DNA from: Escherichia phage BP32
Strand: one strand, 5' to 3'
Sequence record: OR906198.1
Length of the DNA stretch: 64,000 nucleotides
Below are positions 1 to 64,000 of the stretch, piece after piece. The notes beneath the pieces are model-generated. The model did no database searches. It was not told the origin of the DNA and saw only the letters and a list, made by a program, of their open reading frames with translations. The position numbers were made by a program, and so were the translations under genes. Numbering within the stretch: the first letter of the stretch is position 1; each line of letters starts with the position of its first letter.

Positions 1-95
1 TAAATGATGTTAATGTTGTTGTATTAAACAAAGAAGAAGCTGTTTTATTAAAGACTTATCTTGATTCTGTCATTCCAACTATGATTTCAAAGTGA
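1..95 (+). CDS. 3' end of an upstream ORF (partial; start lies outside the window)
   Basis: Open frame in codon phase 3 with no stop until TGA at 93-95; followed by GAGGAAA RBS and the ATG at 102. Confidence 0.35.
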   Translation, partial: NDVNVVVLNKEEAVLLKTYLDSVIPTMISK

Positions 96-101
96 GGAAA
101 T

Positions 102-623
102 ATGTTTATTTCAAGTGGAAGTGGTTTAATTCGTGTTGAATTTAAAAATGACATCTTCCTTATTCAAGGAGATGATATTATTAAAATGAGTTATGACGAA
201 ATCAAGAAAATTTGTCACGCTCTTGAAAGTCATGGAAAGGAAAATGCTACTATCGATATAGGTGATTTATGGGTAACGCTTTATGAAGTATCCGAAGGAT
301 TTAACATTGAAGATGAAAATAACATTTTAGCTATTGATAAAAGGACCGATTTGTTTGATGTGTTAAAAGTTTATGAACAGTCAAACGGTGGAAGAAAAGC
401 CGTATTGATTTATCAAAAACCGCATTCATGTGGAACTGCTTCAATCATTTCAAATATTGAAGATGAAACTGATACCTATATGTGTGTTTTGAAAGCTGGT
501 GGTGACCGTCATCCGGATTTTATTTCTATTCGTCAAAACAATGGAGAAATTTCATTATCAAAATCAGAAGCTGAAGCTATGATTAAGTATTTAACAACTG
601 TTACACCTTCAATGAAAGGATAA
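102..623 (+). CDS. hypothetical protein (173 aa), nrdC-distal block
   Basis: Track ORF; ATG preceded by GAGGAAA RBS; tightly packed with the next gene. Confidence 0.7.
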   Translation: MFISSGSGLIRVEFKNDIFLIQGDDIIKMSYDEIKKICHALESHGKENATIDIGDLWVTLYEVSEGFNIEDENNILAIDKRTDLFDVLKVYEQSNGGRKAVLIYQKPHSCGTASIISNIEDETDTYMCVLKAGGDRHPDFISIRQNNGEISLSKSEAEAMIKYLTTVTPSMKG

Positions 624-625
624 TT

Positions 626-1072
626 ATGATTATTAATGAAAACTCTTGGCACGTTCGTATGCATGATTTCTTTTACTGGCAGCGTCCGAATTCTTTGTGT
701 AAATATTTCTGGAAAATGGCGTGGACGTTCTTAGTTATCGGTGTTATTTGCACATCGGGGCTATTAGGTAGTTGGGTGGTAGGACAAGCTATTTTAAGTC
801 AATTTGGTGTTACAGGATTCTGGCTTCTACATGCAGGCGGAACCGTATTTGGTGTACTGATATTTGCTACGATTGTCATTATTGCAGTAGGTATAGCATA
901 TATTGTAGCTAAGATTTCAGGTTTATGGGAAGGAGTCAGGTATGATAGAGCGTGGAAGCGTCAACAAGACGAAGAAAACGGTATTGAACATCCTAAGAGT
1001 GTAATCGTTGAATACCTTAAAGCTAGTAAATCTAAAATCTGCCCTATGATAGAATTTAAGGATGTTAAATGA
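626..1072 (+). CDS. small membrane protein (148 aa, 2-3 predicted TM helices)
   Basis: Track ORF; long hydrophobic stretches (WTFLVIGVICTSGLLGSWVVGQAIL; VFGVLIFATIVIIAVGIAYIVA); starts 3 nt after previous stop. Confidence 0.65.
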   Translation: MIINENSWHVRMHDFFYWQRPNSLCKYFWKMAWTFLVIGVICTSGLLGSWVVGQAILSQFGVTGFWLLHAGGTVFGVLIFATIVIIAVGIAYIVAKISGLWEGVRYDRAWKRQQDEENGIEHPKSVIVEYLKASKSKICPMIEFKDVK

Positions 1073-2079
1073 AAACAGTAATGAAAAGCTATTTTGGTAG
1101 TCATCTTTATGGAACTTCTACTCCAGAATCTGATGTAGATTTCAAAGAAATCTTTGTTCCTCCTGCTCGCGACATTCTTATCGGAAATGTTAAAGAGCAT
1201 ATGAGTAAAAACACTAACAACACATCATCTAAAAACACTAAAGATGATATTGACCATGAACTATACAGTCTTAAGTATTTCTTTAAATTAGCAGCAGATG
1301 GTGAAACTGTAGCATTGGATATGCTCCATACTCCACCTGAACTGGTAGTTAAATCTGATTTGCCTGATGTATGGAAGTTTATTCAAGACAATCGTTCTCG
1401 TTTTTATACGACTAACATGAAATCCTATTTAGGATATGTCCGCAAGCAAGCTTCTAAATACGGTGTCAAGGGTTCTCGTTTGGCTGCATTGCGTGATGTA
1501 TTGAAAGTAGTTAATCAAATCCCTGATCAGTGGGTTGATTATCAAGAAGACGGTTCCATTAAGCAACGTCGTACTAAAGTTGAAGATATTAAGCATCGTC
1601 TTCCAGAGAACGAGTTCTGTGAATGGGTGTTCCATAATCACGAGAAAACAGGCCCGCAAACGTTCTATACTGTGTTGGGTCGTAAATATCAGACAACGCT
1701 TTCTCTTATTGAGCTTAAGCAGTCACTGAACAAATTAGATGCTGAATACGGCGAACGTGCTCGTAAGGCTGAAGCGAATGAGGGCATTGACTGGAAAGCT
1801 CTTAGTCATGCTTGCCGTGGTGGACTCCAACTATTGGAAATTTACAAAACTGGTGATTTGGTTTATCCACTCCAAGATGCTCCATTTATTCTCGACGTGA
1901 AGTTGGGTAAACATCCATTTAAAACTGTTCAAGAGTTTTTGGAAGATGTGGTCGATCAAGTAGAAGCAGCATCCATTGAAGCTTCTAAGAACGGTATGCA
2001 GCAAAAAGTAGACATGAGTTTCTGGGATGACTTCCTTGAGAGGGTTTATCTTGAAAACCACCGAAGTTATTATAAATGA
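1069..2079 (+). CDS. nucleotidyltransferase-fold protein (Pol-beta superfamily-like motif), 336 aa
   Basis: N-terminal YFGSHLYGTSTPESDVDF matches the hG[GS]x(9-13)Dh[DE]h NTase signature; ATGA overlap with upstream gene; terminator follows. Confidence 0.6.
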   Translation: MKTVMKSYFGSHLYGTSTPESDVDFKEIFVPPARDILIGNVKEHMSKNTNNTSSKNTKDDIDHELYSLKYFFKLAADGETVALDMLHTPPELVVKSDLPDVWKFIQDNRSRFYTTNMKSYLGYVRKQASKYGVKGSRLAALRDVLKVVNQIPDQWVDYQEDGSIKQRRTKVEDIKHRLPENEFCEWVFHNHEKTGPQTFYTVLGRKYQTTLSLIELKQSLNKLDAEYGERARKAEANEGIDWKALSHACRGGLQLLEIYKTGDLVYPLQDAPFILDVKLGKHPFKTVQEFLEDVVDQVEAASIEASKNGMQQKVDMSFWDDFLERVYLENHRSYYK

Positions 2080-2082
2080 TAA

Positions 2083-2106
2083 GGGAGCCTTCGGGCTCCC
2101 TTTTTT
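2083..2106 (+). terminator. rho-independent terminator
   Basis: GGGAGCC-TTCG-GGCTCCC hairpin followed by TTTTTT, directly after stop at 2079. Confidence 0.8.
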
Positions 2107-2130
2107 ATTTCAAAAATTTTTCATAAAACT

Positions 2131-2160
2131 GTTTACAAGCATAAAGCTTTATGGTACTAT
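2131..2160 (+). promoter_or_regulatory. T4-type early (sigma70) promoter
   Basis: -35 GTTTAC (2131-2136), 18-bp spacer, -10 TACTAT with upstream TGG; A/T-rich upstream region. Confidence 0.65.
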
Positions 2161-2194
2161 ACAACTATCAACTGATACGGATTTGGAGAATAAA

Positions 2195-3163
2195 ATGAAA
2201 ACTGTAACTATCAATAAAGGTATCTACTTCGGTAAAGAAATCTCTGGAACTTTTGAGCTCTTAGGCGAATGGTTCCCAGATAATGCTCCGGTAGATGCAC
2301 AAGGAGATGGTAAAGTTTTTGTTGAAATTGACGGTAAACGTCGCGGTGTTTGGGTTTACAAATCAGATATTTCATATGATGGTGTAAAAGTTGAAGAAGT
2401 TAAAGAATCATATGAAGATATGAAAACCCGCATTAATAAAAGATTTAATGTTATGGGAATGATGACGAATGGTATTATTAATGGAAATATTCGTTCATTA
2501 ATTATCTCTGGCGCAGCAGGTATTGGTAAAACGTATTCTTTAGATAAAGCTTTAAATAAAGCAAATGATATTGGATACATTGAATATAAAAGCATTAATG
2601 GTAAAATCTCTGGTATTGGTCTTTATGAGCAGCTTTGGAATAATCGTGAAGAGAACTCTGTCCTTTTGATTGATGATGTGGATGTTTTCTCTGATATGGA
2701 CATTCTTAATCTTCTGAAAGCTGCTCTGGACACTGGAGAGACCCGTAAAGTCTGCTGGAGCACTGCATCTTCTTACTTAGAAGAAAAAGGCATTGACCGT
2801 GAGTTTGAATTTAAAGGAACGATTGTTTTTATCACAAACGTTGATATTGACCGCGAATTAGACCGTGGTACTAAACTTGCCCCACACTTACAAGCATTAG
2901 TGTCCCGCTCAGTTTATTTAGATTTGGGTGTTCACACTAATGAAGAAATTATGGTCAGGGTTGAAGATGTTATTCTTTCAACCGACATGATGCAAAAGCG
3001 CGGTCTTTCTGATGAAGAAACTTATAAAGCATTATCATGGATGAAAGTTAATGTTAATCGTTTACGCAATGTTTCACTGCGTACTGCTCTTTATCTTGCT
3101 GACTTTATTATGACCGACAAAAACGGTTGGGAAGAAATTGCTGAGGTTACTCTTCTGAAATAA
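2195..3163 (+). CDS. P-loop NTPase (AAA-like ATPase), 322 aa
   Basis: Walker A GAAGIGKT and Walker B-like VLLIDDVD; ATG after GGAGAATAAA RBS; track ORF 2027 start is an upstream extension through the promoter. Confidence 0.7.
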   Translation: MKTVTINKGIYFGKEISGTFELLGEWFPDNAPVDAQGDGKVFVEIDGKRRGVWVYKSDISYDGVKVEEVKESYEDMKTRINKRFNVMGMMTNGIINGNIRSLIISGAAGIGKTYSLDKALNKANDIGYIEYKSINGKISGIGLYEQLWNNREENSVLLIDDVDVFSDMDILNLLKAALDTGETRKVCWSTASSYLEEKGIDREFEFKGTIVFITNVDIDRELDRGTKLAPHLQALVSRSVYLDLGVHTNEEIMVRVEDVILSTDMMQKRGLSDEETYKALSWMKVNVNRLRNVSLRTALYLADFIMTDKNGWEEIAEVTLLK

Positions 3164-3264
3164 TTCATAAGAGGACTTCTATGACAAAAAGGCAGTTCAG
3201 AAATAGATTATATGGACTGCCATTAAAAAGATGACTAGAATTAAACTGGTGAATGGAGGTAGTG

Positions 3265-3567
3265 ATGTTATACTCAAAGGCTCGTGAAATTTACGAAACT
3301 AAAATTAAAGAAGCAGTATTTCAATTCGCAACGACAATGCGATGGACAAATGACTGGGAGTATTCAAAAAATCATAAGAAGCCCATGGTGACAAGAAAGG
3401 CTCATATGTTAGTGTTAATAGACCGTGAGCAGATTAAAGCCCGAGAAGCCCTCCAGAATCATAAAAAGGCTGCCTTTGAATGGTTTATGGATAATACTGC
3501 TCCTGAGACTAAGAAAGCGGTAAGTGCATGGTTCAGTGGAAAAAATTGTGAAAGAAGTTTCTTTTAG
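3265..3567 (+). CDS. hypothetical protein (100 aa)
   Basis: Track ORF; ATG at 3265 follows GGAGG with 5-nt spacer. Confidence 0.5.
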   Translation: MLYSKAREIYETKIKEAVFQFATTMRWTNDWEYSKNHKKPMVTRKAHMLVLIDREQIKAREALQNHKKAAFEWFMDNTAPETKKAVSAWFSGKNCERSFF

Positions 3568-3569
3568 TT

Positions 3570-3599
3570 GTTTACAAGACTGTTCCTCTGTGGTACTAT
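3570..3599 (+). promoter_or_regulatory. T4-type early promoter (cassette copy 1)
   Basis: -35 GTTTAC, -10 TACTAT; 57-58 bp cassette nearly identical to 56752-56808. Confidence 0.65.
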
Positions 3600-3627
3600 A
3601 CAACTATCAACTACGGAGGAACAGAAA

Positions 3628-4155
3628 ATGAACGCTAAAGATATTTTCAACTTGGTAAATTACAACGATGGTAAATTTAAATCTGAAGCACAAAGCAAGT
3701 TCTTTAACGACATCTCAATCGGAGGTGAAATCACTGTTGATGGAGGACAAATTTACAAATCCCGTTGGAATTGGATCGTTATTATTGATGAGATCGGTAT
3801 TGTAGAAATTTACAAGAATACGAATAAAAATAGTACATTACACTGGTCTCGTGATACTAACGAACAGTACAAAAAGGATAAAGCATCTAAATTATCTCGT
3901 GTAACTCAAGAAGATATTGAGTTCATCAAGAAAGATATTTTAATGTATGATAACTTAATTGCTGAAGAGCAAGCTGTTATTGATAAATTTGACGAGATTA
4001 AAGCTTCTCGTGAAATTCCTGATTTTATGAAAGAATCAGTAAATGAACGATACACTCTCATTTCAGAGCGTATTGAAACTTACAAAAAGCAAAGAGCTGA
4101 ACGCCAAAATACTCTTCGGAAGTTTGAAGAACGGTTAAAGACGGTACTCGCATAA
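3628..4155 (+). CDS. hypothetical protein (175 aa)
   Basis: ATG after ACGGAGGAACAGAAA leader; track ORF 3568 start is a TTG extension through the promoter. Confidence 0.65.
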   Translation: MNAKDIFNLVNYNDGKFKSEAQSKFFNDISIGGEITVDGGQIYKSRWNWIVIIDEIGIVEIYKNTNKNSTLHWSRDTNEQYKKDKASKLSRVTQEDIEFIKKDILMYDNLIAEEQAVIDKFDEIKASREIPDFMKESVNERYTLISERIETYKKQRAERQNTLRKFEERLKTVLA

Positions 4156-4181
4156 CCGCTTTATACCAAGGATGGTATAAT
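4153..4181 (+). promoter_or_regulatory. candidate extended -10 promoter
   Basis: TGGTATAAT with weak -35; upstream of the 4211 gene. Confidence 0.4.
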
Positions 4182-4210
4182 GGTTCTAAGCCCTTTTAAT
4201 TGAGATTATT

Positions 4211-4618
4211 ATGAAACAGCTGATAATTAAAAGATTGAATTTATTGATATGTTGTTTATGTGTAGTAGTTGCATATGGTTATTACGCAATTAATGATTAT
4301 ATGCATTATAAAGATTATGATGTTACTGTAGTTAATACCATTACAGGAACACAAGGAAAAGGGTCTAGTTTATCGTTTATTGCCGTATATGAACTCAAAG
4401 ACGGTTATAGATTTAGTGAATATATTTCACCAGAGATGTATTCGTCAATAGAAAAAGGTGATAATATTACTGTAAGTTTACGTCCTTTCGACGTAAAACA
4501 GACATTGTTTGATAATATTGTTTGGTTCTTTGGAATGGTATTAGTTCAATCTGTGTGTGGTGCTTATATAGTCTTTTCCATCATATTCTGTGTATTTAGT
4601 AAAATTGAAATTGAGTGA
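4211..4618 (+). CDS. membrane protein (135 aa)
   Basis: Track ORF; N- and C-terminal hydrophobic segments. Confidence 0.6.
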   Translation: MKQLIIKRLNLLICCLCVVVAYGYYAINDYMHYKDYDVTVVNTITGTQGKGSSLSFIAVYELKDGYRFSEYISPEMYSSIEKGDNITVSLRPFDVKQTLFDNIVWFFGMVLVQSVCGAYIVFSIIFCVFSKIEIE

Positions 4619-4625
4619 GGAAAAT

Positions 4626-5513
4626 ATGTCAGTCGTAATTAATAATGTCAATGCAGTAATTAAATCTTTAGTTAATAAAAAATCAAATGAATGGACTGTA
4701 CTTCAACACGACGAGTCAGATAAATTTTTTCATAAATTTAACCCAGTACTAAATTTAAATGTTATTGATAAAGATGTTCACGCCGAAATTTTAGATAAGT
4801 TTAAAGTTGATATTGGATTTGGATTAGAAAAACATTTACAACGAACAAACGGGTCTGGAATGCTTTTATCTAATCGCATCATGAAAGCCCTTAATAAAAT
4901 TGGAGCGTTGTCTCGCATTAACGCGAGTGAAATTCTTCGCAATTATAATAAAGGATATGACCTTTATGGTCGACTAATGCCGAAATTATCATTTGACCAA
5001 ATGATCGCAGATTTGTGGGAAAATCAACGACGATTATTAGCATTAGGCGCTCGATTAGCTAAAGGTCTAGATAAACAAATGATTTTTAAAACTAATAATA
5101 CAGAAGACCTTAAATGCTTTAAATTTAGTACTCGTGGAGATGATTATTACGTCAGAGCTCGCTCTACAGATTATGTTAATATGGGGCATCATCTCTGTTT
5201 AGCTTTTGAAATTTTAAAAGAAGCTGGAACATTAGAATATGTGTCTGGTGCTAAATGTCCGATTGGTTCAAGTTGTATTTTAATTTATCGCCCGGATGAA
5301 TCCAGTTCAACTAAATTGCCTACAAAACCTGTACCAGTTCATAGTAATGAAAAACATTCTGAACAAATTGATTATTTTAATAAGCAAATTGAAGAGCTGA
5401 ATATTTCTATTCAACAATATGACGATGAAATCTTTAGACTATCCGGATTGAGTAGTAAAGCTAAATCTGAACGTGAAAAATTAATTAAAATTGTTGATTT
5501 ACTTAAATCTTAA
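4626..5513 (+). CDS. hypothetical protein with C-terminal coiled coil; member 1 of a tandem paralogue array
   Basis: ATG after GAGTGAGGAAAAT RBS; C-terminal heptad-like segment; internal motif LLALGARLAKG resembles paralogues. Confidence 0.65.
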   Translation: MSVVINNVNAVIKSLVNKKSNEWTVLQHDESDKFFHKFNPVLNLNVIDKDVHAEILDKFKVDIGFGLEKHLQRTNGSGMLLSNRIMKALNKIGALSRINASEILRNYNKGYDLYGRLMPKLSFDQMIADLWENQRRLLALGARLAKGLDKQMIFKTNNTEDLKCFKFSTRGDDYYVRARSTDYVNMGHHLCLAFEILKEAGTLEYVSGAKCPIGSSCILIYRPDESSSTKLPTKPVPVHSNEKHSEQIDYFNKQIEELNISIQQYDDEIFRLSGLSSKAKSEREKLIKIVDLLKS

Positions 5514-5521
5514 GGAACACC

Positions 5522-6550
5522 ATGAAAACTCGTTCTCAAATTGAAGATATGGTTCGTAATGCCAGTTATACTCGTGATGTTATGACATTTTTGTGTGAAA
5601 ATAATTTAGACCTTAATAAAGTTAATTGTTCCATTCACGCCTTTAAACATCTGAATAGCAGTGAATGGGTGCGTAATTTTAGCGAAGCAGGGTATATTAC
5701 ACAAATGACGGCTCGTGAGCAGCTCACTGATTTCTGTAAAACTATCGATTATAAAAATCCTCTATTTGTTCAAGGCGTTGGTCAAAGTAAGGTCGATTTA
5801 TCATCTGGATTTTTTAATCCAAATCATTATCGTATTGAATGGAGATTTATTGCTCTGTTCCGCAAGCAACTAAAACAAATTTTATCAACTGCGAGTCGAT
5901 TAAAAGGTTCTGATATTAACTTAAAGAATCTGAAATTTGATGGTTATACTCTTCAGATGGAAGTAAGACCATTAAAAGAAAATAATAGAACTGCACGAAT
6001 TAGCTTTAAACCTAATACAAAAAATTCTCTTTCAATTTGTGAATGCCTTAAATCGCAGTTGACAGAAGCATTTAAGTATATGGATGTTGTTGCTGCTGTC
6101 CAGTCTAAGATTTCACAGCGTTTCGAACTATTTAAATTAGACACAACAACATATAAACTTGATATGATCGTTTCATTTAAATACGATTTTTTGAGAAAGG
6201 ACGAAGTCACACAAGAGAAAAAGCAGGAAGTGCAAGATAACTTAAATTTAAATTTATCCAATTACTCATCAAACGATCCTAAATTTTGGATGTATAGTTC
6301 AGGTAATAAAGATGCATGGAAATTCAATAAAGTGAATTTTCTTCCTATTGAAAATCCGAGTCTTAAACCTGTTGAAAAATGGCATGCAGATGCGATTGAA
6401 AAGTCTATCAAGGCAGTAGATGATGAACTCGTTAAAGCAACTAATGAAGTGTTAGAAGCTGAAAAGATGCTAGAAAAAGCTCAAGAAAAAGTCAAAAATC
6501 TCACGAAGCAACGTTCTAAACTGAACAATGCACTAAATGCACTGAACTAG
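5522..6550 (+). CDS. hypothetical protein with C-terminal coiled coil; paralogue array member 2 (342 aa)
   Basis: Track ORF; N-terminus MKTR..; motif FRKQLKQILSTASRL shared with next gene. Confidence 0.7.
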   Translation: MKTRSQIEDMVRNASYTRDVMTFLCENNLDLNKVNCSIHAFKHLNSSEWVRNFSEAGYITQMTAREQLTDFCKTIDYKNPLFVQGVGQSKVDLSSGFFNPNHYRIEWRFIALFRKQLKQILSTASRLKGSDINLKNLKFDGYTLQMEVRPLKENNRTARISFKPNTKNSLSICECLKSQLTEAFKYMDVVAAVQSKISQRFELFKLDTTTYKLDMIVSFKYDFLRKDEVTQEKKQEVQDNLNLNLSNYSSNDPKFWMYSSGNKDAWKFNKVNFLPIENPSLKPVEKWHADAIEKSIKAVDDELVKATNEVLEAEKMLEKAQEKVKNLTKQRSKLNNALNALN

Positions 6551-6579
6551 TTTACTTTACCACAGGGATGTGGTATAAT
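6550..6579 (+). promoter_or_regulatory. T4-type early promoter
   Basis: -35 GTTTAC, spacer TTTACCACAGGGATGTGG, -10 TATAAT. Confidence 0.65.
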
Positions 6580-6607
6580 GTTCTTACTTTCTACTGAGGA
6601 GATTAAT

Positions 6608-7609
6608 ATGACTCGTAACGAATATATCAAATCATTCAATAGCGTTATTGATGATAAAGCTATACCGATGTTTGGCCAAAATAGCGTTCTTTCTATTATC
6701 AATCAATGGCTCAATAGTGTTGATGCAGGTATTGTTTCTTCTACTAAATTTATTCATGAAATTCGTAAAATTTCTAGTCGTGTAGATAAAGATGTTATCA
6801 AGAAAACCTTTAAAGAGTCTCGTCTTCTTTCATATTTGGTTAATCGGGATATTCTTGGTAATTTTGGGAAAGAAATTAAACGAACCAAAGATGTAGTAGG
6901 ATATAATTGGTTCGGTGATGTTAATACTTATCATCTTAATACTAAAGAAGACCCTGAGAATATTTTTACTCGTCGTTGGGTTAGTGAATTTAGGAGTTTT
7001 ACGAAGCAAATTCTAAAATCAGCTTCTAAATTATGTTATGGCGATTATCGTCAAATTCATCCCTTAGCTGATGATATGATTATAGCAGAAGAATATGAGC
7101 TTGATAAAAACAAAGTAGCTATTTTTATTAATTACAGATTTTTTACACCAGAAACTAACCAAAGGAATATTAATAAATTTTTCTCAATTGCTAGCACTAT
7201 AACTCGTCAATTAGAGACTGCACTACTTTGTATGGAAACGGTAGAAAATATTCATACTTATCCTTTTAAGAATATGTGCGGCTGGGAAGGATATAAAATT
7301 GTAGTTAGTCTTCGTGAAGTGAAATGTGCTTATTCACCGACTGATAAAGAAATTTACCAACAAAAATGCGAAGAAATTGTGAATACTCCTAAAGAAGAAA
7401 CTACCCTTGAGGAACTAATGGAATGTCTTGATGATTCGCCTGAACCGGTAGAAATTCGTCCAGAAGTTATTGCATTAGAAAAAGCTTATAAAGAAGTTTT
7501 AGAAATTTCTAATAAAGCGCAGAAAGAATATGAGAAGGCTAAAAGGATTTGGGAAGAATCTGTTAATCGCTTGGATCGTCTTGAACAAGCTTTACAGTTA
7601 ATTAAGTAA
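6608..7609 (+). CDS. hypothetical protein with C-terminal coiled coil; paralogue array member 3 (333 aa)
   Basis: ATG after GGAGATTAAT; motif FRSFTKQILKSASKL; own early promoter upstream. Confidence 0.7.
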   Translation: MTRNEYIKSFNSVIDDKAIPMFGQNSVLSIINQWLNSVDAGIVSSTKFIHEIRKISSRVDKDVIKKTFKESRLLSYLVNRDILGNFGKEIKRTKDVVGYNWFGDVNTYHLNTKEDPENIFTRRWVSEFRSFTKQILKSASKLCYGDYRQIHPLADDMIIAEEYELDKNKVAIFINYRFFTPETNQRNINKFFSIASTITRQLETALLCMETVENIHTYPFKNMCGWEGYKIVVSLREVKCAYSPTDKEIYQQKCEEIVNTPKEETTLEELMECLDDSPEPVEIRPEVIALEKAYKEVLEISNKAQKEYEKAKRIWEESVNRLDRLEQALQLIK

Positions 7610-7639
7610 TTTAAAGCCAAGGATGGCTCGGAGTATAAA
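7610..7639 (+). promoter_or_regulatory. candidate promoter (sigma70-like or late-like TATAAAT)
   Basis: TTTAAA ... 18 bp ... TATAAA upstream of the 7662 gene. Confidence 0.35.
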
Positions 7640-7661
7640 TCATTAACTAAGTGAGAAGAAC

Positions 7662-8591
7662 ATGAAAACTCGTAAACATTATATTGATTATTTTGACAGT
7701 CTTATTACTAAACATCGTAATTATCAGATCGGGCACAGAGCAGTAATCAATAATATTCTTCGTGATTTCCTTCAATATGTTGGCCAGGAAAATCATATCT
7801 GTAAAGATACTCAAAACGCTTATTCTCATTCGTTGGGCAATTTGCTTCAATGGTTTAAACGTTCTCGTCTGTTATCTTCTACTGTAGCTAGTGATAACAT
7901 TAAAAACTTTATGAAGCCGAGCTTCATTAAATCTGCGACATCTATAACCGATTTGGTTGAATTTACTATTGTTAACGATGTTAAAAAGACCCATTTGGCT
8001 GATTGGTTATCTACCATTCCTGAAACTAAATTTGCTGATAAATTCGCTTGTCAATTCAATGACCAAGTGAATATGCTTTTTAAGCATGCTCGTAAACTAT
8101 TTACCGCGGGTGATGACCGTACAAATACAGTTCATGTTAAGGACTGGGTTATTGCTGATGAAGTAACACACAAGCCAGGTGGTTCATCAGTATTAATTAA
8201 TATCCAGGTTCCTTATTATTACTCACGTAATCTCGGCACCATGACAGCTAGAGAAATTAATAAGCATAACAAAACTATTCGTTCGTTGTCTTATAAACTC
8301 TGCACGATGGTGGAGATGATGGACGTAGTGGAAATGTATGACGAAACCGAAGATAATGGTTCAATGTTATACAGTTCACGCATTCTAATTAAACTGAAGA
8401 ACCCTAATACGTATAAGCCAGTTGTAAAAGAACCTAAAATAGAAAAGGTTGATAACTTGAGCGAAGAACGTGAATACCTCAAATCTCGACTAGTTGAAGT
8501 TGAAGCTCAGATTGCCGAACACACTAAATTGTTAAAAGCTCTTAATGCAAAAGCAAATGGTTTACGTAATGCTATTGAGGTATTGAAATGA
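7662..8591 (+). CDS. hypothetical protein with C-terminal coiled coil; paralogue array member 4 (309 aa)
   Basis: Track ORF; N-terminus MKTRK..; C-terminal coiled coil. Confidence 0.7.
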   Translation: MKTRKHYIDYFDSLITKHRNYQIGHRAVINNILRDFLQYVGQENHICKDTQNAYSHSLGNLLQWFKRSRLLSSTVASDNIKNFMKPSFIKSATSITDLVEFTIVNDVKKTHLADWLSTIPETKFADKFACQFNDQVNMLFKHARKLFTAGDDRTNTVHVKDWVIADEVTHKPGGSSVLINIQVPYYYSRNLGTMTAREINKHNKTIRSLSYKLCTMVEMMDVVEMYDETEDNGSMLYSSRILIKLKNPNTYKPVVKEPKIEKVDNLSEEREYLKSRLVEVEAQIAEHTKLLKALNAKANGLRNAIEVLK

Positions 8592-8905
8592 AAAAGCGTC
8601 TATTAGAAGATATTGCAGCTTCAAGTAATTCCAGTCTAATTAAAATTATTATGGCTGGTGAAGAAGACGATTTAGAAATGCGTGGAAAGATTCATGGTTG
8701 TGACGATCTAGACTTTAAACCTCCTGCTTGGGATGCCATTATGGCTATGGTTGAACGCCGCGAAAGGGCTTCTAAGAATGTTCCGAACTGCCCAAAATGT
8801 GGTACTAAACAGGTCCAATTGGTCAATTGGCATAAACCAGAACTTGAATATAAATGTCGTCATTGCAAACACCGATTTAACCGAGAAGAAAATGCCCAAG
8901 CGTAA
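8588..8905 (+). CDS. small zinc-ribbon protein (105 aa)
   Basis: CPKCG ... CRHCKH four-cysteine motif; ATGA overlap with upstream gene. Confidence 0.6.
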
Positions 8906-9134
8906 AGAATATATGGAGATTGCTGAAAAAGCAGTCCGTGAATTAGCAATAGCTTATTATAATGAACACGGTAAATTTCCTGATAGATATAGCGTTCTTA
9001 AATCTGCTTTAACTCGTTCATATAAAAATATGCTATCAGAAGTAAGTGATATTATATACAAACATAAAGAACAAACGGGCCAAAGTCTTGATTATGACGA
9101 GACTTTTAAACAAGTACTAGGAATTAAGGAATAA
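8892..9134 (+). CDS. hypothetical protein (80 aa)
   Basis: In-frame ATG at 8892 within track ORF 8733..9134; overlaps upstream gene by 14 nt. Confidence 0.45.
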
Positions 9135-9135
9135 T

Positions 9136-9399
9136 ATGTTTAAAGTATATGGTTATGATAGCAACATCCACAAATGTGTGTATTGCGATAATGCAAAACG
9201 TCTTTTGACTGTGAAGAAACAGCCGTTTGAATTTATCAACATTATGCCGGAAAAAGGTGTTTTTGATGATGAGAAAATTGCTGAACTTCTGACTAAACTA
9301 GGTCGTGACACTCAAATCGGATTGACGATGCCTCAGGTATTTGCTCCTGATGGAAGTCATATTGGTGGATTTGACCAATTGCGGGAATACTTTAAATGA
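9136..9399 (+). CDS. nrdC: phage thioredoxin/glutaredoxin NrdC
   Basis: 87 aa, CVYC redox motif; sequence matches my recall of T4 thioredoxin. Confidence 0.85.
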   Translation: MFKVYGYDSNIHKCVYCDNAKRLLTVKKQPFEFINIMPEKGVFDDEKIAELLTKLGRDTQIGLTMPQVFAPDGSHIGGFDQLREYFK

Positions 9400-9611
9400 T
9401 GCTCGAAGGAACTGATTATATCCATGACTACCGCGGAAGCGCGGTATATGTGGGTGATGAGGTTGCAGTTTATTATGGGTATGGAACTTTGATGACAGCA
9501 AAGGTTATTCAAATTAAAAATGGCCGTGCTAAACTCGAAGTTTATTATTCTAATGGTGAAAAGTCTATTTCTAAATGGAAATACGGCGATTGTATGGTCA
9601 AATTGGGGTAA
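9396..9611 (+). CDS. hypothetical protein (71 aa)
   Basis: Track ORF; ATGA overlap with nrdC stop. Confidence 0.55.
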   Translation: MMLEGTDYIHDYRGSAVYVGDEVAVYYGYGTLMTAKVIQIKNGRAKLEVYYSNGEKSISKWKYGDCMVKLG

Positions 9612-9613
9612 AT

Positions 9614-9784
9614 ATGATTTACGATATTAGTGTATCAAGAACTCCGTCAATGGTTACTATTCCAGCTGAAGAATTAGATCGTCTTCAGAAAATTGAAGAA
9701 CTTCTTTGGGAAATTGAATCTGATTTGCCATCAGGATTAGAATCCTGGATTGATTATGAAGAACTTAATAAATTGCGAAATTAA
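9614..9784 (+). CDS. hypothetical protein (56 aa)
   Basis: ATG at 9614 after GGGGTAA; within track ORF 9575..9784. Confidence 0.4.
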   Translation: MIYDISVSRTPSMVTIPAEELDRLQKIEELLWEIESDLPSGLESWIDYEELNKLRN

Positions 9785-9794
9785 GTGGTGACAA

Positions 9795-10115
9795 ATGACT
9801 ATTGAAAATAAATTAGATGTTGATGCAGTTCTGAGTGAAATCATCGAAGACCATGATGCATTTTCAGAAAACTATGATTTCGATTTTTCGGATTATCTTA
9901 AACCTGTCGAAATAGAAGACTGGGTACAAGATGGCAAATGCCAATATCGGCAGTGTGTTTATTTTAGCCCAAAACATAATGTACATGTTTCCGTAAATGA
10001 ATGCCGTTCAGGTTCTTACCATTCTGACTGGTATTATGCAGTTCCGACTGTTGAATTAGTCGAGCCCCGTGAACGTGTAGTAACTCAGACAATACGAGAA
10101 TGGATTACGCTATAA
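9795..10115 (+). CDS. hypothetical protein (106 aa)
   Basis: Track ORF. Confidence 0.55.
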   Translation: MTIENKLDVDAVLSEIIEDHDAFSENYDFDFSDYLKPVEIEDWVQDGKCQYRQCVYFSPKHNVHVSVNECRSGSYHSDWYYAVPTVELVEPRERVVTQTIREWITL

Positions 10116-10238
10116 AACCTTGGTGGGCGGCTAGATGGGAAACAGTAGAGCCAGAGCCGGAAGAACCGGTTTACACTGATGAAGAAACAGTATATAATGA
10201 ACCAACGATAAATGACTTAATTGATATGGAGATGGGAC

Positions 10239-10685
10239 ATGATTACAGTAGATAAGTGGTTTAGAATTAATCGTGCTGATAAAGGGCTGTGTAATTACTG
10301 GCCGGAACTTAGTGCAGGTACTGTCTTTAAAGTTCGTGAACTCGCAAAAGAATGCGAAGATGATATAGAACCTGATACTGGAATTATTGAAATTGAACTT
10401 TCTGATGGAAAGATTATTAACATCTATGATAAGCCAATTACGTATTGGTGCTTATGGAATACTGAATCAGTAGAAAATGGCGAAATTGAAGAAGTTGTAG
10501 AACGAGCTGATCAAGCTCTTCATAAACCTAAAGCTGGATTTCAGGGTGAACGCATTTCATATGCATTATCTAAATCGGCGTTGAAAAAAGATATTGATGA
10601 TTATGAAGGAAATTTGATGCAAGCTGCGGCAGAATATATTGAATGGCTTGAAACTCAAATTTCTTTTTCTGACCGAGCGTTTTAA
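10239..10685 (+). CDS. hypothetical protein (148 aa) in the T4 pin/49.x position
   Basis: ATG at 10239 preceded by GGAG; track start 10221 is TTG; position relative to gene 49 resembles T4 pin but identity unverified. Confidence 0.5.
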   Translation: MITVDKWFRINRADKGLCNYWPELSAGTVFKVRELAKECEDDIEPDTGIIEIELSDGKIINIYDKPITYWCLWNTESVENGEIEEVVERADQALHKPKAGFQGERISYALSKSALKKDIDDYEGNLMQAAAEYIEWLETQISFSDRAF

Positions 10686-10704
10686 TACTTGAAAATAATA
10701 AATA

Positions 10705-10734
10705 CCCTTATCTATTTAAGGTAAGGGTTTTATT
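10705..10734 (+). promoter_or_regulatory. hairpin overlapping the gene 49 ribosome-binding site (terminator-like, translational control element)
   Basis: CCCTTA ... TAAGGG inverted repeat then TTTTATT immediately 5' of the gene 49 ATG at 10735; the 3' arm carries the AAGG/GGG SD. Confidence 0.5.
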
Positions 10735-11208
10735 ATGTTATTGACTGGCAAATTATACAAAGAAGAAAAACAAAAATTTTATAATGCGCAAAATGGTAAA
10801 TGCTTAATTTGCCAACGAGAACTAAATCCTGATGTTCAAGCTAATCACCTCGACCATGACCATGAATTAAATGGACCAAAAGCAGGAAAGGTACGTGGAT
10901 TGCTCTGTAATCTCTGCAATGCTGCGGAAGGTCAAATGAAGCATAAATTTAATCGTTCTGGCTTAAAGGGACAAGGTGTTGATTATCTTGAATGGTTAGA
11001 AAATTTACTTACTTATTTAAAATCCGATTACACCCAAAATAATATTCACCCTAACTTCGTTGGAGATAAATCAAAGGAATTTTCTCGTTTAGGAAAAGAG
11101 GAAATGATGGCTGAGATGCTTCAAAGAGGATTTGAATATAATGAATCTGACACTAAAACACAATTAATAGCTTCATTTAAGAAGCAGCTTAGAAAGAGTT
11201 TAAAATGA
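10735..11208 (+). CDS. 49: recombination endonuclease VII (Holliday junction resolvase)
   Basis: 157 aa; Cys-rich zinc motif CLICQ ... CNLCN; matches my recall of T4 gp49. Confidence 0.9.
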   Translation: MLLTGKLYKEEKQKFYNAQNGKCLICQRELNPDVQANHLDHDHELNGPKAGKVRGLLCNLCNAAEGQMKHKFNRSGLKGQGVDYLEWLENLLTYLKSDYTQNNIHPNFVGDKSKEFSRLGKEEMMAEMLQRGFEYNESDTKTQLIASFKKQLRKSLK

Positions 11209-13022
11209 CAATTGAAAAAGAAATTGAAGGATTAATTCATAAAACTAATAAAGACCTTTTGAACGAGAATGCTAATAAAGATTCTCGTGTTTTTCCAACT
11301 CAACGGGACCTTATGGCTGGTATTGTGTCTAAACACATTGCCAAAAATATGGTCCCGTCTTTTATTATGAAAGCGCATGAAAGCGGAATTATTCATTTCC
11401 ATGATATTGATTATTCCCCTGCTCTTCCATTTACTAATTGCTGTTTAGTAGATTTAAAAGGAATGCTTGAGAACGGATTTAAGCTCGGTAATGCACAGAT
11501 TGAAACTCCTAAATCAATCGGCGTTGCTACTGCAATTATGGCGCAAATTACTGCACAGGTTGCTTCCCATCAATATGGTGGAACGACTTTTGCGAATGTA
11601 GACAAAGTACTTTCTCCTTATGTTAAACGCACCTATGCAAAACATATTGAAGATGCAGAAAAATGGCAAATCGCTGATGCGCTGAATTACGCCCAGTCTA
11701 AAACAGAAAAAGACGTATACGATGCATTCCAAGCTTATGAATATGAAGTAAATACTCTCTTTAGTTCAAACGGACAAACGCCCTTTGTAACAATTACATT
11801 TGGCACGGGAACTGACTGGACTGAACGAATGATTCAGAAAGCAATTCTGAAAAATCGTATCAAAGGTCTTGGTCGTGATGGGATAACTCCTATTTTCCCT
11901 AAGCTTGTTATGTTCGTTGAAGAGGGTGTTAATCTTTATAAAGACGATCCGAACTATGATATTAAGCAGCTTGCTCTAGAGTGTGCAAGTAAAAGAATGT
12001 ATCCTGACATCATTTCGGCTAAGAACAATAAAGCTATCACAGGTTCATCTATTCCTGTTTCTCCAATGGGTTGCCGCAGTTTCTTAAGTGTATGGAAAGA
12101 TTCGACTGGTAATGAAATTCTTGATGGACGTAATAATCTTGGCGTTGTAACACTGAATCTTCCTCGTATTGCGTTAGATTCTTATATTGGAACACAGTTC
12201 AATGAACAGAAATTTGCCGAATTGTTCAATGAACGAATGGATTTATGTTTTGAAGCTTTGATGTGTAGAATCAGTTCCTTAAAAGGAGTTAAAGCTACTG
12301 TTGCTCCTATTCTTTACCAAGAAGGTGCATTCGGGGTTCGTCTTAAACCTGATGACGATATAATTGAGTTATTTAAAAACGGTAGAAGTTCAGTGTCCCT
12401 AGGATACATTGGTATTCACGAATTGAATATTCTTGTCGGTCGTGATATTGGACAAGAAATTTTAACTAAAATGAATACTCATCTTAAACAATGGACTGAA
12501 AGAACCGGATTTGCTTTTAGTTTATATTCTACTCCTGCTGAAAACCTGTGCTATCGCTTCTGTAAACTTGATACCGAAAAATATGGAAGTGTAAAAGATG
12601 TTACCGATAAAGGCTGGTACACTAACAGTTTCCACGTTTCAGTAGAAGAAAATATTACTCCGTTTGAAAAGATTTCTCGCGAAGCACCGTATCATTTCAT
12701 TGCGACAGGTGGTCACATTTCTTATGTTGAACTTCCTGATATGAAAAATAACCTAAAAGGTCTTGAGGCTGTATGGGATTATGCTGCACAACATTTAGAT
12801 TATTTTGGTGTTAATATGCCAGTAGATAAATGTTTTACATGCGGAAGTACCCATGAAATGACTCCTACTGAAAACGGATTTGTTTGTTCTATTTGTGGAG
12901 AAACTGATCCTAAAAAGATGAACACAATAAGAAGAACATGTGGCTATTTGGGAAATCCGAATGAACGCGGATTTAATCTTGGCAAAAATAAAGAAATCAT
13001 GCATAGGGTTAAACACCAATGA
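11205..13022 (+). CDS. nrdD: anaerobic ribonucleoside-triphosphate reductase
   Basis: 605 aa uninterrupted ORF; C-terminal glycyl-radical region and Cys cluster (CFTCG ... CSICG); ATGA overlap with gene 49. Confidence 0.95.
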   Translation: MTIEKEIEGLIHKTNKDLLNENANKDSRVFPTQRDLMAGIVSKHIAKNMVPSFIMKAHESGIIHFHDIDYSPALPFTNCCLVDLKGMLENGFKLGNAQIETPKSIGVATAIMAQITAQVASHQYGGTTFANVDKVLSPYVKRTYAKHIEDAEKWQIADALNYAQSKTEKDVYDAFQAYEYEVNTLFSSNGQTPFVTITFGTGTDWTERMIQKAILKNRIKGLGRDGITPIFPKLVMFVEEGVNLYKDDPNYDIKQLALECASKRMYPDIISAKNNKAITGSSIPVSPMGCRSFLSVWKDSTGNEILDGRNNLGVVTLNLPRIALDSYIGTQFNEQKFAELFNERMDLCFEALMCRISSLKGVKATVAPILYQEGAFGVRLKPDDDIIELFKNGRSSVSLGYIGIHELNILVGRDIGQEILTKMNTHLKQWTERTGFAFSLYSTPAENLCYRFCKLDTEKYGSVKDVTDKGWYTNSFHVSVEENITPFEKISREAPYHFIATGGHISYVELPDMKNNLKGLEAVWDYAAQHLDYFGVNMPVDKCFTCGSTHEMTPTENGFVCSICGETDPKKMNTIRRTCGYLGNPNERGFNLGKNKEIMHRVKHQ

Positions 13023-13489
13023 ATTATGATAGATTTTATCCTTGCGATTTTGTGAATGGCCCTGGATGCAGGGTCGTTCTTTTCGTTACAGGTTGTTTGC
13101 ATAAATGCGAAGGGTGTTATAATAAATCAACGTGGAATGCTAGAAATGGCGTTCCATTCACTGGTGAAACACTGGAACAATTAATTGAATGTTTGAATAA
13201 TGATTATATAGAAGGATTAACTATAACTGGAGGAGACCCTCTTTATCCTGATAATCGAGATGTTGTTCATTGCATTGTTCAAACAGTAAAAAATCTTTAT
13301 CCAAATAAAAGCATTTGGTTGTGGACAGGATATAAATTTGAAGATATTAAACAACTAGAAATGCTTAAATATGTTGATGTTATTATTGATGGGAAGTATG
13401 AGAAAAATCTTCCGACCAAAAAGCTGTGGCGAGGTTCAGATAATCAGCGACTTTGGTCAAATACCGATGGGGTGTGGAAACATGATTAA
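13019..13489 (+). CDS. nrdG: anaerobic RNR activating protein (radical SAM)
   Basis: 156 aa; CLHKCEGC cluster; ATGA overlap with nrdD. Confidence 0.9.
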   Translation: MNYDRFYPCDFVNGPGCRVVLFVTGCLHKCEGCYNKSTWNARNGVPFTGETLEQLIECLNNDYIEGLTITGGDPLYPDNRDVVHCIVQTVKNLYPNKSIWLWTGYKFEDIKQLEMLKYVDVIIDGKYEKNLPTKKLWRGSDNQRLWSNTDGVWKHD

Positions 13490-13603
13490 ATTGAATTATA
13501 TTATGGACACTATAAATGATATGATTTTTCATTTTGGTCCAGAATTTTATTCGCAGTATAGTTTAGTACTTATCAATGCTTGGTTAATCAATTAAGGGTA
13601 AAT

Positions 13604-13816
13604 ATGTATAAATTTCGTAAAGGTTTAGCTGATTTTCTTACAACCGTAACGTTCTTTTTGTTTATGGCAGTTGGAGCTATTTTCCTTATTCCTTTTATTG
13701 CTATATTTTTCGTGATTAGTTTGATTTCTCCAGAAAAAGGACTATCTTCTAGCGAATTCAATGAGCGTCTGGATAAAATTACTAACAAGCTGAATGCTGC
13801 TCTTAGTAAGGAATAG
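13604..13816 (+). CDS. small membrane protein (70 aa)
   Basis: ATG at 13604 after AAGGGTAA; hydrophobic core FLFMAVGAIFLIPFIAIFFVISLI. Confidence 0.5.
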   Translation: MYKFRKGLADFLTTVTFFLFMAVGAIFLIPFIAIFFVISLISPEKGLSSSEFNERLDKITNKLNAALSKE

Positions 13817-13818
13817 TT

Positions 13819-14127
13819 GTGAAACAAAACAAGATTGAAGTCTATGGAATTCCAGATGAAGTAGGTCGTTGTCCTGGATGTCAATCAGTTACAAAACTTC
13901 TAAAGGAGCTCAATGCTCCTTTTACTTTCTATAAAGTTCTTACAAATAATGGTAAGATTGAGTATGATCGTCCACTGATTGTATCTCTTGCTAAACGAGC
14001 TGGATTCACATCTCTTAACATTCGTTATCCAGTCATTTTCATCAATGATTCTAGACAAAAGAACATTAAACACTTCAAAGAAACTCTCATTTCACTTGGA
14101 TATGATAGAGATATCATAGAAGATTAA
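13819..14127 (+). CDS. nrdH: glutaredoxin-like protein NrdH
   Basis: 102 aa; CPGC redox motif; GTG start; terminator downstream. Confidence 0.8.
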   Translation: MKQNKIEVYGIPDEVGRCPGCQSVTKLLKELNAPFTFYKVLTNNGKIEYDRPLIVSLAKRAGFTSLNIRYPVIFINDSRQKNIKHFKETLISLGYDRDIIED

Positions 14128-14130
14128 GAT

Positions 14131-14150
14131 GGGCCCTCTGGGCCTTTCTT
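14131..14150 (+). terminator. weak rho-independent terminator after nrdH
   Basis: GGCCC-TCT-GGGCC short hairpin followed by TTTCTTTC. Confidence 0.4.
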
Positions 14151-14225
14151 TCTCACATTCTGTATATTACCATTCTAAGCTATCGTTCCCTTCTTATCAT
14201 TCCCTAAAATAATTTTCACAAAGTT

Positions 14226-14255
14226 GTTTACAAGAAGTTTAAACTGTGGTATTAT
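14226..14255 (+). promoter_or_regulatory. T4-type early promoter
   Basis: -35 GTTTAC, -10 TATTAT with upstream TGTGG. Confidence 0.6.
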
Positions 14256-14285
14256 TAACATATGAATTGCCTTTGAGGATTTGAT

Positions 14286-14468
14286 ATGGTTGTGGTTGAT
14301 AAAGAAATTAAAAAGGGACAATATTATTTTATTAATGGTAATGTTGTTCGTGTTACTTATGTAAACGGTTTTGAAGTTTATTATCTTATACTCAAGTTAC
14401 ATAAACAGATGATTTGTGATCGTGCTGTATTTAGTTCAGTTGCTAAGGAAATTAAACTCCATGGGTAA
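14286..14468 (+). CDS. hypothetical protein (60 aa)
   Basis: Track ORF downstream of an early promoter. Confidence 0.5.
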   Translation: MVVVDKEIKKGQYYFINGNVVRVTYVNGFEVYYLILKLHKQMICDRAVFSSVAKEIKLHG

Positions 14469-14754
14469 AACGTATCGTCGTAAAGATTTAAAAGTACGTG
14501 ATTATGACTATTTCGGAAAGCGTAAAGCTCCTGATGGTGTAAGTCATAAAGATATGGTTGAAAACATTTTTCGCTCTGATAAATGGCGTAGAATGAAAGG
14601 CATTGATTCAGAAGTTAAAGATGAGTTAAATCGTCAATTGCGTGGTGAAGTAAGAAAGTTGAAAAAATCAGTTTACATTGACGATGATTTTGATTACAAT
14701 ACTTCTCAACGAGTTGCTAAGCGTAAATCAAACGAGTGCTATCGTTACAGCTGA
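14461..14754 (+). CDS. hypothetical basic protein (97 aa)
   Basis: In-frame ATG at 14461 within track ORF 14416..14754; Lys/Arg-rich. Confidence 0.5.
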   Translation: MGKTYRRKDLKVRDYDYFGKRKAPDGVSHKDMVENIFRSDKWRRMKGIDSEVKDELNRQLRGEVRKLKKSVYIDDDFDYNTSQRVAKRKSNECYRYS

Positions 14755-14761
14755 GGAAAAT

Positions 14762-14893
14762 ATGAATATCAAACGCATGCTTTTTAAACAAGGATTATAC
14801 ACTTTAAATATTGCTCCAAAAGGCGATACGACCAAGTGGTCAGTAAATGACTGGATTAAATTCATTGATGAAAACGGTAACTGGAAAATTTAA
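14762..14893 (+). CDS. hypothetical small protein (43 aa)
   Basis: ATG after GAGGAAAAT RBS; within track ORF 14678..14893. Confidence 0.45.
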   Translation: MNIKRMLFKQGLYTLNIAPKGDTTKWSVNDWIKFIDENGNWKI

Positions 14894-15094
14894 ATGAATC
14901 CTGAATCTAAATTATCACAACGAATTGCCGAAGCTCGTCGTCAGTTCTTTGAAAATATGATAGCCCAAGGTATTGATGACGAAGTTTTTCTGAACTGGTT
15001 TTGGAATCACAAATATTCAAGCTGTTCAGGGGCAATATTAATATCAGCCGCAATGATGTATGAAGGCTGGAAAGGTGCCAAACAGTTTAGCTAA
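14894..15094 (+). CDS. hypothetical protein (66 aa)
   Basis: Track ORF; terminator immediately downstream. Confidence 0.55.
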   Translation: MNPESKLSQRIAEARRQFFENMIAQGIDDEVFLNWFWNHKYSSCSGAILISAAMMYEGWKGAKQFS

Positions 15095-15112
15095 GGGCTT
15101 CGGCCCTTTTTG
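15093..15112 (+). terminator. rho-independent terminator
   Basis: AAGGGC-TTCG-GCCCTT hairpin plus T-run. Confidence 0.75.
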
Positions 15113-15146
15113 GATAATAAAATTTTAACGCAATTGAGGATAATGT

Positions 15147-15473
15147 ATGACTATTCAAATTAAAAACGCCATCAATTCTTATGCATATGATAAAGTAGTT
15201 TCTCTGCTAGAAAAAGGCGATATTGTAACTCCTCAAATTTTGGATAAATGGGAAAAAGAGCTTCATCAGACGATGAAACAGAATGATCAGAAGATTGGAC
15301 GAAATACTGTCCGTGAATTGATGGTTCAATATATCTTGTCAGAATTTGATGTTAAAGCTTTTGGTGTAGAATCTAAAGCTTATCAAAAGCATGAAATTTC
15401 TGATAAAACTATTCGTCGTATGAAAAATCAACGCAAGAAAAAATTTGCTGATCTGAAAATTACTAAGGTATGA
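15147..15473 (+). CDS. hypothetical protein (108 aa)
   Basis: Track ORF; RBS GAGGATAATGT upstream. Confidence 0.6.
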   Translation: MTIQIKNAINSYAYDKVVSLLEKGDIVTPQILDKWEKELHQTMKQNDQKIGRNTVRELMVQYILSEFDVKAFGVESKAYQKHEISDKTIRRMKNQRKKKFADLKITKV

Positions 15474-15691
15474 ATATGAATGAAGCTCTTATTAACGATT
15501 TGCGTCTTGCCGGATATGAAGTAAATACTAATGGCATTGGTTTAACTCAAATTGAAGGAAACGGATTCATCCTTGAGTATGAATTTAGCCAATGGTGGTT
15601 ATATGCTAATTATGGCGAATTAATTGAATATGTCGATCAATTTGATTCACTAGATGCAGCTCTTGAAGCGGCTAAGTTGATGAATACATGA
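15470..15691 (+). CDS. hypothetical protein (73 aa)
   Basis: Track ORF; ATGA overlap with upstream gene. Confidence 0.55.
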   Translation: MNMNEALINDLRLAGYEVNTNGIGLTQIEGNGFILEYEFSQWWLYANYGELIEYVDQFDSLDAALEAAKLMNT

Positions 15692-15957
15692 AATTTATTA
15701 ATATTTCTATTACTATTGAAAATTATGGAATTTTCTATGTTGACCAATATATGAAAATTTCATTTTTCCCAAATAAGACTGGTGTTGGATATTGGGAAAG
15801 CCATGTTTCTGAATTAAATGAAAGTGAATATGTTAGCACACATGAAAAGTTTTTAGACTTTTTATATCATGCTGATTTAACTAGTCATTACATAGATATT
15901 CATGAATTTAAAAAGATGATGGAGAAAGTGTTCCAAGCATACTGTTTACTTAGATAA
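15688..15957 (+). CDS. hypothetical protein (89 aa)
   Basis: Track ORF; ATGA overlap with upstream gene. Confidence 0.5.
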   Translation: MKFINISITIENYGIFYVDQYMKISFFPNKTGVGYWESHVSELNESEYVSTHEKFLDFLYHADLTSHYIDIHEFKKMMEKVFQAYCLLR

Positions 15958-16035
15958 CTGATATCCTCTATGCTTTAAGATAGATCTTCAAATATTATGA
16001 TATAATAGATCTATGAATTGAGCTAAGAGGTGAAA

Positions 16036-16593
16036 ATGTCAGAAACTAAGCCTAAATATAATTACGTAAACAATAAAGAGCTTTTACAAGCTATTATTGA
16101 TTGGAAAACAGAATTAGCAAATAATAAAGACCCAAATAAAGTAGTTCGTCAGAATGATACTATCGGATTAGCCATTATGCTTATTGCAGAAGGCTTATCT
16201 AAACGTTTCAACTTTTCAGGATACACCCAGTCTTGGAAACAAGAAATGATTGCAGATGGTATAGAAGCTTCTATTAAGGGGCTTCATAATTTTGACGAAA
16301 CGAAATATAAAAACCCACATGCATATATAACTCAAGCTTGTTTTAATGCATTCGTCCAACGTATTAAAAAAGAACGTAAGGAAGTTGCAAAGAAATATAG
16401 TTACTTCGTTCACAATGTCTATGACAGTCGTGACGACGATATGGTTGCGTTAGTAGATGAAACTTTTATTCAAGACATTTACGATAAAATGACGCATTAC
16501 GAAGAATCAACCTATAGAACACTAGGGGCTGAAAAGAAAAGTGTTGTAGACGATTCTCCTAGTTTGGATTTTTTATATGAGGCTAACGATTAA
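16036..16593 (+). CDS. 55: late-transcription sigma factor gp55
   Basis: 185 aa from ATG at 16036 ([20 protein letters not shown]...) matches my recall of T4 gp55; RBS GAGGTGAAA. Confidence 0.9.
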
Positions 16594-16795
16594 CCTCTCC
16601 GGATTCTTGGAAGAAATACCCGAAGTTGAAGCTATTCCCTATTTACTTAAAATGTATCTCAGGGAAGTTTTAGCTCTTGACATTGATATTGATCCAGAAA
16701 ATCCGTATGATACCGCTTTTAAATCTAATGGTGTAGAATTAAACTATCGGTATCATTTAACAGATGATGATTTTTATTTTATATTAGAGAAATAA
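16577..16795 (+). CDS. hypothetical protein (72 aa)
   Basis: Track ORF; overlaps gene 55 3' end by 17 nt. Confidence 0.45.
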
Positions 16796-16796
16796 T

Positions 16797-17114
16797 ATGA
16801 CTGATAAACCCGAAATTAATGATGAAGTGGAAAAGCTTATTTCTTCTATTGAAGAAAAGAACCGTCTTGAAGCAGAAAGAAAAGCAAATAAGTTATTGTC
16901 TAAAAATAAACGCGAACTGAACCGTCTTTATAAACACGCTCAAATTGCAGCTGAAAACAATAATTTTGCTCAATACGAATATGCTATCAAGAAAAGTCGG
17001 GATATTCTAAAACAGCCATATAATGATGAACTCATTAGTATTCTTTGGAAGACTACTAGATCACAGATTGAGGATATGATTGATGCTTACACACGTAAAA
17101 TTCAAGCGTCTTAA
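16797..17114 (+). CDS. hypothetical protein (105 aa)
   Basis: Track ORF. Confidence 0.6.
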   Translation: MTDKPEINDEVEKLISSIEEKNRLEAERKANKLLSKNKRELNRLYKHAQIAAENNNFAQYEYAIKKSRDILKQPYNDELISILWKTTRSQIEDMIDAYTRKIQAS

Positions 17115-17286
17115 AATTAATGCAGGATTTACTGAATCTTTGAATGGTCATCTTTGTGTGAAAATTTCTGAAAAAGAATACCATGATAGTTCAATTAAAG
17201 AAGTTAATCCTCCTATTGTAAGAGCAGACCCTAATATGAAAGTGTGGGTTGATTCTTATCAAGTCAAAAAATGGTGGCAACTGTGA
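17080..17286 (+). CDS. hypothetical protein (68 aa)
   Basis: Track ORF; overlaps upstream gene. Confidence 0.45.
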   Translation: MMLTHVKFKRLKINAGFTESLNGHLCVKISEKEYHDSSIKEVNPPIVRADPNMKVWVDSYQVKKWWQL

Positions 17287-17289
17287 AAG

Positions 17290-17463
17290 ATGAACACCCA
17301 GACTTCTGAAATAGATTATAATAAAATTCGTTCCTCTAAAGTAGAAATGATGAGACGTTTTAAAGAGTCTCATGATAAAGCTAAAGCAGAAGGAACTATA
17401 ACATATAAGCGTATAAAATTTAGAAGCTCTAATGAGCCTCTGTATGGCGTATTATGTGGATAG
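17290..17463 (+). CDS. hypothetical small protein (57 aa)
   Basis: Hand-translated ORF MNTQTSEIDYNKIRSS...; stop codon lies in a GC hairpin at 17462-17477. Confidence 0.35.
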   Translation: MNTQTSEIDYNKIRSSKVEMMRRFKESHDKAKAEGTITYKRIKFRSSNEPLYGVLCG

Positions 17464-17481
17464 GAGCCTCGGCTCCTATAT

Positions 17482-17505
17482 TGCTTTATAAATTTTTGGT
17501 AAAAT
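17482..17505 (+). promoter_or_regulatory. candidate MotA-dependent middle promoter for alpha-gt
   Basis: MotA-box-like TTGCTTTA about 13 bp upstream of TAAAAT. Confidence 0.45.
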
Positions 17506-17529
17506 AAACCAAAACAATGAGGATATTAA

Positions 17530-18732
17530 ATGAAAGTATGCATTTTTATGGCTCGAGGTCTTGAAGGTTGTGGTGTAACTAAATTTTCTCTTGAGCAACG
17601 TGATTGGTTTATTAAAAATGGTCATGAAGTAACTTTGGTTTATGCTAAAGATAAATCATTTACTCGTAATTGCGCGCATGATTATAAGTCATTTTCAATT
17701 CCAGTTTTATTGGCAAAAGAATACGATAAAACACTTAAGCTGGTAAATGATTGTGATATTCTAATTATCAATTCAGTTCCTGCTACTTCAGTAGAAGAAG
17801 ACACTATTAATAACTATAAAAAAATTATTGATAACATTAAACCTTCGGTTCGTGTTGTAGTTTATCAGCATGACCATTCTTCTCTTTCTTTGCGCCGAAA
17901 TTTGGGATTAGAAGAAACTGTTCGTCGAGCTGATGTTATTTTTAGCCATTCTGATAATGGTGATTTTAATAAAGTTCTGATGAAAGAATGGTATCCGGAA
18001 ACTGTTTCTCTGTTTGATGATATTGAAGAAGCACCGACCGTATATAACTTTCAGCCTCCTATGGATATTGCGAAGGTTCGATCAACCTACTGGAAAGATG
18101 TTTCTGAAATTAACATGAATATCAACCGTTGGATTGGTCGTACTACTACATGGAAAGGCTTTTATCAGATGTTTGATTTTCACGAAAAACATCTTAAACC
18201 TGCAGGACTAAGTACTATTATGGAAGGTCTGGAACGTTCTCCAGCTTTCATTCCTATTAAAGAAAAAGGAATTCCATACGAGTATTATCGTCTTCATCAA
18301 GTAGACCAAATTAAAATTGCTCCTAATTTGCCGACGCAAATTCTCGACCGTTATGTAAATAGCGAAATGCTTGAACGCATGAGTAAATCCGGATTTGGTT
18401 ATCAGCTGAGTAAGTTGGACAAAAAATATCTACAACGTTCTTTAGAATATACTCATCTCGAGCTTGGTGCATGTGGAACAATTCCGGTATTTTGGAAATC
18501 TACGGGCGAAAATTTAAAATTCCGTGTTGATAACACTCCGTTAATTTCTCATGATAGCGGTATCGTTTGGTTTGATGAAAATGACATGGAATCAACATTT
18601 GAACGTATTAAAGAACTGTCATCTGACCGAGCTCTTTATGACCGCGAACGTGAAAAAGCTTATGAATTTTTGTATCAGCATCAAGATTCAAGCTTCTGCT
18701 TTAAAGAACAGTTTGACATTATTACAAAATAA
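17530..18732 (+). CDS. agt: DNA alpha-glucosyltransferase
   Basis: 400 aa; near-identical to my recall of T4 alpha-gt (CIFMARGLEGCGVTKFSLEQRDWFIKNGHEV...). Confidence 0.9.
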   Translation: MKVCIFMARGLEGCGVTKFSLEQRDWFIKNGHEVTLVYAKDKSFTRNCAHDYKSFSIPVLLAKEYDKTLKLVNDCDILIINSVPATSVEEDTINNYKKIIDNIKPSVRVVVYQHDHSSLSLRRNLGLEETVRRADVIFSHSDNGDFNKVLMKEWYPETVSLFDDIEEAPTVYNFQPPMDIAKVRSTYWKDVSEINMNINRWIGRTTTWKGFYQMFDFHEKHLKPAGLSTIMEGLERSPAFIPIKEKGIPYEYYRLHQVDQIKIAPNLPTQILDRYVNSEMLERMSKSGFGYQLSKLDKKYLQRSLEYTHLELGACGTIPVFWKSTGENLKFRVDNTPLISHDSGIVWFDENDMESTFERIKELSSDRALYDREREKAYEFLYQHQDSSFCFKEQFDIITK

Positions 18733-18752
18733 AGGGCTTCGGCCCTTTAGCT
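18731..18752 (+). terminator. rho-independent terminator after alpha-gt
   Basis: AAAGGGC-TTCG-GCCCTTT hairpin; T-run interrupted. Confidence 0.6.
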
Positions 18753-18771
18753 TTATACGGAGTTTGATATA

Positions 18772-18912
18772 ATGATATTCCTTGGATATGTGATACTTTT
18801 TCTAGCGTTTTATCTATTCACTAGAGCATGTTGGATTGGGTTCTTTAGCACCCCAGATGGATTTATTTCAATAATTTTATTTTGCATTTCAATGACGGTT
18901 CTTGATATATGA
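18772..18912 (+). CDS. small hydrophobic peptide (46 aa)
   Basis: Hand-translated ORF MIFLGYVILFLAFYLF...; ATGA overlap with the downstream GIY-YIG gene. Confidence 0.3.
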   Translation: MIFLGYVILFLAFYLFTRACWIGFFSTPDGFISIILFCISMTVLDI

Positions 18913-19532
18913 AAAAATATATAACTTATTTAACAATATATAGTGGAGATAAACTTCCTCCTTTTTATATTGGATCTACATCTTTAGATAGGCATTTAGC
19001 CGGATATCATGGATCAGTTTTATCTAAAAAGTATAAGAAAATTTATAATGAAGAACTTTCAAATAACCCACATTTATTTGATTCATGCATTTTAGATGAA
19101 TTTGATACGCGCGAAGAAGCTATTAAATGCGAGCTATATTATCAACGTTTGCATGATGCGGTTAAAAATCCATTATTCTTTAATATGTCATATGCTGCTC
19201 CAAAAGGTTCATTTGGAAGAGATATTAAAGGACAAAATCATCCATTATATGGTTCTCATAATTGTAAAGGAAACATACATTCACATGACCCATTAACAGG
19301 AAAATCTGCCTTTTTACCGTATATTCCAGAAGGTTATGTAAAAGGAAGGTCAAATAAATTTAAAGCTTCATCACATAATAAAGGTAAAAAATGGTATAAT
19401 AACGGAGTTAAGCAAATGTTATGTCATGAACCTCCTGGTCCTGAATGGACAAAGGGAAAAATTAAAGAACTAGTTTCAAAAGCAGCTAAATTAGGATGGA
19501 AAAGACACCATGAAAATACTAAACTTGGGTGA
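18909..19532 (+). CDS. GIY-YIG family endonuclease, seg-like (putative homing endonuclease)
   Basis: N-terminal YITYLTIYSGDKLPPFYIGSTS ... R ... E ... N resembles the GIY-(x8-11)-YIG catalytic module; C-terminal KKWYNNG resembles NUMOD-type DNA-binding motifs of T4 Seg proteins. Confidence 0.6.
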   Translation: MKKYITYLTIYSGDKLPPFYIGSTSLDRHLAGYHGSVLSKKYKKIYNEELSNNPHLFDSCILDEFDTREEAIKCELYYQRLHDAVKNPLFFNMSYAAPKGSFGRDIKGQNHPLYGSHNCKGNIHSHDPLTGKSAFLPYIPEGYVKGRSNKFKASSHNKGKKWYNNGVKQMLCHEPPGPEWTKGKIKELVSKAAKLGWKRHHENTKLG

Positions 19533-20529
19533 TTGGCATTTAGGCGTTAAAGCTGATGATGAGTGGATTCGCGGTATTCAAATTGATGGAATTAAGCAAG
19601 CGATAGAATATTCTAAGAAAAATGGAATTACGGTATGGATTCAATACGGTGATATTTTTGATGTACGAAAAGCGATCACGCATAAAACTATGGAGTTTGC
19701 TCGTGAAATAGTTCAAATGCTTGATGGCGCTGGAATCACATTACATACTATTGTAGGAAATCACGATCTCCACTATAAAAATGTAATGCATCCAAACGCT
19801 TCTACTGAGCTTTTGGCTAAATATCCTAATGTTAAAGTATATGATAAGCCTACTACAGTAGATTTTGACGGATGTTTGATTGATTTAATTCCTTGGATGT
19901 GTGAAGAAAATACTGGTGAAATTCTTGAACACATCAAAACTTCATCTGCTTCTTTTTGTGTTGGTCACTGGGAGCTGAATGGATTTTATTTTTATAAAGG
20001 AATGAAATCTCACGGTCTTGAACCTGATTTCCTTAAGACTTATAAAGAGGTTTGGTCTGGTCACTTCCATACTATCTCTGAGGCTGCTAACGTCAAATAT
20101 ATTGGGACACCATGGACACTAACTGCAGGTGACGAGAATGACCCTCGCGGGTTCTGGATGTTTGATACAGAAACAGAACGAATGGAATTTATTCCAAACA
20201 ACACTACCTGGCATCGTCGAATTCAATATCCATTTAAGGGAAAAATTGACTATAAAGATTTTACAAATCTATCAGTACGTGTTATAGTAACTGAGGTAGA
20301 CAAAAATCTGACGAAGTTCGAATCTGAACTAGAAAAAGTTGTGCATTCATTACGAGTTGTGTCAAAGATTGATAACTCTGTTGAGTCAGATGATAGTGAA
20401 GAAGTTGAAGTTCAATCTCTTCAGACGTTGATGGAAGAATATATTAATGCAATTCCAGACATCACTGATTCTGATCGCGAAGCACTTATTCAATATGCAA
20501 ATCAGTTATATGTAGAGGCAACACAATGA
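19510..20529 (+). CDS. 47: recombination nuclease subunit gp47 (Mre11-like)
   Basis: 339 aa; phosphoesterase motifs GDWHLG, GNHD; matches my recall of T4 gp47. Confidence 0.9.
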   Translation: MKILNLGDWHLGVKADDEWIRGIQIDGIKQAIEYSKKNGITVWIQYGDIFDVRKAITHKTMEFAREIVQMLDGAGITLHTIVGNHDLHYKNVMHPNASTELLAKYPNVKVYDKPTTVDFDGCLIDLIPWMCEENTGEILEHIKTSSASFCVGHWELNGFYFYKGMKSHGLEPDFLKTYKEVWSGHFHTISEAANVKYIGTPWTLTAGDENDPRGFWMFDTETERMEFIPNNTTWHRRIQYPFKGKIDYKDFTNLSVRVIVTEVDKNLTKFESELEKVVHSLRVVSKIDNSVESDDSEEVEVQSLQTLMEEYINAIPDITDSDREALIQYANQLYVEATQ

Positions 20530-20789
20530 CTTTTGATGAATTTAAAAATGTTATGATGAGTCAGCATTTTGAATGCGAAGTAAAAGATGATATTGGGCAT
20601 AAAGAAATTATTGAATATTGGTTTGAACCGTTAGAGGTTGAAGATAATTGTATTAAAAAGGTTACGGTCTGCACTGACTGGGCTGTATCTTTTAACTTCA
20701 ACATTTTAGATAATGACACACCTAAATCATTACAAGATATGGCTGTATCTTGTATTAAGGATGCATACTGTGAAGTTTTCGACATTTGA
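20526..20789 (+). CDS. hypothetical protein (87 aa)
   Basis: Track ORF; ATGA overlap with gene 47. Confidence 0.55.
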   Translation: MTFDEFKNVMMSQHFECEVKDDIGHKEIIEYWFEPLEVEDNCIKKVTVCTDWAVSFNFNILDNDTPKSLQDMAVSCIKDAYCEVFDI

Positions 20790-20976
20790 CATTAACGATG
20801 AATTCATAGCAAATATTGATTACACCGAAGAAGATTCTAGATATGTTGGAATAATTTATATCACATCAAAAGCAGCACAAGGTGTTGTTTGCATGGCTGA
20901 ATTTGATGAATACTTTTTAGATTATGATGATATGATAGAATGGTCTAAAAGATACATTAAAAGGAATCTTTTGTGA
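20761..20976 (+). CDS. hypothetical protein (71 aa)
   Basis: In-frame ATG within track ORF 20713..20976; GTGA overlap with gene 46 start. Confidence 0.4.
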   Translation: MHTVKFSTFDINDEFIANIDYTEEDSRYVGIIYITSKAAQGVVCMAEFDEYFLDYDDMIEWSKRYIKRNLL

Positions 20977-22655
20977 AGAATTTTAAACTAAACCGAGTTA
21001 GGTATCAAAATATAATGTCAGTAGGTGGAAATCCTATTGACATTCAATTAGATAAGGTTCAAAAAACTCTTATTACTGGACGAAATGGTGGTGGTAAGTC
21101 TACTATGTTAGAAGCCATCACATTTGGGCTTTTTGGCAAGCCATTTCGTGATGTAAAGAAAGGTCAATTAATAAACAGCACAAATAAGAAAGAGCTTTTA
21201 GTTGAACTGTGGATGGAATATGATGAGAAAAAGTACTATATCAAAAGAGGACAAAAACCAAATGTTTTCGAAATCACCGTTAACGGTACACGTCTTAATG
21301 AATCTGCCAGCAGTAAAGATTTCCAAGCAGAATTTGAACAGCTTATCGGAATGTCATACGCCAGTTTCAAACAGATCGTCGTACTCGGCACGGCTGGATA
21401 TACCCCTTTTATGGGCCTATCCACTCCTGCAAGAAGAAAACTCGTCGAAGACCTGCTCGAGGTAGGAACATTAGCTGAAATGGATAAGCTTAATAAAGCA
21501 CTAATACGTGAATTAAATTCACAAAACCAAGTGCTTGATGTTAAAAAAGATAGTATTATCCAACAAATTAAAATATATAATGATAATGTTGAACGCCAGA
21601 AAAAATTGTCTGGTGACAATCTTACTCGTCTGCAGAATATGTATGATGATTTGGCAAAGGAAGCTAGAACGCTAAAATCGGAAATAGAAGAAGCTAATGA
21701 AAGATTAGTTAATATTGTTTTAGATGAAGACCCGACTGATGCATTTAATAAAATCGGTCAAGAAGCATTTTTAATTAAATCAAAAATTGACTCGTATAAT
21801 AAAGTCATTAATATGTATCACGAAGGTGGATTATGTCCAACCTGTTTGTCACAATTAAGTTCCGGTGATAAAGTTGTTTCTAAAATTAAAGATAAAGTTT
21901 CTGAATGCACCCATTCGTTTGAACAGCTTTCAACACATCGTGATAATTTAAAAGTTCTTGTTGATGAATACCGAGATAATATTAAAACCCAGCAGACGTT
22001 GGCGAATGATATTCGCAATAAAAAGCAATCCTTAATCACGACAGTAGATAAAGCTAAAAAGGTTAAAGCGGCTATAGAAAAAGCATCATCCGAGTTTATT
22101 GACCATGCTGATGAAATAGCACTGCTTCAAGAAGAACTTGATAAAATTGTTAAGACAAAAACTAATTTAGTAATGGAAAAATACCATAGAGGAATTTTGA
22201 CTGATATGCTCAAAGATTCTGGTATTAAAGGTGCTATTATTAAAAAGTACATTCCATTATTTAATAAGCAAATTAACCATTATCTTAAAATAATGGAAGC
22301 GGATTATGTGTTTACATTAGATGAAGAATTTAATGAGACAATTAAATCCCGTGGTCGTGAAGATTTTAGTTATGCTTCATTTAGTGAAGGTGAAAAAGCA
22401 CGAATTGATATTGCTCTTTTATTTACTTGGCGTGATATTGCTTCTATCGTATCTGGGGTTAGTATTAGTACATTAATTCTTGATGAAGTGTTTGACGGGT
22501 CATTTGATGCCGAAGGTATTAAAGGTGTAGCTAATATTATAAATTCAATGAAAAATACTAATGTTTTTATAATTTCGCATAAAGACCATGACCCGCAAGA
22601 ATATGGTCAACATCTTCAAATGAAGAAAGTTGGTCGATTTACTGTAATGGTTTAA
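20973..22655 (+). CDS. 46: recombination nuclease subunit gp46 (Rad50-like ATPase)
   Basis: 560 aa; Walker A GRNGGGKST; central coiled coil with CPTC zinc hook; matches my recall of T4 gp46. Confidence 0.9.
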   Translation: MKNFKLNRVRYQNIMSVGGNPIDIQLDKVQKTLITGRNGGGKSTMLEAITFGLFGKPFRDVKKGQLINSTNKKELLVELWMEYDEKKYYIKRGQKPNVFEITVNGTRLNESASSKDFQAEFEQLIGMSYASFKQIVVLGTAGYTPFMGLSTPARRKLVEDLLEVGTLAEMDKLNKALIRELNSQNQVLDVKKDSIIQQIKIYNDNVERQKKLSGDNLTRLQNMYDDLAKEARTLKSEIEEANERLVNIVLDEDPTDAFNKIGQEAFLIKSKIDSYNKVINMYHEGGLCPTCLSQLSSGDKVVSKIKDKVSECTHSFEQLSTHRDNLKVLVDEYRDNIKTQQTLANDIRNKKQSLITTVDKAKKVKAAIEKASSEFIDHADEIALLQEELDKIVKTKTNLVMEKYHRGILTDMLKDSGIKGAIIKKYIPLFNKQINHYLKIMEADYVFTLDEEFNETIKSRGREDFSYASFSEGEKARIDIALLFTWRDIASIVSGVSISTLILDEVFDGSFDAEGIKGVANIINSMKNTNVFIISHKDHDPQEYGQHLQMKKVGRFTVMV

Positions 22656-22710
22656 TTTATAAGAGATTATGCTTTAATTTATTAGAGTATAATCTCTATG
22701 GAGGAAAAAC

Positions 22711-22899
22711 ATGGAATATTCAACTGGACAGCATCTATTAACTATTCCTGAAATAAAACGATATATTCTGAGAAATAATTTTTCTAATGAAGAGCATATA
22801 GTTACTGAATCTATGCTTAAGAATGCATTTAAAGCAGAATATACGAAAATAATGTCCAACAGAAATGAAGCTTGGACTGTTACTGATTATTATGACTAA
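22711..22899 (+). CDS. hypothetical protein (62 aa)
   Basis: Track ORF; RBS GGAGGAAAAAC upstream. Confidence 0.55.
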   Translation: MEYSTGQHLLTIPEIKRYILRNNFSNEEHIVTESMLKNAFKAEYTKIMSNRNEAWTVTDYYD

Positions 22900-22908
22900 A
22901 GGTGTATT

Positions 22909-23298
22909 ATGACTAAAATTACTGTGAATTATACTGTTGATGTAAAAGATATTCAGCCAAAACACGTGCGTTCTGAATCAAATCCACAAAACCAAAATAA
23001 AATTCGTCGAGCATGGGTTTTGTCTCTTTCTGATAACGCGATGGAAGTTATTCAGAACAAAATTAAATCTGCACCTGCTCGTCATGCGTATTATGAAGCT
23101 ATCGATCGTGAAGTGAGTGATAAATGGATTGAACTGATGCGCAAACATACGACAGAATCTCTAAACGCTGGTGCTAAATTTATTATGACTTCATGTGGTG
23201 AACGCCTTGAAGATGATTATTGCGGTAATGCAGATGAACGTCTAATTGTTGCTGCTCAAATTGTTGCGGAAACAATTGCTGCTGATTTTAATCGTTAA
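22909..23298 (+). CDS. rpbA: RNA polymerase-binding protein RpbA
   Basis: 129 aa; position between 46 and 45 and length match T4 rpbA. Confidence 0.75.
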
Positions 23299-23322
23299 TT
23301 GCTTTATTAAATTAGTTATAAA
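23299..23322 (+). promoter_or_regulatory. candidate MotA-dependent middle promoter for gene 45
   Basis: MotA-box-like TTGCTTTA about 12 bp upstream of TATAAA. Confidence 0.45.
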
Positions 23323-23353
23323 ATTAAATCTCATTTGAATTGAAGGAAATTAC

Positions 23354-24040
23354 ATGAAACTGTCTAAAGATACTACTGCTCTGCTTAAAAATTTCGCTAC
23401 TATTAACTCTGGTATTATGCTTAAATCCGGTCAATTTATTATGACTCGCGCGGTTAATGGTACAACTTATGCGGAAGCAAATATTTCTGACACTATTGAT
23501 TTTGATGTAGCAATTTACGATTTGAACGGTTTTCTCGGTATTCTGTCTCTAGTTAATGATGATGCAGAAATTTCCCAGTCAGAAGATGGTAATATTAAAA
23601 TTGCTGATGCCCGTTCAACAATTTTTTGGCCAGCAGCCGATCCGAGTACAGTAGTTGCTCCTAATAAACCAATTCCATTCCCGGTAGCATCTGTTGTTAC
23701 TGAAATTAAAGCTGAAGACCTTCAACAGCTATTGCGTGTATCTCGTGGTCTGCAGATTGATACAATTGCTATCACAGTAAAAGAAGGTAAAATCGTAATT
23801 AACGGTTTTAATAAAGTAGAAGATTCTGCTTTGACTCGTGTTAAATATTCTTTGACTCTTGGTGATTATGATGGTGAAAATACATTTAATTTCATTATCA
23901 ATATGGCAAATATGAAAATGCAACCAGGAAATTATAAACTGCTGCTCTGGGCAAAAGGTAAACAAGGCGCTGCTAAATTTGAAGGTGAACATGCGAATTA
24001 TGTAGTAGCTCTTGAAGCTGATTCTACCCACGACTTTTAA
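23354..24040 (+). CDS. 45: sliding clamp gp45
   Basis: 228 aa; matches my recall of T4 gp45 (MKLSKDTTALLKNFATINSGIMLKSG...). Confidence 0.92.
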   Translation: MKLSKDTTALLKNFATINSGIMLKSGQFIMTRAVNGTTYAEANISDTIDFDVAIYDLNGFLGILSLVNDDAEISQSEDGNIKIADARSTIFWPAADPSTVVAPNKPIPFPVASVVTEIKAEDLQQLLRVSRGLQIDTIAITVKEGKIVINGFNKVEDSALTRVKYSLTLGDYDGENTFNFIINMANMKMQPGNYKLLLWAKGKQGAAKFEGEHANYVVALEADSTHDF

Positions 24041-24041
24041 T

Positions 24042-24066
24042 AAAGGGCTTCGGCCCTTTATAATTT
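24042..24066 (+). terminator. rho-independent terminator after gene 45
   Basis: AAAGGGC-TTCG-GCCCTTT hairpin followed by A/T-rich stretch. Confidence 0.65.
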
Positions 24067-24091
24067 ACACTAAAACTTGAATGAGGAAATT

Positions 24092-25051
24092 ATGATTACT
24101 GTAAATGAAAAAGAACACATTCTTGAACAGAAATATCGTCCATCTACTATCGATGAATGTATTCTTCCCGCCTTTGATAAAGAAACCTTTAAATCTATTA
24201 CAAGTAAAGGTAAGATTCCACATATTATTCTTCATTCTCCTTCTCCAGGAACAGGTAAAACAACCGTAGCAAAAGCATTGTGTCATGATGTAAATGCTGA
24301 TATGATGTTTGTGAATGGCTCAGATTGTAAAATTGATTTCGTTCGCGGTCCTTTGACCAATTTTGCTAGCGCAGCTTCATTTGATGGTCGTCAAAAAGTA
24401 ATCGTTATTGATGAATTTGACCGTTCAGGGTTAGCAGAGTCTCAGCGACATCTTCGTTCCTTTATGGAAGCTTATAGTTCAAACTGTAGTATTATTATTA
24501 CTGCTAACAATATTGATGGTATTATTAAACCACTTCAGTCACGCTGTCGAGTTATTACATTCGGTCAACCGACCGATGAAGATAAAATTGAAATGATGAA
24601 GCAGATGATTCGTCGATTGACTGAAATCTGTAAGCATGAAGGAATTGCTATAGCTGATATGAAAGTTGTAGCAGCTTTGGTTAAAAAGAATTTTCCTGAT
24701 TTTCGTAAAACTATTGGTGAGCTCGATAGTTATTCATCTAAAGGTGTTTTGGATGCTGGTATTTTATCACTGGTTACTAACGATCGTGGTGCTATTGATG
24801 ATGTTCTTGAATCTCTCAAAAATAAAGATGTTAAACAGCTCAGAGCTTTAGCACCAAAATATGCAGCTGATTATTCGTGGTTCGTAGGTAAACTTGCCGA
24901 AGAAATCTATACACGTGTAACTCCACAGAGTATTATTCGTATGTATGAAATTGTTGGTGAAAATAACCAGTATCATGGAATTGCGGCTAATACGGAATTA
25001 CATTTAGCATATCTTTTCATTCAATTGGCATGCGAAATGCAGTGGAAGTGA
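24092..25051 (+). CDS. 44: clamp loader large subunit gp44
   Basis: 319 aa from [17 protein letters not shown]; Walker A GTGKTT; matches my recall of T4 gp44. Confidence 0.92.
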
Positions 25052-25052
25052 T

Positions 25053-25616
25053 ATGAGCTTATTTGAAGATGATATTCAATTAAACGAGCATCAAGTTGCT
25101 TGGTATTCAAAAGATTGGACAGCTGTCCAATCTGCTGCTGATTCTTTTAAAGAAAAAGTTGAAAATGAATTTTTTGAAATAATTGGAGCTATCAATAATA
25201 AAATTAAATGCTCTATTGCTCAAAAAGATTATTCAAAATACATGGTTGAGAATGCATTATCACAATTTCCGGAGTGCATGCCAGCTGTATATGCTATGAA
25301 TTTAATTGGATCAGGTTTAAGCGATGAAGCCCATTTTAATTATCTGATGGCTGCTGTTCCTCGGGGTAAAAGATATGGTAAATGGGCAAAACTGGTTGAA
25401 GATTCTACCGAAGTATTGATTATTAAGTTACTTGCTAAGCGGTATCAAGTTAATACAAATGATGCAATTAACTATAAATCAATTCTTACTAAAAATGGAA
25501 AACTTCCTTTAGTATTAAAAGAACTAAAAGGTTTAGTCACGGATGATTTTTTGAAAGAAGTGACTAAGAATGTAAAAGAACAGAAACAACTCAAAAAACT
25601 AGCATTGGAATGGTAA
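25053..25616 (+). CDS. 62: clamp loader small subunit gp62
   Basis: 187 aa; immediately downstream of 44, as in T4. Confidence 0.88.
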
Positions 25617-25617
25617 A

Positions 25618-25986
25618 ATGATTGAAATTACTCTTAAAAAACCTGAAGATTTTCTGAAAGTAAAAGAAACCTTGACTCGTATGGGAATTGCTAATAATAA
25701 AGATAAAGTTCTGTATCAGTCCTGCCACATTCTTCAGAAAAAAGGACTATACTATATCGTTCATTTTAAAGAAATGCTTCGTATGGATGGTCGTCAAGTT
25801 GAAATGACAGAAGAAGATGAAGTTCGTCGTGATTCGATTGCATGGCTGTTAGAAGATTGGGGACTGATTGAAATCGCTCCCGGTCAAAGAACTTTTATGA
25901 AAGATTTAACTAATAACTTCCGAGTTATTTCTTTTAAGCAAAAACATGAATGGAAACTCGTTCCTAAATATACGATTGGTAATTAA
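25618..25986 (+). CDS. regA: translational repressor RegA
   Basis: 122 aa; position and length match T4 regA; terminator follows. Confidence 0.88.
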   Translation: MIEITLKKPEDFLKVKETLTRMGIANNKDKVLYQSCHILQKKGLYYIVHFKEMLRMDGRQVEMTEEDEVRRDSIAWLLEDWGLIEIAPGQRTFMKDLTNNFRVISFKQKHEWKLVPKYTIGN

Positions 25987-25988
25987 GC

Positions 25989-26010
25989 AAGGGGCTTCGG
26001 CCCCTTATTT
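25989..26010 (+). terminator. rho-independent terminator after regA
   Basis: AAGGGGC-TTCG-GCCCCTT hairpin followed by ATTT. Confidence 0.65.
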
Positions 26011-26064
26011 GGAGTATAATATATCAAGAGCCTAATAACTCGGGCTATAAACTAAGGAATATCT

Positions 26065-28761
26065 ATGAAAGAATTTTATATCTCTATTGAAACAGTCGGA
26101 AATAGCATTGTTGAACGTTATATTGATGAAAATGGAAAGGAACGTACTCGTGAAGTAGAATATCTTCCGACTATGTTTAGGCATTGTAAGGAAGAGTCAA
26201 AATACAAAGACATTTATGGTAAAAATTGCGCTCCTCAAAAATTTCCATCAATGAAAGATGCCCGAGATTGGATGAAACGAATGGAAGACATCGGTCTCGA
26301 AGCTCTTGGTATGAACGATTTTAAACTCGCTTATATCAGTGATACATATGGTTCAGAAATTGTTTATGACCGAAAATTTGTTCGTGTAGCTAACTGTGAC
26401 ATTGAGGTTACTGGTGATAAATTTCCTGACCCAATGAAAGCAGAATATGAAATTGATGCTATCACACATTATGATTCAATTGACGACCGTTTTTACGTCT
26501 TTGATTTGTTGAATTCAATGTACGGTTCAGTATCAAAATGGGATGCAAAGTTAGCTGCTAAGCTTGACTGTGAAGGTGGTGATGAAGTTCCTCAAGAAAT
26601 TCTTGACCGAGTAATTTATATGCCATTTGATAATGAGCGTGATATGCTCATGGAATATATTAATCTCTGGGAACAGAAACGACCTGCTATTTTTACCGGT
26701 TGGAATATTGAGGGATTTGACGTTCCGTATATCATGAATCGTGTTAAAATGGTTCTCGGTGAACGTAGTATGAAACGCTTCTCTCCAATCGGTCGAGTAA
26801 AATCTAAACTAATTCAAAATATGTACGGTAGCAAAGAAATTTATTCTATTGATGGCGTATCTATTCTTGATTATTTAGATTTGTACAAGAAATTCGCATT
26901 TACTAATTTGCCATCGTTCTCTTTGGAATCAGTTGCTCAGCATGAAACCAAAAAAGGTAAATTACCGTACGATGGTCCTATTAATAAACTTCGTGAGACT
27001 AATCATCAACGATACATTAGTTATAACATCATTGACGTAGAATCAGTTCAAGCAATTGATAAAATTCGTGGGTTTATCGATCTAGTTTTAAGTATGTCTT
27101 ATTATGCTAAAATGCCTTTTTCTGGTGTAATGAGTCCTATTAAAACTTGGGATGCTATTATTTTTAACTCACTGAAAGGTGAACATAAGGTTATTCCTCA
27201 ACAAGGTTCGCACGTTAAACAAAGTTTTCCAGGTGCATTTGTGTTTGAACCTAAACCGATTGCTCGTCGATACATTATGAGTTTTGACTTGACGTCTCTG
27301 TATCCTAGCATTATTCGTCAGGTTAACATTAGTCCTGAGACTATTCGTGGACAGTTTAAAGTTCATCCAATTCATGAATATATCGCAGGAACAGCTCCTA
27401 AGCCAAGTGATGAATATTCTTGTTCTCCGAATGGATGGATGTATGATAAGCATCAAGAAGGTATCATTCCAAAGGAAATCGCTAAAGTATTTTTCCAGCG
27501 TAAAGATTGGAAAAAGAAAATGTTCGCTGAAGAAATGAATGCCGAAGCTATTAAAAAGATTATTATGAAAGGTGCAGGGTCTTGTTCAACTAAACCAGAA
27601 GTTGAACGATATGTTAAGTTCAATGATGATTTCTTAAACGAATTATCGAATTACACTGAATCTGTTCTTAATAGTCTGATCGAAGAATGTGAAAAAGCAG
27701 CTACACTTGCTAACACAAATCAGCTGAACCGTAAAATTCTTATTAACAGTCTTTATGGTGCTCTTGGTAACATTCATTTCCGCTATTATGATTTGCGAAA
27801 TGCTACTGCTATCACAATTTTTGGTCAAGTTGGTATTCAGTGGATTGCTCGTAAAATTAATGAATATCTGAATAAAGTATGTGGAACTGATGGTGAAGAT
27901 TTCATCGCAGCAGGTGATACTGATTCGGTATATGTTTGTGTAGATAAAGTAATTGAAAAAGTAGGTCTTGACCGCTTTAAAGAACAAAATGATTTAGTTG
28001 AATTCATGAATCAGTTCGGTAAGAAAAAGATGGAACCTATGATTGATGTTGCATATCGTGAGTTATGTGATTATATGAATAACCGCGAGCATCTGATGCA
28101 TATGGACCGTGAAGCTATTTCTTGTCCTCCGCTTGGTTCAAAGGGTGTTGGTGGATTTTGGAAAGCGAAAAAGCGTTATGCTCTGAACGTTTATGATATG
28201 GAAGATAAGCGATTTGCTGAACCGCATCTAAAAATCATGGGTATGGAAACTCAACAGAGCTCAACACCAAAAGCAGTACAAGAAGCTCTCGAAGAAAGTA
28301 TTCGTCGTATTCTTCAGGAAGGTGAAGAGTCTGTCCAAGAATACTACAAGAACTTTGAGAAAGAATATCGTCAACTTGACTATAAAGTTATTGCTGAAGT
28401 AAAAACTGCGAACGATATAGCGAAATATGATGATAAAGGTTGGCCAGGATTTAAATGCCCGTTCCACATTCGTGGGGTGCTAACTTATCGTCGAGCTGTT
28501 AATGGTTTAGGTGTAGCTCCAATTTTGGATGGAAATAAGGTAATGGTTCTTCCATTACGTGAAGGAAATCCATTTGGTGATAAGTGCATTGCTTGGCCGT
28601 CGGGTACGGAACTTCCAAAAGAAATTCGTTCTGATGTACTGTCTTGGATTGACTACTCAACTTTGTTCCAAAAATCGTTTGTTAAACCGCTTGCGGGCAT
28701 GTGTGAATCGGCAGGTATGGACTATGAGGAAAAAGCTTCGTTAGACTTCCTGTTTGGCTGA
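26065..28761 (+). CDS. 43: DNA polymerase gp43
   Basis: 898 aa; family-B polymerase motifs (exo FDIE, pol DTDS) ; length equals T4 gp43. Confidence 0.95.
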   Translation: MKEFYISIETVGNSIVERYIDENGKERTREVEYLPTMFRHCKEESKYKDIYGKNCAPQKFPSMKDARDWMKRMEDIGLEALGMNDFKLAYISDTYGSEIVYDRKFVRVANCDIEVTGDKFPDPMKAEYEIDAITHYDSIDDRFYVFDLLNSMYGSVSKWDAKLAAKLDCEGGDEVPQEILDRVIYMPFDNERDMLMEYINLWEQKRPAIFTGWNIEGFDVPYIMNRVKMVLGERSMKRFSPIGRVKSKLIQNMYGSKEIYSIDGVSILDYLDLYKKFAFTNLPSFSLESVAQHETKKGKLPYDGPINKLRETNHQRYISYNIIDVESVQAIDKIRGFIDLVLSMSYYAKMPFSGVMSPIKTWDAIIFNSLKGEHKVIPQQGSHVKQSFPGAFVFEPKPIARRYIMSFDLTSLYPSIIRQVNISPETIRGQFKVHPIHEYIAGTAPKPSDEYSCSPNGWMYDKHQEGIIPKEIAKVFFQRKDWKKKMFAEEMNAEAIKKIIMKGAGSCSTKPEVERYVKFNDDFLNELSNYTESVLNSLIEECEKAATLANTNQLNRKILINSLYGALGNIHFRYYDLRNATAITIFGQVGIQWIARKINEYLNKVCGTDGEDFIAAGDTDSVYVCVDKVIEKVGLDRFKEQNDLVEFMNQFGKKKMEPMIDVAYRELCDYMNNREHLMHMDREAISCPPLGSKGVGGFWKAKKRYALNVYDMEDKRFAEPHLKIMGMETQQSSTPKAVQEALEESIRRILQEGEESVQEYYKNFEKEYRQLDYKVIAEVKTANDIAKYDDKGWPGFKCPFHIRGVLTYRRAVNGLGVAPILDGNKVMVLPLREGNPFGDKCIAWPSGTELPKEIRSDVLSWIDYSTLFQKSFVKPLAGMCESAGMDYEEKASLDFLFG

Positions 28762-28774
28762 TAGAATAAATCTA

Positions 28775-28796
28775 GGGACCTCCGGGTCCCTTTTTC
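28775..28796 (+). terminator. rho-independent terminator after gene 43
   Basis: GGGACC-TCCG-GGTCCC hairpin followed by TTTTT. Confidence 0.8.
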
Positions 28797-28878
28797 ATAC
28801 AAGTAATATAAATCTATACTTAGGAAAAATAGATGATTCTGGGCCCTTTGAATTCATTAAAAATTTTTTCACAAAATG

Positions 28879-28908
28879 GTTTACATCCCGGTTCCTTTAT
28901 GGTACTAT
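28879..28908 (+). promoter_or_regulatory. T4-type early promoter
   Basis: -35 GTTTAC, -10 TACTAT; leader nearly identical to that at 2161-2194. Confidence 0.65.
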
Positions 28909-28942
28909 ATAACTATCAACTGATACGGATTTGGAGAATGAA

Positions 28943-29323
28943 ATGAAAATCGCTATTTTGGTTATTGCATTGGGTCTTACTGGTTGTGTAGCTCAAGGAC
29001 CAGTAGTAAATCAGTCTGATGTAGGAAAAATTGTAAACTGTTCAAGCAAATTTTATAATCCTAATGTTAAGTGTTATAAAGAAGCTCCAAAACAGACAGT
29101 AGAACAAATGCAGGCGAATTTTGACGAAGCTATTCGTCCAGATGAATCTGCCCAAGCATATCGTAATTCAGATGTAATTACACGCGAAGAAAAAATTGAA
29201 AGCTACTGCGCTGAACTTTGGGCTAATTGGGCTAATAATTACCAATGGCGTACTGGTAAAAATGCTCCGATGGAGTATGTAGTGAATTCTTATAATTCAT
29301 GTGTAAAAAATTTGACTAAGTGA
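28943..29323 (+). CDS. lipoprotein (imm.1-position), 126 aa
   Basis: Signal peptide with lipobox LTGC; ATG at 28943 after GGAGAATGAA; own early promoter. Confidence 0.65.
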   Translation: MKIAILVIALGLTGCVAQGPVVNQSDVGKIVNCSSKFYNPNVKCYKEAPKQTVEQMQANFDEAIRPDESAQAYRNSDVITREEKIESYCAELWANWANNYQWRTGKNAPMEYVVNSYNSCVKNLTK

Positions 29324-29330
29324 GGAAAAC

Positions 29331-29582
29331 ATGGAAACTTTAGTAGCAGGTTCAATTTTTATGGTTTTAGTTTCAGGCGTGTTGGCTATTATTATATACA
29401 TGCTTCCATGGTTCATCGCCTTGATGCGTGGGTCAAAATCGACAGTAGGAATCTTTTTTACATCTTTACTGTTTAACTGGTCAATCATTGGTTGGTTTAT
29501 TACATTTATTTGGTCAATTGCGGGTGAAACCAAAAAGTCTGCACAGCCAAATCAAGTAATTATCATCAGAGAGAAGGAATGA
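29331..29582 (+). CDS. imm: superinfection immunity membrane protein Imm
   Basis: 83 aa, two TM segments; position between 43 and 42 and length match T4 imm. Confidence 0.7.
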   Translation: METLVAGSIFMVLVSGVLAIIIYMLPWFIALMRGSKSTVGIFFTSLLFNWSIIGWFITFIWSIAGETKKSAQPNQVIIIREKE

Positions 29583-29728
29583 AAAGCAAAATTATAGCAG
29601 TGTTGCTTTTAATCTTGATGATTATAATAAGTATATACTATAGTGTAACGGTTCCTTGCATGATTCCAACTATTATTTTAGGTTGGGGTTTATTACTGTT
29701 ACAAGTTAAATATGAATGTATCAATTGA
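29579..29728 (+). CDS. small membrane peptide (49 aa)
   Basis: Hand-translated ORF MKSKIIAVLLLILMIIISIYY...; ATGA overlap with imm stop. Confidence 0.35.
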   Translation: MKSKIIAVLLLILMIIISIYYSVTVPCMIPTIILGWGLLLLQVKYECIN

Positions 29729-29735
29729 GGTTTAA

Positions 29736-30476
29736 ATGATTAGTGACTCTATGACAGTTGAAGAAATCCGTCTTCATTTGGGGCTTGCATTAAAAGAAAA
29801 AGATTTCGTAGTTGATAAAACTGGTGTTAAAACTATTGAAATTATTGGCGCATCATTTGTAGCAGATGAACCGTTTATTTTTGGCGCTCTTAATGATGAA
29901 TACATTCAGCGTGAACTTGAATGGTATAAATCTAAGAGCTTGTTTGTTAAAGATATTCCAGGTGAAACACCAAAGATTTGGCAGCAGGTAGCATCTTCTA
30001 AAGGCGAAATTAACTCGAATTATGGTTGGGCTATCTGGTCAGAAGATAACTATGCTCAGTATGATATGTGTTTAGCTGAACTTGGTCAAAATCCTGATTC
30101 TCGGCGTGGTATCATGATTTATACTCGTCCATCCATGCAGTTTGACTACAACAAAGATGGTATGTCAGATTTCATGTGTACGAATACAGTACAGTATCTG
30201 ATTCGTGATAAGAAAGTCAATGCAGTAGTTAACATGCGCTCAAATGACGTGGTCTTCGGATTCCGCAATGATTATGCGTGGCAAAAATACGTACTAGATA
30301 AATTAGTATCTGATTTGAATGCAGGTGATTCAACTCGTCAGTATAAAGCAGGTTCCATTATATGGAATGTCGGAAGCCTTCACGTGTATTCTCGTCATTT
30401 TTATTTGGTCGACCATTGGTGGAAAACTGGCGAAACTCATATTGCGAAAAAAGATTATAATGGTGAGTGGAAATGA
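29736..30476 (+). CDS. 42: dCMP hydroxymethylase gp42
   Basis: 246 aa; thymidylate-synthase-like fold; length and position match T4 gp42. Confidence 0.9.
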   Translation: MISDSMTVEEIRLHLGLALKEKDFVVDKTGVKTIEIIGASFVADEPFIFGALNDEYIQRELEWYKSKSLFVKDIPGETPKIWQQVASSKGEINSNYGWAIWSEDNYAQYDMCLAELGQNPDSRRGIMIYTRPSMQFDYNKDGMSDFMCTNTVQYLIRDKKVNAVVNMRSNDVVFGFRNDYAWQKYVLDKLVSDLNAGDSTRQYKAGSIIWNVGSLHVYSRHFYLVDHWWKTGETHIAKKDYNGEWK

Positions 30477-31315
30477 TTCAATTCGTAATTCCAAGCTATC
30501 AACGTGTAGGGGCAGTTTCTGCCCTTGATATGTTTCCATCTGATTATGAACCACATATTGTAGTACGTGAACATGAAGAAAAAGCTTATTATGACGCTTA
30601 CGGGTCTAGAGCTAAAATTATAACTATTCCTGATGATGTCAATGGAATTGCTGGTACTCGTAAAGCGATTACTGATATGTATGCAGGTCAGCGAATTTGG
30701 ATGATTGATGATGATACTACTATTCGTATGAGTTCAATGCGAAAGAAAGATGATCGTCGCTGCGTAGATAAAATTAATCAGTTAACTCGTGAACAATTCT
30801 ATGAATTGATTCAATACGTTGAAGATGCCATGGATTGCGGGTATTATCACGGTCATGCTCGTTTACCTATTTTTAAAATTACTTCATCTTGGGGTAATTA
30901 TCGTGAAAATTCATATGGATTCACGAATACATGGTATGACCTTGGAAAACTTACAACAGAACAAATTGGGTATGGAAAAATTGATTTATGCGAAGATATG
31001 TATGCATTTCTCAATTTAATTAATCAAGGTTATCCGCATTTGGCCTTGTTCAAATATCTGGTTGTATCCGGAAAAGCACAGGCTCCCGGTGGATGCAGCT
31101 CAATTCGTAGTAATTCTAAGCATAATAGAGCTCTTGAGCAAATCAATAAAGAGTTTCCAGAGCAAGCTCGTTGGAAAACTTCTAATATTGAAAAACGAAA
31201 ATCATTAGGTGAAGAAGACGAGCCATTAAAGGTTCTTCGCATGTGTGTTTCGCGCAAAGAAAAGTCAGAAGCGTTTCATAAGTTTAATGCTATTCATCCA
31301 ATAGCAGTTGATTAA
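30473..31315 (+). CDS. putative DNA glucosyltransferase in the beta-gt locus (not T4 beta-gt-like; possibly T2/T6 beta-alpha-gt type)
   Basis: 280 aa from ATG at 30473 (ATGA overlap with gene 42); sits where T4 has beta-gt (351 aa) but does not resemble my recall of T4 beta-gt. Confidence 0.55.
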   Translation: MIQFVIPSYQRVGAVSALDMFPSDYEPHIVVREHEEKAYYDAYGSRAKIITIPDDVNGIAGTRKAITDMYAGQRIWMIDDDTTIRMSSMRKKDDRRCVDKINQLTREQFYELIQYVEDAMDCGYYHGHARLPIFKITSSWGNYRENSYGFTNTWYDLGKLTTEQIGYGKIDLCEDMYAFLNLINQGYPHLALFKYLVVSGKAQAPGGCSSIRSNSKHNRALEQINKEFPEQARWKTSNIEKRKSLGEEDEPLKVLRMCVSRKEKSEAFHKFNAIHPIAVD

Positions 31316-31392
31316 TGCCTAAATTTATTGTGTTATAATTACCCTATCTTTAACCAGTGAGGAAAATATAATGATGCCTATGGAAAAAATGA

Positions 31393-32574
31393 ATGTCTAT
31401 TGCAGATTTAAAATCCCGTTTGATTAAAGCTTCCACTTCTAAAATGACTGCTGAACTGACTACATCTAAATTCTTTAATGAAAAGGATGTAATCCGTACA
31501 AAAATTCCAATGCTCAATATCGCTATTTCCGGCGCGATTGATGGTGGTATGCAGTCTGGTTTAACCATTTTTGCAGGTCCTTCTAAACACTTTAAATCAA
31601 ATATGTCTTTGACTATGGTTGCGGCGTATTTGAACAAATATCCTGATGCGGTTTGTCTATTTTATGATAGCGAATTTGGTATTACTCCAGCTTATTTGCG
31701 ATCCATGGGAGTTGACCCGGAACGAGTAATTCATACACCAATCCAGTCAGTTGAACAACTGAAAATTGATATGGTGAATCAGCTTGAAGCTATTGAGCGC
31801 GGTGAAAAAGTTATTGTATTCATCGACTCAATCGGTAATATGGCTTCTAAGAAAGAAACGGAAGATGCCTTGAATGAAAAATCTGTGGCAGATATGACTC
31901 GTGCTAAATCACTGAAGTCATTATTCCGTATTGTTACTCCTTATTTTAGTATTAAAAACATTCCATGTGTTGCGGTTAACCATACAATTGAAACAATTGA
32001 AATGTTTAGTAAAACCGTGATGACAGGTGGTACAGGCGTAATGTATTCGGCTGATACTGTATTCATTATCGGTAAGCGTCAGATTAAAGATGGTTCTGAT
32101 CTTCAGGGGTATCAATTTGTTCTAAATGTAGAAAAATCTCGTACCGTCAAAGAAAAAAGTAAATTCTTTATTGATGTTAAATTTGACGGTGGTATCGATC
32201 CTTATTCTGGATTGTTAGATATGGCTCTTGAATTAGGATTTGTAGTAAAACCTAAAAATGGTTGGTATGCTCGTGAATTTCTTGACGAAGAAACCGGCGA
32301 GATGATTCGCGAAGAAAAATCTTGGCGCGCAAAAGATACCAATTGCACTACATTCTGGGGTCCTTTATTTAAGCATCAACCATTCCGAGATGCTATTAAA
32401 CGTGCTTATCAGTTAGGTGCTATTGATAGTAATGAAATTGTTGAAGCTGAAGTCGACGAATTGATTAACTCAAAGGTTGAAAAATTTAAATCTCCAGAAA
32501 GTAAAAGTAAATCAGCAGCTGATTTAGAAACTGACCTAGAACAGTTAAGTGGTATGGAAGAATTTAATGAATAA
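31393..32574 (+). CDS. uvsX: RecA-like recombinase UvsX
   Basis: 393 aa; near-identical to my recall of T4 UvsX (ADLKSRLIKASTSKMTAELT ... Walker A GPSKHFKS). Confidence 0.92.
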   Translation: MSIADLKSRLIKASTSKMTAELTTSKFFNEKDVIRTKIPMLNIAISGAIDGGMQSGLTIFAGPSKHFKSNMSLTMVAAYLNKYPDAVCLFYDSEFGITPAYLRSMGVDPERVIHTPIQSVEQLKIDMVNQLEAIERGEKVIVFIDSIGNMASKKETEDALNEKSVADMTRAKSLKSLFRIVTPYFSIKNIPCVAVNHTIETIEMFSKTVMTGGTGVMYSADTVFIIGKRQIKDGSDLQGYQFVLNVEKSRTVKEKSKFFIDVKFDGGIDPYSGLLDMALELGFVVKPKNGWYAREFLDEETGEMIREEKSWRAKDTNCTTFWGPLFKHQPFRDAIKRAYQLGAIDSNEIVEAEVDELINSKVEKFKSPESKSKSAADLETDLEQLSGMEEFNE

Positions 32575-32905
32575 AGATGATTTAGATTTAGAAATTATCG
32601 ATGAATCCCCCTCTTCGGAGGGGGAAGAAGAAAGAAAAGAACGTCTTTTTAATGAATCTCTTAAGATAATTAAATCTGCCATGGAAAATGTTATCCAGGA
32701 GATTGTCATTAAACTAGAAGATGGTTCTACACACATTGTGTATGTGACAAAATTAGATTGGGTTGATGGAAAAGTCGTAATGGACTTTGCTGTTCTTGAC
32801 CAAGAAAGAAAAGCTGAGTTAGCTCCTCATGTAGAAAAATGTATTACAATGCAACTACAAGATGCATTTAATAAAAGGTCAAAGAAAAAATTTAAATTCT
32901 TTTAA
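32567..32905 (+). CDS. 40: head vertex assembly protein gp40
   Basis: 112 aa from ATG at 32567 (track start 32549 is GTG); position between uvsX and 41 as in T4; overlaps uvsX stop. Confidence 0.65.
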   Translation: MNKDDLDLEIIDESPSSEGEEERKERLFNESLKIIKSAMENVIQEIVIKLEDGSTHIVYVTKLDWVDGKVVMDFAVLDQERKAELAPHVEKCITMQLQDAFNKRSKKKFKFF

Positions 32906-32914
32906 GGAGTAAGT

Positions 32915-34342
32915 GTGGTAGAAATTATTCTTTCTCATCTCATATTTGATCAAGCTTATTTTTCAAAAGTTTGGCCATATATGGATTCAGAATATTTTGA
33001 AAGTGGTCCAGCTAAAAATACATTCAAATTAATTAAATCTCATGTTAATGAGTACCATAGCGTTCCATCTATTAATGCGTTAAATGTTGCATTAGAAAAT
33101 AGTTCATTTACTGAAACAGAATATTCTGGTGTAAAAACACTTATTTCAAAACTAACCGATTCTCCGGAAGACCACAGCTGGTTAGTAAAAGAAACAGAAA
33201 AATATGTTCAGCAAAGGGCGATGTTTAATGCTACGTCTAAAATAATTGAAATTCAAACTAATGCTGAGCTTCCTCCGGAAAAACGAAATAAGAAAATGCC
33301 AGATGTAGGTGCTATTCCTGACATCATGCGCCAAGCATTATCAATTTCATTTGATAGCTACGTTGGTCATGATTGGATGGATGACTACGAAGCACGTTGG
33401 CTATCTTATATGAATAAAGCTCGTAAGGTTCCATTTAAACTCAAAATTCTAAATAAAATTACTAAAGGCGGAGCTGAAACTGGAACACTGAACGTTTTAA
33501 TGGCTGGTGTTAACGTCGGTAAGTCATTAGGTCTGTGTTCATTAGCAGCAGATTATTTGCAGCTCGGACATAATGTTCTTTACATTTCCATGGAAATGGC
33601 AGAAGAAGTTTGTGCTAAGCGTATTGATGCTAATATGCTTGATGTTTCTCTTGATGACATTGATGATGGGCATATTTCTTACGCTGAATATAAAGGAAAA
33701 ATGGAAAAATGGCGTGAGAAATCTACTCTTGGACGTTTAATCGTTAAACAGTATCCTACTGGTGGAGCAGACGCTAATACATTTCGGTCGCTTTTAAATG
33801 AATTAAAGCTCAAGAAGAATTTTGTTCCAACAATCATTATTGTTGACTATCTAGGTATTTGTAAATCTTGCCGCATCAGAGTTTATTCAGAAAATAGTTA
33901 CACAACTGTTAAAGCTATCGCAGAAGAATTACGTGCTCTGGCTGTTGAAACCGAAACTGTTCTTTGGACTGCAGCACAGGTTGGTAAACAAGCTTGGGAT
34001 TCTTCTGATGTTAACATGAGCGATATTGCAGAATCTGCCGGTCTTCCAGCAACAGCCGATTTTATGCTTGCGGTCATTGAAACCGAGGAGTTAGCAGCTG
34101 CTGAACAACAACTCATTAAGCAAATCAAATCACGATATGGTGATAAGAATAAATGGAATAAGTTTTTGATGGGTGTTCAAAAAGGAAATCAGAAATGGGT
34201 AGAAATTGAACAAGATTCTACTCCAACTGAAGTGAACGAAGTGGCAGGTTCACAGCAGATTCAAGCTGAGCAGAATCGCTATCAAAGAAACGAATCCGCT
34301 CGAGCTCAGTTAGATGCTTTGGCAAATGAATTAAAATTTTAG
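32915..34342 (+). CDS. 41: replicative DNA helicase gp41
   Basis: 475 aa; Walker A GVNVGKS; matches my recall of T4 gp41; GTG start after AAGGAG. Confidence 0.92.
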   Translation: MVEIILSHLIFDQAYFSKVWPYMDSEYFESGPAKNTFKLIKSHVNEYHSVPSINALNVALENSSFTETEYSGVKTLISKLTDSPEDHSWLVKETEKYVQQRAMFNATSKIIEIQTNAELPPEKRNKKMPDVGAIPDIMRQALSISFDSYVGHDWMDDYEARWLSYMNKARKVPFKLKILNKITKGGAETGTLNVLMAGVNVGKSLGLCSLAADYLQLGHNVLYISMEMAEEVCAKRIDANMLDVSLDDIDDGHISYAEYKGKMEKWREKSTLGRLIVKQYPTGGADANTFRSLLNELKLKKNFVPTIIIVDYLGICKSCRIRVYSENSYTTVKAIAEELRALAVETETVLWTAAQVGKQAWDSSDVNMSDIAESAGLPATADFMLAVIETEELAAAEQQLIKQIKSRYGDKNKWNKFLMGVQKGNQKWVEIEQDSTPTEVNEVAGSQQIQAEQNRYQRNESARAQLDALANELKF

Positions 34343-34371
34343 TTTACAAGCTGACAAGACTATGGTATAGT
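34342..34371 (+). promoter_or_regulatory. T4-type early promoter
   Basis: -35 GTTTAC overlapping the gene 41 stop, -10 TATAGT flanked by inverted repeat CAAGACT / AGTCTTG. Confidence 0.6.
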
Positions 34372-34401
34372 AGTCTTGTTGGTTAAATTGGGGAAATTAT
34401 T

Positions 34402-34593
34402 ATGGAATTAGCAAAGATTGTTTTTATTGGCTGGTTTGAAAATGGTAATATGTTTACCAAAGAAATCACTATGGATGTGTCTGATAAAGATCAAATTCTA
34501 TGGGTCACTTCACAACTTGCTGAAGTTAATAAAGCTTTAGTTAAAGCATTTGTTAATGATAAAAAAGTTTTTGAATCTGATTGGCGAGGGTAA
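34402..34593 (+). CDS. small protein in the T4 dmd (61.5) position
   Basis: 63 aa directly downstream of gene 41; T4 Dmd is about 60 aa; identity by position only. Confidence 0.45.
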   Translation: MELAKIVFIGWFENGNMFTKEITMDVSDKDQILWVTSQLAEVNKALVKAFVNDKKVFESDWRG

Positions 34594-34594
34594 T

Positions 34595-34837
34595 ATGCAT
34601 ACGGTTTTATTTAAACCTACTCCGTATAATGTTAGGAAAAATACTCAATTCAAAGCACTTGTTGCAGATACGTGGGAATTGGTGTTAGATATTCCAGCAG
34701 AAGAAAGTCCTCCATTTGGTCGAGTGGAATTTATTAAGTTTGCTGTGCGCCCTACGAAGCGACAGATTCGTCAATGCAAAAGATACTTTCGTAAAATCGT
34801 CAAGTTAGAGAAACAGTTATTGATGCTAGTAAAATAG
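34595..34837 (+). CDS. hypothetical protein (80 aa), 61.x block
   Basis: In-frame ATG at 34595 within track ORF 34550..34837. Confidence 0.5.
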   Translation: MHTVLFKPTPYNVRKNTQFKALVADTWELVLDIPAEESPPFGRVEFIKFAVRPTKRQIRQCKRYFRKIVKLEKQLLMLVK

Positions 34838-34839
34838 TA

Positions 34840-34869
34840 GTTTACAAGCTGATAGAGTTGTGTTATAGT
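34840..34869 (+). promoter_or_regulatory. T4-type early promoter
   Basis: -35 GTTTAC, -10 TATAGT flanked by inverted repeat GCTGATAG / CTATCAGC. Confidence 0.6.
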
Positions 34870-34900
34870 AATTCTATCAGCTAATCGCGGAGAAAAGAAA

Positions 34901-35155
34901 ATGATGCTAGTTAATAGAGAATATCAGTTTAAATCAGAAGAAGATTTGGAAAAATTCGCAAGTGGTTGTGAACTGAATAGACGCACAGCTAAAGTCATAG
35001 GATTAAAACCCTTTACAGTTCTAGATTGTGAAGTTTCTAAATTCCGCAGAGGGTGTTCTATTAGCGGTCATGCTCTGGTTGATGGGAACACATTTTTCTT
35101 TGTTTTTAGCGTCAGAGAACTTTTATTGATTAACGAACTTGAGGAAATAAAATAG
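34901..35155 (+). CDS. hypothetical protein (84 aa), 61.x block
   Basis: Track ORF; own early promoter. Confidence 0.55.
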   Translation: MMLVNREYQFKSEEDLEKFASGCELNRRTAKVIGLKPFTVLDCEVSKFRRGCSISGHALVDGNTFFFVFSVRELLLINELEEIK

Positions 35156-35212
35156 TTTACTTTTGTTGGAAATTGAGATACTATATAAACATAAACTACT
35201 GAGGAGATTATC

Positions 35213-35506
35213 ATGAAAAAATTTGTTTTTGCTGCAATTTTTGCTTTGGCTTCTTGTACTGCTCAGCCTGCTATGGCGGGTTATGATAAAGATTTGTGCG
35301 AATGGTCTATGACTGCAGATCAGACTGAGGTTGAAACTCAGATTGAAGCAGATATTATGAATATCGTTGAGCGTGATCGCCCTGAAATGAAAGCTGAAGT
35401 ACAAAAACAGCTTAAGTCTGGTGGTGTAATGCAGTATAATTACGTTTTGTATTGCGATAAAAACTTCAATAATAAAAATATCATCGCTGAAGTGGTAGGT
35501 GAATAA
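35213..35506 (+). CDS. sp: periplasmic spackle protein Sp (lysozyme inhibitor)
   Basis: 97 aa with signal peptide MKKFVFAAIFALASCTAQPAMA; length and locus match T4 sp. Confidence 0.7.
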   Translation: MKKFVFAAIFALASCTAQPAMAGYDKDLCEWSMTADQTEVETQIEADIMNIVERDRPEMKAEVQKQLKSGGVMQYNYVLYCDKNFNNKNIIAEVVGE

Positions 35507-35518
35507 TTAGAGGTTAAT

Positions 35519-35683
35519 ATGAAAACATATAAAGAATTTATCAAAGAAGATATGGTCGCTGGAGATTCAGGTGGTAATCCTGAAAATATCTCTACTGGAA
35601 CAACATCAGGTGCTGTAGTAAATAAAGGCCCTGAACAGATTCCTAAAAAGAAAAAAGAGGAATCTAAAGAAAAAGAAGAGTAA
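35519..35683 (+). CDS. hypothetical small acidic/basic protein (54 aa)
   Basis: Hand-translated ORF MKTYKEFIKEDMVAGDSGG...; ends 2 nt before the gene 61 ATG. Confidence 0.4.
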   Translation: MKTYKEFIKEDMVAGDSGGNPENISTGTTSGAVVNKGPEQIPKKKKEESKEKEE

Positions 35684-35685
35684 AA

Positions 35686-36714
35686 ATGTCATCAATACCT
35701 TGGATTGATAATGAGTTTGCATATCGTGCATTAGCTCATTTACCTAAATTCACACAAGTAAATAATAGTTCAACTTTTAAATTACGGTTTAGATGCCCTG
35801 TTTGTGGAGATTCAAAAACCGACCAAAATAAAGCCCGTGGATGGTATTACGGTGATAATAATGAAGGAAATATTCATTGTTATAACTGCAACTATCATGC
35901 ACCAATCGGAATATATTTAAAGGAGTTTGAACCCGATTTATATCGTGAGTATATCTTTGAAATAAGAAAAGAAAAAGGTAAAAGTCGTCCAGTAGAAAAA
36001 CCTAAAGAACTTCCTAAACAACCTGAGAAGAAAATAATTAAATCTCTTCCGTCATGCATTAGATTAGATAAACTGGCGGAAGACCATCCAATTATAAAAT
36101 ACGTAAAAGCTCGCTGTATTCCAAAGGATAAATGGAAATATCTTTGGTTTACAACCGAATGGCCTAAATTAGTTAATAGCATAGCACCAGGAACATACAA
36201 AAAGGAAATACCTGAGTCTCGTCTTGTTATTCCAATTTATAATGCTAATGGAAAAGCCGAGTCTTTTCAAGGACGTGCATTAAAGAAAGATGCTCCTCAA
36301 AAATATATCACCATCAAAGCTTATCCTGAGGCAACAAAAATCTATGGAGTTGAACGAGTTAAAGATGGTGATGTATATGTTCTAGAAGGACCTATAGATT
36401 CACTTTTTATTGAAAATGGTATAGCTATTACAGGTGGTCAATTAGACCTAGAAATTGTTCCATTTAAAGATAGACGTGTATGGGTTTTAGATAATGAACC
36501 TCGTCACCCTGATACTATTAAACGAATGACTAAATTAGTTGATGCAGGAGAAAGGGTTATGTTTTGGGATAAATCTCCCTGGAAATCAAAAGATGTTAAT
36601 GATATGATTAGAAAGGAAGGTGCAACCCCTGAACAAATTATGGAATATATGAAAAATAATATTGCCCAAGGGTTGATGGCTAAAATGCGGCTATCTAAAT
36701 ATGCTAAGATTTAA
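35686..36714 (+). CDS. 61: DNA primase gp61
   Basis: 342 aa; N-terminal zinc ribbon CPVCGDS ... CYNC and TOPRIM-like core; length equals T4 gp61. Confidence 0.9.
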   Translation: MSSIPWIDNEFAYRALAHLPKFTQVNNSSTFKLRFRCPVCGDSKTDQNKARGWYYGDNNEGNIHCYNCNYHAPIGIYLKEFEPDLYREYIFEIRKEKGKSRPVEKPKELPKQPEKKIIKSLPSCIRLDKLAEDHPIIKYVKARCIPKDKWKYLWFTTEWPKLVNSIAPGTYKKEIPESRLVIPIYNANGKAESFQGRALKKDAPQKYITIKAYPEATKIYGVERVKDGDVYVLEGPIDSLFIENGIAITGGQLDLEIVPFKDRRVWVLDNEPRHPDTIKRMTKLVDAGERVMFWDKSPWKSKDVNDMIRKEGATPEQIMEYMKNNIAQGLMAKMRLSKYAKI

Positions 36715-36911
36715 ATTAACCCAACTAAAGCAAATGCTAAATCTACGAATGTATCAAGAGTAATTACTGGAATACTAACGCCATGAGCAATAGCAACTGG
36801 CGATAAAACAAAATTCCAAAGTAAAATTCCTATCATAGCAGAAATAGTAAAAGCTATACGTTTTTTATTACCTTTGATGGCATTAACAAGTGCCATTAAT
36901 TTTTGTACCAT
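36711..36911 (-). CDS. small membrane protein (66 aa), convergent with gene 61
   Basis: Minus-strand track ORF with strong SD (AAAGGAGG, 7-nt spacer) and two hydrophobic segments; no counterpart in my recall of this T4 locus. Confidence 0.5.
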   Translation of the reverse strand: MVQKLMALVNAIKGNKKRIAFTISAMIGILLWNFVLSPVAIAHGVSIPVITLDTFVDLAFALVGLI

Positions 36912-36960
36912 GCGTCGTCCTCCTTTAAATTAAATATTTATCGCAAATTTTACAAAATTT

Positions 36961-36990
36961 GTTTACTTTCTCAGCTTGTTGTGGTATTAT
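36961..36990 (+). promoter_or_regulatory. T4-type early promoter of the nuclease-like gene
   Basis: -35 GTTTAC, -10 TATTAT; inverted repeat CTCAGC (spacer) / GCTGAG (next to SD). Confidence 0.6.
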
Positions 36991-37015
36991 AAAATAAACT
37001 GCTGAGGATAATATA

Positions 37016-38355
<1,340 letters not shown>

Positions 38356-38413
38356 CTGCTTATATTCAAATGATATAATTATTTAACTTATTAATGAATT
38401 GAAAGGAAAAATA

Positions 38414-38932
38414 ATGGCTTACTTTAATGAATGTTCACAACTGATTGAAGGCGCTGATAAAGCTCAAAACGAATACTGGGATATTCTCGGTGATGAAAAA
38501 GACCCGCTGCAGGTTATGCTTGATATGCAGAAATCTTTACAGGTTCGTTTAGCTAAAGATAAACCTGAATATAACCGTCATCCTGATGATTTGGCTACTG
38601 CTGGTGAAGTTGTTGATTGGCTACGTAATCAGAAAGATTATATTGACGATGAATTCCGTGAACTTCTGACATCTCTTGGCGGTATGAGCAATGGCGAAAA
38701 AGATGCATCTGCTGTATGGAAGCCTTGGAAAGCTCAACACGGTGAACGCCGCGAAACTCTAATTACTGATTTGTCTCCACAAGACCAGTTGGAAATTAAA
38801 TTCGAAATGATTGATATTCTTCATTTCGTTCTGAACATGTTCCAAGGTCTTGGTCTTACGGCTGAAGAAATCTTTAAACTTTATTATCTGAAAAATGCTG
38901 AAAACTTCGCTCGTCAAGACCGAGGTTATTAA
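38414..38932 (+). CDS. 56: dCTP/dCDP pyrophosphatase gp56
   Basis: 171 aa from MAYFNECSQLIEGADKAQNEYWD; length and sequence match my recall of T4 gp56. Confidence 0.88.
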   Translation: MAYFNECSQLIEGADKAQNEYWDILGDEKDPLQVMLDMQKSLQVRLAKDKPEYNRHPDDLATAGEVVDWLRNQKDYIDDEFRELLTSLGGMSNGEKDASAVWKPWKAQHGERRETLITDLSPQDQLEIKFEMIDILHFVLNMFQGLGLTAEEIFKLYYLKNAENFARQDRGY

Positions 38933-38976
38933 TAGCTCGTTTATTTAAACGACGACTTAAAAGCCGTGAGAATTAT

Positions 38977-38984
38977 TATAAATA
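38977..38984 (+). promoter_or_regulatory. T4 late promoter for soc
   Basis: Exact TATAAATA about 30 nt upstream of the soc ATG. Confidence 0.6.
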
Positions 38985-39014
38985 ATCATGTAATTTAAAT
39001 AAAAGGAGAATTAC

Positions 39015-39260
39015 ATGGCTAGTACTCGCGGTTATGTTAATATCAAAACATTTGAGCAGAAATTAGATGGAAATAAGAAAATTGAAGGAAAGGAAATTTC
39101 AGTAGCTTTCCCTCTTTATTCTGACGTTCACAAAATTTCTGGCGCTCATTACCAGACATTCCCTTCAGAAAAAGCAGCATATACTACTGTATATGAAGAA
39201 AATCAGCGTACTGAATGGATTGCTGCAAACGAAGATTTGTGGAAAGTAACTGGCGGTTAA
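39015..39260 (+). CDS. soc: small outer capsid protein Soc
   Basis: 81 aa; MASTRGYVNIKTFEQKLDGNKKIEGKE matches my recall of T4 Soc; late promoter upstream, terminator downstream. Confidence 0.92.
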   Translation: MASTRGYVNIKTFEQKLDGNKKIEGKEISVAFPLYSDVHKISGAHYQTFPSEKAAYTTVYEENQRTEWIAANEDLWKVTGG

Positions 39261-39266
39261 TAATTC

Positions 39267-39292
39267 AAGGACTTCTTCGGGAGTCCTTTTTT
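39267..39292 (+). terminator. rho-independent terminator after soc
   Basis: AAGGACTTC-TTCG-GGAGTCCTT hairpin followed by TTTTTT. Confidence 0.8.
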
Positions 39293-39358
39293 CATTTAAA
39301 CGGTTTACTTTCCAAAATGAGTATGGTATAATAGAATTATCTTATAGAGGAGAGCGCT

Positions 39359-39565
39359 ATGTTAAATCGTTGGATTAAACCAAATGAAGATTTAGATATT
39401 ATCATTTCACGACATGTAATGAAGAAATATGAACTACAGCCATGGTCTACAGAAGTTGTTGTGCATTCATTTATGATGTACGCAGATGGTTCTGTCGAAT
39501 TTAACGCAGAGATTCGATATGATTATGGTGAGAAGCAAGTTGAATTCAAGAGAGGCTTTTTGTAA
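39359..39565 (+). CDS. hypothetical protein (68 aa)
   Basis: Track ORF; RBS AGAGGAGAG upstream. Confidence 0.55.
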   Translation: MLNRWIKPNEDLDIIISRHVMKKYELQPWSTEVVVHSFMMYADGSVEFNAEIRYDYGEKQVEFKRGFL

Positions 39566-39906
39566 TGTTTATCTTTAATTGGTTTAAAAATTTCTTTACA
39601 GATTTTTTCTCTACAGCTCCTGGAGAAGGTGTAGTTCCTATTTCAAACGACTACCTTCCTTTAACTGTAGTTGAATATGTTTATATGGGAGATGGAACAG
39701 TAGAAGCAGTTACTATGACTTATGAAGAAGCCCAAGAATATTATAAAAATCCTTGGCGCTGGTCAACACCTACTACATCATCTAATACACAGAATACACA
39801 GTCTAGTTCTGATTCATATGACACTAATGTTCCTGTTCATGTATGGACGGGCGATTCGTGTGGAAGTTCTTGTGATTCTAGTTGTTCATCTACATCTTGT
39901 GATTGA
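39565..39906 (+). CDS. hypothetical protein with Cys/Ser-rich C-terminal tail (113 aa)
   Basis: Track ORF; C-terminus [15 protein letters not shown]. Confidence 0.55.
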
Positions 39907-39914
39907 GGAAAATT

Positions 39915-40400
39915 ATGGAAGCGATTTTGTTTGAAATGTATATTAGCAGTAATAGCATGTCGTTTGCTAAAGATGTTCCAATTACCGTAGCAGTAATGAT
40001 TGATAAAAGATATGATAATAGCATGTATCTAGTAGAAGATTTTATTTCAATGCCAGTTCCAGAAGATGTTGAAATAAAACTTAAAAAGATCGGAATTATT
40101 GAAACTGTACGAAATTCTCCATTTATGTCAATTCAAGCATTTACTAAATCTAACTATATTGATGTTGCTGAAGCATATTATAACAATAAACCGCTGCCAT
40201 TATATTCATATGATTCAATATATGACTGGAAAATAGATAAGGGAAATAAATTTATAATTACGGAAGAAAATGCGCTATCATATTTTATTACTTCTTTATG
40301 GAATAATTTAAATCCAAATTTGCTAAAAATTCATAAATTTGATGATGCTCCTACTGTTGTTTTAGGTAAAATAAATGAAAGTTCTGAAGAAAATGTTTGA
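39915..40400 (+). CDS. hypothetical protein (161 aa)
   Basis: ATG at 39915 after GAGGAAAATT; track start 39903 is TTG. Confidence 0.55.
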
Positions 40401-40578
40401 ATGGTTCAGTAGACCAAACTCAATGTACATTGATGATGGTTGGGTTGAACAAGCAAATAAAGAAATGCAGAACGAATCGGAAGAATGGATGAAATCAATG
40501 ATTAGTGCTGAGAAAGAAAAGAAATTAGAACGCTCAGCTCTTAAATTGATGAGAGACATCTATGGGGATAAATCATGA
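40375..40578 (+). CDS. hypothetical protein (67 aa)
   Basis: Track ORF; overlaps upstream gene. Confidence 0.4.
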
Positions 40579-40739
40579 ACAGAGATATGACGTTAGAAGA
40601 GGCCAAGGCTAAAGCAAATGAAGCATTGGATTTGCTTCTTAAAATTGGCAGTAAAATGATGGAAGAAAATGAGAAATATATCCAGGAAAACAAAATTCTT
40701 GACGGTCCATTAGTAGGCAAAAGGAAATCACATGATTGA
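40575..40739 (+). CDS. hypothetical small protein (54 aa)
   Basis: Hand-translated [22 protein letters not shown]...; ATGA overlap upstream. Confidence 0.35.
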
Positions 40740-41202
40740 AGTAGCAAAACATTATTCAATAGAATTTATGTCTAAAGAAGGTAAATCAGTAAATACGCTT
40801 GACAAAAAGTGCTCATTAATTATTCCTTTGGCAGAAAATCCGGATATTTTAATTAAAGATATAAAAGAAAGAAAATATCCAGAAAATGTTATCCTAATTA
40901 TAAAGCATACTGAAGATATTTTGCAGAATACTGATTCACCATTTTCTTCTTCTGAGGCTTTAACTATCAAAGGCTATAAAAGAGCTCATGAATATGGTCT
41001 TTTTAGCCTGTTTGAAGATGATAAGGTTAAATTAGCGAGTCAACCTTTTAAAAGTAAAACATTCATTATTGAAGATATTAAAGATATAAATGCATTTGTT
41101 AAGATGGTCTGGGCTCATTTTGATGTTGGACTACGCTGGAGAATGTCCGAAGAAGAAAGAAAGACTATTGAAACTAATCGTTATTTTGGTTTTTATCGCT
41201 AG
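40732..41202 (+). CDS. hypothetical protein (156 aa)
   Basis: Track ORF. Confidence 0.55.
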
Positions 41203-41210
41203 GAATTAAT

Positions 41211-41393
41211 ATGGATTTATTTGAGATGTTAGAAGATAATCATTCTACGAATATCCAGAATGATTCTAGTGATTATAAGAAAGAATACCGTATAGTATTA
41301 CAGAATTATGGAATTGAAGCCCCAGATGCTCTTCTAGAAGAACTAGCTTCATACCATCTTGACCCTCCGCCCTGGGCTCCCTGGGCAAAATAA
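41211..41393 (+). CDS. hypothetical protein (60 aa)
   Basis: Track ORF. Confidence 0.45.
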   Translation: MDLFEMLEDNHSTNIQNDSSDYKKEYRIVLQNYGIEAPDALLEELASYHLDPPPWAPWAK

Positions 41394-41460
41394 TTCAAAA
41401 AGTTGTTTACTTTCCTTTCTAACGATGATATGATAGCTTCTGAAGTATATGGAGGCTATC

Positions 41461-42084
41461 ATGATTATTAATCTTGCAGATGTTGAACAGTTATCTATAA
41501 AAGCTGAAAGCGTTGATTTTCAATATGATATGTATAAAAAGGTCTGTGAAAAATTTACTGACTTTGAACAGTCAGTTCTTTGGCAATGTATGGAAGCCAA
41601 AAAGAATGAAGCTCTTCACCGGCAATTGAATAAAATCGTTAAAAAGCATTTAACTAAATCACCTTATCAGCTATATCGTGGTATATCAAAATCGACAAAA
41701 GAGCTCATTAAAGATTTACAAGTCGGAGAAGTGTTTTCAACGAACAGAGTAGATTCATTTACTACTAGTTTGCACACAGCATGTGGTTTTTCTTATGTTG
41801 AGTATTTCACTGAAATAATATTTCGCTTAAAAACTGATAAAGCTTTTAATTATTCTGACCATATCAGCGATATTATACTTTCTTCTCCTAATACTGAGTT
41901 TAAGTATACATATGAAGATACTGATGGATTAGATTCAGAACGTACTGATAACTTAATGATGATTGTGCGTGAACAAGAATGGATGATTCCAATTGGAAAG
42001 TATAAAATAACTTCTATTTCAAAAGAAAAATTACACGATTCATTTGGAACATTTAAAGTGTATGATATTGAGGTAGTTGAATGA
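41461..42084 (+). CDS. modB: ADP-ribosyltransferase ModB
   Basis: 207 aa from MIINLADVEQ; paralogue of the downstream ModA; RBS GGAGG. Confidence 0.8.
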   Translation: MIINLADVEQLSIKAESVDFQYDMYKKVCEKFTDFEQSVLWQCMEAKKNEALHRQLNKIVKKHLTKSPYQLYRGISKSTKELIKDLQVGEVFSTNRVDSFTTSLHTACGFSYVEYFTEIIFRLKTDKAFNYSDHISDIILSSPNTEFKYTYEDTDGLDSERTDNLMMIVREQEWMIPIGKYKITSISKEKLHDSFGTFKVYDIEVVE

Positions 42085-42683
42085 AATATTCAGCAATGCA
42101 ATTAAAAGATTTTAAAATCAAATCAATGGATGCATCGGTGCGTGCTTCTATTCGTGAAGAATTACTTTCTGAAGGATTTAATTTATCTGAAATTGAACTT
42201 TTAATTCATTGTATTACTAATAAGCCAGACGATCATTCTTGGTTAAATGAAATAATCAAATCTCGTTTGGTTCCAAACGATAAACCTCTTTGGAGAGGTG
42301 TTCCAGTTGAGACTAAGCAGGTGTTAAATCAAGGAATTGATATTATTACATTTGATAAAGTAGTATCAGCTTCATATGATAAAAATATAGCTCTACATTT
42401 TGCTTCTGGATTAGAATACAACACACAAGTTATTTTTGAATTCAAAGCTCCTATGGTATTTAATTTCCAGGAGTATGCTATAAAAGCTCTACGTTGTAAA
42501 GAATATAGTCCAAGTTTTAAGTTTCCAGATAGCCATCGCTATCGTAATATGGAATTAGTTTCAGATGAACAAGAAGTAATGATACCAGCTGGAAGTGTAT
42601 TTAGAATTGCGGATAGATATGAGTATAAAAAGTATTCAACATACACTATCTATACTCTTGACTTTGAAGGATTTAATCTATAA
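42081..42683 (+). CDS. modA: ADP-ribosyltransferase ModA
   Basis: 200 aa; matches my recall of T4 ModA (MKYSAMQLKDFKIKSMDASVRASIREELL...). Confidence 0.85.
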   Translation: MKYSAMQLKDFKIKSMDASVRASIREELLSEGFNLSEIELLIHCITNKPDDHSWLNEIIKSRLVPNDKPLWRGVPVETKQVLNQGIDIITFDKVVSASYDKNIALHFASGLEYNTQVIFEFKAPMVFNFQEYAIKALRCKEYSPSFKFPDSHRYRNMELVSDEQEVMIPAGSVFRIADRYEYKKYSTYTIYTLDFEGFNL

Positions 42684-42738
42684 TGGAAGGACTTAGATTC
42701 ATTATACCATGAAAGTTTTAAAGCATTTTCATAAAGTT

Positions 42739-42768
42739 GTTTACAAGCTGAAGTAAAAATGATATAGT
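42739..42768 (+). promoter_or_regulatory. T4-type early promoter
   Basis: -35 GTTTAC, -10 TATAGT upstream of the srd-position gene. Confidence 0.6.
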
Positions 42769-42798
42769 ATAAGTAGTTAACCCGTCCGTGAGAAAAAT

Positions 42799-43545
42799 AT
42801 GAAACTGACTAATAATCAAATTCGTAAAATTAAACGTCGTCTAGAGCATACTCAGGCATCTGCTAAAAGACGTTCTAAAGATTTTAACTTAGACTTTAAT
42901 TACATTAAAAATATTTTAGATCAGAAAGTTTGCGCTTACTCGGGAGAACCTTTTGATAATCGTATTGAAGGAGAGAAATTATCATTAGAACGTTTTGATA
43001 ATAACGTTGGATACATTAAAGGGAATGTTATTGCAGTAAAGAAAAAGTATAATACATTTCGTTCTGATTATACTTTAGAAGAGTTGATTGAAAAGCGTGA
43101 TTTATTTGCTTTGCGAATTGGTCGTTCATCTGCGAAAAAAGTTCATAAACTAAATTTAGATGAAAAGAAATGGGCTAAAATCAAAAAGACTTATAATCAA
43201 ATTAAATCTATACAGAAAAAACGTGAAAACCGAATTGAGCACATTTCTCAGCTTTCTAAATCAAAACAAACTTCTGACGTTAAGCTAACGATTATAGCAC
43301 TTAAAGCTCGTATTGATGGTTCTCGTATAGCAGAAGGTGCTGAAGTTGTTAAATTGAACGTTCTTCTTAAAGGCTCGGATTGGAAAACTGTGAAAAAGTT
43401 GTCAGAAGCAGAAATGCAATATGATATGTGTGATAAAATTATTCAAGGTATAGAGCGGTATCAAAACTTGTCTTTTATTGATAAACTTAAACTGAAAAGA
43501 GGATACCCGCTAAATTGTTCAATTTTTAAACTTATCCGAGGATAA
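42799..43545 (+). CDS. srd: Srd-like protein (T4 srd position)
   Basis: 248 aa; lies between mod genes and dda as T4 srd does; identity by position and size. Confidence 0.55.
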   Translation: MKLTNNQIRKIKRRLEHTQASAKRRSKDFNLDFNYIKNILDQKVCAYSGEPFDNRIEGEKLSLERFDNNVGYIKGNVIAVKKKYNTFRSDYTLEELIEKRDLFALRIGRSSAKKVHKLNLDEKKWAKIKKTYNQIKSIQKKRENRIEHISQLSKSKQTSDVKLTIIALKARIDGSRIAEGAEVVKLNVLLKGSDWKTVKKLSEAEMQYDMCDKIIQGIERYQNLSFIDKLKLKRGYPLNCSIFKLIRG

Positions 43546-43546
43546 T

Positions 43547-43858
43547 ATGTTTTATGTATATGCGATAGTGTATAGAGATAAAGATGGATTTGCGGTGCCT
43601 GTTCCTCTTGATGAACATCGCCCTGCTGTATTTTTTGAAAGGGAGATTGCTGATAAAGTATTTACAACTCTTAAAGAGCAGTATCAACTAGCTTTAGGTA
43701 TGGGAATTCCGAGATTAGTTGAGACTCCACGTAAGTTTTGGTTTAATAAAATAGAAGTTAAACATGTTAAGCCTGATGTAGACACACAAAGATTATATCG
43801 GCGAATTTTAGATACTGGGCGTATTGTTAGTATACCAATTGCAGGGAATTTACGATGA
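43547..43858 (+). CDS. hypothetical protein (103 aa), dda.1 position
   Basis: Track ORF directly upstream of dda. Confidence 0.6.
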   Translation: MFYVYAIVYRDKDGFAVPVPLDEHRPAVFFEREIADKVFTTLKEQYQLALGMGIPRLVETPRKFWFNKIEVKHVKPDVDTQRLYRRILDTGRIVSIPIAGNLR

Positions 43859-45174
43859 CATTTGATGATTTGACCGAAGGCCAGAAAAATGCCTTTAACA
43901 TTGTTATGAGGGCTATTAAAGAAAAGAAACACCATGTAACTATTAATGGACCTGCTGGTACTGGTAAGACTACTCTTACTAAGTTCATCATTGAAGCTTT
44001 AATATCTACAGGCGAAACTGGAATTATTTTAGCAGCTCCTACACATGCAGCTAAAAAGATTCTTTCAAAACTATCGGGGAAAGAAGCGAGTACTATTCAC
44101 AGTATTCTCAAAATTAACCCAGTAACATACGAAGAAAACGTTCTTTTTGAACAAAAAGAAGTACCGGATTTAGCTAAATGCAGGGTATTAATCTGCGACG
44201 AAGTGTCAATGTATGATAGAAAGCTATTTAAAATTCTGCTTTCAACTATCCCGCCGTGGTGTACTATAATTGGAATAGGCGATAATAAGCAAATTAGACC
44301 TGTTGACCCAGGAGAAAACACTGCTTATATCAGTCCGTTCTTTACGCACAAAGACTTTTATCAGTGTGAACTCACCGAAGTTAAACGCAGTAATGCTCCT
44401 ATTATTGATGTAGCTACTGATGTTCGTAACGGTAAGTGGATTTATGATAAAATTATTGATGGGCATGGAGTACGTGGATTTACTGGTGATACCGCTTTAC
44501 GCGATTTTATGGTAAATTATTTTTCAATCGTAAAATCACTAGATGATTTGTTTGAAAATCGTGTAATGGCATTTACGAATAAATCTGTTGATAAGTTGAA
44601 TAGCATTATTCGCAAAAAGATTTTTGAAACCGATAAAGATTTTATCGTTGGTGAAATTATTGTAATGCAGGAACCATTAATTAAAACATATAAAATTGAT
44701 GGAAAGCCTGTGTCAGAAATTATTTTTAATAACGGACAATTAGTTCGTATTATAGAAGCAGAGTATACATCAACATTTGTTAAAGCTCGTGGTGTTCCTG
44801 GAGAATATCTAATTCGTCATTGGGATTTAACAGTAGAAACTTACGGCGATGATGAATATTATCGTGAAAAGATTAAAATAATTTCATCTGATGAAGAGCT
44901 GTATAAGTTTAACTTATTTTTAGGTAAAACGGCAGAAACTTATAAAAATTGGAATAAAGGCGGAAAAGCTCCGTGGAGCGATTTTTGGGATGCTAAATCA
45001 CAGTTTAGTAAAGTGAAAGCACTTCCTGCGTCAACATTCCATAAAGCTCAGGGCATGTCTGTAGATCGTGCTTTCATCTATACACCTTGTATTCATTATG
45101 CAGATGCTGAACTAGCACAGCAGCTTCTTTATGTTGGTGTAACACGTGGTCGTTATGATGTGTTTTATGTATGA
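43855..45174 (+). CDS. dda: DNA helicase Dda (SF1)
   Basis: 439 aa; Walker A GPAGTGKTT; length equals T4 Dda. Confidence 0.9.
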   Translation: MTFDDLTEGQKNAFNIVMRAIKEKKHHVTINGPAGTGKTTLTKFIIEALISTGETGIILAAPTHAAKKILSKLSGKEASTIHSILKINPVTYEENVLFEQKEVPDLAKCRVLICDEVSMYDRKLFKILLSTIPPWCTIIGIGDNKQIRPVDPGENTAYISPFFTHKDFYQCELTEVKRSNAPIIDVATDVRNGKWIYDKIIDGHGVRGFTGDTALRDFMVNYFSIVKSLDDLFENRVMAFTNKSVDKLNSIIRKKIFETDKDFIVGEIIVMQEPLIKTYKIDGKPVSEIIFNNGQLVRIIEAEYTSTFVKARGVPGEYLIRHWDLTVETYGDDEYYREKIKIISSDEELYKFNLFLGKTAETYKNWNKGGKAPWSDFWDAKSQFSKVKALPASTFHKAQGMSVDRAFIYTPCIHYADAELAQQLLYVGVTRGRYDVFYV

Positions 45175-45195
45175 TTAAATTTGAGGAAGCTATTC

Positions 45196-45441
45196 GTGGA
45201 AATAACTAAAGACCAGTTTTATCTACTTCAAGATAAAGTGAGCGAAATATATGAAATAGCTTATAGTAAAAATCGCAAAAACGTGAAAATTGAATCAGGC
45301 AAGTTAATGCTTCAATTGGAAGAAATCGAACGAGATTTGATTGCGTTAGAATTCTTTTGCGGTGAAGTGAAAACTGTCACAATCAGTGATTATGTTTTAG
45401 GTGAAATTAGCCATCTTTATAAGGCGATTATTAATGATTGA
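45196..45441 (+). CDS. hypothetical protein (about 81 aa), paralogue of next gene
   Basis: Track ORF 45181..45441; start uncertain (TTG 45181 or GTG 45196); shares LEEIE/QKD ... DY ... G ... I pattern with next ORF. Confidence 0.4.
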   Translation: MEITKDQFYLLQDKVSEIYEIAYSKNRKNVKIESGKLMLQLEEIERDLIALEFFCGEVKTVTISDYVLGEISHLYKAIIND

Positions 45442-45676
45442 ATTAAGTTTACATCAGTTTAAATCTCTTATGACAAATGTTAAAGCTGTCATTGAGGAAA
45501 ATCCAGGACCTGATAATGTTACTATTCGCGAAAAAGCTTCAAAGATAGTATACAGTCTTGAAGAGATACAAAAAGATATTGAATCTATGGCAAAATTTAT
45601 TGATGAGCCCATTAATAAAGTTTATATCCAAGATTATACTGTAGGTCAAATTCGCGATTTAGCAAGGAAAATTTAA
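45434..45676 (+). CDS. hypothetical protein (80 aa), paralogue of previous gene
   Basis: In-frame ATG at 45434 within track ORF 45401..45676. Confidence 0.45.
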   Translation: MIELSLHQFKSLMTNVKAVIEENPGPDNVTIREKASKIVYSLEEIQKDIESMAKFIDEPINKVYIQDYTVGQIRDLARKI

Positions 45677-46359
45677 TGTTTGATTTTATTATAGATTTTG
45701 AAACAATGGGAAGTGGTGAAAAGGCAGCTGTTATTGATTTGGCTGTTATTGCCTTTGACCCTAATCCAGAAGTAGTTGAAACATTCGATGAATTAGTTTC
45801 GCGCGGCATTAAAATCAAATTTGATTTAAAAAGTCAAAAAGGACATCGTCTTTTTACTAAAAGCACTATCGAATGGTGGAAAAATCAGTCTCCTGAAGCT
45901 CGAAAAAATATTGCACCGTCAGATGAAGATGTAAGCACTATCGATGGTATTGTAAAATTTAATGATTACATCAATGCACATAACATCGATCCTTGGAAAT
46001 CTCAAGGCTGGTGCCGTGGAATGTCGTTTGATTTTCCAATTTTAGTCGATCTCATTCGCGATATTCAACGTCTTAATGGCGTTTCTGAGAATGAACTTGA
46101 CACATTTAAGTTAGAACCGTGTAAATTCTGGAATCAGCGTGATATTCGTACCAGAATTGAAGCACTTCTCCTTGTTCGTGATATGACCACGTGTCCTCTT
46201 CCAAAAGGAACTTTAGATGGATTCGTTGCACATGATTCTATTCATGACTGTGCGAAAGACATCCTGATGATGAAGTATGCTTTGCGATATGCTATGGGTC
46301 TTGAAGATGCTCCGTCAGAGGAAGAGTGCGATCCTCTATCTCTTCCAACAAAACGATAA
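45676..46359 (+). CDS. dexA: exonuclease A (DEDD 3'-5' exonuclease)
   Basis: 227 aa; N-terminal acidic motif DFETMG typical of DnaQ-like exonucleases; length equals T4 DexA. Confidence 0.85.
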   Translation: MFDFIIDFETMGSGEKAAVIDLAVIAFDPNPEVVETFDELVSRGIKIKFDLKSQKGHRLFTKSTIEWWKNQSPEARKNIAPSDEDVSTIDGIVKFNDYINAHNIDPWKSQGWCRGMSFDFPILVDLIRDIQRLNGVSENELDTFKLEPCKFWNQRDIRTRIEALLLVRDMTTCPLPKGTLDGFVAHDSIHDCAKDILMMKYALRYAMGLEDAPSEEECDPLSLPTKR

Positions 46360-46365
46360 AAAGTT

Positions 46366-46395
46366 GTTTACTTCCTCGGTTAGTTGTGGTATTAT
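46366..46395 (+). promoter_or_regulatory. T4-type early promoter
   Basis: -35 GTTTAC, -10 TATTAT with upstream TGTGG. Confidence 0.6.
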
Positions 46396-46422
46396 AACAC
46401 CATAGCTACTGAGGATAATAAA

Positions 46423-46923
46423 ATGAAAATTTATCGTGTTGAATCATCTTTTAGTATTCTTAATTGTGAAGATGCTATAACAATACGTCGAAATCTTTGT
46501 GTTCAAATAACGCCATACAGGAGTATAATAGATTCATGGAGCGAAGAGTGGTTATTACACGTAGGTTATGACAGACCTAATTTTATGCATCATAGCGATG
46601 ATAATAAAAGAATTCCTTTACCACACGAAGATAAACTATTAGTTAAAAACGCTAATATAGTAATTAATACTAAGTTCAAGAAAGATTATGTTGGAGTAGA
46701 ATATCATATTCCAGGATGGTTTATAGCTCTTTATCATTTTGCTTTCGCTAGTGAATATGATATGATGAGATGGTTCACACGAGAAGAGCGGGAAGAATTA
46801 TCTTCTAAAGGATTTTATCTCGCTGTATACGAAGTTTCTGAAGATGAAGTTATCATTGGCGGGCACCAAGTAATGTTCCGCAAATCGCATGCTGAACTCA
46901 TAGATTTTATTGAAATGAGATAA
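46423..46923 (+). CDS. hypothetical protein (166 aa), T4 motB position
   Basis: ATG at 46423 after GAGGATAATAAA; T4 MotB is about 162 aa; identity by position only. Confidence 0.5.
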   Translation: MKIYRVESSFSILNCEDAITIRRNLCVQITPYRSIIDSWSEEWLLHVGYDRPNFMHHSDDNKRIPLPHEDKLLVKNANIVINTKFKKDYVGVEYHIPGWFIALYHFAFASEYDMMRWFTREEREELSSKGFYLAVYEVSEDEVIIGGHQVMFRKSHAELIDFIEMR

Positions 46924-46925
46924 TT

Positions 46926-47468
46926 ATGAAATTTAATTATAATCCTGAATACATACCAAATCCGGTAGCTAAACTGATTGATTTTGATGTTGTAAGCACT
47001 TATGTATGCCCTGTTAAACCACTGGAAATTAAGGAACCTACTATGACTACCGCTATTGAAATCGGCAAAACCTACAAACTGGTTGAACCTGAAATTAAAA
47101 CTAATGCCTTGATTTCCGGCCATAAAACTCTGACTGATGTTTTTGGCGAAGGCGAATTTACTGTTGAAGACTTTGAAAAAAGTAAATGGTTTACTAAATC
47201 TTATATTGTACACGGTCGTCGTTTAGACAATAACAAAATAGAGAAAATCCTGGTTTATGAAGCAGAGTTCATCCTGTTCCAAGAAGTTGAAGAACAAGAC
47301 CCTACAGACCTTCTAACTCGTGCGGTAGCTATCAAGACTCCATTTATTTCAGTCTGTGGTTGGGTAACAGACCAGTGGATTGAAGATGGTGTTGAACTTC
47401 TGAACGTTGTTCATGCAGGTGATTTTAGTGTAGTACCTCGTAGTGCGGTGGTAGCTATTTTGAATTAA
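46926..47468 (+). CDS. hypothetical protein (180 aa), paralogue of next gene
   Basis: Track ORF; C-terminus VTDQWIEDGVELLNVVHAGDFSVVP resembles next ORF. Confidence 0.6.
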   Translation: MKFNYNPEYIPNPVAKLIDFDVVSTYVCPVKPLEIKEPTMTTAIEIGKTYKLVEPEIKTNALISGHKTLTDVFGEGEFTVEDFEKSKWFTKSYIVHGRRLDNNKIEKILVYEAEFILFQEVEEQDPTDLLTRAVAIKTPFISVCGWVTDQWIEDGVELLNVVHAGDFSVVPRSAVVAILN

Positions 47469-47470
47469 TA

Positions 47471-47500
47471 GTTTACAAACTCTTGGGACCAGAGTATAAT
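47471..47500 (+). promoter_or_regulatory. T4-type early promoter
   Basis: -35 GTTTAC, -10 TATAAT flanked by GGACC / GGTCC inverted repeat. Confidence 0.6.
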
Positions 47501-47544
47501 GGTCCTGTGGAGTATAAAATCTTTTTAACAAGTGAGAGATAACT

Positions 47545-48033
47545 ATGATTATTAATATTGGTGAAATTGCTCGTGTATCTGATAAATCCCGTTCTAAAGC
47601 AGCAGGAAAATTGGTTGAAATTGTAAGCATTCAGCTTAAACGTGGTGTTAAAGACGAAGATTCTGAAGTAAAAGTGCGTATCATTCCTAAAGATGGAAAG
47701 TCTAAACCTCAGTTTGGCTATGTTCGTGCGAAATTTCTTGAATCTGCGTTTTTGAAAGCTGTTCCTGCTAAAGGAATTGAAACGATTGATACTTCGCATG
47801 TAGGTGTAGACTTTAAGTGGAAACTCGGTCAGGCTATTAAGTTCATTGCTCCCTGTGAATTTAAATTTATCAAAGATGATGGTGTGGCTGTTTATACTCG
47901 CGCTATGTGCGCATACATTACCGATCAGTGGGTAGAAGACGGTGTTAAGCTGTATAATGTGGTATTTTTAGGAACATACAAAGTCATTCCTGAAAGCTGG
48001 ATTAAACACTATAGCAAAGCTCTCTATGCATAA
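47545..48033 (+). CDS. hypothetical protein (162 aa), paralogue of previous gene
   Basis: Track ORF; C-terminus ITDQWVEDGVKLYNVVFLGTYKVIP. Confidence 0.6.
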   Translation: MIINIGEIARVSDKSRSKAAGKLVEIVSIQLKRGVKDEDSEVKVRIIPKDGKSKPQFGYVRAKFLESAFLKAVPAKGIETIDTSHVGVDFKWKLGQAIKFIAPCEFKFIKDDGVAVYTRAMCAYITDQWVEDGVKLYNVVFLGTYKVIPESWIKHYSKALYA

Positions 48034-48057
48034 AGTTTAAAATTTTTTCATAAAACT

Positions 48058-48087
48058 ATATACATCAGTAGTTGATTATGGTACTAT
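48058..48087 (+). promoter_or_regulatory. early promoter variant with 13-bp perfect inverted repeat
   Basis: -35-like ATATAC, -10 TACTAT; ATCAGTAGTTGAT (48064-48076) and ATCAACTACTGAT (48094-48106) flank the -10. Confidence 0.5.
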
Positions 48088-48130
48088 ATCAATATCAACT
48101 ACTGATACAGAAAACAACTTGGAGAATAAA

Positions 48131-48400
48131 ATGGAAAACTTAATTATCATCGAACAATCTTTCAACGATTATGGTATGGCTTACGGTTATCGTGCGATAA
48201 TGGAAGATTCTCGTGGATGTGTTATCGATATTGCTGAATGTAAAGATTTACTGCAGCTTTTGAAGATTGTTCGTAAAAATTGGGATTGTGAAAACATTAA
48301 AGTTCGTGTTGTAACGGAAGAAGAAACTGTTTTTCATGATGTAAAATTTGCCAAAGGTGCTGCTACTATTCTGAAACGCATCGCTCCACTGTTCAATTAA
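48131..48400 (+). CDS. hypothetical protein (89 aa)
   Basis: ATG at 48131 after GGAGAATAAA; track start 48119 is TTG. Confidence 0.6.
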   Translation: MENLIIIEQSFNDYGMAYGYRAIMEDSRGCVIDIAECKDLLQLLKIVRKNWDCENIKVRVVTEEETVFHDVKFAKGAATILKRIAPLFN

Positions 48401-48413
48401 TGAGGAAATTGTA

Positions 48414-48629
48414 ATGAAACGTAAAACTGTTCAGAATTGCACTAATGACGAATTTGAAGATGTATTATTTGATCCAGATTTGGTAGTGGTTCAAAAGGAA
48501 CATACTGTTAAGTTTACTCACTTGACTTCGGTTTATGTGTATGAAAAGGTTGGTGATAAACAACCAATTTACGGTGTATTTCGTGAAATTACTGAAGATG
48601 GCACAACTTACTGGAAGGAAATTTATTAA
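48414..48629 (+). CDS. hypothetical protein (71 aa)
   Basis: Track ORF; RBS GAGGAAATTGTA. Confidence 0.55.
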
Positions 48630-49048
48630 TGGCTATTAAATTTGAAGTTAATAAATGGTATCAATTTAAAAATAAACAAGCTCAAGAAAATTTTATTAAA
48701 GACCATACTGATAACGGAATCTATGCACGACGTTTAGGTATAGAACCTTTTAAAATTTTAGATGTTGACTATTACGGGCGTCCTACTAAAATTGTGACAT
48801 CTACTGGCACAATTGGATATTCAACATGTGGTACAGTCATTGACGAAAACTTTATCTGGCTCTCTACTAACGAAGCTGAGTTCTTTGATGAAGTTGAAAA
48901 TCCATACCAGGCTGCTGAAGAACAAGAGCAGGAAGAGCAAGAACAAATAGAAGATTTCACAGAATTCCCGGTAATGAAAGTTACTATTGAAAATAATGAA
49001 CAGGCATGGTCCTTGTATCAGATGTTGAAAGCACACTTTAAGGAATAA
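48629..49048 (+). CDS. hypothetical acidic protein (139 aa)
   Basis: Track ORF; acidic [10 protein letters not shown] stretch. Confidence 0.6.
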
Positions 49049-49050
49049 TT

Positions 49051-49227
49051 ATGCCAATGTATGATTATAAATGCCAATCCGAAGATTGTGGGCATGAATA
49101 TGAAAAAATTAAAAAGATTTCTGAACGAGAAAATGATGTTTGCCCTAAATGTCATCGTTTGTCTACTCGTCGGCCTTCTGCTCCTAAGCATGTGAATGGT
49201 GGATTTTACGACTTACTTAAAGGGTAA
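49051..49227 (+). CDS. small zinc-ribbon protein (58 aa)
   Basis: Hand-translated MPMYDYKCQSEDCGHEYE ... CPKCH: paired CxxC motifs. Confidence 0.45.
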   Translation: MPMYDYKCQSEDCGHEYEKIKKISERENDVCPKCHRLSTRRPSAPKHVNGGFYDLLKG

Positions 49228-49229
49228 TT

Positions 49230-49601
49230 ATGTTTAAAATCGGTAAGAAATATCGTGTTCGCGAAGGTGAAGAAAAGAAATATCTACTTTCTTCTATTTA
49301 TAGGAATAGTTCTATTAATACTGTAATATCTACAAGCGAATTTATCGTTGAAGATATGAAAGGTCATAATGTTACAATGATTAGTACAGCATCTGGAAAT
49401 GATGGAAAAATTCTTCACAGCTTTCAGAGTAATGTTCTAATTTATGATGAAGAATTTGACTTCTTCGAAGAAGTTACAGAAGATTTTGATTTTGGATGCA
49501 CCATCACTATGAAATCTGGTGACCCTCTTTCATTTACGGTTAAAGATGAAAGAAGTCGCTTGAGAATTATTAGTCTTCTTCAAGCCATTAAATTTGAGTG
49601 A
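49230..49601 (+). CDS. hypothetical protein (123 aa)
   Basis: Track ORF. Confidence 0.6.
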   Translation: MFKIGKKYRVREGEEKKYLLSSIYRNSSINTVISTSEFIVEDMKGHNVTMISTASGNDGKILHSFQSNVLIYDEEFDFFEEVTEDFDFGCTITMKSGDPLSFTVKDERSRLRIISLLQAIKFE

Positions 49602-49605
49602 AATT

Positions 49606-49866
49606 ATGAAATATGTTAATCGTTCTATCGCGGCATTAGTATTAGCAGTATCTTTAGTAGGATGTACTGATGCTGATAATGCAACCAAAGTTTTGTCTTC
49701 AAGTGGGTTTACTAATATTGAAATCACTGGATACAATTGGTTTGGTTGCTCTGAAAATGATTTCCAACACACTGGATTTCGTGCTATTGGACCTACTGGG
49801 CAGAAAGTAGAAGGAACCGTGTGTTCTGGTCTATTCTTCAAGGATTCGACTATCCGTTTTAAATAA
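49606..49866 (+). CDS. lipoprotein (86 aa)
   Basis: ATG at 49606; signal peptide with lipobox LVGC; terminator downstream. Confidence 0.6.
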   Translation: MKYVNRSIAALVLAVSLVGCTDADNATKVLSSSGFTNIEITGYNWFGCSENDFQHTGFRAIGPTGQKVEGTVCSGLFFKDSTIRFK

Positions 49867-49885
49867 AAGGCCTTCGGGCCTTTAG
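49867..49885 (+). terminator. rho-independent terminator
   Basis: AAGGCC-TTCG-GGCCTT hairpin followed by TAGCTTT. Confidence 0.55.
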
Positions 49886-49935
49886 CTTTATGATTACTGG
49901 AGTATAATATTCCCGAAACCAAACGAGGATAAGTG

Positions 49936-51753
49936 ATGATTAAGAATGAAATTAAAATTCTGAGCGATATTGAACATATCAAAAAGCGTAGCGGCATGTA
50001 CATTGGCTCTTCCGCTAATGAAATGCATGAGCGCTTTCTGTTTGGTAAATGGGAAAGTGTTCAGTATGTACCTGGTCTTGTTAAGCTTATTGATGAAATT
50101 ATTGATAACTCAGTAGATGAAGGTATTCGTACTAAGTTTAAATTCGCAAATAAAATTAATGTTACTATCAAAAACAATCAAGTAACAGTTGAAGATAACG
50201 GTCGTGGTATTCCACAAGCGATGGTTAAAACACCTACTGGTGAAGAAATTCCTGGTCCAGTTGCTGCCTGGACTATTCCAAAAGCAGGTGGTAACTTTGG
50301 TGATGATAAAGAACGCGTCACCGGTGGTATGAATGGTGTTGGTTCTAGTTTAACTAACATTTTTTCTGTGATGTTTGTCGGTGAAACCGGCGATGGTCAA
50401 AATAATATTGTAGTTCGTTGTTCAAATGGCATGGAAAATAAATCGTGGGAAACTATTCCTGGAAAATGGAAAGGAACTCGCGTTACTTTCATTCCCGATT
50501 TTATGTCATTTGAAACTAATGAGCTATCTCAGGTTTATCTTGACATTACACTAGATCGTCTCCAGACACTTGCGGTAGTTTATCCTGATATTCAATTTAC
50601 CTTTAACGGTAAAAAGGTTCAGGGTAATTTTAAGAAATATGCACGCCAATATGATGAACACGCTATCGTTCAAGAACAAGAAAATTGTTCTATTGCGGTT
50701 GGTCGTTCACCTGATGGTTTTCGTCAATTAACATACGTCAATAACATTCATACTAAGAATGGTGGCCATCACATTGACTGCGTTATGGATGATATTTGTG
50801 AAGACCTTATTCCACAAATCAAACGTAAATTCAAAATTGATGTAACTAAAGCACGTGTCAAAGAATGTTTGACTATCGTTATGTTTGTTCGTGATATGAA
50901 AAACATGCGATTTGATTCTCAAACTAAAGAGCGTCTGACTTCTCCATTTGGTGAAATCCGTAGTCATATTCAGCTTGATGCTAAAAAGATTTCACGTGCT
51001 ATTTTGAATAATGAAGCAATTTTAATGCCAATCATTGAAGCTGCCTTGGCTCGTAAATTGGCGGCAGAAAAAGCAGCAGAAACTAAAGCAGCTAAAAAGG
51101 CCTCTAAAGCTAAGGTTCATAAACACATTAAAGCGAATCTTTGCGGTAAAGATGCTGACACTACTCTTTTCTTGACTGAGGGTGATTCTGCTATCGGATA
51201 TCTTATTGATGTTCGTGATAAAGAACTTCATGGTGGTTATCCATTACGCGGTAAAGTTCTTAACAGCTGGGGTATGTCATATGCTGATATGCTTAAAAAC
51301 AAAGAACTGTTTGATATTTGCGCAATCACTGGATTAGTTCTTGGCGAAAAAGCTGAAAACTTGAATTATCATAATATTGCTATTATGACCGATGCTGATC
51401 ATGATGGTCTAGGAAGCATTTATCCTTCTCTGCTCGGATTTTTTAGTAATTGGCCAGAACTGTTTGAACAAGGAAGAATTCGCTTTGTCAAAACTCCTGT
51501 AATCATCGCTCAGGTCGGTAAAAAACAAGAATGGTTTTATACAGTCGCTGAATATGAGAGTGCCAAAGATGCTCTACCTAAACATAGCATCCGTTATATT
51601 AAGGGGCTTGGCTCTTTGGAAAAATCTGAATATCGCGAGATGATTCAAAACCCAGTATATGATGTTGTTAAACTTCCTGAGAATTGGAAAGAGCTTTTTG
51701 AAATGCTCATGGGAGATAATGCTGACCTTCGTAAAGAATGGATGAGCCAGTAG
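49936..51753 (+). CDS. 39: DNA topoisomerase II large subunit gp39, fused T2/T6 type (covers T4 gp39 plus gp60)
   Basis: 605 aa from MIKNEIKILSDIEHIKKRSGMYIGS; GyrB-like ATPase plus TOPRIM in one ORF, whereas T4 gp39 is shorter with a separate gene 60. Confidence 0.9.
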   Translation: MIKNEIKILSDIEHIKKRSGMYIGSSANEMHERFLFGKWESVQYVPGLVKLIDEIIDNSVDEGIRTKFKFANKINVTIKNNQVTVEDNGRGIPQAMVKTPTGEEIPGPVAAWTIPKAGGNFGDDKERVTGGMNGVGSSLTNIFSVMFVGETGDGQNNIVVRCSNGMENKSWETIPGKWKGTRVTFIPDFMSFETNELSQVYLDITLDRLQTLAVVYPDIQFTFNGKKVQGNFKKYARQYDEHAIVQEQENCSIAVGRSPDGFRQLTYVNNIHTKNGGHHIDCVMDDICEDLIPQIKRKFKIDVTKARVKECLTIVMFVRDMKNMRFDSQTKERLTSPFGEIRSHIQLDAKKISRAILNNEAILMPIIEAALARKLAAEKAAETKAAKKASKAKVHKHIKANLCGKDADTTLFLTEGDSAIGYLIDVRDKELHGGYPLRGKVLNSWGMSYADMLKNKELFDICAITGLVLGEKAENLNYHNIAIMTDADHDGLGSIYPSLLGFFSNWPELFEQGRIRFVKTPVIIAQVGKKQEWFYTVAEYESAKDALPKHSIRYIKGLGSLEKSEYREMIQNPVYDVVKLPENWKELFEMLMGDNADLRKEWMSQ

Positions 51754-51782
51754 TTTACTTTACCACAAGGATGTGGTATAAT
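51753..51782 (+). promoter_or_regulatory. T4-type early promoter
   Basis: -35 GTTTAC overlapping the gene 39 stop, spacer TTTACCACAAGGATGTGG, -10 TATAAT. Confidence 0.65.
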
Positions 51783-51807
51783 TAATTGGGCAAATGAGGA
51801 TATTGAA

Positions 51808-52011
51808 ATGAAATCATATAGAGTAAATTTAGAACTTTTTGATAAAGCAGTTCATCGAGAATATAGAATCATTCAACGCTTTTTCGATATGGGAGAAGCC
51901 GAAGAGTTTAAAAACCGCTTTAAGGATATTAGAGATAAAATTCAATCTGACACCGCAACTAAAGATGAACTACTAGAAGTTGCTGAAGTTATTAAACGCA
52001 ATATGAATTAA
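51808..52011 (+). CDS. hypothetical protein (67 aa), rIIA.1 position
   Basis: Track ORF between 39 and rIIA. Confidence 0.55.
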
Positions 52012-52021
52012 TGAGGAAATT

Positions 52022-54199
52022 ATGATTATCACCACTGAAAAAGAAACAATTCTTGGTAATGGTTCTAAATCAAAAGCATTTAGCATCACAGCATCTCCTA
52101 AAGTATTTAAAATTCTATCATCTGATTTGTACACAAACAAGATTCGCGCAGTAGTCCGTGAATTGATTACCAACATGATTGATGCCCATGCTCTTAATGG
52201 AAATCCTGAAAAATTTATCATACAAGTTCCAGGACGATTAGATCCGCGATTTGTTTGTCGAGATTTTGGTCCGGGTATGAGCGATTTTGATATTCAGGGT
52301 GATGATAATTCTCCTGGGTTGTATAATTCATACTTCAGTTCATCTAAGGCTGAATCCAACGATTTCATTGGCGGATTTGGTTTAGGTTCTAAATCTCCGT
52401 TTAGTTATACTGATACATTTAGTATTACTTCGTACCATAAAGGTGAAATTCGCGGTTATGTAGCTTACATGGATGGTGACGGTCCGCAAATTAAACCTAC
52501 ATTCGTAAAAGAAATGGGTCCAAATGATAAAACTGGTATTGAAATCGTAGTTCCAGTTGAAGAAAAAGATTTTAGAAACTTTGCTTATGAAGTTTCTTAT
52601 ATCATGCGACCATTCAAAGATTTAGCTATCATTAACGGTCTTGACCGCGAAATTGATTATTTTCCGGATTTTGATGACTATTACGGTGTAAATCCAGAAA
52701 GATACTGGCCAGATCGTGGTGGATTGTATGCTATCTATGGCGGCATTGTTTATCCTATCGAAGGTGTTATTAGAGATCGTAACTGGTTAAGCATCCGCAA
52801 TGAAGTGAATTATATTAAGTTTCCAATGGGTTCACTTGATATTGCTCCATCGCGTGAGGCTCTTTCACTAGATGATCGTACTCGTAAAAATATTATTGAG
52901 CGTGTTAAAGAGCTCAGTGAGAAGGCATTTAATGAAGATGTAAAACGATTTAAAGAATCTACATCTCCTCGTCATACATACCGTGAATTGATGAAGATGG
53001 GATATTCTGCTCGAGATTATATGATTAGCAATTCGGTCAAATTCACGACTAAAAATCTGTCATATAAAAAGATGCAAAGCATGTTTGAACCTGACAGTAA
53101 GTTATGTAATGCAGGAGTTGTGTATGAAGTAAATCTTGACCCTCGACTGAAACGCATTAAGCAAAGCCATGAAACTTCAGCCGTTGCATCAAGTTATCGT
53201 CTGTTTGGTATTAACACAACAAAAATTAATATCGTTATTGATAATATTAAAAACCGCGTTAATATTGTCCGTGGATTAGCACGTGCATTAGATGATAGCG
53301 AATTTAATAACACCTTAAATATTCATCACAATGAGCGTCTTCTGTTTATTAATCCGGAAGTAGAATCACAGATTGATTTACTCCCTGATATTATGGCAAT
53401 GTTTGAAAGTGATGAAGTTAACATTCATTATTTGTCAGAAATTGAAGCTTTAGTTAAAAGTTATATTCCAAAGGCAGTAAAAAGTACAGCTCCTCGTCCT
53501 AAAACTGCCACTGCATTTAAGTTTGAAATTAAAGACGGGCGTTGGGAAAAAGAGGAATTGTTTACGCTCACATCAGAAGCAGATGAAATTACTGGTTATG
53601 TAGCATACATGCATCGTTCTGATATTTTCTCTATGGATGGTACTACATCGCTTTGTCATCCATCTACGAATATTTTGATTCGTATGGCTAATCTTATTGG
53701 CATTAATGAATTTTATGTTATTCGTCCGCTTTTGCAGAAAAAGGTAAAAGAACTTGGTCAGTGCCAATGTATTTTTGAAACTTTGCGTGATTTATATGTA
53801 GATGCTTTTGATGATGTAGATTATGATAAGTATGTAGGTTATTCAAGTTCAGCTAAACGATATATTGATAAAATTATTAAGTATCCTGAACTAGATTTTA
53901 TGATGAAGTACTTCAGTGTAGATGAAGTTTCTGAAGAATATACACGACTCGCTAATATGGTTAGTTCATTACAGGGTGTATATTTCAACGGTGGAAAAGA
54001 TACCATCGGTCATGACATCTGGACAGTAACTAATCTTTTTGATGTATTATCAAATAATGCTTCAAAAAACAGTGATAAAATGGTTGCTGAGTTTACCAAG
54101 AAATTCCGTATTGTTTCCGACTTCATCGGTTATCGCAACTCTTTAAGTGATGATGAAGTTTCCCAAATCGCTAAAACTATGAAGGCCCTTGCGGCCTAA
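52022..54199 (+). CDS. rIIA: rIIA protein
   Basis: 725 aa; N-terminal GHKL-like ATPase motifs; length equals T4 rIIA; followed by rIIB. Confidence 0.93.
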
Positions 54200-54210
54200 T
54201 AAGGAAAATT

Positions 54211-55149
54211 ATGTACAATATTAAATGCCTGACCAAAAACGAACAAGCTGAAATTGTCAAACTGTATTCAAGTGGTAATTATACCCAGCAGGAATTGGCT
54301 GATTGGCAAGGTGTATCGGTTGACACAATCCGTCGTGTTTTGAAAAATGCTGAAGAAGTTGAGCGCTCCAAAGTTACCATTAGCGGTGACATTACAGTTG
54401 AAGTTAAGAGTGATGTAGCTATTGCTCCAGTTGCTAAATCTGACATTATTTGGAATGCATCTAAAAAATTCATTTCAATTACTGTTGATGGCGTAACTTA
54501 TAACGCAACTCCTAATACTCATTCAAACTTCCAGGAAATTCTTAATCTGCTTGTTGCAGATAAATTGGAAGAAGCGGCACAAAAAATTAATGTTCGTCGC
54601 GCTGTTGAAAAATATATTTCCGGTGATGTTCGAATTGAAGGTGGAAGCCTGTTCTATCAAAATATTGAATTGCGGTCTGGTTTAGTTGATCGTATTCTTG
54701 ATTCGATGGAAAAAGGTGAAAACTTTGAATTTTATTTTCCGTTCTTGGAAAATCTGCTGGAAAACCCAAGCCAAAAAGCAGTATCTCGACTCTTTGATTT
54801 CTTGGTAGCAAACGATATTGAAATTACAGAAGACGGCTACTTCTATGCTTGGAAAGTAGTTCGCAGCAATTACTTTGACTGTCACTCAAATACCTTTGAT
54901 AACAGTCCTGGTAAAGTAGTTAAAATGCCACGTACTCGTGTGAATGACGATGATACACAAACTTGTTCTCGTGGTCTGCATGTGTGTTCTAAATCTTATA
55001 TTCGTCACTTTGGCAGTTCAACCAGCCGAGTTGTAAAAGTTAAAGTACATCCTCGCGATGTAGTATCAATTCCAATTGATTACAACGATGCTAAAATGCG
55101 TACCTGCCAATACGAAGTAGTTGAAGACGTTACTGAACAATTTAAATAA
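54211..55149 (+). CDS. rIIB: rIIB protein
   Basis: 312 aa; length and position match T4 rIIB. Confidence 0.93.
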   Translation: MYNIKCLTKNEQAEIVKLYSSGNYTQQELADWQGVSVDTIRRVLKNAEEVERSKVTISGDITVEVKSDVAIAPVAKSDIIWNASKKFISITVDGVTYNATPNTHSNFQEILNLLVADKLEEAAQKINVRRAVEKYISGDVRIEGGSLFYQNIELRSGLVDRILDSMEKGENFEFYFPFLENLLENPSQKAVSRLFDFLVANDIEITEDGYFYAWKVVRSNYFDCHSNTFDNSPGKVVKMPRTRVNDDDTQTCSRGLHVCSKSYIRHFGSSTSRVVKVKVHPRDVVSIPIDYNDAKMRTCQYEVVEDVTEQFK

Positions 55150-55163
55150 GGGCTTCGGCCCTT
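55148..55163 (+). terminator. terminator-like hairpin after rIIB (no clear T-run)
   Basis: AAGGGC-TTCG-GCCCTT including the rIIB stop codon. Confidence 0.45.
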
Positions 55164-55177
55164 AACTAAGGAAAATT

Positions 55178-55372
55178 ATGTTAGGTTATCAAGCACGAGT
55201 AAAAGAAGAATACGATCAATTAATGCTCAAAATTAATGCACTGAGCAAATTTTTAGAAAGCACAAAGTTTCTAACTATTAATGAAGTTGAACAAGAATTG
55301 CTGCTTTCACAGTTTATCTCAATGAAATCTTACGCAGATTGTTTAGAGAAAAGAATTGCACAATTCAAATAA
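55178..55372 (+). CDS. hypothetical protein (64 aa)
   Basis: Track ORF flanked on both sides by near-identical hairpins. Confidence 0.6.
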   Translation: MLGYQARVKEEYDQLMLKINALSKFLESTKFLTINEVEQELLLSQFISMKSYADCLEKRIAQFK

Positions 55373-55374
55373 TT

Positions 55375-55398
55375 AAGGGGCTTCGGCCCTTTTGTTTT
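55375..55398 (+). terminator. rho-independent terminator
   Basis: AAGGGGC-TTCG-GCCCTT hairpin followed by TTTGTTTT. Confidence 0.7.
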
Positions 55399-55408
55399 AA
55401 GGAAAATT

Positions 55409-55735
55409 ATGATTTATTGTATGAATATCGGTGATTCCGACATAAAAGAAATTTCTCTACACGGTAATCATCACGCTAATATTGTGTACTGCAATAAATT
55501 CGAGTTTGGACATGAAAAACTTGGAGTTCTTTACTGCAATGATGTTATAGTCATGGATAAAAAGAATCTCGATGAACTTGATCGTAATTCTTTAGATGAA
55601 AATGATCGAATTTATTATGGTACTCTTAAAGTATATAACGCTTATCTTAGTGGTAAAAAGGAAAGTCTAAATGCAGAAAACGAATCCAGGTTTACAGAGA
55701 CTATTTCAGATTCCGACATTTACCCTATCGAATAG
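55409..55735 (+). CDS. hypothetical protein (108 aa)
   Basis: Track ORF; RBS AAGGAAAATT. Confidence 0.55.
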   Translation: MIYCMNIGDSDIKEISLHGNHHANIVYCNKFEFGHEKLGVLYCNDVIVMDKKNLDELDRNSLDENDRIYYGTLKVYNAYLSGKKESLNAENESRFTETISDSDIYPIE

Positions 55736-56228
55736 TGACTTGACTAGTGAAATGAAGGTCAAAATTGCTGATACAGCAAGATACTCTTTAAAACAAAACC
55801 CGAACCAGGATAAAGCAGAAGTTATCGAAAGATGCCGTATCGCTGTGTACGCAGAGTTTTTTGTAGCAGATTGGCTAAGCGGGTATGTCAACAAAGGCCA
55901 AGAGGATGTTAATGATCCGTATACATACGCATGGGATGTATTGGCACATCCAAAATACTGCGGGCTTCGTGTAGAAGTTAAGACACATCAAACTGACTCA
56001 CGTTGGATTTCGGTAACAACAGGATGCAGCGGAGAGTATCCATACGGTTCTGGAATAAATCTAGGGCCCATTCTGAATCATCAAGTCGCTGACTGTATAA
56101 TTATATTCAACACTAAAGAAATTCATCCAGGTGTCATCCAGTACACTCCGAAGTTCATCGGTGATAGAGAAGACCTTCGTAAGGTTGTAAGAAAAAGCAA
56201 CTACAACGGATGGTATCTTTCTATTTAA
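55671..56228 (+). CDS. denB: endonuclease IV DenB (start uncertain)
   Basis: 185 aa track ORF, same length as T4 DenB and near rIIB; the 5' 65 nt overlap the upstream gene, so the true start may be downstream. Confidence 0.55.
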   Translation: MQKTNPGLQRLFQIPTFTLSNSDLTSEMKVKIADTARYSLKQNPNQDKAEVIERCRIAVYAEFFVADWLSGYVNKGQEDVNDPYTYAWDVLAHPKYCGLRVEVKTHQTDSRWISVTTGCSGEYPYGSGINLGPILNHQVADCIIIFNTKEIHPGVIQYTPKFIGDREDLRKVVRKSNYNGWYLSI

Positions 56229-56245
56229 AAAATTTTCACAAAACA

Positions 56246-56275
56246 GTTTACATACCACAAGGACCGTGGTACTAT
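56246..56275 (+). promoter_or_regulatory. T4-type early promoter
   Basis: -35 GTTTAC, spacer with CCACAAGGACCGTGG, -10 TACTAT. Confidence 0.65.
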
Positions 56276-56302
56276 ACAACTATCAGCTACGGAGGAGTAA
56301 AA

Positions 56303-56566
56303 ATGAAATTTAAATTTTATTACGCTAAACATAAAATAACTGATGAGTTTGTGTCAGTTGAATATTCTAGCGACGATGAAGGTATGATTTATACTCGCTT
56401 GGGACTATCGCATTGGGAGTCTGATACGCCTTATTTTTCAACTCCCGAAGAAATTACACGCTTAGTTAATGGTCATATGAATGACCACTGGAATGTAATT
56501 CTTTCAGATAGTCTTAAAGCGGCTATTAATAGTAATGAAATGAAAATCGCTGAGATTGAACTATGA
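56303..56566 (+). CDS. hypothetical protein (87 aa)
   Basis: ATG at 56303 after ACGGAGGAGTAAAA; track start 56210 runs through the promoter. Confidence 0.6.
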   Translation: MKFKFYYAKHKITDEFVSVEYSSDDEGMIYTRLGLSHWESDTPYFSTPEEITRLVNGHMNDHWNVILSDSLKAAINSNEMKIAEIEL

Positions 56567-56649
56567 GTTCATTGTGGTGGTGTTTCGTTTGGTTAATTAG
56601 TATTCCATTAATTTGTTTAACATTTACTTTTATGATGAGGTTATTATGA
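56563..56649 (+). CDS. hydrophobic micropeptide (28 aa)
   Basis: Hand-translated MSSLWWCFVWLISIPLICLTFTF...; ATGA overlaps on both sides. Confidence 0.3.
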   Translation: MSSLWWCFVWLISIPLICLTFTFMMRLL

Positions 56650-56744
56650 AAATTTTAAATTCTGTACTTATTGCTTGTGCGTGGTGGGTTGCGCAAGTTT
56701 CGGCAGTAGTGATTGGTATTCACATTTATTACGAATATTTTTAA
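56646..56744 (+). CDS. hydrophobic micropeptide (32 aa)
   Basis: Hand-translated MKILNSVLIACAWWVAQVSAVVIGIHIYYEYF. Confidence 0.3.
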   Translation: MKILNSVLIACAWWVAQVSAVVIGIHIYYEYF

Positions 56745-56751
56745 AAAAGTT

Positions 56752-56781
56752 GTTTACAAGACTGTTCCTCTGTGGTATTAT
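56752..56781 (+). promoter_or_regulatory. T4-type early promoter (cassette copy 2)
   Basis: -35 GTTTAC, -10 TATTAT; cassette nearly identical to 3570-3627. Confidence 0.6.
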
Positions 56782-56808
56782 TACCCTATCAACTACGGAG
56801 GAACAGAA

Positions 56809-56922
56809 ATGAAAAAGATTGTTAAAGCTATATGGAATGTAGTTATAATACTAGTAGTTTTGAGTATATTCCCAATCGTTTTAATGATTGATGTATTAAA
56901 CGCTTACTTTGGATTTATATGA
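56809..56922 (+). CDS. hydrophobic micropeptide (37 aa)
   Basis: ATG after ACGGAGGAACAGAA leader; MKKIVKAIWNVVIILVVLSIFPIVLMIDVL. Confidence 0.45.
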   Translation: MKKIVKAIWNVVIILVVLSIFPIVLMIDVLNAYFGFI

Positions 56923-56929
56923 GGAAAAT

Positions 56930-57127
56930 ATGAAGCGTAAACGCAGTGCTTTTACATTTATTGAATGGTTTTTCGATAATATTTTTCCAGCTTTATTCAT
57001 TTTCATGCTGATTTTCGCCTTAGGTTCAGTTGTAGTTGGAATCTATTTGATGGCAGTTGTCGGAATGGATATTCACCAAAATGGTTTGAAATCTGTGGTT
57101 GAAACAATTTGGAATGGTGTAAAATGA
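56930..57127 (+). CDS. small membrane protein (65 aa)
   Basis: ATG at 56930 after GAGGAAAAT; hydrophobic core. Confidence 0.5.
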   Translation: MKRKRSAFTFIEWFFDNIFPALFIFMLIFALGSVVVGIYLMAVVGMDIHQNGLKSVVETIWNGVK

Positions 57128-57234
57128 TGAATTTGCTGAGCGGTTGGTTTTATATTCTCATGTTTTACATTGGCGCAAATTTCCCATATTGGATGGGATG
57201 GTCAACAACTGCATTTGGATTTTATACTCCTTGA
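57124..57234 (+). CDS. hydrophobic micropeptide (36 aa)
   Basis: Hand-translated MMNLLSGWFYILMFYIGANFPYWMGW...; ATGA overlap. Confidence 0.3.
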   Translation: MMNLLSGWFYILMFYIGANFPYWMGWSTTAFGFYTP

Positions 57235-57242
57235 GGTGAATT

Positions 57243-57458
57243 ATGAAAATTTTTAAAGATGTAAAAGTTGGTGAAATTTTCTGTTTAGATAATGGTGATC
57301 AGTTAATTCGTATTTCGCCTCTTAAGAGCACCAGCGAGAAAATGACAGTTAATGCTACTTTAGCAAATAACAGTAATGAACGTTTCTGTATTGAAAATGA
57401 TACTGAAACTTATACTGTAGAAGAGTTTTGGGAATTGAGCGTCGACTGCGACGATTAA
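57243..57458 (+). CDS. hypothetical protein (71 aa)
   Basis: Track ORF; RBS GAGGTGAATT. Confidence 0.6.
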   Translation: MKIFKDVKVGEIFCLDNGDQLIRISPLKSTSEKMTVNATLANNSNERFCIENDTETYTVEEFWELSVDCDD

Positions 57459-57517
57459 TTTATCGGCCGTGTGTATTCATGCGGCCTTGGAGTAGAAAAT
57501 AATTAGAGGAAATTAAA

Positions 57518-57973
57518 ATGAAATATATGACTGTTACTGATCTGAATAATGCAGGTGCTACTGTTATTGGTACAATCAAGGGCGGTGAATGGGTTTTTGG
57601 AACTCCGCATAAAGACATTTTGTCTAAACCTGGATTTTACTTTTTAGTGAGCAAATTTGGTGGTCCATTTGATAGTCCGTGTGTATCTGCACGATTTTAT
57701 GTAGGTAATCAGCGTTCTAAGCAAGGATTCAGTGCAGTTCTAAGTCATATTCGTCAGCGTCGGTCTCAGCTTGCGCGTACTATTGCAAATAACAATGTTC
57801 CATACACGGTATTTTATCTACCTGCTTCTAAGATGAAACCTCTGACGACGGGATTTGGAAAGGGTCAGTTAGCTTTAGCGTTTACTCGTAATCATCATTC
57901 TGAGTATCAAACACTTGAAGAAATGAACCGTATGTTGGCTGATAACTTTAAATTTGTTTTGCAGGCATATTAA
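57518..57973 (+). CDS. ndd: nucleoid disruption protein Ndd
   Basis: 151 aa; length and locus (upstream of stp/ac/52) match T4 ndd. Confidence 0.8.
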
Positions 57974-58053
57974 TGAGTAATTTCCATAACGAACATGTGA
58001 TGCAGTTCTATCGTAACAATCTTAAAACTAAAGGCGTCTTCGGACGCCAGTGA
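57973..58053 (+). CDS. stp: Stp peptide (26 aa)
   Basis: Hand-translated [26 protein letters not shown] matches my recall of T4 Stp; start overlaps ndd stop. Confidence 0.6.
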
Positions 58054-58060
58054 GGAAAAT

Positions 58061-58216
58061 GTGAATATTGCAAAATTATTAGGAGTTATTTCATTTATTT
58101 GTTGGATAGTAGCATGTGTTTTAACTATCTGTATAGATGCTAGCAGTGTATTTTCGCAAGCTTTAGCTCAGGGTATGTGTGCATATTTAACATTTGCGTT
58201 GTTATCTAATGATTAA
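58061..58216 (+). CDS. ac: acriflavine-resistance membrane peptide Ac (51 aa)
   Basis: GTG start after GAGGAAAAT; hydrophobic 51-aa product in the T4 ac position. Confidence 0.5.
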   Translation: MNIAKLLGVISFICWIVACVLTICIDASSVFSQALAQGMCAYLTFALLSND

Positions 58217-58349
58217 GAAAATCTTGGGCTATTCATTAGCCCTTGCTACTTTATTGGTAGCACTATATTATGGAGTAATGTTCGGATTAATTCAAGTCGT
58301 GCTTTTCATTTCTGATGTTATTATGGCACTACATTCACTAGTATGGTAA
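58209..58349 (+). CDS. small membrane peptide (46 aa)
   Basis: Hand-translated MIKKILGYSLALATLLVALYYGVMFG...; overlaps ac 3' end out of frame. Confidence 0.35.
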   Translation: MIKKILGYSLALATLLVALYYGVMFGLIQVVLFISDVIMALHSLVW

Positions 58350-58353
58350 ATTT

Positions 58354-59682
58354 ATGCAACTGAATAATCGCGATTTAAAAAGTATCATTGATAATGAAGC
58401 ATTGGCTTATGCTATGTACACGGTTGAAAATCGTGCTATTCCAAATATGATTGATGGATTTAAGCCAGTTCAACGATTTGTTATCGCTCGAGCTCTTGAT
58501 TTGGCACGGGGAAATAAAGATAAGTTTCACAAACTCGCTTCTATTGCAGGTGGTGTAGCTGACCTTGGATATCATCATGGCGAAAACTCTGCACAAGATG
58601 CGGGGGCTTTGATGGCTAACACTTGGAATAATAACTTTCCTTTGTTAGATGGTCAAGGAAACTTTGGTTCTCGTACCGTTCAAAAAGCAGCGGCAAGCCG
58701 TTATATTTTTGCTCGTGTAAGTAAAAATTTCTATAACGTATATAAAGATACTGAATATGCTCCGGTACATCAAGATAAAGAACACATTCCTCCTGCTTTC
58801 TATTTGCCTATTATTCCTACTGTTCTTCTTAATGGTGTTTCCGGTATTGCAACTGGTTATGCAACTTACATTCTTCCTCATAGTGTTTCTTCTGTCAAGA
58901 AAGCTGTACTACAAGCTCTTCAAGGAAAGAAAGTAACTAAACCGAAGGTAGAATTCCCAGAATTTCGTGGTGAAGTCGTTGAGATTGACGGGCAATATGA
59001 AATTCGTGGAACATATAAGTTTACTTCACGAACTCAAATGAATATCACTGAGATTCCGTATAAGTATGATCGTGAAACTTATGTGAGTAAAATCTTAGAC
59101 CCGCTTGAAGATAAGGGCTTCATTACATGGGATGATGCTTGCGGTGAGCATGGTTTTGGCTTCAAAGTTAAATTCCGCAAAGAATATTCTTTGAGTGATA
59201 ACGAAGAAGAACGCCATGCAAAAATTATGAAAGACTTTGGGTTGATTGAGCGTCGTTCCCAAAATATTACAGTCATCAACGAGAAAGGAAAGTTACAAGT
59301 TTACGATAACGTAGTTGATTTAATTAAAGACTTCGTTGAAGTTCGTAAAACTTATGTCCAAAAGCGAATTGATAACAAAATCAAAGAAACTGAATCAGCA
59401 TTTCGTTTAGCCTTTGCCAAGGCGCATTTCATTAAGAAAGTAATTTCAGGTGAAATTGTTGTGCAGGGTAAAACTCGCAAAGAACTGACCGAAGAACTTT
59501 CTAAAATTGAGATGTATTCTTCTTATGTCGATAAACTAGTCGGAATGAATATTTTTCATATGACTTCCGACGAAGCAAAGAAACTTGCTGAAGAAGCTAA
59601 AACTAAGAAAGAAGAAAACGAATATTGGAAAACTACTGATGTAGTTACAGAATACACTAAAGATTTAGAGGAAATCAAATGA
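58354..59682 (+). CDS. 52: DNA topoisomerase II medium subunit gp52 (GyrA-like)
   Basis: 442 aa; active-site region AASRYIFARV; length equals T4 gp52. Confidence 0.9.
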   Translation: MQLNNRDLKSIIDNEALAYAMYTVENRAIPNMIDGFKPVQRFVIARALDLARGNKDKFHKLASIAGGVADLGYHHGENSAQDAGALMANTWNNNFPLLDGQGNFGSRTVQKAAASRYIFARVSKNFYNVYKDTEYAPVHQDKEHIPPAFYLPIIPTVLLNGVSGIATGYATYILPHSVSSVKKAVLQALQGKKVTKPKVEFPEFRGEVVEIDGQYEIRGTYKFTSRTQMNITEIPYKYDRETYVSKILDPLEDKGFITWDDACGEHGFGFKVKFRKEYSLSDNEEERHAKIMKDFGLIERRSQNITVINEKGKLQVYDNVVDLIKDFVEVRKTYVQKRIDNKIKETESAFRLAFAKAHFIKKVISGEIVVQGKTRKELTEELSKIEMYSSYVDKLVGMNIFHMTSDEAKKLAEEAKTKKEENEYWKTTDVVTEYTKDLEEIK

Positions 59683-59828
59683 GTCCATTCATTGGTATTA
59701 CAAGCGCGGCGTTAGTATCTGGCGGCATTTTACTAGCGGGTTTAGGTGTTGTTCCAGCCGTAGCAGGAGGTCTTCTTGCGTTCGGCATTCAACGCGTTAT
59801 CATGACAGTTATCACAGTCATGCAGTAA
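59679..59828 (+). CDS. small membrane peptide (49 aa)
   Basis: Hand-translated MSPFIGITSAALVSGGILLAGLGVV...; ATGA overlap with gene 52; terminator follows. Confidence 0.4.
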   Translation: MSPFIGITSAALVSGGILLAGLGVVPAVAGGLLAFGIQRVIMTVITVMQ

Positions 59829-59833
59829 TTTTA

Positions 59834-59860
59834 GGGAGAGCCGAGGCTCTCCCTTTTTAT
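59834..59860 (+). terminator. rho-independent terminator after the gene 52 block
   Basis: GGGAGAGCC ... GGCTCTCCC hairpin followed by TTTTT. Confidence 0.8.
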
Positions 59861-59882
59861 TTTAAAATTTTTTCACAAAACG

Positions 59883-59912
59883 GTTTACAACCAAAGCATA
59901 CTGTGGTACTAT
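59883..59912 (+). promoter_or_regulatory. T4-type early promoter for motA
   Basis: -35 GTTTAC, -10 TACTAT; upstream A/T tract AAAATTTTTTCACAAAA. Confidence 0.65.
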
Positions 59913-59953
59913 ACAACTATCAACTACTGATACAGAATTACGGAGATTAGAAA

Positions 59954-60589
59954 ATGTCTAAAGTAACTTACATCATCAAAGCTTCTAACGATGTTCTGAA
60001 TGAAAAAACTGCTGCGATTTTAATTACCATTGCTAAGAAAGATTTCATTACAGCTGCAGAAGTTCGTGAGGTGCATCCAGATTTAGGTAATGCAGTAGTT
60101 AATAGTAATATTGGGGTATTGATTAAAAAAGGCCTAGTGGAGAAATCCGGTGATGGATTAATCATTACAGGTGAAGCTCAGGATATTATTTCAAATGCGG
60201 CAACTTTATACGCACAGGAAAACGCTCCTGAACTGCTGAAAAAACGAGCAACTCGTAAAGCTCGCGAAATTACTTCTGATATGGAAGAAGATAAAGACTT
60301 CATGTTAAAACTTTTAGATGAAAATGGATTTGTTCTTAAAAAAGTTGAAACTTATCGTAGTAACTATCTCGCTATTTTAGAAAAACGCACTCACGGAATT
60401 CGCAATTTTGAAATTAACAACAATGGAAATATGCGAATTTTTGGATACAAAATGATGGAACATCATATTCAGAAATTTACTGATATCGGAATGTCATGTA
60501 AAATCGCTAAAAACGGTAATGTGTATCTTGACATTAAACGCTCGGCAGAAAACATTGAAGCTGTAATCACCGTAGCATCTGAACTGTGA
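59954..60589 (+). CDS. motA: middle-transcription activator MotA
   Basis: 211 aa; near-identical to my recall of T4 MotA. Confidence 0.92.
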   Translation: MSKVTYIIKASNDVLNEKTAAILITIAKKDFITAAEVREVHPDLGNAVVNSNIGVLIKKGLVEKSGDGLIITGEAQDIISNAATLYAQENAPELLKKRATRKAREITSDMEEDKDFMLKLLDENGFVLKKVETYRSNYLAILEKRTHGIRNFEINNNGNMRIFGYKMMEHHIQKFTDIGMSCKIAKNGNVYLDIKRSAENIEAVITVASEL

Positions 60590-60599
60590 GGAATAAATA

Positions 60600-60929
60600 A
60601 TGAACAAGTTAGAAATTATCAATGAACTTCGTCGTTGTGCAGAACCCACTCAAGAGGGGTGGGATATCTGGTACCATGGAGCTTATCTTGGAACTATCGT
60701 AAAGATTAAGACTGGCAAATACATGATTATTCGTGAAAGTAAAGATGCTCCAGTAGGTATTCGCAATAATTTCATGGCAGCGATAAGTTCCTTTACGGAT
60801 TCAGCTTACGAAATTTACCTTGCTGATTATAAAGAATTCCAGGAATCTCAACCGGTTATTCGCTCAATTGGTGTTAATAAAGCTCAACAGAAAACTTTGT
60901 GGCAACGTATTAAAGGATGGTTTAAATGA
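60600..60929 (+). CDS. hypothetical protein (109 aa), motA.1 position
   Basis: Track ORF. Confidence 0.6.
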
Positions 60930-61387
60930 ATCCATTTATTAATCGTTTAAAAATGCTGAATGTTCCTTTATCTCGTGAAACTCCAGAAAGTCTTGTTCAA
61001 AAATTTAAAGCACATGGTTATAAATACACAGAAGAAGATATTCTTGCAGAAGTTCCGGAAATTTGTTGGCAAACCGCATACTGGGATGAAAACCAAAAGT
61101 ACCAACGACGGATTGTTTGCGCAGCCAACCGTTTTAAATTAAAAGATGGACGAACTCTTGTTATTCCAGGTGCTCGTCATTATTCTAAAGATATGGCAGC
61201 AGTTTTAGATGTAGTTAAACCCCAATTAGTTACTCAGCAAGTTTGTGATGATGACCAAGGGTTTATTGACCAATATAGTAATTATTGGACACGTGAAGAA
61301 GCAATGATTATTGCAACTTACGCTGGACAAGTACGTATTGAACGCGGCGTTAGTGAAAAAGAACTTTACTCTGAGGACCTTTACTAA
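60926..61387 (+). CDS. hypothetical protein (153 aa)
   Basis: Track ORF; ATGA overlap. Confidence 0.6.
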
Positions 61388-61683
61388 TGAATATTAAAAA
61401 GTTTCAAATTGATGGAATTACTAATCAAATCCAGGCGTTGGAATATGCCAATAAAATGATGTCAACTAATTGGGGAATTTATGCTAATGAACCTGCATTT
61501 CAGTTTTGTGATATGGAATTAACTAAAAAGCTCGTAGGAAAAAATTATGTATGTCCATTTAGTTCCCCAATAAATGGAATGTTAAAACCTGCTTTACGCG
61601 ATCTTTATATTGCGATGAACGAAGAGATGATAAAAGAGCTAAAACGTCAACTGAAGGTGATTCAATTTGGCCAGGGAAATTAA
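61387..61683 (+). CDS. hypothetical protein (98 aa)
   Basis: Track ORF. Confidence 0.55.
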   Translation: MNIKKFQIDGITNQIQALEYANKMMSTNWGIYANEPAFQFCDMELTKKLVGKNYVCPFSSPINGMLKPALRDLYIAMNEEMIKELKRQLKVIQFGQGN

Positions 61684-61885
61684 TTCAAAATCCGATTATT
61701 TTAACTCTCTCAATGATAAAGATAAAAATCTAATACGGCATTTTATTGTTGAGATGGGATATACTGACACACGTGATTTAAGAGAACATATATTTGAATG
61801 TGGTGTAGCTAAAAAGTTTTCATTCACATGCAAATGTTTAAGAGAGGTAATTCAGCATTATGAACAATTTAGTCGCAAAACATAA
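61667..61885 (+). CDS. hypothetical protein (72 aa)
   Basis: Track ORF; overlaps upstream gene. Confidence 0.45.
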   Translation: MAREINSKSDYFNSLNDKDKNLIRHFIVEMGYTDTRDLREHIFECGVAKKFSFTCKCLREVIQHYEQFSRKT

Positions 61886-61968
61886 TTTTAATAGAGCTTC
61901 TGTCCATAAAGATAAGAAGAAAGCGTTTAAAGAATCTAATCGCAAACAGAAACATAAGGGGAAGGTCT

Positions 61969-62247
61969 ATGATTATTGATTCTCAATCTGTGGTTCAATA
62001 CACAATCAAAATTGATATTCTAGAAAAGCTATATAAGTTTCTACCAAATCTATATCACTCAATTGTCAATGAATTAGTTGAAGAATTACATCTCGAGAAT
62101 AATGATTTCTTGGTTGGAACTTATAAAGACCTCTCAAAAGCAGGATATTTTTACGTAATTCCAGCTCCAGGAAAAAGTATTGATGATGTATTAAAAACTA
62201 TAATGATTTACGTCCATGATTACGAAATTGAAGATTATTTCGAATGA
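61969..62247 (+). CDS. arn: Arn-like protein (anti-restriction nuclease inhibitor position)
   Basis: 92 aa acidic protein between motA and asiA, same length and locus as T4 Arn; identity not verified. Confidence 0.5.
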   Translation: MIIDSQSVVQYTIKIDILEKLYKFLPNLYHSIVNELVEELHLENNDFLVGTYKDLSKAGYFYVIPAPGKSIDDVLKTIMIYVHDYEIEDYFE

Positions 62248-62396
62248 GTCATAATCTTGAAAAGGTAATCGAGCATAATGTAGCTCAGGAACGCGAGTCG
62301 TTCAAGGAATTCGTAGAAAAAATTTTTAAAGAAAATAACACAGACCAGTTTACAAATCAAGTGTCTGATGATATTATAATAAAGTCAACTAATTGA
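62244..62396 (+). CDS. hypothetical small protein (50 aa)
   Basis: Hand-translated MSHNLEKVIEHNVAQERESF...; ATGA overlap with upstream stop. Confidence 0.3.
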   Translation: MSHNLEKVIEHNVAQERESFKEFVEKIFKENNTDQFTNQVSDDIIIKSTN

Positions 62397-62408
62397 GTGG
62401 TATAGTTA

Positions 62409-62681
62409 ATGAATAAAAACATTGATACAGTTCGTGAAATTATTACTGTTGCGTCTATTTTGATTAAATTTTCCAGAGAAGATATTGTTGAGAATCGTGC
62501 TAATTTTATTGCATTTCTGAATGAGATTGGAGTAACGCATGAAGGTAGAAAGTTAAATCAGAATTCATTCCGTAAAATTGTTTCTGAATTAACCCAAGAA
62601 GATAAGAAAACCCTCATCGACGAATTCAACGAGGGTTTTGAGGGTGTATATCGATATCTAGAGATGTATACAAACAAATAA
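62409..62681 (+). CDS. asiA: anti-sigma70 factor AsiA
   Basis: 90 aa; MNKNIDTVREIITVASILIKFSREDIVENRANFIAFL matches my recall of T4 AsiA. Confidence 0.92.
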   Translation: MNKNIDTVREIITVASILIKFSREDIVENRANFIAFLNEIGVTHEGRKLNQNSFRKIVSELTQEDKKTLIDEFNEGFEGVYRYLEMYTNK

Positions 62682-63338
62682 TTATTTAGCCCTTCCTAAT
62701 ATTCTGGCCGCCTGAGAACATATTGATTCAAGGCGGTCATTACTTATATGATCATTTCTATACCAGTACATGGTTATTGTTCCAGCATAGATATTATCCA
62801 AGTTAAAATATGGACAACTGTACATGTAATTTATTTCAGGAGTAGGCTTTTTAGTTGGCAAAAAAGCAAATTTTGAGTCAGAATAATAATGACGTCCATT
62901 TAAATGAACTGTATATTCATCCATAGTTTTATCAACAGGATATCCTCCAAGTGATTTTTCGCTTATTGTTGAAGGTAATTTTCCTTCATATGCTATAATA
63001 TCAACAAAATAGTTTAAGTTTTTAGGGCGGAAAGAATACACCGCACTAAAGTCTGCCTCAGATGATATGTGAACTATCTGGAGTTGTTCCAGGGCGACAG
63101 ATTCAAAGCGTGCATTTCTTTCCTTTTCAATAATTTCACTGTATGTTTCATACTTTGATTGCTTATAGTACTCAAAGAAACTATCTCCCCTATACCAAAC
63201 AATCGCCATCATAAATAAAAGAATTACGACAGCTACTCGGGAAGCAAGAACCTTCCCGGTAGCGTTATCTTTGAACAAGCGATCTAGAACACCCAACAGA
63301 ATATCAGAGGGCGAAAATGATATTCTAGGTGCTGCCAT
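62682..63338 (-). CDS. t: holin T
   Basis: 218 aa on minus strand; matches my recall of T4 holin; strong SD AAGGAGGG. Confidence 0.92.
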   Translation of the reverse strand: MAAPRISFSPSDILLGVLDRLFKDNATGKVLASRVAVVILLFMMAIVWYRGDSFFEYYKQSKYETYSEIIEKERNARFESVALEQLQIVHISSEADFSAVYSFRPKNLNYFVDIIAYEGKLPSTISEKSLGGYPVDKTMDEYTVHLNGRHYYSDSKFAFLPTKKPTPEINYMYSCPYFNLDNIYAGTITMYWYRNDHISNDRLESICSQAARILGRAK

Positions 63339-63368
63339 AGACCCTCCTTTTAAGGATATTTATTCAAA

Positions 63369-64000
63369 TTATACTCTTGGACCATATATTGCTCCAACGT
63401 TTTGCCATGTCGGTGTAGACCCTATGACGGCATAACCAGCAGCACCGCCATCGTATTCATATCCTTGACCACGAATATTACATCTACCTCCTGCGGAGCC
63501 AACTTCACCACCAGACCCGCCGCTATAGATACCGTTCACAGACCCTGCGCCAGGCGCAGAAATAGTACCAGCAGTTGCTCCTGATTGCATATCAATAGAT
63601 CCGCCCGGCGCGCCAAACGGACGACCGCCACCACCGCCAAAGGTCAATCTCATTTGTGAAAAAGGAGAATAATATCCGCCGCCGCCGCCGCCACCGCCGC
63701 CAGCAATAGCTCCGCCATTATTAATTCTTAGTCTCCCACCAATATCATTTTGAATACAATGACCCCCAGCTGAGCCAGGACTATTGCTACCGCCATTACC
63801 GCCACGGCCATACATCGTTACACCATGTATATTCAGTTGAACATATTCATTCGGTGTATCTCCGTACATGAAGAATAAAGGAACATCTTTAGAATATGAT
63901 ACTAAATCTCCAGTGATATTAAACACTATAGGTGCACTACCTGCCTCAAAACATCTATCTCGGAACCATTGGCCATTGAAGTTATGGTCTGCTCCAAGCG
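63369..64000 (-). CDS. 38: long tail fibre tip adhesin gp38, T2/T6 type (partial; N-terminus beyond window end)
   Basis: Minus-strand frame open to the window edge; poly-glycine motifs ([16 protein letters not shown]) separated by variable segments. Confidence 0.75.

What the first reader, a model, noticed from the sequence alone, without database searches (positions are those of the whole stretch)
6556..6573. Recurrent CCACA-AGG-TGTGG palindromic spacer in a subset of early promoters
Several early promoters carry a near-palindromic spacer immediately upstream of the -10: TTTACCACAGGGATGTGG (6556-6573), TTTACCACAAGGATGTGG (51759-51776), CCACAAGGACCGTGG (56255-56269), and related forms TACCAAGGATGGTA (about 4163-4176) and AGCCAAGGATGGCT (about 7617-7630). 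The dyad around AAGGA is conserved beyond what the extended -10 (TGTGG) alone requires. It may be part of the known T4 early-promoter consensus or a distinct protein-binding dyad; I cannot resolve which from memory.
Basis: seen in the sequence. Interest (0 to 1): 0.35.

Follow-up and report, generated by a model that had tools for sequence, protein, structure and literature searches.

The report
GGA-loop hairpin inside T4-type promoters
The mirror-image sequence inside some early promoters of this T4-like phage is real and evolutionarily maintained: it is the known "promoter plus stem-loop" (PeSL) arrangement, but with a conserved GGA loop that looks like the RNA site bound by the host regulator CsrA, a link that is untested.

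Summary
The window is the early region of a Tequatrovirus (T4-like coliphage). All five cited sequences exist and are kept at the same places in T4. Three lie in the 18-nt spacer of early promoters (GTTTAC-N18-TAnnnT). One lies in the mapped T4 middle promoter PnrdC.7. One has no -35 box.

The 5' half (CCACA) is not part of the early-promoter consensus, so the dyad is a separate feature.

Beyond what those papers' text says:
- In 140 unique early-promoter regions from seven Tevenvirinae genera, 37 have a spacer hairpin of at least 5 bp.
- 27 of these carry GGA in the loop on the sense strand, and none carry TCC. Column permutation gives 1.7 +/- 1.3.
- Stems differ between orthologous loci while staying paired.
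- The hairpin also occurs without a promoter.

This argues for a single-strand (RNA) hairpin on read-through transcripts, not a double-stranded DNA operator. ACA(A/G)GGAUGU matches the CsrA SELEX consensus exactly over its conserved core. CsrA binding is an untested inference.

I class it as a new variant of a known kind.

The parts
6550..6579 (+). Early promoter upstream of the nrdC.4 homologue. -35 GTTTAC at 6550-6555, 18-nt spacer, -10 TATAAT at 6574-6579. The G of the upstream stop codon TAG (6548-6550) is the first base of the -35 box.
   Evidence: orthologue of T4 Pe at 50949
6558..6575 (+). Hairpin TACCACA-GGGA-TGTGGTA. As RNA it reads ACAGGGAUGU. The 3' arm overlaps the extended -10 and the first two bases of the -10 box.
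   Evidence: present in the minimum-energy fold; flagged as terminator-like
6596..6610 (+). Shine-Dalgarno GAGGAG (6596-6601) and ATG (6608-6610) of the downstream gene. This gives a second GGA about 31 nt after the loop GGA.
51753..51782 (+). Early promoter upstream of rIIA.1/rIIA. -35 GTTTAC at 51753-51758, -10 TATAAT at 51777-51782. It overlaps the stop codon TAG (51751-51753) of the fused gene 39+60.
   Evidence: T4 Pe at 2434
51761..51778 (+). Hairpin TACCACA-AGGA-TGTGGTA. As RNA it reads ACAAGGAUGU.
   Evidence: The surrounding 30-mer promoter (GTTTAC to TATAAT), which contains this hairpin, matches 783 phage records, about two places each; 575 are exact or near-exact
51796..51810 (+). 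Shine-Dalgarno GAGGA (51796-51800) and ATG (51808-51810) of rIIA.1.
56246..56275 (+). Early promoter after denB (GTTTAC at 56246-56251, TACTAT at 56270-56275). It contains the hairpin TACCAC-AAGGACC-GTGGTA (56253-56271).
   Evidence: The hairpin is not in the minimum-energy fold of the 80-nt context
4158..4181 (+). Middle promoter PnrdC.7. MotA box GCTTTA at 4158-4163, -10 TATAAT at 4176-4181. It contains the hairpin TTATACCA-AGGA-TGGTATAA (4161-4180).
   Evidence: T4 start site 53325. The sequence is identical in T4, T2, TH57 and VR5
7615..7628 (+). Hairpin AGCCA-AGGA-TGGCT, 6 nt after the stop codon of the nrdC.4 homologue. There is no -35 box. It is followed by CGGAG and TATAAAT (7634-7640).
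   Evidence: same as T4 49906

Best explanation
The dyad is the DNA image of a small stem-loop written into the spacer of a strong early promoter. That is the PeSL (promoter-early stem-loop) arrangement already described for T4-type phages.

The hairpin lies upstream of that promoter's own start site. It can therefore form only on transcripts that read through from upstream early promoters, or on transiently single-stranded DNA.

Selection keeps (a) the pairing and (b) an A-N-G-G-A loop on the sense strand. The stem sequence itself is free to change.

The most likely mechanism is that on read-through polycistronic RNA the hairpin displays GGA to a loop-specific RNA-binding factor. The best candidate is host CsrA. 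Its dimer could bridge the loop GGA and the GGA of the downstream Shine-Dalgarno sequence about 30 nt away. This would set translation or stability of the downstream cistron differently for read-through RNA than for promoter-proximal RNA.

Shown: the element, its enrichment, its strand specificity, the change of stems between orthologous loci, and its occurrence without a promoter. Inferred: that it acts as RNA.

The confidence given (0.55) is for the whole statement up to 'a loop-specific reader on read-through RNA'. That it is a selected PeSL-class hairpin I hold at about 0.9.
For: - Known frame. [quoted passage not shown] They were extended to T4/PST and to middle promoters (PMC4122927).
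- Dyads are enriched in T4 early promoters. 13 of 34 have at least 6 perfect pairs, against 5.1 +/- 2.1 under column permutation (0 of 500).
- Seven genera, 140 unique GTTTAC-N18-TAnnnT regions. 37 have a spacer hairpin of at least 5 bp (null 18.8 +/- 4.0). 27 have GGA in the loop and none has TCC (null 1.7 +/- 1.3, maximum 7 in 1000). 21 of the 27 are A-N-GGA and 14 fit C[ANGGAN]G.
- Orthologous loci keep the hairpin with different stems. Upstream of nrdC.4: CCACA/TGTGG (T4, window), TTCCA/TGGAG (TH57), CATCC/GGATG (VR5), CAACC/GGTTG (WFK). Upstream of nrdB in four genera: GCTC/GAGC, TGACTC/GAGTCA, GACC/GGTT, ACTC/GAGT.
- Stand-alone copy with no promoter, between a stop codon and AGGAGG: TATCACA-AGGA-TGTGATA in TH57, with a C-G to T-A double change. 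Its VR5 orthologue has a T.G pair.
- At the gene 39 stop codon, other genera have unrelated hairpins and no promoter.
- The hairpin is in the minimum-energy RNA fold at 4 of the 5 sites, with GGA in the apical loop.
- CsrA consensus is RUACARGGAUGU with ACA and GGA invariant and GGA in a hairpin loop (PMC4347634). CLIP-seq gives AUGGA/ANGGA in apical loops (PMC5207318).
Against: - No RNA-level data. The public runs holding this sequence are kept only as assembled contigs and say nothing about RNA ends or binding.
- Part of the CsrA match comes free. UGU(G) is the extended -10 consensus, and any hairpin using it as its 3' arm has ACA opposite. Only the RGGA loop is independent information at these two sites.
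- The first two consensus positions (RU) are CC here.
- G.T pairs are no commoner on the sense strand than on the antisense strand (8 against 6 extra hairpins). Wobble pairs therefore do not show that RNA rather than DNA is the folded form.
- Folding energies are unremarkable (z from -0.4 to -1.8).
- The promoter's own transcripts lack the hairpin, so any effect depends on the amount of read-through.
- The RB49 PeSLs of another coliphage use GGGGATC-N3-GATCCCC with loops that are not GGA. A GGA reader therefore cannot explain PeSL hairpins in general.
- Many copies may share ancestry, so the counts are not independent events.
Confidence: 0.55

Rival explanations
1. Plain PeSL terminator or attenuator. 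The hairpin only stops or dampens transcription coming from upstream genes (or protects the upstream mRNA's 3' end). The loop sequence has no reader.
For: An RB49 PeSL stem-loop reduced read-through like a strong terminator in a reporter (PMC2839356). At the orthologous gene 39 stop, Mosigvirus has AGCTCC-ttcg-GGAGCT followed by a T-run, annotated as a terminator. Site 6558-6575 passes a simple terminator scan. Some GenBank records annotate 'promoter | terminator' at this spot.
Against: It does not explain 27 of 37 loops holding GGA against 0 TCC, or why loops stay fixed while stems change. Site 51761-51778 fails the terminator scan. The stems have 5-7 pairs, only 2-3 of them G-C, and are followed by UAUAAU rather than a U-run. 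The stand-alone copy is followed directly by AGGAGG.
Confidence: 0.2
2. Double-stranded DNA operator. A dimeric phage or host protein binds the palindrome in the promoter spacer, for example to shut off early transcription.
For: [quoted passage not shown] How T4 early transcription is shut off is not known (PMC2988021). The same 18-nt spacer recurs at unrelated loci and in other genera.
Against: Half-site sequences are not conserved; they co-vary. The conserved centre is asymmetric and strand-specific. The register relative to the -10 box shifts by 1-6 nt. The element also lies after a -10 box or with no promoter. Only a minority of early promoters carry it.
Confidence: 0.05
3. DNA-level hairpin or cruciform. 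It serves recombination (PeSL-mediated shuffling, mini-circles) or promoter melting, and is read as single-stranded DNA.
For: The PeSL papers localised one crossover within the loop and speculated about a site-specific DNA-binding protein. The identical cassette sits at non-orthologous loci in T4 and in the Klebsiella phage KPN6, and a near-identical one (28/30) in a Rosemountvirus. The wobble-pair test does not favour RNA over DNA.
Against: Stems of 5-7 bp are short for cruciform extrusion. A stand-alone copy between a stop codon and a Shine-Dalgarno sequence fits an mRNA element better. No reader of GGA-loop DNA is known in T4.
Confidence: 0.1
4. No function. The near-identical promoters are paralogous copies spread by recombination, and the palindrome is a passenger.
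For: The promoters at 6548-6579 and 51751-51782 are identical at 31 of 32 bases. The nrdC.3 to nrdC.8 genes are tandem paralogues, so their intergenic hairpins may be copies.
Against: Pairing is kept through double changes at orthologous loci across seven genera. Hairpin and GGA-loop counts far exceed permutation nulls. Stems have diverged almost completely while GGA has not.
Confidence: 0.05

Closest known systems
PeSL / PmSL cassettes (promoter-early or promoter-middle stem-loops) of T4-type phages (Arbiol et al. 2010, PMC2839356; Comeau et al. 2014, PMC4122927)
   Same: A strong sigma-70-type early promoter in a short gap between genes, with an AT-rich upstream stretch. [quoted passage not shown] A Shine-Dalgarno sequence and start codon follow. 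There are many copies, concentrated in the variable (nrdC, ndd) regions. A middle-promoter version exists.
   Different: The text of those papers describes stems (GGGG...CCCC in RB49; 'AGNA-loop-TCNT' in PST/T4) and a terminator and recombination role. It does not describe a conserved, strand-specific A-N-GGA loop or any link to CsrA. RB49 PeSLs checked here have other loops. I could not see their figures, so I cannot say whether these particular promoters are drawn there.
High-affinity CsrA/RsmA(E) binding hairpins (SELEX consensus RUACARGGAUGU; AUGGA/ANGGA in apical loops; the CAGGAUG-type repeats of CsrB, recalled from memory)
   Same: A short hairpin with GGA in the apical loop. ACA-R-GGA-UGU is matched exactly at 6562-6571 and 51765-51774. 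The core CA-N-GGA-N-G is matched at 4167 and 7618. A second GGA lies in the downstream Shine-Dalgarno sequence, within the distance a CsrA dimer can bridge (the 10-63 nt range is recalled from memory).
   Different: The hairpin is located inside promoter DNA and is absent from that promoter's own transcript. No binding or regulation has been shown. Positions 1-2 of the consensus are not matched.
T4 early-promoter consensus (UP element / GTTTAC / TGn / TATAAT; Hinton 2010, PMC2988021)
   Same: The 3' arm TGTGG(TA) is the extended -10 plus the start of the -10 box.
   Different: The 5' arm and the AGGA centre are not consensus positions.

Membership tests
PeSL cassette | Strong sigma-70-type early promoter (-35, about 17-18 nt, -10) with an AT-rich upstream stretch, in a short gap between genes | tested here: met
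   GTTTAC-N18-TATAAT/TACTAT at 6550-6579, 51753-51782 and 56246-56275. Weight-matrix scores are 33-59 bits. Each starts at or just after the upstream stop codon.
PeSL cassette | [quoted passage not shown] | tested here: met
   5-8 perfect pairs at all five sites. The hairpin is in the minimum-energy fold at four of the five.
PeSL cassette | Shine-Dalgarno sequence and start codon of the next gene at the 3' end | tested here: met
   GAGGAG then ATG at 6596-6610; GAGGA then ATG at 51796-51810; GGAGGAG then ATG at 56291-56305.
PeSL cassette | The stem-loop terminates or attenuates upstream transcription | not testable with these tools
   Only a pattern scan was possible. Site 6558-6575 passes it and 51761-51778 does not. 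The RNA runs are contigs only.
PeSL cassette | Repeated element that marks sites of gene shuffling | tested here: inconclusive
   The same cassette lies at non-orthologous loci in T4, KPN6 and a Rosemountvirus. No breakpoints were mapped.
CsrA/RsmA binding site | GGA, preferably A-N-GGA, matching RUACARGGAUGU with ACA and GGA invariant | tested here: met
   ACAGGGAUGU at 6562-6571 and ACAAGGAUGU at 51765-51774. CAAGGAUG at 4167 and 7618. Consensus taken from PMC4347634.
CsrA/RsmA binding site | GGA presented in the apical loop of a short hairpin | tested here: met
   Across genera, 27 of 37 spacer hairpins have GGA in the loop.
CsrA/RsmA binding site | The site is present on a cellular RNA | tested here: inconclusive
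   It lies upstream of the local start site, so it needs read-through from upstream promoters. Contigs of runs labelled 'RNA?' span the site, but they may derive from DNA.
CsrA/RsmA binding site | Binding by CsrA and a regulatory effect | not testable with these tools
   No experiment or CLIP data set of T4-infected cells was found.
Early-promoter consensus element | Conserved at a fixed position in most early promoters | tested here: not met
   There is no information at spacer positions 4-13 in the T4 matrix. 3 of about 36 promoters carry it.
Palindromic double-stranded DNA operator | Conserved half-site sequence, fixed spacing, symmetric on both strands | tested here: not met
   Half-sites co-vary. 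The centre is asymmetric, GGA 27 against TCC 0. The register shifts.
Intrinsic terminator | G+C-rich stem followed by a U-run | tested here: inconclusive
   2-3 G-C pairs per stem. The tails are UAUAAUG... and UAUAAUUAAUU. One of two sites passes the scan.

The most novel reading that the evidence does not exclude
T-even-type phages of enterobacteria write a high-affinity host-CsrA hairpin (C-ANGGAN-G) into the spacer of some early and middle promoters. One 30-bp stretch would then be a promoter as DNA and a CsrA operator as RNA. Only transcripts arriving from upstream carry the operator, while locally started transcripts escape. Each gene would thus give two mRNA classes with different translation or stability, and the phage's early RNA could also titrate CsrA.
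Probability: 0.3. Interest if true: 0.8.

Novelty: new variant of a known kind. Interest (0 to 1): 0.6.

Why it matters
T4 is the reference system for phage gene regulation. Even so, why many early promoters hold stem-loops, and how expression from overlapping read-through and local transcripts is balanced, is not settled.

A conserved, strand-specific GGA loop turns a vague 'promoter with a palindrome' into a concrete hypothesis that is cheap to test: a host global RNA regulator, or an unknown phage GGA reader, acts on T4 early mRNA.

If true, it would be a new case of dual coding (promoter in DNA, operator in RNA) and a new host-phage contact point. If false, the element remains a well-defined subclass of PeSL hairpins whose loop constraint still needs an explanation.

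Tried and rejected
- T4 early-promoter consensus. Rejected: the 5' half and the AGGA centre are not conserved columns.
- RegB site (GGAG). Rejected: the loops read GGAU, GGAA or GGAC. In the 29 regex-selected unique family members, G never follows GGA. In the unbiased set it does in 4 of 27.
- Shine-Dalgarno mimic or ribosome standby site. Considered less likely: AUGGA and ACGGA loops pair poorly with the anti-SD sequence.
- RNA evidence. The 20 listed runs are kept as Logan contigs only. The contigs merely break at the 32-nt repeated promoter. A T4 locus could not be sent to the run finder.
- IMG/VR scans gave only 3-5 near-identical T4-like contigs, which is too little variation.
- Wobble-pair asymmetry as a test of RNA against DNA gave no signal.
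- The covariation count on alignment A1 looks strong (86% paired, 0 of 500 shuffles). It is partly circular, because the rows were chosen by a CA.GGA.G pattern and at least 4 flanking pairs. I use it only to show the diversity of stems.
- Miller et al. 2003 (the list of T4 promoters) and the PeSL supplements and figures are not held, so I could not check whether these exact promoters were already drawn as PeSLs.

Full report
**What the window is.** A 3-kb piece matches 657 phage records, nearly all Tequatrovirus, at up to 96.6% identity. The gene order (nrdC.8 ... nrdC.3 ... 39 - rIIA.1 - rIIA - rIIB - denB ...) shows that the + strand of the window is the minus (early-sense) strand of T4.

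**The observation.** All five sequences are present.

| Coordinates | Hairpin |
|---|---|
| 6558-6575 | TACCACA-ggga-TGTGGTA |
| 51761-51778 | TACCACA-agga-TGTGGTA |
| 56253-56271 | TACCAC-aaggacc-GTGGTA |
| 4161-4180 | TTATACCA-agga-TGGTATAA |
| 7615-7628 | AGCCA-agga-TGGCT |

- The first three lie in the 18-nt spacer of promoters of the form GTTTAC-N18-TA(T/C)(A/T)AT.
- The fourth is not an early promoter. It has GCTTTA, then 12 nt, then TATAAT, and it is the orthologue of the mapped T4 middle promoter PnrdC.7, start site 53325.
- The fifth has no -35 box and is followed by a late-like TATAAAT.
- Each site begins 0-20 nt after the stop codon of the upstream gene.
- All five are kept at orthologous places in T4.
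- The exact 14-mer occurs twice, against 0.24 expected.
- In all of T4, the only hairpins with at least 5 pairs and an AGGA tetraloop are these four sites, all on the early-sense strand.

**Is it the promoter consensus?** No. A weight matrix from 39 T4 seed sites gives the consensus ...aaAgTtGTTTACat..c.......ttGTGgTATtAT. There is no information where CCACAAGGA lies. The 3' arm TGTGG(TA) is the extended -10 plus the -10 box. The 5' arm is present in only 3 of about 36 T4 early promoters.

**Is dyad symmetry a feature of these promoters?** Yes.
- In T4, 13 of 34 distinct early promoters have an inverted repeat of at least 6 perfect pairs between the -35 box and +20. Shuffling columns among promoters gives 5.1 +/- 2.1 (0 of 500).
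- 8 have at least 7 pairs, against 1.4 +/- 1.1.
- The repeats differ in sequence and position. Some lie inside the spacer, others bridge the -10 box (for example 34354-34379 and 34847-34882).

This is what Arbiol et al. (2010) and Comeau et al. (2014) called PeSLs. [quoted passage not shown] They were shown for one RB49 example to cut read-through like a terminator, and were proposed to mediate gene shuffling. Comeau et al. extended them to T4/PST and to middle promoters, and their figure 5 covers the 43-53 kb (nrdC) region of PST. The finding therefore belongs to a known kind.

**What the comparison with other genera adds.** I fetched whole genomes of six further Tevenvirinae genera: Gaprivervirus TH57, Dhakavirus VR5, Jiaodavirus KPN6, Mosigvirus WFK, Moonvirus CF1 and Gelderlandvirus S16.

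With T4 included, there are 140 unique GTTTAC-N18-TAnnnT regions:
- 37 have a hairpin of at least 5 pairs inside the spacer (column-permutation null 18.8 +/- 4.0).
- 27 of those 37 have GGA in the loop on the sense strand, and none has TCC (null 1.7 +/- 1.3, maximum 7 in 1000).
- No loop sequence was required in that search.
- 21 of the 27 read A-N-GGA and 14 fit C[ANGGAN]G.
- The stems are very different: TACCACA, CACCA, ACACA, CAACCA, CATCC, ACACC, ATCCAC, ACATCC, ACGGCA and others.

At orthologous loci the hairpin is kept while the stem is replaced:

| Locus | Stems |
|---|---|
| Upstream of nrdC.4 | CCACA/TGTGG (T4, T2, window); TTCCA/TGGAG (TH57); CATCC/GGATG (VR5); CAACC/GGTTG (WFK) |
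| Upstream of nrdB, just after a MotA-type -10 box | GCTC/GAGC; TGACTC/GAGTCA; GACC/GGTT; ACTC/GAGT |

In TH57 one copy (TATCACA-agga-TGTGATA, a C-G to T-A double change) stands between a stop codon and AGGAGG with no promoter at all. Its VR5 orthologue is ATCACA-cgga-TGTGGT.

Directly after the gene 39 stop codon, where this phage has the rIIA.1 promoter-hairpin, other genera have unrelated hairpins and no promoter. One of them has a UUCG loop and a T-run.

The very same spacer TTTACCACAAGGATGTGG occurs at non-orthologous loci in the Klebsiella phage KPN6. The 30-mer promoter matches 783 phage records, usually at two places each. One match, at 28 of 30 bases, is in a 52-kb Rosemountvirus.

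**What this means.**
- A double-stranded DNA operator needs conserved half-sites. Here the half-sites drift and the asymmetric centre is what is conserved, on one strand only.
- A promoter element needs a fixed position. Here the element slides within the spacer, sits after a -10 box, or has no promoter.
- The pattern is that of a single-stranded hairpin with a sequence-specific loop.
- The hairpin lies upstream of the local start site (for PnrdC.7 this is mapped). Only read-through transcripts from upstream early promoters can carry it.
- That the folded form is RNA rather than DNA is an inference. G.T pairs are not commoner on the sense strand, and no read-level RNA data were available.

**The CsrA resemblance.** The CsrA SELEX consensus is RUACARGGAUGU, with ACA and GGA invariant and GGA in a hairpin loop. 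CLIP-seq in Salmonella gave AUGGA/ANGGA in apical loops.
- The window's two main copies read ACAAGGAUGU and ACAGGGAUGU.
- The other two tetraloop sites read CAAGGAUG.
- Other genera read CAUGGAAG, CAUGGAUG and CAAGGACG.
- The downstream Shine-Dalgarno sequence supplies a second GGA about 30 nt away.

Caveats:
- UGU is already required by the extended -10 box, and ACA follows from pairing with it. At these two sites only the RGGA loop is independent.
- Positions 1-2 of the consensus do not match.
- Binding is untested.
- RB49 PeSLs (GGGGATC-N3-GATCCCC) do not have GGA loops, so this is a property of a subclass.
- I found no paper linking CsrA to T4 hairpins. One T4 omics paper notes that CsrB stays stable during infection.

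**Other checks.**
- RNA folding places four of the five hairpins in the minimum-energy structure, with modest z-scores.
- A pattern scan calls 6558-6575 terminator-like but not 51761-51778.
- A covariation count on 29 family members shows five of six pairs with double changes. The rows were selected for pairing and for the loop pattern, so it only illustrates stem diversity.

**Earlier notes of this scan.** Earlier AI notes from this scan describe the same element in other T4-like windows and reach the same PeSL and CsrA reading. I reached it before reading them. They are not independent evidence.

**Verdict.** The 'consensus' option is refuted. The 'distinct dyad' option is supported, but as a hairpin of the PeSL class with a conserved GGA loop. 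The CsrA reading is plausible, specific and untested.

Noticed in passing
window 34354-34379, 34847-34882, 47486-47505: Other early promoters carry inverted repeats that bridge the -10 box instead of lying in the spacer: ACAAGACT..TATAGT..AGTCTTGT; AGCTGATAGA..TCTATCAGCT, with 10 pairs; GGACC..TATAAT..GGTCC. The T4 paralogues at 20588 and 57966 differ by a compensating C-G to T-A change in this stem.
   Followed up: partly
window 2140-2153: A perfect 14-bp palindrome, CATAAAGCTTTATG, lies in an early-promoter spacer. The same sequence is in T4 promoters at 55360 and 146851 and in Moonvirus CF1. Its loop is AGCT, not GGA. A related AGTTTAAACT lies at 14236-14245. (Notebook entry 4 gives 2134-2147 for this palindrome; the checked coordinates are 2140-2153.)
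   Followed up: partly
window 49933-51753: The topoisomerase large subunit is one 606-aa gene (39 fused with 60). It lacks the gene 60 bypass, 60.1 and mobA insert of T4, as in T2 and RB14.
   Followed up: no
window promoters with -10 at 2155, 3594, 28903, 56270, 59907: A repeated promoter-plus-leader cassette. An AT-rich '...TTTTCACAAAAC' stretch, then GTTTAC-N18-TACTAT, is followed by a near-identical leader, ACAACTATCAACTAC(T/G)GA. T4 holds at least eight copies. Only the spacer differs between copies.
   Followed up: no
window 6548-6579 and 51751-51782: The two promoters are identical at 31 of 32 bases. Public assemblies (Logan contigs) break or branch exactly at this repeat. One strain variant there is C to T at 51763, which turns a C-G pair into a T.G pair.
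   Followed up: partly
L084 (Salmonella phage rivia, Rosemountvirus) 403-432: A 52-kb phage that is not T4-like has GTATAC-TTTACCACAAGGAAGTGG-TATAAT between a stop codon and the Shine-Dalgarno sequence of a DEAD-box helicase gene. This is the same promoter-hairpin, with the loop C[AAGGAA]G.
   Followed up: partly
window 55375-55392: A classic UUCG-tetraloop terminator, AAGGGGC-TTCG-GCCCTTT with a T-run, follows the ORF downstream of rIIB. TTCG is the commonest tetraloop among hairpins of at least 5 pairs (17 in T4, 9 in the window).
   Followed up: no
RB49 (NC_005066) e.g. 121708-121736, 115005-115033: RB49 PeSL spacers are GGGGATC-N3-GATCCCC. Each stem therefore holds two GATC (Dam) sites. 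The loops are GGT, ACC, ACG or GGC.
   Followed up: no

Follow-up and report, generated by a model that had tools for sequence, protein, structure and literature searches.

Immediately upstream of the gene for recombination endonuclease VII in Escherichia phage BP32 lies a short inverted repeat followed by a run of T residues, and the question it raises is whether this element ends transcripts arriving from upstream or controls when the nuclease is translated. The DNA analyzed here is a 64,000-nucleotide stretch of sequence record OR906198.1, referred to as the window. The phage is T4-like and belongs to Tequatrovirus; positions 10300-11300 match 767 phage records, with Escherichia phage JLBYU31 as the best match (98.3%) and T4 at 94.8%. 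On the plus strand, open reading frames (ORFs), Pfam matches and synteny with T4, which shares the order nrdC...pin-49-nrdD, place nrdC, 49.3-, 49.2- and 49.1-like ORFs, pin, gene 49 and nrdD in succession. Gene 49 itself (10735-11208, +) was assigned from its ORF and from Pfam and encodes an endonuclease VII of 157 aa with matches to Endonuclease_7 (8e-22) and Endonuc-dimeris (1.5e-33). The preceding gene, pin (10221-10685, +; start codon assigned mechanically), encodes the PinA Lon-protease inhibitor (Pfam Inhibitor_I24, 3e-47). The element between the two is very probably a translational switch with a late promoter embedded in it, the same as that described for T4 gene 49.

Such a switch presupposes RNA that enters the element from upstream. 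Read-through RNA is plausible here because the genes leading through pin to gene 49 all run in one direction with little space between them and the ORF list and terminator scan show no strong terminator, because an early-like promoter is conserved upstream, and because the T4 gene 49 transcript was classed as 'early' by RNA-seq (PMC9697503 supplement). The promoter, a T4-early-like sigma-70 sequence (GTTTACA-N17-TATAAT, with 11 of 12 matches to TTTACA-17-TATAAT) found by consensus scan at 10170-10198 (+), sits within the 49.1 ORF just 5′ of pin and is kept in T4 with 2 differences in 91 nt; it is a likely candidate source of early RNA entering the gene 49 hairpin. Since pin lies upstream in the same orientation, its transcripts would run on into that hairpin. 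In the same T4 data set, the hairpin-regulated genes e, segB and soc have early or middle RNA and late protein, and gp49 protein went undetected in the proteome, which is hence uninformative on its timing (PMC9697503 supplement). A MotA-type middle promoter upstream of nrdC was considered but is not claimed: although there is a TGCTTTA box near 9006-9012, no convincing -10 element could be assigned to it.

The minimum free energy (MFE) fold of 10690-10750 is a 10-bp core stem stacked on an 8-bp A/U helix, with U10703 bulged. The 5′ arm of the core (ACCCUUAUCU, 10704-10713, +), supported by folding and by covariation, is joined through the loop AUUUA (10714-10718, +) to the 3′ arm (AGGUAAGGGU, 10719-10728, +), and this arm holds the Shine-Dalgarno sequence (SD) AAGGG (10723-10727, +), 7-8 nt 5′ of the AUG. 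In the lower A/U helix, the 5′ strand (AUAAUAAA, 10695-10702, +) overlaps the promoter octamer described below and is present only in read-through RNA, and the 3′ strand (UUUAUUAU, 10729-10736, +) includes the A and U of the gene 49 start codon, both of which are paired in the MFE fold. This 3′ strand doubles as the U-rich tail that gives the hairpin its resemblance to a terminator. A first-pass annotation made from the sequence alone had pointed to CCCTTA (10705-10710) and TAAGGG (10722-10727), to TTTTATT (10728-10734) between them and the ATG at 10735 with 7-nt spacing, and to an SD inside the 3′ arm. All of these are present and the hairpin is real, but its extent was under-described, the 6-bp repeat being part of a 10-bp core with an 8-bp A/U helix beneath it. 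The difference is considerable in energy, as the 6-bp CCCTTA/TAAGGG version accounts for only -4.4 kcal/mol, compared with -12.4 kcal/mol for the 10-bp core and -17.0 kcal/mol for the extended stem.

The folding-energy calculation that the annotation had proposed as a check came out clearly in favor of the structure. The MFE of 10690-10750 is -18.2 kcal/mol against -8.19 +/- 2.47 kcal/mol in 200 dinucleotide shuffles (z = -4.05), and none of the 200 shuffles was as stable as the native segment. Rfam covariance models searched against 9000-13500 gave no match at E-values up to 1. The idea that the repeat acts as a DNA cruciform, and thereby as a substrate of endonuclease VII, was discarded, as its arms are too short and nothing supports it.

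The late-promoter-like octamer that had been suspected at about 10696-10704 is AATAAATA, with the exact span 10697-10704 (+), and it matches the consensus TATAAATA at 7 of 8 positions, carrying A at -13. The T4 late motif is the 8-bp TATAAATA located at -13 to -6 (PMC1524935), and among 50 listed T4 late promoters 32 are perfect and 9 have A(-13), the commonest variant (PMC2988020). The octamer overlaps the hairpin by one base, its last A (10704) being where the stem begins. Given that the motif spans -13 to -6, the late transcription start is predicted at A10710 +/-2 (10709-10712, +), with A10710 being base 7 of the 10 in the 5′ arm; the sharing of one base between promoter and stem thus means that late RNA would begin about 6 nt further on, inside the 5′ arm. 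In T4 late promoters, the bases right after the octamer tend to be AT-rich (PMC2988020), and no such segment directly follows the octamer here, where the next bases are CCCTTATC, three C first. As CCCTT is not AT-rich, the gene 49 promoter may be weak. The relatives examined below all share a stem-forming, relatively G+C-rich segment at this place.

On both strands of the window, the motif WATAAATA occurs only six times (10697+, 38977+, 49295-, 60592+, 61019+ and 63357-), whereas 25.4 +/- 4.8 copies are expected from 100 shuffles, all of which held at least six. This approximately 4-fold under-representation indicates that WATAAATA is avoided in the window and that the octamer at gene 49 is not a chance occurrence. 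Three of the six copies lie directly 5′ of late-type genes, namely 49, soc and holin t. The scarcity of the motif suggests selection against stray late promoters in a mostly early region.

The position of the predicted start has a large effect on the accessibility of the SD in silico. Partition-function folds leave the SD free of pairing with a probability of 0.001 when the RNA begins 45, 100 or 200 nt upstream and of 0.58-0.61 when it begins at 10709-10712. Correspondingly, the local MFE changes from about -20 kcal/mol in long RNA to -4.9 kcal/mol in the predicted late RNA (10710-10795), which keeps a weak alternative fold, with the SD only ~60% free. In the mechanism that we propose, early and middle transcripts from promoters upstream (the nrdC-49.3-49.2-49.1-pin unit) would cross 10695-10736, and the read-through RNA would fold into an 18-bp interrupted hairpin in which the SD and part of the AUG are buried, so that 30S binding would be poor and little endonuclease VII would be made early. 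With the onset of transcription dependent on gp55, gp33 and gp45, RNA polymerase would initiate from the AATAAATA promoter, and the late RNA, starting ~6 nt beyond the first base of the stem at about A10710, would carry neither most of the 5′ arm nor any of the lower helix, leaving the SD and AUG single-stranded and translatable. The element would in this way delay a DNA-branch-cleaving nuclease to late infection, when branched replicative DNA needs resolving for packaging, though its gene sits in an early unit, a textbook case of temporal control by promoter choice combined with RNA folding.

The proposal follows the T4 precedent given in the first-pass annotation, in which gene 49 would be translated poorly from early read-through RNA and efficiently from a late transcript initiated inside the hairpin. 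The comparison with the T4 gene 49 upstream region bears this out: between AATACTTGAAAATAATAAATA (AATACTTG..., 42 nt upstream) and the ATG, one T inserted after the stem is the sole difference between the window and T4. The T4 element lies in the same place between pin and 49 and has the same AATAAATA, a 10-bp stem and the SD in its 3′ arm. Its U run is TTT as opposed to TTTT in the window, where the lower helix is longer and the element slightly more terminator-like, and the segment from -60 to +15 folds at -16.4 kcal/mol in T4 and at -19.2 kcal/mol in the window. In T4 itself, Barth, Powell, Trupin and Mosig reportedly mapped late transcripts to starts within the hairpin in 1988; the 18-kDa gene 49 product is said to have been made only from late RNA, and possible cleavage of the hairpin is also said to be mentioned in that work.

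The genes e, soc, 49 and I-TevI of T4 are listed in a review among those in which helices sequestering the SD and/or AUG lower 30S binding (Uzan & Miller 2010, PMC3014915). Among the sources that Edgell et al. 2010 give for ribosome binding site (RBS) sequestration in T4 is Barth et al. 1988 (Genetics 120:329), although the sentence itself names soc, e, 39, 25 and 26; they describe the general logic as a late promoter positioned so that late transcripts miss the sequence forming the inhibitory structure (PMC2988022). Cases of RBS hairpins were described by Macdonald 1984, McPheeters 1986, Gott 1988 and Gibb & Edgell 2007/2009 (reviewed in PMC2988022 and PMC3014915). The hairpins of T4 soc, e (lysozyme) and I-TevI/segB/mobE share this logic of a late gene inside an early or middle unit; in the soc/e/I-TevI class, the SD and/or AUG is paired in the long RNA, and a late promoter gives a late RNA lacking the 5′ arm. 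Their sequences are, however, unrelated to the gene 49 element, and the geometry can differ, with soc having the AUG in the stem and the SD in the loop, whereas gene 49 has the SD in the stem and an AUG reached only by the lower A/U helix. The window carries a nearly unchanged version of the T4 gene 49 late-promoter/hairpin switch, which was already known; its presence confirms the annotation of the region, and the element is neither new nor mechanistically novel. For phage BP32, we infer the actual 5′ ends and the translational effect from the identity with T4, the reviewed T4 cases, the predicted start at A10710, the calculated SD accessibility and the covariation within the family presented below.

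Gene 49 loci were compared across Straboviridae using 17 GenBank phages of different genera and 79 IMG/VR contigs, which together yielded 98 loci with 65 distinct sequences from -45 to +3 and covered at least 14 genera in addition to the IMG/VR contigs. A motif NNTAAATA with a hairpin of -6 to -13 kcal/mol after it was found in 58 of the 65 distinct sequences, the end of the hairpin lying anywhere from -14 to +7 with respect to the AUG. In 55 of these 58 relatives the stem is closed by the final A of the motif, and in 56 the hairpin span includes an SD-like tetramer. Expressed per motif-bearing relative, the architecture is kept in 58 of 60 and the same phase with the stem in 55-58 of 60, while only 10% of dinucleotide-shuffled segments satisfy the motif-hairpin criteria and 3.4% show the exact phasing. 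The long RNAs of the relatives (-60 to +15) fold at -14 to -25 kcal/mol, and those beginning at the predicted +1 mostly at -1 to -5 kcal/mol.

The arms of the stem vary widely between lineages. Tequatrovirus, Dhakavirus, Mosigvirus and Gaprivervirus have the arms found in the window, ACCCUUAUCU / AGGUAAGGGU (5′/3′); the corresponding pairs are AGUUCAUCU / AGGUGAACU in Karamvirus, AGGUUCAUCU / AGGUGAACCU in Moonvirus, ACUCUUAUCU / AGGUAAGAGU in Jiaodavirus, ACUAUCAUCU / AGGUGAUAGU in Acinetobacter phages, AAUGACACC / GGUGUUAUU in Slopekvirus and Pseudotevenvirus, and AGAGUCAU / AUGACUCU in Aeh1-like phages. To judge from these arms, the stem sequence has been swapped out many times by compensatory change. 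Covariation was evaluated on an alignment of 40 distinct motif-plus-hairpin sequences, trimmed to the predicted hairpins, with 500 shuffles as the null. Standard pairs fill 91.2% of cells versus 68.4% after shuffling, and double changes number 82 cells versus 23.6, neither value being reached in any of the 500 shuffles, although these statistics overstate independence because the sequences are phylogenetically related. The covariation score is 0.462 in the proposed register and 0.04-0.13 in slid registers, and compensatory changes occur at 8 of the 10 pairs, three of which show four pair types each. RNAalifold applied to a plain MAFFT alignment of 14 upstream regions returned no structure, since variable loops and spacers put the 3′ arms out of register; folding per sequence and the motif-plus-hairpin alignment were used in its place.

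These comparisons also bear on the alternative that the main function of the hairpin is Rho-independent termination or attenuation of the early pin unit, with sequestration of the SD being incidental. The label 'terminator-like' given in the first-pass annotation fits the shape of the element, a stem-loop with a U-rich tail, and the shape only. A terminator consensus scan flags 10704-10728, followed by TTTATTATGT; the window has a run of four U, one longer than in T4, and an A-tract upstream of the hairpin; and the same hairpin is annotated as 'terminator' in the GenBank records of the close relatives Aplg8 (as an ARNold prediction) and NBG2. The stem, however, has only 4 G-C pairs in 10 and, at the core energy given above, is accompanied by a U run that is short and interrupted (UUUUAUUAU). 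Unlike in Rho-independent terminators, the gene 49 start codon follows 7 nt past the stem, and conservation of the tail does not extend to other genera. In 38 of the 58 relatives, the stem ends at most 3 nt from the AUG or inside the coding region, so that there is no U-tract, yet the hairpin, the inclusion of the SD and the promoter phasing are all retained. Stem-to-AUG distance was used for this comparison because a threshold of five or more T among the first 8 nt past the stem is confounded by the conserved coding start ATGTTATT. The 'early' class of the T4 gene 49 transcript (PMC9697503 supplement) further implies read-through of the equivalent hairpin. Termination as the primary function is therefore unlikely, while a partial attenuator role is possible and compatible with the translational switch, the two not being mutually exclusive.

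Still less probable is that the hairpin serves chiefly in RNA processing or stability, either as an RNase III-type site or as a 3′-protective stem for pin mRNA, and not as a ribosome block. An extended helix of 18 bp with one bulge would suit such a role, and the 1988 T4 study is reported to mention possible cleavage of the hairpin. Against it, the lower A/U helix that extends the stem is not kept beyond the T4-like core genera, whereas the SD-bearing core stem is conserved, and GGAG, the target of RegB, is absent from 10690-10740, by which a RegB site at the hairpin was ruled out. That the inverted repeat is a chance product of AT-rich intergenic DNA and the octamer a chance near-match to a late promoter is hardly credible, for although the region is AT-rich and the 6-bp version of the stem weak, the complete fold outdoes all of its shuffles, the late motif is 4-fold under-represented in the window, 58 of the 60 relatives with the motif keep an architecture that appears in 10% of shuffles, and compensatory covariation extends over 8 of 10 pairs.

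Reading the element as a promoter-embedded translational switch leads to the question of how widely it is distributed. Among the Straboviridae sampled, which range from coliphages to phages of Acinetobacter and Aeromonas, nearly all lineages have their SD-sequestering stem closed by the final A of their own late motif (TATAAATA, TTAAATA or CTAAATA). For example, Aeh1-like loci carry CTAAATA at gene 49, which is the Aeh1 late-promoter consensus (PMC1524935); judged from the sequences, the gene 49 motif tracks each lineage's own late-promoter consensus. We lean toward the view that the gene 49 switch is an ancient, family-wide module and not a peculiarity of T4; if this is true, selection would be acting on precisely how the transcription start is phased with the 5′ arm. 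A systematic description of such a module was not found in the literature searched, which did not extend to primary and older papers. The one modest addition made here is that promoter-stem phasing and a stem kept by compensatory evolution are found family-wide, which provides independent in silico support for a mechanism whose biochemical demonstration came originally from T4 only.

Among the exceptions, three loci from KVP40/nt-1-like vibriophages (L015, L091 and L092) carry just TATAAACA and form no stable hairpin that would sequester the SD (MFE -4.5 to -10.8 kcal/mol). The gene 49 homologue of nt-1 is flanked by oppositely oriented genes, and given this orientation the switch may be unnecessary there. 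One contig (L063) forms only a weak 4-bp helix. The loci L095-L099 encode distant endonuclease VII homologues; they are rich in G+C, do not have the motif and seem to fall outside Straboviridae. In a further contig (L075, IMGVR_UViG_2974770551_000001, ~340-403), the hairpin UUCCUCCAAUA ... UAUUGGAGGAA has the SD in its 3′ arm and TATAAATA in its loop, which would place the late start in the loop instead of the 5′ arm; the geometry is different but the logic is the same as in the gene 49 switch.

Elsewhere in the window, a second copy of the same regulatory design is present at soc (38977-39260, +; Pfam Soc, 1e-54), the classical T4 case. The late octamer TATAAATA (38977-38984, +) is followed by a stem (38986-38996 / 39008-39018, +) whose 3′ arm covers the AUG at 39015 and whose loop contains the SD AGGAG, with the predicted +1 at ~38990, inside the 5′ arm. 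On the minus strand (62682-63364), a holin t-like ORF of 218 aa has its ATG near 63338, and the octamer AATAAATA (63357-63364, -) lies 26 nt 5′ of that ATG, where a small UCCUU/AAGGA hairpin overlaps the SD.

The surroundings of the gene 49 element are less uniform than the element itself. At the 3′ end of pin and in the short stretch leading up to the element, the window (10640-10690) differs throughout from T4 (locus 1880-1925), and a recombination or indel boundary apparently lies just 5′ of AATACTTGAAAAT, with the switch left intact. Many relatives, among them Aplg8, NBG2, Dhakavirus and Mosigvirus, have an extra 58-aa ORF between pin and 49. Downstream, nrdD is a single unbroken ORF of 605 aa in the window (11205-13022, +), in contrast to T4 nrdD, which is split by a group I intron and the I-TevII homing endonuclease gene, both absent here. 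Within gene 49, the window has GTA at 10891-10893 (+), where the T4 annotation has GTG (codon 53) as the internal start of the nested gp49′. Across 10 Tequatrovirus-like loci, this codon is GTA in seven, GTG in two and GTT in one, and the nested 12-kDa gp49′ product may accordingly not be made from codon 53 in most relatives.

Follow-up and report, generated by a model that had tools for sequence, protein, structure and literature searches.

A free-standing Seg-like GIY-YIG endonuclease gene between genes 47.1 and 47 of Escherichia phage BP32

Introduction

The Seg endonucleases of phage T4 (SegA-SegG) are encoded by free-standing genes that lie between phage genes and carry an N-terminal GIY-YIG domain, and T4 SegF is a proven GIY-YIG homing endonuclease. 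A second well-described relative is I-TevI, the endonuclease of the T4 td intron. Here we describe a gene of the Seg kind in Escherichia phage BP32 (OR906198.1). The stretch of DNA analyzed, hereafter the window, is 64 kb long and belongs to a Tequatrovirus; over the region studied here, phages SH-1, SH-2 and SA20RB share 98.7% identity with it. Our literature searches turned up no account of an endonuclease at the site occupied here, between genes 47.1 and 47, and a gene 47 endonuclease is not listed in a 2010 review of T4 mobile elements.

The BP32 gene resembles the T4 seg genes in many respects. Like them it stands free between phage genes, has an N-terminal GIY-YIG domain, encodes a protein in the range of about 200-220 residues, is AT-rich, occurs sporadically among relatives and is accompanied by silent differences in the adjoining essential gene. 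The family to which it belongs has the Seg-type GY.GS motif, which reads GYHGS in the BP32 protein, GYMGSG in SegA and KYPGSG in SegF, and the BP32 protein, like SegA and SegF, has no arginine at the canonical I-TevI spacing. All three proteins match the same region of the phrog_314 profile, and the BP32 protein shares with SegF a KKFYSNGG-like motif. However, it also departs from the T4 enzymes. Its gene lies at the 47.1/47 junction, which is empty in T4, and its stop codon falls within the start of the proposed target gene; SegA and SegF have no tblastn match in the window and T4 records are absent among the ORF matches listed; and its C-terminus is made up of two predicted hairpin modules with no Pfam NUMOD3 match. 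The distance from I-TevI is seen in the lack of any surrounding intron (Rfam returned nothing), in the lack of a zinc finger or helix-turn-helix domain, in an identity of just 16-19% and in helix alpha1, which bears R27 and H31 in I-TevI and is much longer there than its BP32 counterpart. By profile and predicted fold the BP32 gene is of the Seg type but is the orthologue of no T4 seg gene.

Results

An initial annotation of the window had proposed a Seg-like endonuclease gene of 207 codons between alpha-gt and gene 47. An ORF map bears out a 207-codon reading frame that begins with ATG and runs from 18909 to 19532 on the plus strand, as well as a 23-nt overlap with gene 47, which arises because gene 47 begins at 19510. 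Gene 47 (19510-20529, plus strand) is the right flank of the endonuclease gene and its proposed target; the product of 339 residues, starting MKILNLGDWHLG..., is 98-99% identical to T4 gp47, the SbcD/Mre11-like recombination nuclease subunit that resects breaks in T4 recombination. While the gene 47 side of the proposed location thus holds, the left neighbor is not alpha-gt: the intervening sequence 18772-18912 (plus strand) is T4 gene 47.1, encoding a 46-aa predicted membrane protein that is 100% identical to T4 gp47.1 (phrog_6693, E 1.5e-31), so that 47.1 and 47 bracket the insertion. Gene 47.1 is found in nearly all relatives, including phages without the endonuclease gene, and we place this conserved T4 gene outside the mobile element, although the span first noted had started at 18772. 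The endonuclease ORF is more than a chance frame because it has 173 database homologues, a low dN/dS and an AlphaFold (AF2) model with an N-terminal pLDDT above 93. Five Tequatrovirus copies compared in pairs give dN/dS of 0.05-0.08, with dS reaching 0.16, and therefore the protein is still under selection. The ORF stands alone between its two neighbors, with no Rfam intron in 18300-19900.

The initial annotation had suggested that comparing this junction among T-even phages would define the insertion, and it does: the insert is 601 bp long, lies between 47.1 and 47, and is bounded by ATGAAAA. In T4, 47.1 is joined straight to 47 by ATGA (...GATATATGAAAATTTTAAAT...), the T4-type junction sequence being ...GATATATGAAAATTTTAAATTTAGGTGATTGGCATTTAGG..., and alignment with T4, as with phage SHFML-26, shows that BP32 has 601 bp more at this point, flanked by two plus-strand copies of the 7-nt direct repeat ATGAAAA. 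The left copy is at 18909-18915 and the right copy, which is the start of gene 47, at 19510-19516. The GC content of the insert is 30.4%, compared with 35-36% in alpha-gt and gene 47. The endonuclease ATG overlaps the 47.1 stop codon as ATGA and is coupled to it in the arrangement that gene 47 has in T4, its own stop lies 23 nt within gene 47, and the initiation and ribosome-binding region of gene 47 now falls within the endonuclease ORF. Upstream of 47.1 are a terminator-like GC hairpin that follows alpha-gt (18730-18749, plus strand), detected by a scan, annotated as a terminator in SA20RB and identical in T4, and a MotA-type middle-promoter-like site, GCTTTA-N12-TATAAT (18750-18773, plus strand), identified by pattern match and listed as a T4 middle promoter by the SA20RB annotation. 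We infer that 47.1, the endonuclease gene and gene 47 would be under the control of this site. Over 18750-18775, its -10 element overlaps the 47.1 ATG, and therefore transcripts would begin within 47.1 and could not express it, leaving just the endonuclease gene and gene 47 to be served by them.

Rather than being a conserved non-nuclease gene at this position, the ORF is a presence/absence polymorphism among relatives. About 521 Tequatrovirus records match the flanks, and 68-69 of them (about 13%) carry the insert, which is absent from T4, T2, T6, RB3, RB14, RB27 and AR1. Carriers vary in their other mobile genes (SA20RB has both mobC and the nrdD intron and BP32 has neither), and a table of flanking haplotypes displays general mosaicism with no clean carrier block.

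The start of gene 47 distinguishes carriers from phages that lack the gene. In BP32, gene 47 begins ATG AAA ATA CTA AAC TTG compared with ATG AAA ATT TTA AAT TTA in T4, a difference of four silent changes in codons 3-6 (nt 9, 10, 15 and 18; 19518-19527, plus strand), and the next differences between the two genes lie past nt 60. Among the genomes compared, ATT TTA AAT TTA is present in 8/8 T4-type Tequatroviruses without the endonuclease gene and ATA CTA AAC TTG in 5/5 carriers. With an 80-nt probe of the junction, 60/60 carrier records among the matches listed have at most one mismatch, and about 445 records lacking the gene are at most 95% identical to the 40-nt gene 47 part, making them T4 type or more divergent. 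Two independent replicates come from other genera. The first is Klebsiella phage HMGUkp2, a carrier whose endonuclease is 59% identical to that of BP32 and whose nearest non-carriers are kv_tblp5 and phi1_146055. Of the first 134 nt of its gene 47, nt 9, 12, 16, 17, 18 and 21 alone differ from kv_tblp5, and these six positions plus nt 69 differ from phi1_146055; each of the six changes is synonymous, among them a serine swap from AGC to TCG that alters three bases. The second replicate is in Dhakavirus, where gene 47 of the carrier QL01 differs from that of its relative L025 at nt 9, 12, 15 and 18. The background divergence of this pair is about 9%, so the Dhakavirus replicate is weaker.

Recoding of codons 3-6 fits self-immunity at a target in the 5' end of gene 47. 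On the simplest reading, the core that is recognized or cleaved would lie at about nt 9-21 of gene 47, beside the block that encodes GDWHLG, and the silent changes would block cleavage. We considered whether the overlapping endonuclease frame could have forced the recoding and rejected this explanation: with T4-type nucleotides the frame is open to the same TGA, and therefore the overlap does not force the changes. The same fact bears on a reading in which the protein is an active homing endonuclease with its site elsewhere, deeper in gene 47 or in 47.1, and codons 3-6 are donor sequence that travels with it. Seg enzymes can cut hundreds of base pairs away from their own genes, T4 SegF and SegG are reported to cut away from theirs, and the start of gene 47 doubles as the coding sequence for the endonuclease C-terminal tail ...HENTKLG, so these nucleotides are doubly constrained. 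However, three lineages with endonucleases 59-61% identical each have synonymous-only changes within nt 9-21, and identity resumes afterwards, lasting beyond 110 nt in the Klebsiella pair and throughout nt 19-60 in Tequatrovirus. The AGC/TCG swap requires three changes, and T4-type nucleotides would have left the stop where it is. We regard a distant site as possible but unlikely, and favor a target at the start of gene 47.

We also scanned diversity around the insert in five carriers and eight non-carriers, a sample that is too small for co-conversion tracts. Divergence between carriers and non-carriers peaks over the opening 200 nt of gene 47. Among the five carriers there is no clear dip in diversity beside the insert, so this small sample gives no sweep-like signal of recent homing.

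The initial annotation considered the insertion site to be new. This is true relative to T4, but in the databases the gene 47 site is occupied in at least six genera: Tequatrovirus, Jiaodavirus, Dhakavirus, Gelderlandvirus, Winklervirus and Biquartavirus. Carriers at this site outside Tequatrovirus include Jiaodavirus-like Klebsiella phages, Dhakavirus, Gelderlandvirus SEA1, Winklervirus LC53 and Biquartavirus avDM2. These homologues, with 50-81% identity, lie directly 5' of gene 47 and usually overlap its ATG, and their common C-terminal ...(H/N)EN... is gene 47 ATGAAAAT read in the endonuclease frame. The right boundary of the insert is constant across genera; the left boundary follows 47.1 in Tequatrovirus, a 60-nt spacer is replaced in the Klebsiella phages, and 47.1 is missing in QL01. 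Paralogues occur at other loci, for example upstream of the topoisomerase gene 39 in Mosigvirus JM10. They are 60-70% identical to the BP32 protein in the catalytic domain, over the first 115-125 residues or so, but carry other C-terminal DNA-binding modules (NUMOD3 repeats) and occupy other insertion sites, a combination that fits retargeting through module swapping. The Dhakavirus-like contigs L026 and L029 match at 96-100% identity save for one block (L026, about 2390-2850) in which identity falls to 56-69%. The block covers the last 40 or so codons of the endonuclease gene and runs about 350 bp into gene 47, and the L029 endonuclease, 251 residues long, has a longer and unrelated C-terminus. 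Because the block spans both, the putative DNA-binding end and the neighboring proposed target region have been exchanged together.

Several copies of the gene are broken or gone. The ZCEC15 copy has a +1 A frameshift at nt 478, where a homopolymer sequencing error is possible, and ESh36 has the same two-piece pattern; in KNP1 and KNP5 about 124 bp are missing from within the endonuclease gene. In SHFML-26, BCPEco_001, BCPSen_003 and Ec_YwIITB1 the gene is absent and the recoded gene 47 start is retained. Exact deletion between the ATGAAAA repeats would produce this very sequence; alternatively, these alleles could have been resistant before any invasion. Together, the database records display the life cycle of a homing endonuclease, with intact, frameshifted, deleted and precisely lost copies.

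These copies also bear on whether the protein is a selfish element at all. It might instead be a domesticated GIY-YIG protein kept for the benefit of the phage, with a role in the regulation or coupling of gp47 translation or as a nuclease against competitors or host defenses. The strong purifying selection on the gene, its position and overlap with the gene 47 start in all six genera, and the ribosome-binding region of gene 47 within its ORF would all suit such a role, and side roles are reported for other phage homing endonucleases. However, only about 13% of Tequatroviruses and no classical T-even phage carry the gene, frameshifted, deleted and precisely lost copies exist, and the carrier-specific recoding matches what self-immunity predicts, so that we consider domestication improbable. 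We give similarly little weight to a related proposal, in which the genes in at least six Straboviridae genera would form a distinct Seg lineage on the gene 47 start that is in part a regulator or addiction module and not a pure parasite. This proposal builds on the position of the endonuclease stop inside the first codons of gene 47, which would make the translation of the endonuclease and the translation start of its target interdependent. If it were true, gp47 synthesis could be coupled to translation of the endonuclease.

Sequence and structure comparisons support the GIY-YIG assignment of the protein. As the initial annotation had anticipated, a profile search returns a match to the Pfam GIY-YIG family (PF01541), though one that falls under the Pfam cut-off (E 9.3e-4; 19.9 bits vs a cut-off of 22.6; profile positions 2-74 of 78). 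In the control searches, T4 SegA scored 37.4 bits and T4 SegF had no match, and 15 of 34 relatives of the BP32 protein have a GIY-YIG Pfam match, the best with an E of 2.4e-5. The annotation had also proposed a search for NUMOD domains; the 207-aa protein has no Pfam NUMOD3 match, and NUMOD3 is present in 15 of the 34 relatives. NCBIfam gave nothing for the ORF, and phmmer and hmmsearch against PDB sequences gave nothing relevant. In PHROGs, the ORF matches phrog_10820 with an E of 2e-93 and phrog_314 with an E of 3.1e-18 (profile positions 176-369), the latter in the same region as SegA (E 1.7e-43, positions 170-360) and SegF (E 1.5e-23, positions 173-341). Compared directly with SegA, the family HMM gives a weak score of 6.5-8.8 bits.

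All of the motifs listed in the initial annotation are present in the ORF (TIY at 9-11, FYIGSTS at 19-25, R28, E75, N92 and KKWYNNG at 160-166). The GIY-YIG module is upheld but the assignment of TIY as its "GIY" triplet is not: a joint multiple alignment with SegA, SegF and I-TevI puts the tyrosine at Y7 rather than Y11, and the triplet is therefore ITY (5-7). The catalytic residues were mapped by multiple alignment and secondary structure because hhalign, run with the family alignment against I-TevI as a lone sequence, left the catalytic domains unaligned (probability 11%). Every member of the joint alignment, from the family to T4 SegA, SegF and I-TevI, has Y7, Y20, G22, E75 and N92, whose I-TevI counterparts are Y6, Y17, G19, E75 and N90; Y7, Y20, E75 and N92 are likewise invariant in the 34 relatives. 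Of the two residues on which the annotation had staked its reading, the glutamate is thus invariant, and the presumed catalytic arginine (R28) is present in the BP32 protein in a column dominated by arginine or lysine. R28 sits at the start of a short helix (26-30), and the column holds arginine or lysine in most relatives and asparagine or glutamine in a few.

The AF2 model, built from a 34-sequence alignment, has a pLDDT of 93-98 over residues 1-100. In the model, elements b1 (4-11), b2 (19-25), a1 (26-30), a2 (43-52), b3 (57-65) and a3 (68-81) follow one another and form a three-stranded sheet with flanking helices, like those of I-TevI and UvrC. Foldseek pairs it with the I-TevI structures 1LN0 and 1MK0 with a probability of 0.99-1.0, and a structure search of viral models returned 54 phage GIY-YIG, NUMOD or Seg-like proteins at E<=1e-3. 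The catalytic domain spans residues 1 to about 104 (18909-19220, plus strand) and contains Y7, Y20-I-G22, R28, GYHGS (32-36), E75 and N92. Residues 121-184 (19269-19460, plus strand) form a putative DNA-binding region of two beta-hairpin modules, one at 121-147, ending PEGYVKGR, and one at 160-184 (KKWYNNG...PGPEWTKGK), for which the model has strand pairs 123-126/133-136 and 161-164/169-172. The WYNNG...GW.KG motif is conserved among relatives, the SegF sequence KKFYSNGG aligns weakly to KKWYNNG, and some relatives have NUMOD3 repeats in the linker in place of the hairpin modules. These features suggest that the two C-terminal modules bind DNA.

Could the protein be a catalytically dead relic that persists through linkage to gene 47? 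The sub-threshold Pfam score, the variable arginine column and the visibly broken copies are what such a relic might leave, but dN/dS of 0.05-0.08 over dS values up to 0.16 and four active-site residues held invariant in 34 relatives are difficult to reconcile with it, and the proven enzyme SegF scores below the BP32 ORF in Pfam. We therefore think this explanation very unlikely. That the protein is an HNH endonuclease, as phrog_10820 is described and as many RefSeq records and PHROG-based annotations have it, can be dismissed with near certainty, since no Pfam HNH match appears even at E<=10 and the fold and motifs are those of GIY-YIG proteins. The label "HNH endonuclease" on the phrog_10820 family is therefore wrong. 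We note that the family carries it systematically in RefSeq and in Pharokka-style annotations; GenBank names for the gene are "hypothetical protein", "putative homing endonuclease" or "HNH endonuclease".

Discussion

The invariant residues, the phrog_314 match, the I-TevI-like fold and the presence/absence polymorphism support the view that the BP32 gene is a free-standing Seg-like GIY-YIG endonuclease gene. We consider it probable that the enzyme is a functional Seg-type homing endonuclease that targets the T4-type start of gene 47 and that the carrier is protected by codons 3-6. We infer nuclease activity, the target and cut position, and homing or marker exclusion; the silent recoding in carriers supports the localized marker exclusion around gene 47 that the initial annotation had suggested. 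The L026/L029 mosaic block and the carrier/non-carrier divergence peak at the gene 47 start are indirect signs of such exclusion and of site-specific cleavage.

In the scenario that we envision, 47.1, the endonuclease gene and 47 share a transcript, and the endonuclease start codon is coupled to the stop codon of 47.1. When a carrier and a relative lacking the gene infect the same cell, the enzyme would recognize the 47.1/47 junction of that relative through a site with its core at about nt 9-21 of gene 47, adjoining the conserved GDWHLG-coding block, and would introduce a double-strand break there. Repair off the carrier genome would then bring in the 601-bp cassette along with the recoded gene 47 start beside it, and the four silent changes in codons 3-6 would shield the carrier from its own enzyme.

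The element is ordinary in kind and will not surprise a specialist in phage mobile elements. It adds a lineage to the classic Seg homing endonucleases of the T-even phages, at a site that T4 leaves empty, and it corrects a widespread database label, since the family is GIY-YIG and not HNH. In addition, the carrier-linked synonymous recoding in three genera predicts a target at about nt 9-21 of gene 47, so cleavage and mixed-infection experiments can be designed directly.

The sites at which T4 carries mobile endonucleases had been described as empty in this window, and they are. Searches by tblastn with T4 SegA, SegF and MobB and with the SA20RB MobC and nrdD-intron endonuclease found nothing in the 64-kb window, and alignment to SA20RB reveals clean absences in BP32 of 1.0 kb at the nrdD intron and 0.8 kb at mobC. 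Gene 56 ends at 38932 and soc occupies 39015-39254; with soc following only 83 nt past gene 56, there is no space for segF. At the mobC position, about 40 nt of the window (13018-13058) align with both ends of the SA20RB insert (L034, 13690-13730 and 14519-14559), and the first 13 MobC codons match this stretch exactly. A direct repeat of about 40 bp, one copy of which is in the window, therefore seems to flank mobC, much as ATGAAAA flanks the gene 47 endonuclease gene.

Relatives of BP32 have further annotated homing endonuclease genes in the neighborhood of gene 46 and rpbA that are absent from the window. In ZCEC15 such a gene, with a weak HNH match, lies on the opposite strand from 46 and 45.2 and between them, PaulHMueller has an annotated homing endonuclease gene after rpbA, and SHFML-26 has a feature labeled "homing endonuclease" at the gene 46 position; the coordinates of these genes are 8156-8872 (minus strand) in L035, 8796-9301 in L036 and 3464-4100 in L033.

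Two other ORFs in the window belong to stretches that differ among relatives. A 106-aa ORF (9795-10115) lies in the 49.x/nrdC region, within a 340-bp stretch that is absent from SA20RB. A 186-aa ORF (37016-37576) is directly upstream of the Dam methyltransferase gene (37576-38355) and is coupled to it by ATGA. At its position T4 has just 310 nt of unannotated DNA and SA20RB is without the whole 1.4 kb. The ORF occurs in about 155 phage records, where it is annotated as "hypothetical protein", and it belongs to phrog_8706, a family with no assigned function, with a weak, sub-threshold Pfam match to the DpnII restriction endonuclease (E 0.002). Its product may be a GATC-specific nuclease paired with Dam.

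Follow-up and report, generated by a model that had tools for sequence, protein, structure and literature searches.

A predicted T2/T6-type beta-glucosyl-HMC-alpha-glucosyltransferase gene in the T4 beta-gt slot of Escherichia phage BP32

The gene for the beta-glucosyl-HMC-alpha-glucosyltransferase (ba-gt, also termed ggt or g-gt) was sequenced in phages T2 and T6 decades ago. Both phages make gentiobiosyl-hmC via homologous beta-alpha glucosyltransferases (Thomas et al. 2018, PMC6024577), and when ba-gt is deleted from T6 the gentiobiosyl-hmC is lost, only alpha-glucosyl-hmC is found and the sensitivity to Brig1 goes up (PMC11078745). The Brig1 glycosylase and BapA have alpha-glucosyl-hmC as their target, and gentiobiosyl-hmC is resistant to both (PMC11078745; bioRxiv 10.64898/2026.02.25.707755); BapA frees glucose from the DNA of T6 delta-g-gt and not from T6 DNA (bioRxiv 10.64898/2026.02.25.707755). 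The family to which these enzymes belong, TAGT, has been modelled with a GT-A fold and placed as sister to GT2, and an alpha-GT or a beta-GT paired with a TAGT is the common arrangement; the pairing of alpha-GT with beta-GT was found in only 6/753 phage genomes, those of T4 and its close relatives (PMC13216743).

The Tequatrovirus phages of the Durham collection encode alpha-GT and TAGT like T6 does (PMC13390438). HPLC-MS of Solly, QOTSP, BGP and others with this pair of enzymes, the TAGT gene lying between gene 42 and uvsX, detected 5-hmC, alpha-glucosyl-hmC and alpha-gentiobiosyl-hmC and no beta-glucosyl-hmC (PMC13390438). The gentiobiosyl fraction is low in T2 (∼5%), intermediate in BGP, Geo and EL (∼40%) and high in Solly and QOTSP (about two-thirds) and in T6 (∼70-72%) (PMC13390438; bioRxiv 10.64898/2026.02.25.707755).

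We have analysed a 64,000-nucleotide stretch of Escherichia phage BP32 (record OR906198.1), the whole of which is called the window here. It is part of a Tequatrovirus genome and has ∼97% identity to many deposited phages. One of its genes (ba-gt in Table 1) almost certainly encodes a T2/T6-type beta-glucosyl-HMC-alpha-glucosyltransferase of the TAGT family, with a predicted role in the transfer of the second glucose. The identity, fold, motifs, synteny and absence of beta-gt from the window come from this analysis, and the product chemistry and the defence phenotype are those reported in the literature for near-identical genes. Published work already covers the fold, the consequences for defence and the slot replacement, the last of these stated explicitly in relation to T4 beta-gt in papers of 2026, and ba-gt is named in hundreds of GenBank records; the gene adds no discovery to these.

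The slot between gene 42 and uvsX

The ba-gt ORF is intact from its ATG at 30473 to its TAA at 31313-31315, and an in-frame GTG at 30467, the longer start in the ORF list, would give a product of 282 aa. The ATG and the TGA stop of gene 42 share 4 nt (ATGA), in the context GGAAATGATT, and 77 nt lie between the end of ba-gt and the start of uvsX. This is the 280-aa ORF that the first-pass annotation had placed between gene 42 and uvsX, with its start overlapping the gene 42 stop, and the ORF coordinates, the Pfam matches and the nucleotide identity to T4 all agree with that description. Furthermore, the slot holds ba-gt with the same 4-nt overlap in T2, T6 (NC_054907), Solly, BGP and teqskov.

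Table 1. Positions of ba-gt, its sequence motifs, its genomic context and the compared loci
Feature	Position	Strand	Evidence or remarks
alpha-gt, DNA alpha-glucosyltransferase	17530..18732	+	PF11440 E = 2.4e-236; 91% aa identity to T4 and T6
GIY-YIG-type homing endonuclease, 207 aa	18909..19532	+	PHROG 10820 and 314; weak Pfam GIY-YIG match
gene 42, dCMP hydroxymethylase	29736..30476	+	Pfam Thymidylat_synt 5e-16; 96% nt identity to T4 gene 42
Cassette without T4 homology, 946 nt, in place of T4 beta-gt and segA	30459..31404	+	blastn, window against T4
ba-gt / ggt / TAGT gene	30473..31315	+	280 aa; ORF, PF20691, PHROG 842, aa identity, predicted GT-A fold
GAT GAT GAT codons (D79-D80-D81), putative DXD-type metal/nucleotide-sugar binding motif	30707..30715	+	Conservation in 50 homologues
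E174-D175 codons, candidate catalytic-base region	30992..30997	+	D175 invariant in 50 distant homologues
uvsX recombinase	31393..32574	+	Pfam T4_UVSX_C 4.7e-39 and RecA; 92% nt identity to T4
186-aa ORF	37016..37576	+	PHROG 8706 (unknown function); absent from T4
dam	37576..38355	+	
T2-type Gp38 tail-fibre adhesin	63369..63926	-	PF05268 E = 9.4e-56; window end
Compared ba-gt locus, T2 MH751506	L002:3001-3843		
Compared ba-gt locus, T6 MH550421	L003:7138-7980	-	
Compared ba-gt locus, T6 NC_054907	L005:301-1140		

According to blastn, the homology to T4 stops at 30458 (T4 25497, still 18 nt short of the gene 42 end) and restarts at 31405 (T4 23555, just within uvsX), and the T4 counterpart of the intervening cassette is a segment of 1941 nt (T4 23556-25496) with beta-gt and the homing endonuclease segA. 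Judged from these alignment boundaries, the slot is a clean cassette replacement. The annotation had also seen no resemblance to T4 beta-gt, which was borne out, as a BLASTP comparison of the ba-gt product (280 aa) with T4 beta-gt (351 aa) yielded random fragments only (best E = 3.3) and PF09198 is absent from the ba-gt Pfam matches at E <= 0.1. Moreover, tblastn of T4 beta-gt over the 64-kb window revealed no beta-gt homologue (best E = 1.5), and T4 segA is absent from the same 64 kb. In two respects we place the emphasis differently from that annotation: most Tequatrovirus phages share the arrangement of the window, from which T4 departs (PMC13216743), and the T4 segment replaced includes segA too.

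T4 beta-gt (GT63, PF09198, PDB 1JG7) and the window ba-gt have the slot in common. Use of UDP-glucose as the donor and formation of a beta linkage are also common to both. In contrast, their sequences are unrelated, the T4 enzyme has a two-domain GT-B structure and ba-gt a predicted GT-A one, the acceptor is 5-hmC itself in the first case and alpha-glucosyl-hmC in the second, and segA is carried by the T4 cassette and not by that of the window.

A promoter and terminator scan of positions 28700-31500 gave AT-rich consensus matches at background level only, among which no dedicated ba-gt promoter was assignable, and the sole + strand 'terminator' near ba-gt (30507-30527) falls within coding sequence. 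As no promoter could be assigned, the probable co-transcription of ba-gt with gene 42 is something that we infer, together with a probable translational coupling of the two genes via the ATGA overlap.

Family, predicted fold and conserved residues

The ba-gt protein matches Pfam PF20691 (TET-associated glycosyltransferase, TAGT) with 38.8 bits against a gathering score of 27.5, over profile positions 2-205 of 205, and PHROG 842 ("beta-glucosyl-HMC-alpha-glucosyltransferase") over its full length (E = 6.5e-89). Its protein identity is 100% to vB-Eco-KMB39, 98.6% to Solly, 97.9% to T2 and 97% to T6 (these two over the full length) and 96.8% to BGP; the best DNA match of the gene has 97.7% nucleotide identity and 100% protein identity. 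The T2 and T6 genes resemble that of the window in the length of 280 aa and the co-occurrence with alpha-gt as well, and the Durham TAGT genes (Solly and BGP) show the same synteny. The T2/T6 beta-alpha-glucosyltransferase was the identity proposed in the first-pass annotation, and these identities, the two family matches and the common slot sustain it. In addition, megablast found 474 phage records with ba-gt at >=90% nucleotide identity, many of them naming it beta-glucosyl-HMC-alpha-glucosyltransferase, and tblastn found it in 690 records that include T4-like phages of Klebsiella, Enterobacter and Salmonella at 63-66% identity.

Four differences (S23T, K92R, I101V, and K226R) separate the window enzyme from that of Solly, all conservative and none at a conserved site, and the window's own substitutions with respect to the consensus of the compared relatives (S23, K92, I101, and K226) are at these positions and conservative too. 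At the codon level, the Solly and window genes have 41 synonymous and 4 non-synonymous differences. Because synonymous changes far outnumber non-synonymous ones, the function appears to be maintained, and the codon comparison indicates that ba-gt is a real gene under purifying selection.

The TAGT family has neither a solved structure nor a sequence-level relative in the PDB. Searches of the PDB with the single ba-gt sequence or with a 50-sequence profile returned nothing beyond noise, for example a de novo TIM barrel (E = 0.0012) that has no significant domain. AlphaFold2, run on an alignment of 11 sequences, gave a model (mean pLDDT 82, pTM 0.84) of a single alternating beta/alpha domain with three low-confidence loops (89-101, 134-139, and 202-205). 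When this model was compared with the PDB by Foldseek there were 215 matches at E <= 1e-3, and the best 50 of the 215 are all GT-A glycosyltransferases, including AvpGT, WrtF, RmlT, TarS, TarP, K4CP (K4 chondroitin polymerase) and PcManGT, with a probability of 1.0, TM scores of 0.44-0.52 and 10-14% identity. The predicted fold of ba-gt is thus GT-A, in a confident model and not a solved structure. Pfam Glycos_transf_2 (CAZy GT2) did not match ba-gt, so that its likeness to GT2 lies at the level of the fold and not of the sequence; no NCBIfam model matched TAGT, alpha-gt or the restriction-enzyme-like ORF that is described below.

R11, D80, D175, G186 and G207 are invariant across 50 TAGT homologues, down to 20% identity, and I6, P7, E35, R63, D79, D81, G206, R212 and P229 are >=90% conserved in the same set. 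All the family-invariant residues are present in the window ba-gt. The three aspartates at 79-81 presumably form a DXD-type motif, which metal-dependent GT-A enzymes are expected to have, and D175 is a candidate for a catalytic role by analogy with inverting enzymes of the GT2 type; the adjacent E174 is >=90% conserved among the 11 close homologues in which it was checked. The N-terminal IPSYxR motif resembles the first strand of GT2 enzymes. Cellular GT-A enzymes of the GT2 family (TarP, TarS, RmlT, K4CP, WrtF, and AvpGT) are similar to ba-gt in predicted fold (TM scores of about 0.45-0.52), in this strand motif and in the DXD motif, but they have only 10-14% identity to it and the ba-gt acceptor is a sugar on DNA. 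Inverting GT2-like enzymes acting on UDP-alpha-glucose produce a beta linkage. Such a mechanism would agree with the beta-1,6 bond of gentiobiose.

The reference stocks of T2 and T6 deviate from the consensus at positions where the window allele keeps it. R11, invariant in the 50 distant homologues, is changed to histidine (CGT to CAT) in 8/8 T2 records. In T6 MH550421 codon 10 has become amber (TAG in place of CAG) and the annotation begins at M20, and in T6 NC_054907/AP018814 a 3-nt deletion has removed one GAT from the GATGATGAT run, converting DDD to DD. At each of these sites the window ba-gt agrees with the consensus. There might be a connection between R11H and the 5% gentiobiosyl-hmC of T2, as compared with the 72% of T6.

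Since T4 has its beta-gt between gene 42 and uvsX, position could suggest that ba-gt is a diverged T4-type beta-gt (GT63, GT-B), which would attach one beta-glucose to 5-hmC itself. Nothing in the protein itself points in that direction: the BLASTP E values are 3.3 or worse and PF09198 is absent, its 280 aa fall short of the 351 aa of T4 beta-gt, the prediction is a single-domain GT-A and not a two-domain GT-B, and phages with ba-gt show no beta-glucosyl-hmC by HPLC-MS (PMC13390438). We consider this identity vanishingly improbable, and it was rejected on BLASTP, whole-window tblastn and the GT-A matches of Foldseek. Similarity to T4 beta-gt and the presence of a glycosyltransferase fold were the points that the first-pass annotation had singled out for checking its proposal; no such similarity was found and the fold is predicted (GT-A, by Foldseek).

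It is also very improbable that ba-gt is a TAGT of another specificity in the window phage, adding a different sugar, using bare 5-hmC as acceptor or being an inactive relic. The breadth of the family (354 TAGT cluster representatives at E <= 1e-3 in an exhaustive HMMER search) would allow for this, as would the members present in phages with neither alpha-gt nor beta-gt (PMC13216743) and the lesions at conserved positions in laboratory stocks of T2 and T6, which indicate that the gene can decay. However, the window enzyme has just the four conservative differences from that of Solly, a phage with about two-thirds gentiobiosyl-hmC in its DNA (PMC13390438), its invariant residues are all intact, and the ratio of 41 synonymous to 4 non-synonymous changes argues for a maintained function. 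All these data favour a T2/T6-type beta-glucosyl-HMC-alpha-glucosyltransferase, which is the identity followed below.

Alleles of alpha-gt and other mosaic features of the window

The window alpha-gt had been called T4-like in the first-pass annotation, in accordance with its PF11440 match (Table 1) and with the 364/400 residues that are identical to T4 (365/400 to T6). This gene exists in two allele classes that are ∼9% apart in protein sequence. The window allele is >=99% identical in 419 phage records, and the T4/T6/BGP allele is ∼91% identical to it (35-36 aa differences), with 62 records at 90-95%. The window alpha-gt is 99.5% identical to that of QOTSP and has 35 aa differences from that of BGP.

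A 186-aa ORF lies upstream of dam, and its stop codon and the start of dam overlap. The ORF is shared by 163 phage records, T2 and BGP among them, and its match to the Pfam DpnII restriction endonuclease is below threshold (17.8 bits where the cut-off is 23 bits; E = 0.0022). GATC is the recognition site of both DpnII and Dam. The BGP counterpart has been termed a 'restriction enzyme-like gene', and the pair that it forms with Dam is listed for the group of BGP, Geo and EL (PMC13390438). With respect to the Durham phages, the window mixes both groups, as it has this pair of genes together with an alpha-gt of the QOTSP type: its TAGT is closest to Solly and its alpha-gt to QOTSP, both of high gentiobiosyl content, and its Dam and restriction-enzyme-like pair matches BGP and T2, of intermediate or low content.

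Several other segments depart from T4. The homing endonuclease occupies the interval from alpha-gt to gene 47, which in T4 contains the small ORF 47.1, and the segment 18916-19509 has no T4 homology. The Gp38 adhesin replaces the T4-type gp38 assembly chaperone, in a region that has no T4 nucleotide homology; the first 30 positions of the profile are not matched by its ORF (match from position 31), so the gene may in fact start further upstream, close to the edge of the window. Short segments with no T4 nucleotide match (1-1067, 9401-9787, 34819-35147, 46912-47355, and 49233-49603) contain small ORFs of unknown function, which include PHROG 1502 and 944 at 102-1072, a MotB-like ORF at 46926-47468 and PHROG 622 at 49230-49601. 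These short segments are typical T-even mosaic variation.

Predicted DNA chemistry and its meaning

The two genes that would supply the acceptor of ba-gt are both in the window, gene 42 for hmC and alpha-gt for alpha-glucosyl-hmC. In the proposed pathway, gp42 would produce hydroxymethyl-dCMP, which would be built into the DNA in place of cytosine, and alpha-gt would then move glucose from UDP-glucose to the 5-hmC of the DNA in alpha linkage. The resulting alpha-glucosyl-hmC would be the acceptor for ba-gt, a GT-A enzyme that is presumably metal-dependent and inverting and that would add a second glucose beta-1,6 to the first one, yielding gentiobiosyl-hmC. Because the window has no T4-type beta-gt, the DNA is predicted to lack beta-glucosyl-hmC and to contain a mix of bare 5-hmC, alpha-glucosyl-hmC and gentiobiosyl-hmC. 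A beta-gt accompanying alpha-gt beyond the 64-kb window is unlikely, since the T4 copy occupies the gene 42-uvsX slot and the pairing is very rare.

The proportions of the three bases are another matter. Near-identical enzymes are associated with gentiobiosyl fractions from 5% to ∼70%, so those of the window phage are not predictable from its enzyme, and the mixture of features from the Durham groups likewise means that the modified-base ratio cannot be read off from them. In the window, a TAGT of consensus sequence that is free of lesions accompanies the majority alpha-gt allele (91% identical to the T4/T6/BGP allele), a pairing unlike that of any characterised phage, and it might give a glucosylation ratio or a sequence-context pattern absent from T2, T6 and the Durham phages, which we regard as improbable. 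If this were true, a comparison with the lesion-bearing stocks of T2 (R11H) and T6 might show what sets 5% as opposed to 72% gentiobiosyl-hmC.

Finally, altered glycosylation and evasion of defences have been seen in T6 and in the Durham phages, which have near-identical genes (PMC11078745; PMC13390438; bioRxiv 10.64898/2026.02.25.707755). For a T-even phage, the sugar type carried by hmC determines the host defences that it can evade. Recognition of ba-gt in a genome therefore predicts the chemistry of the phage DNA, together with a part of the host-range and defence profile, and is useful for annotation and for the choice of phages for therapy.
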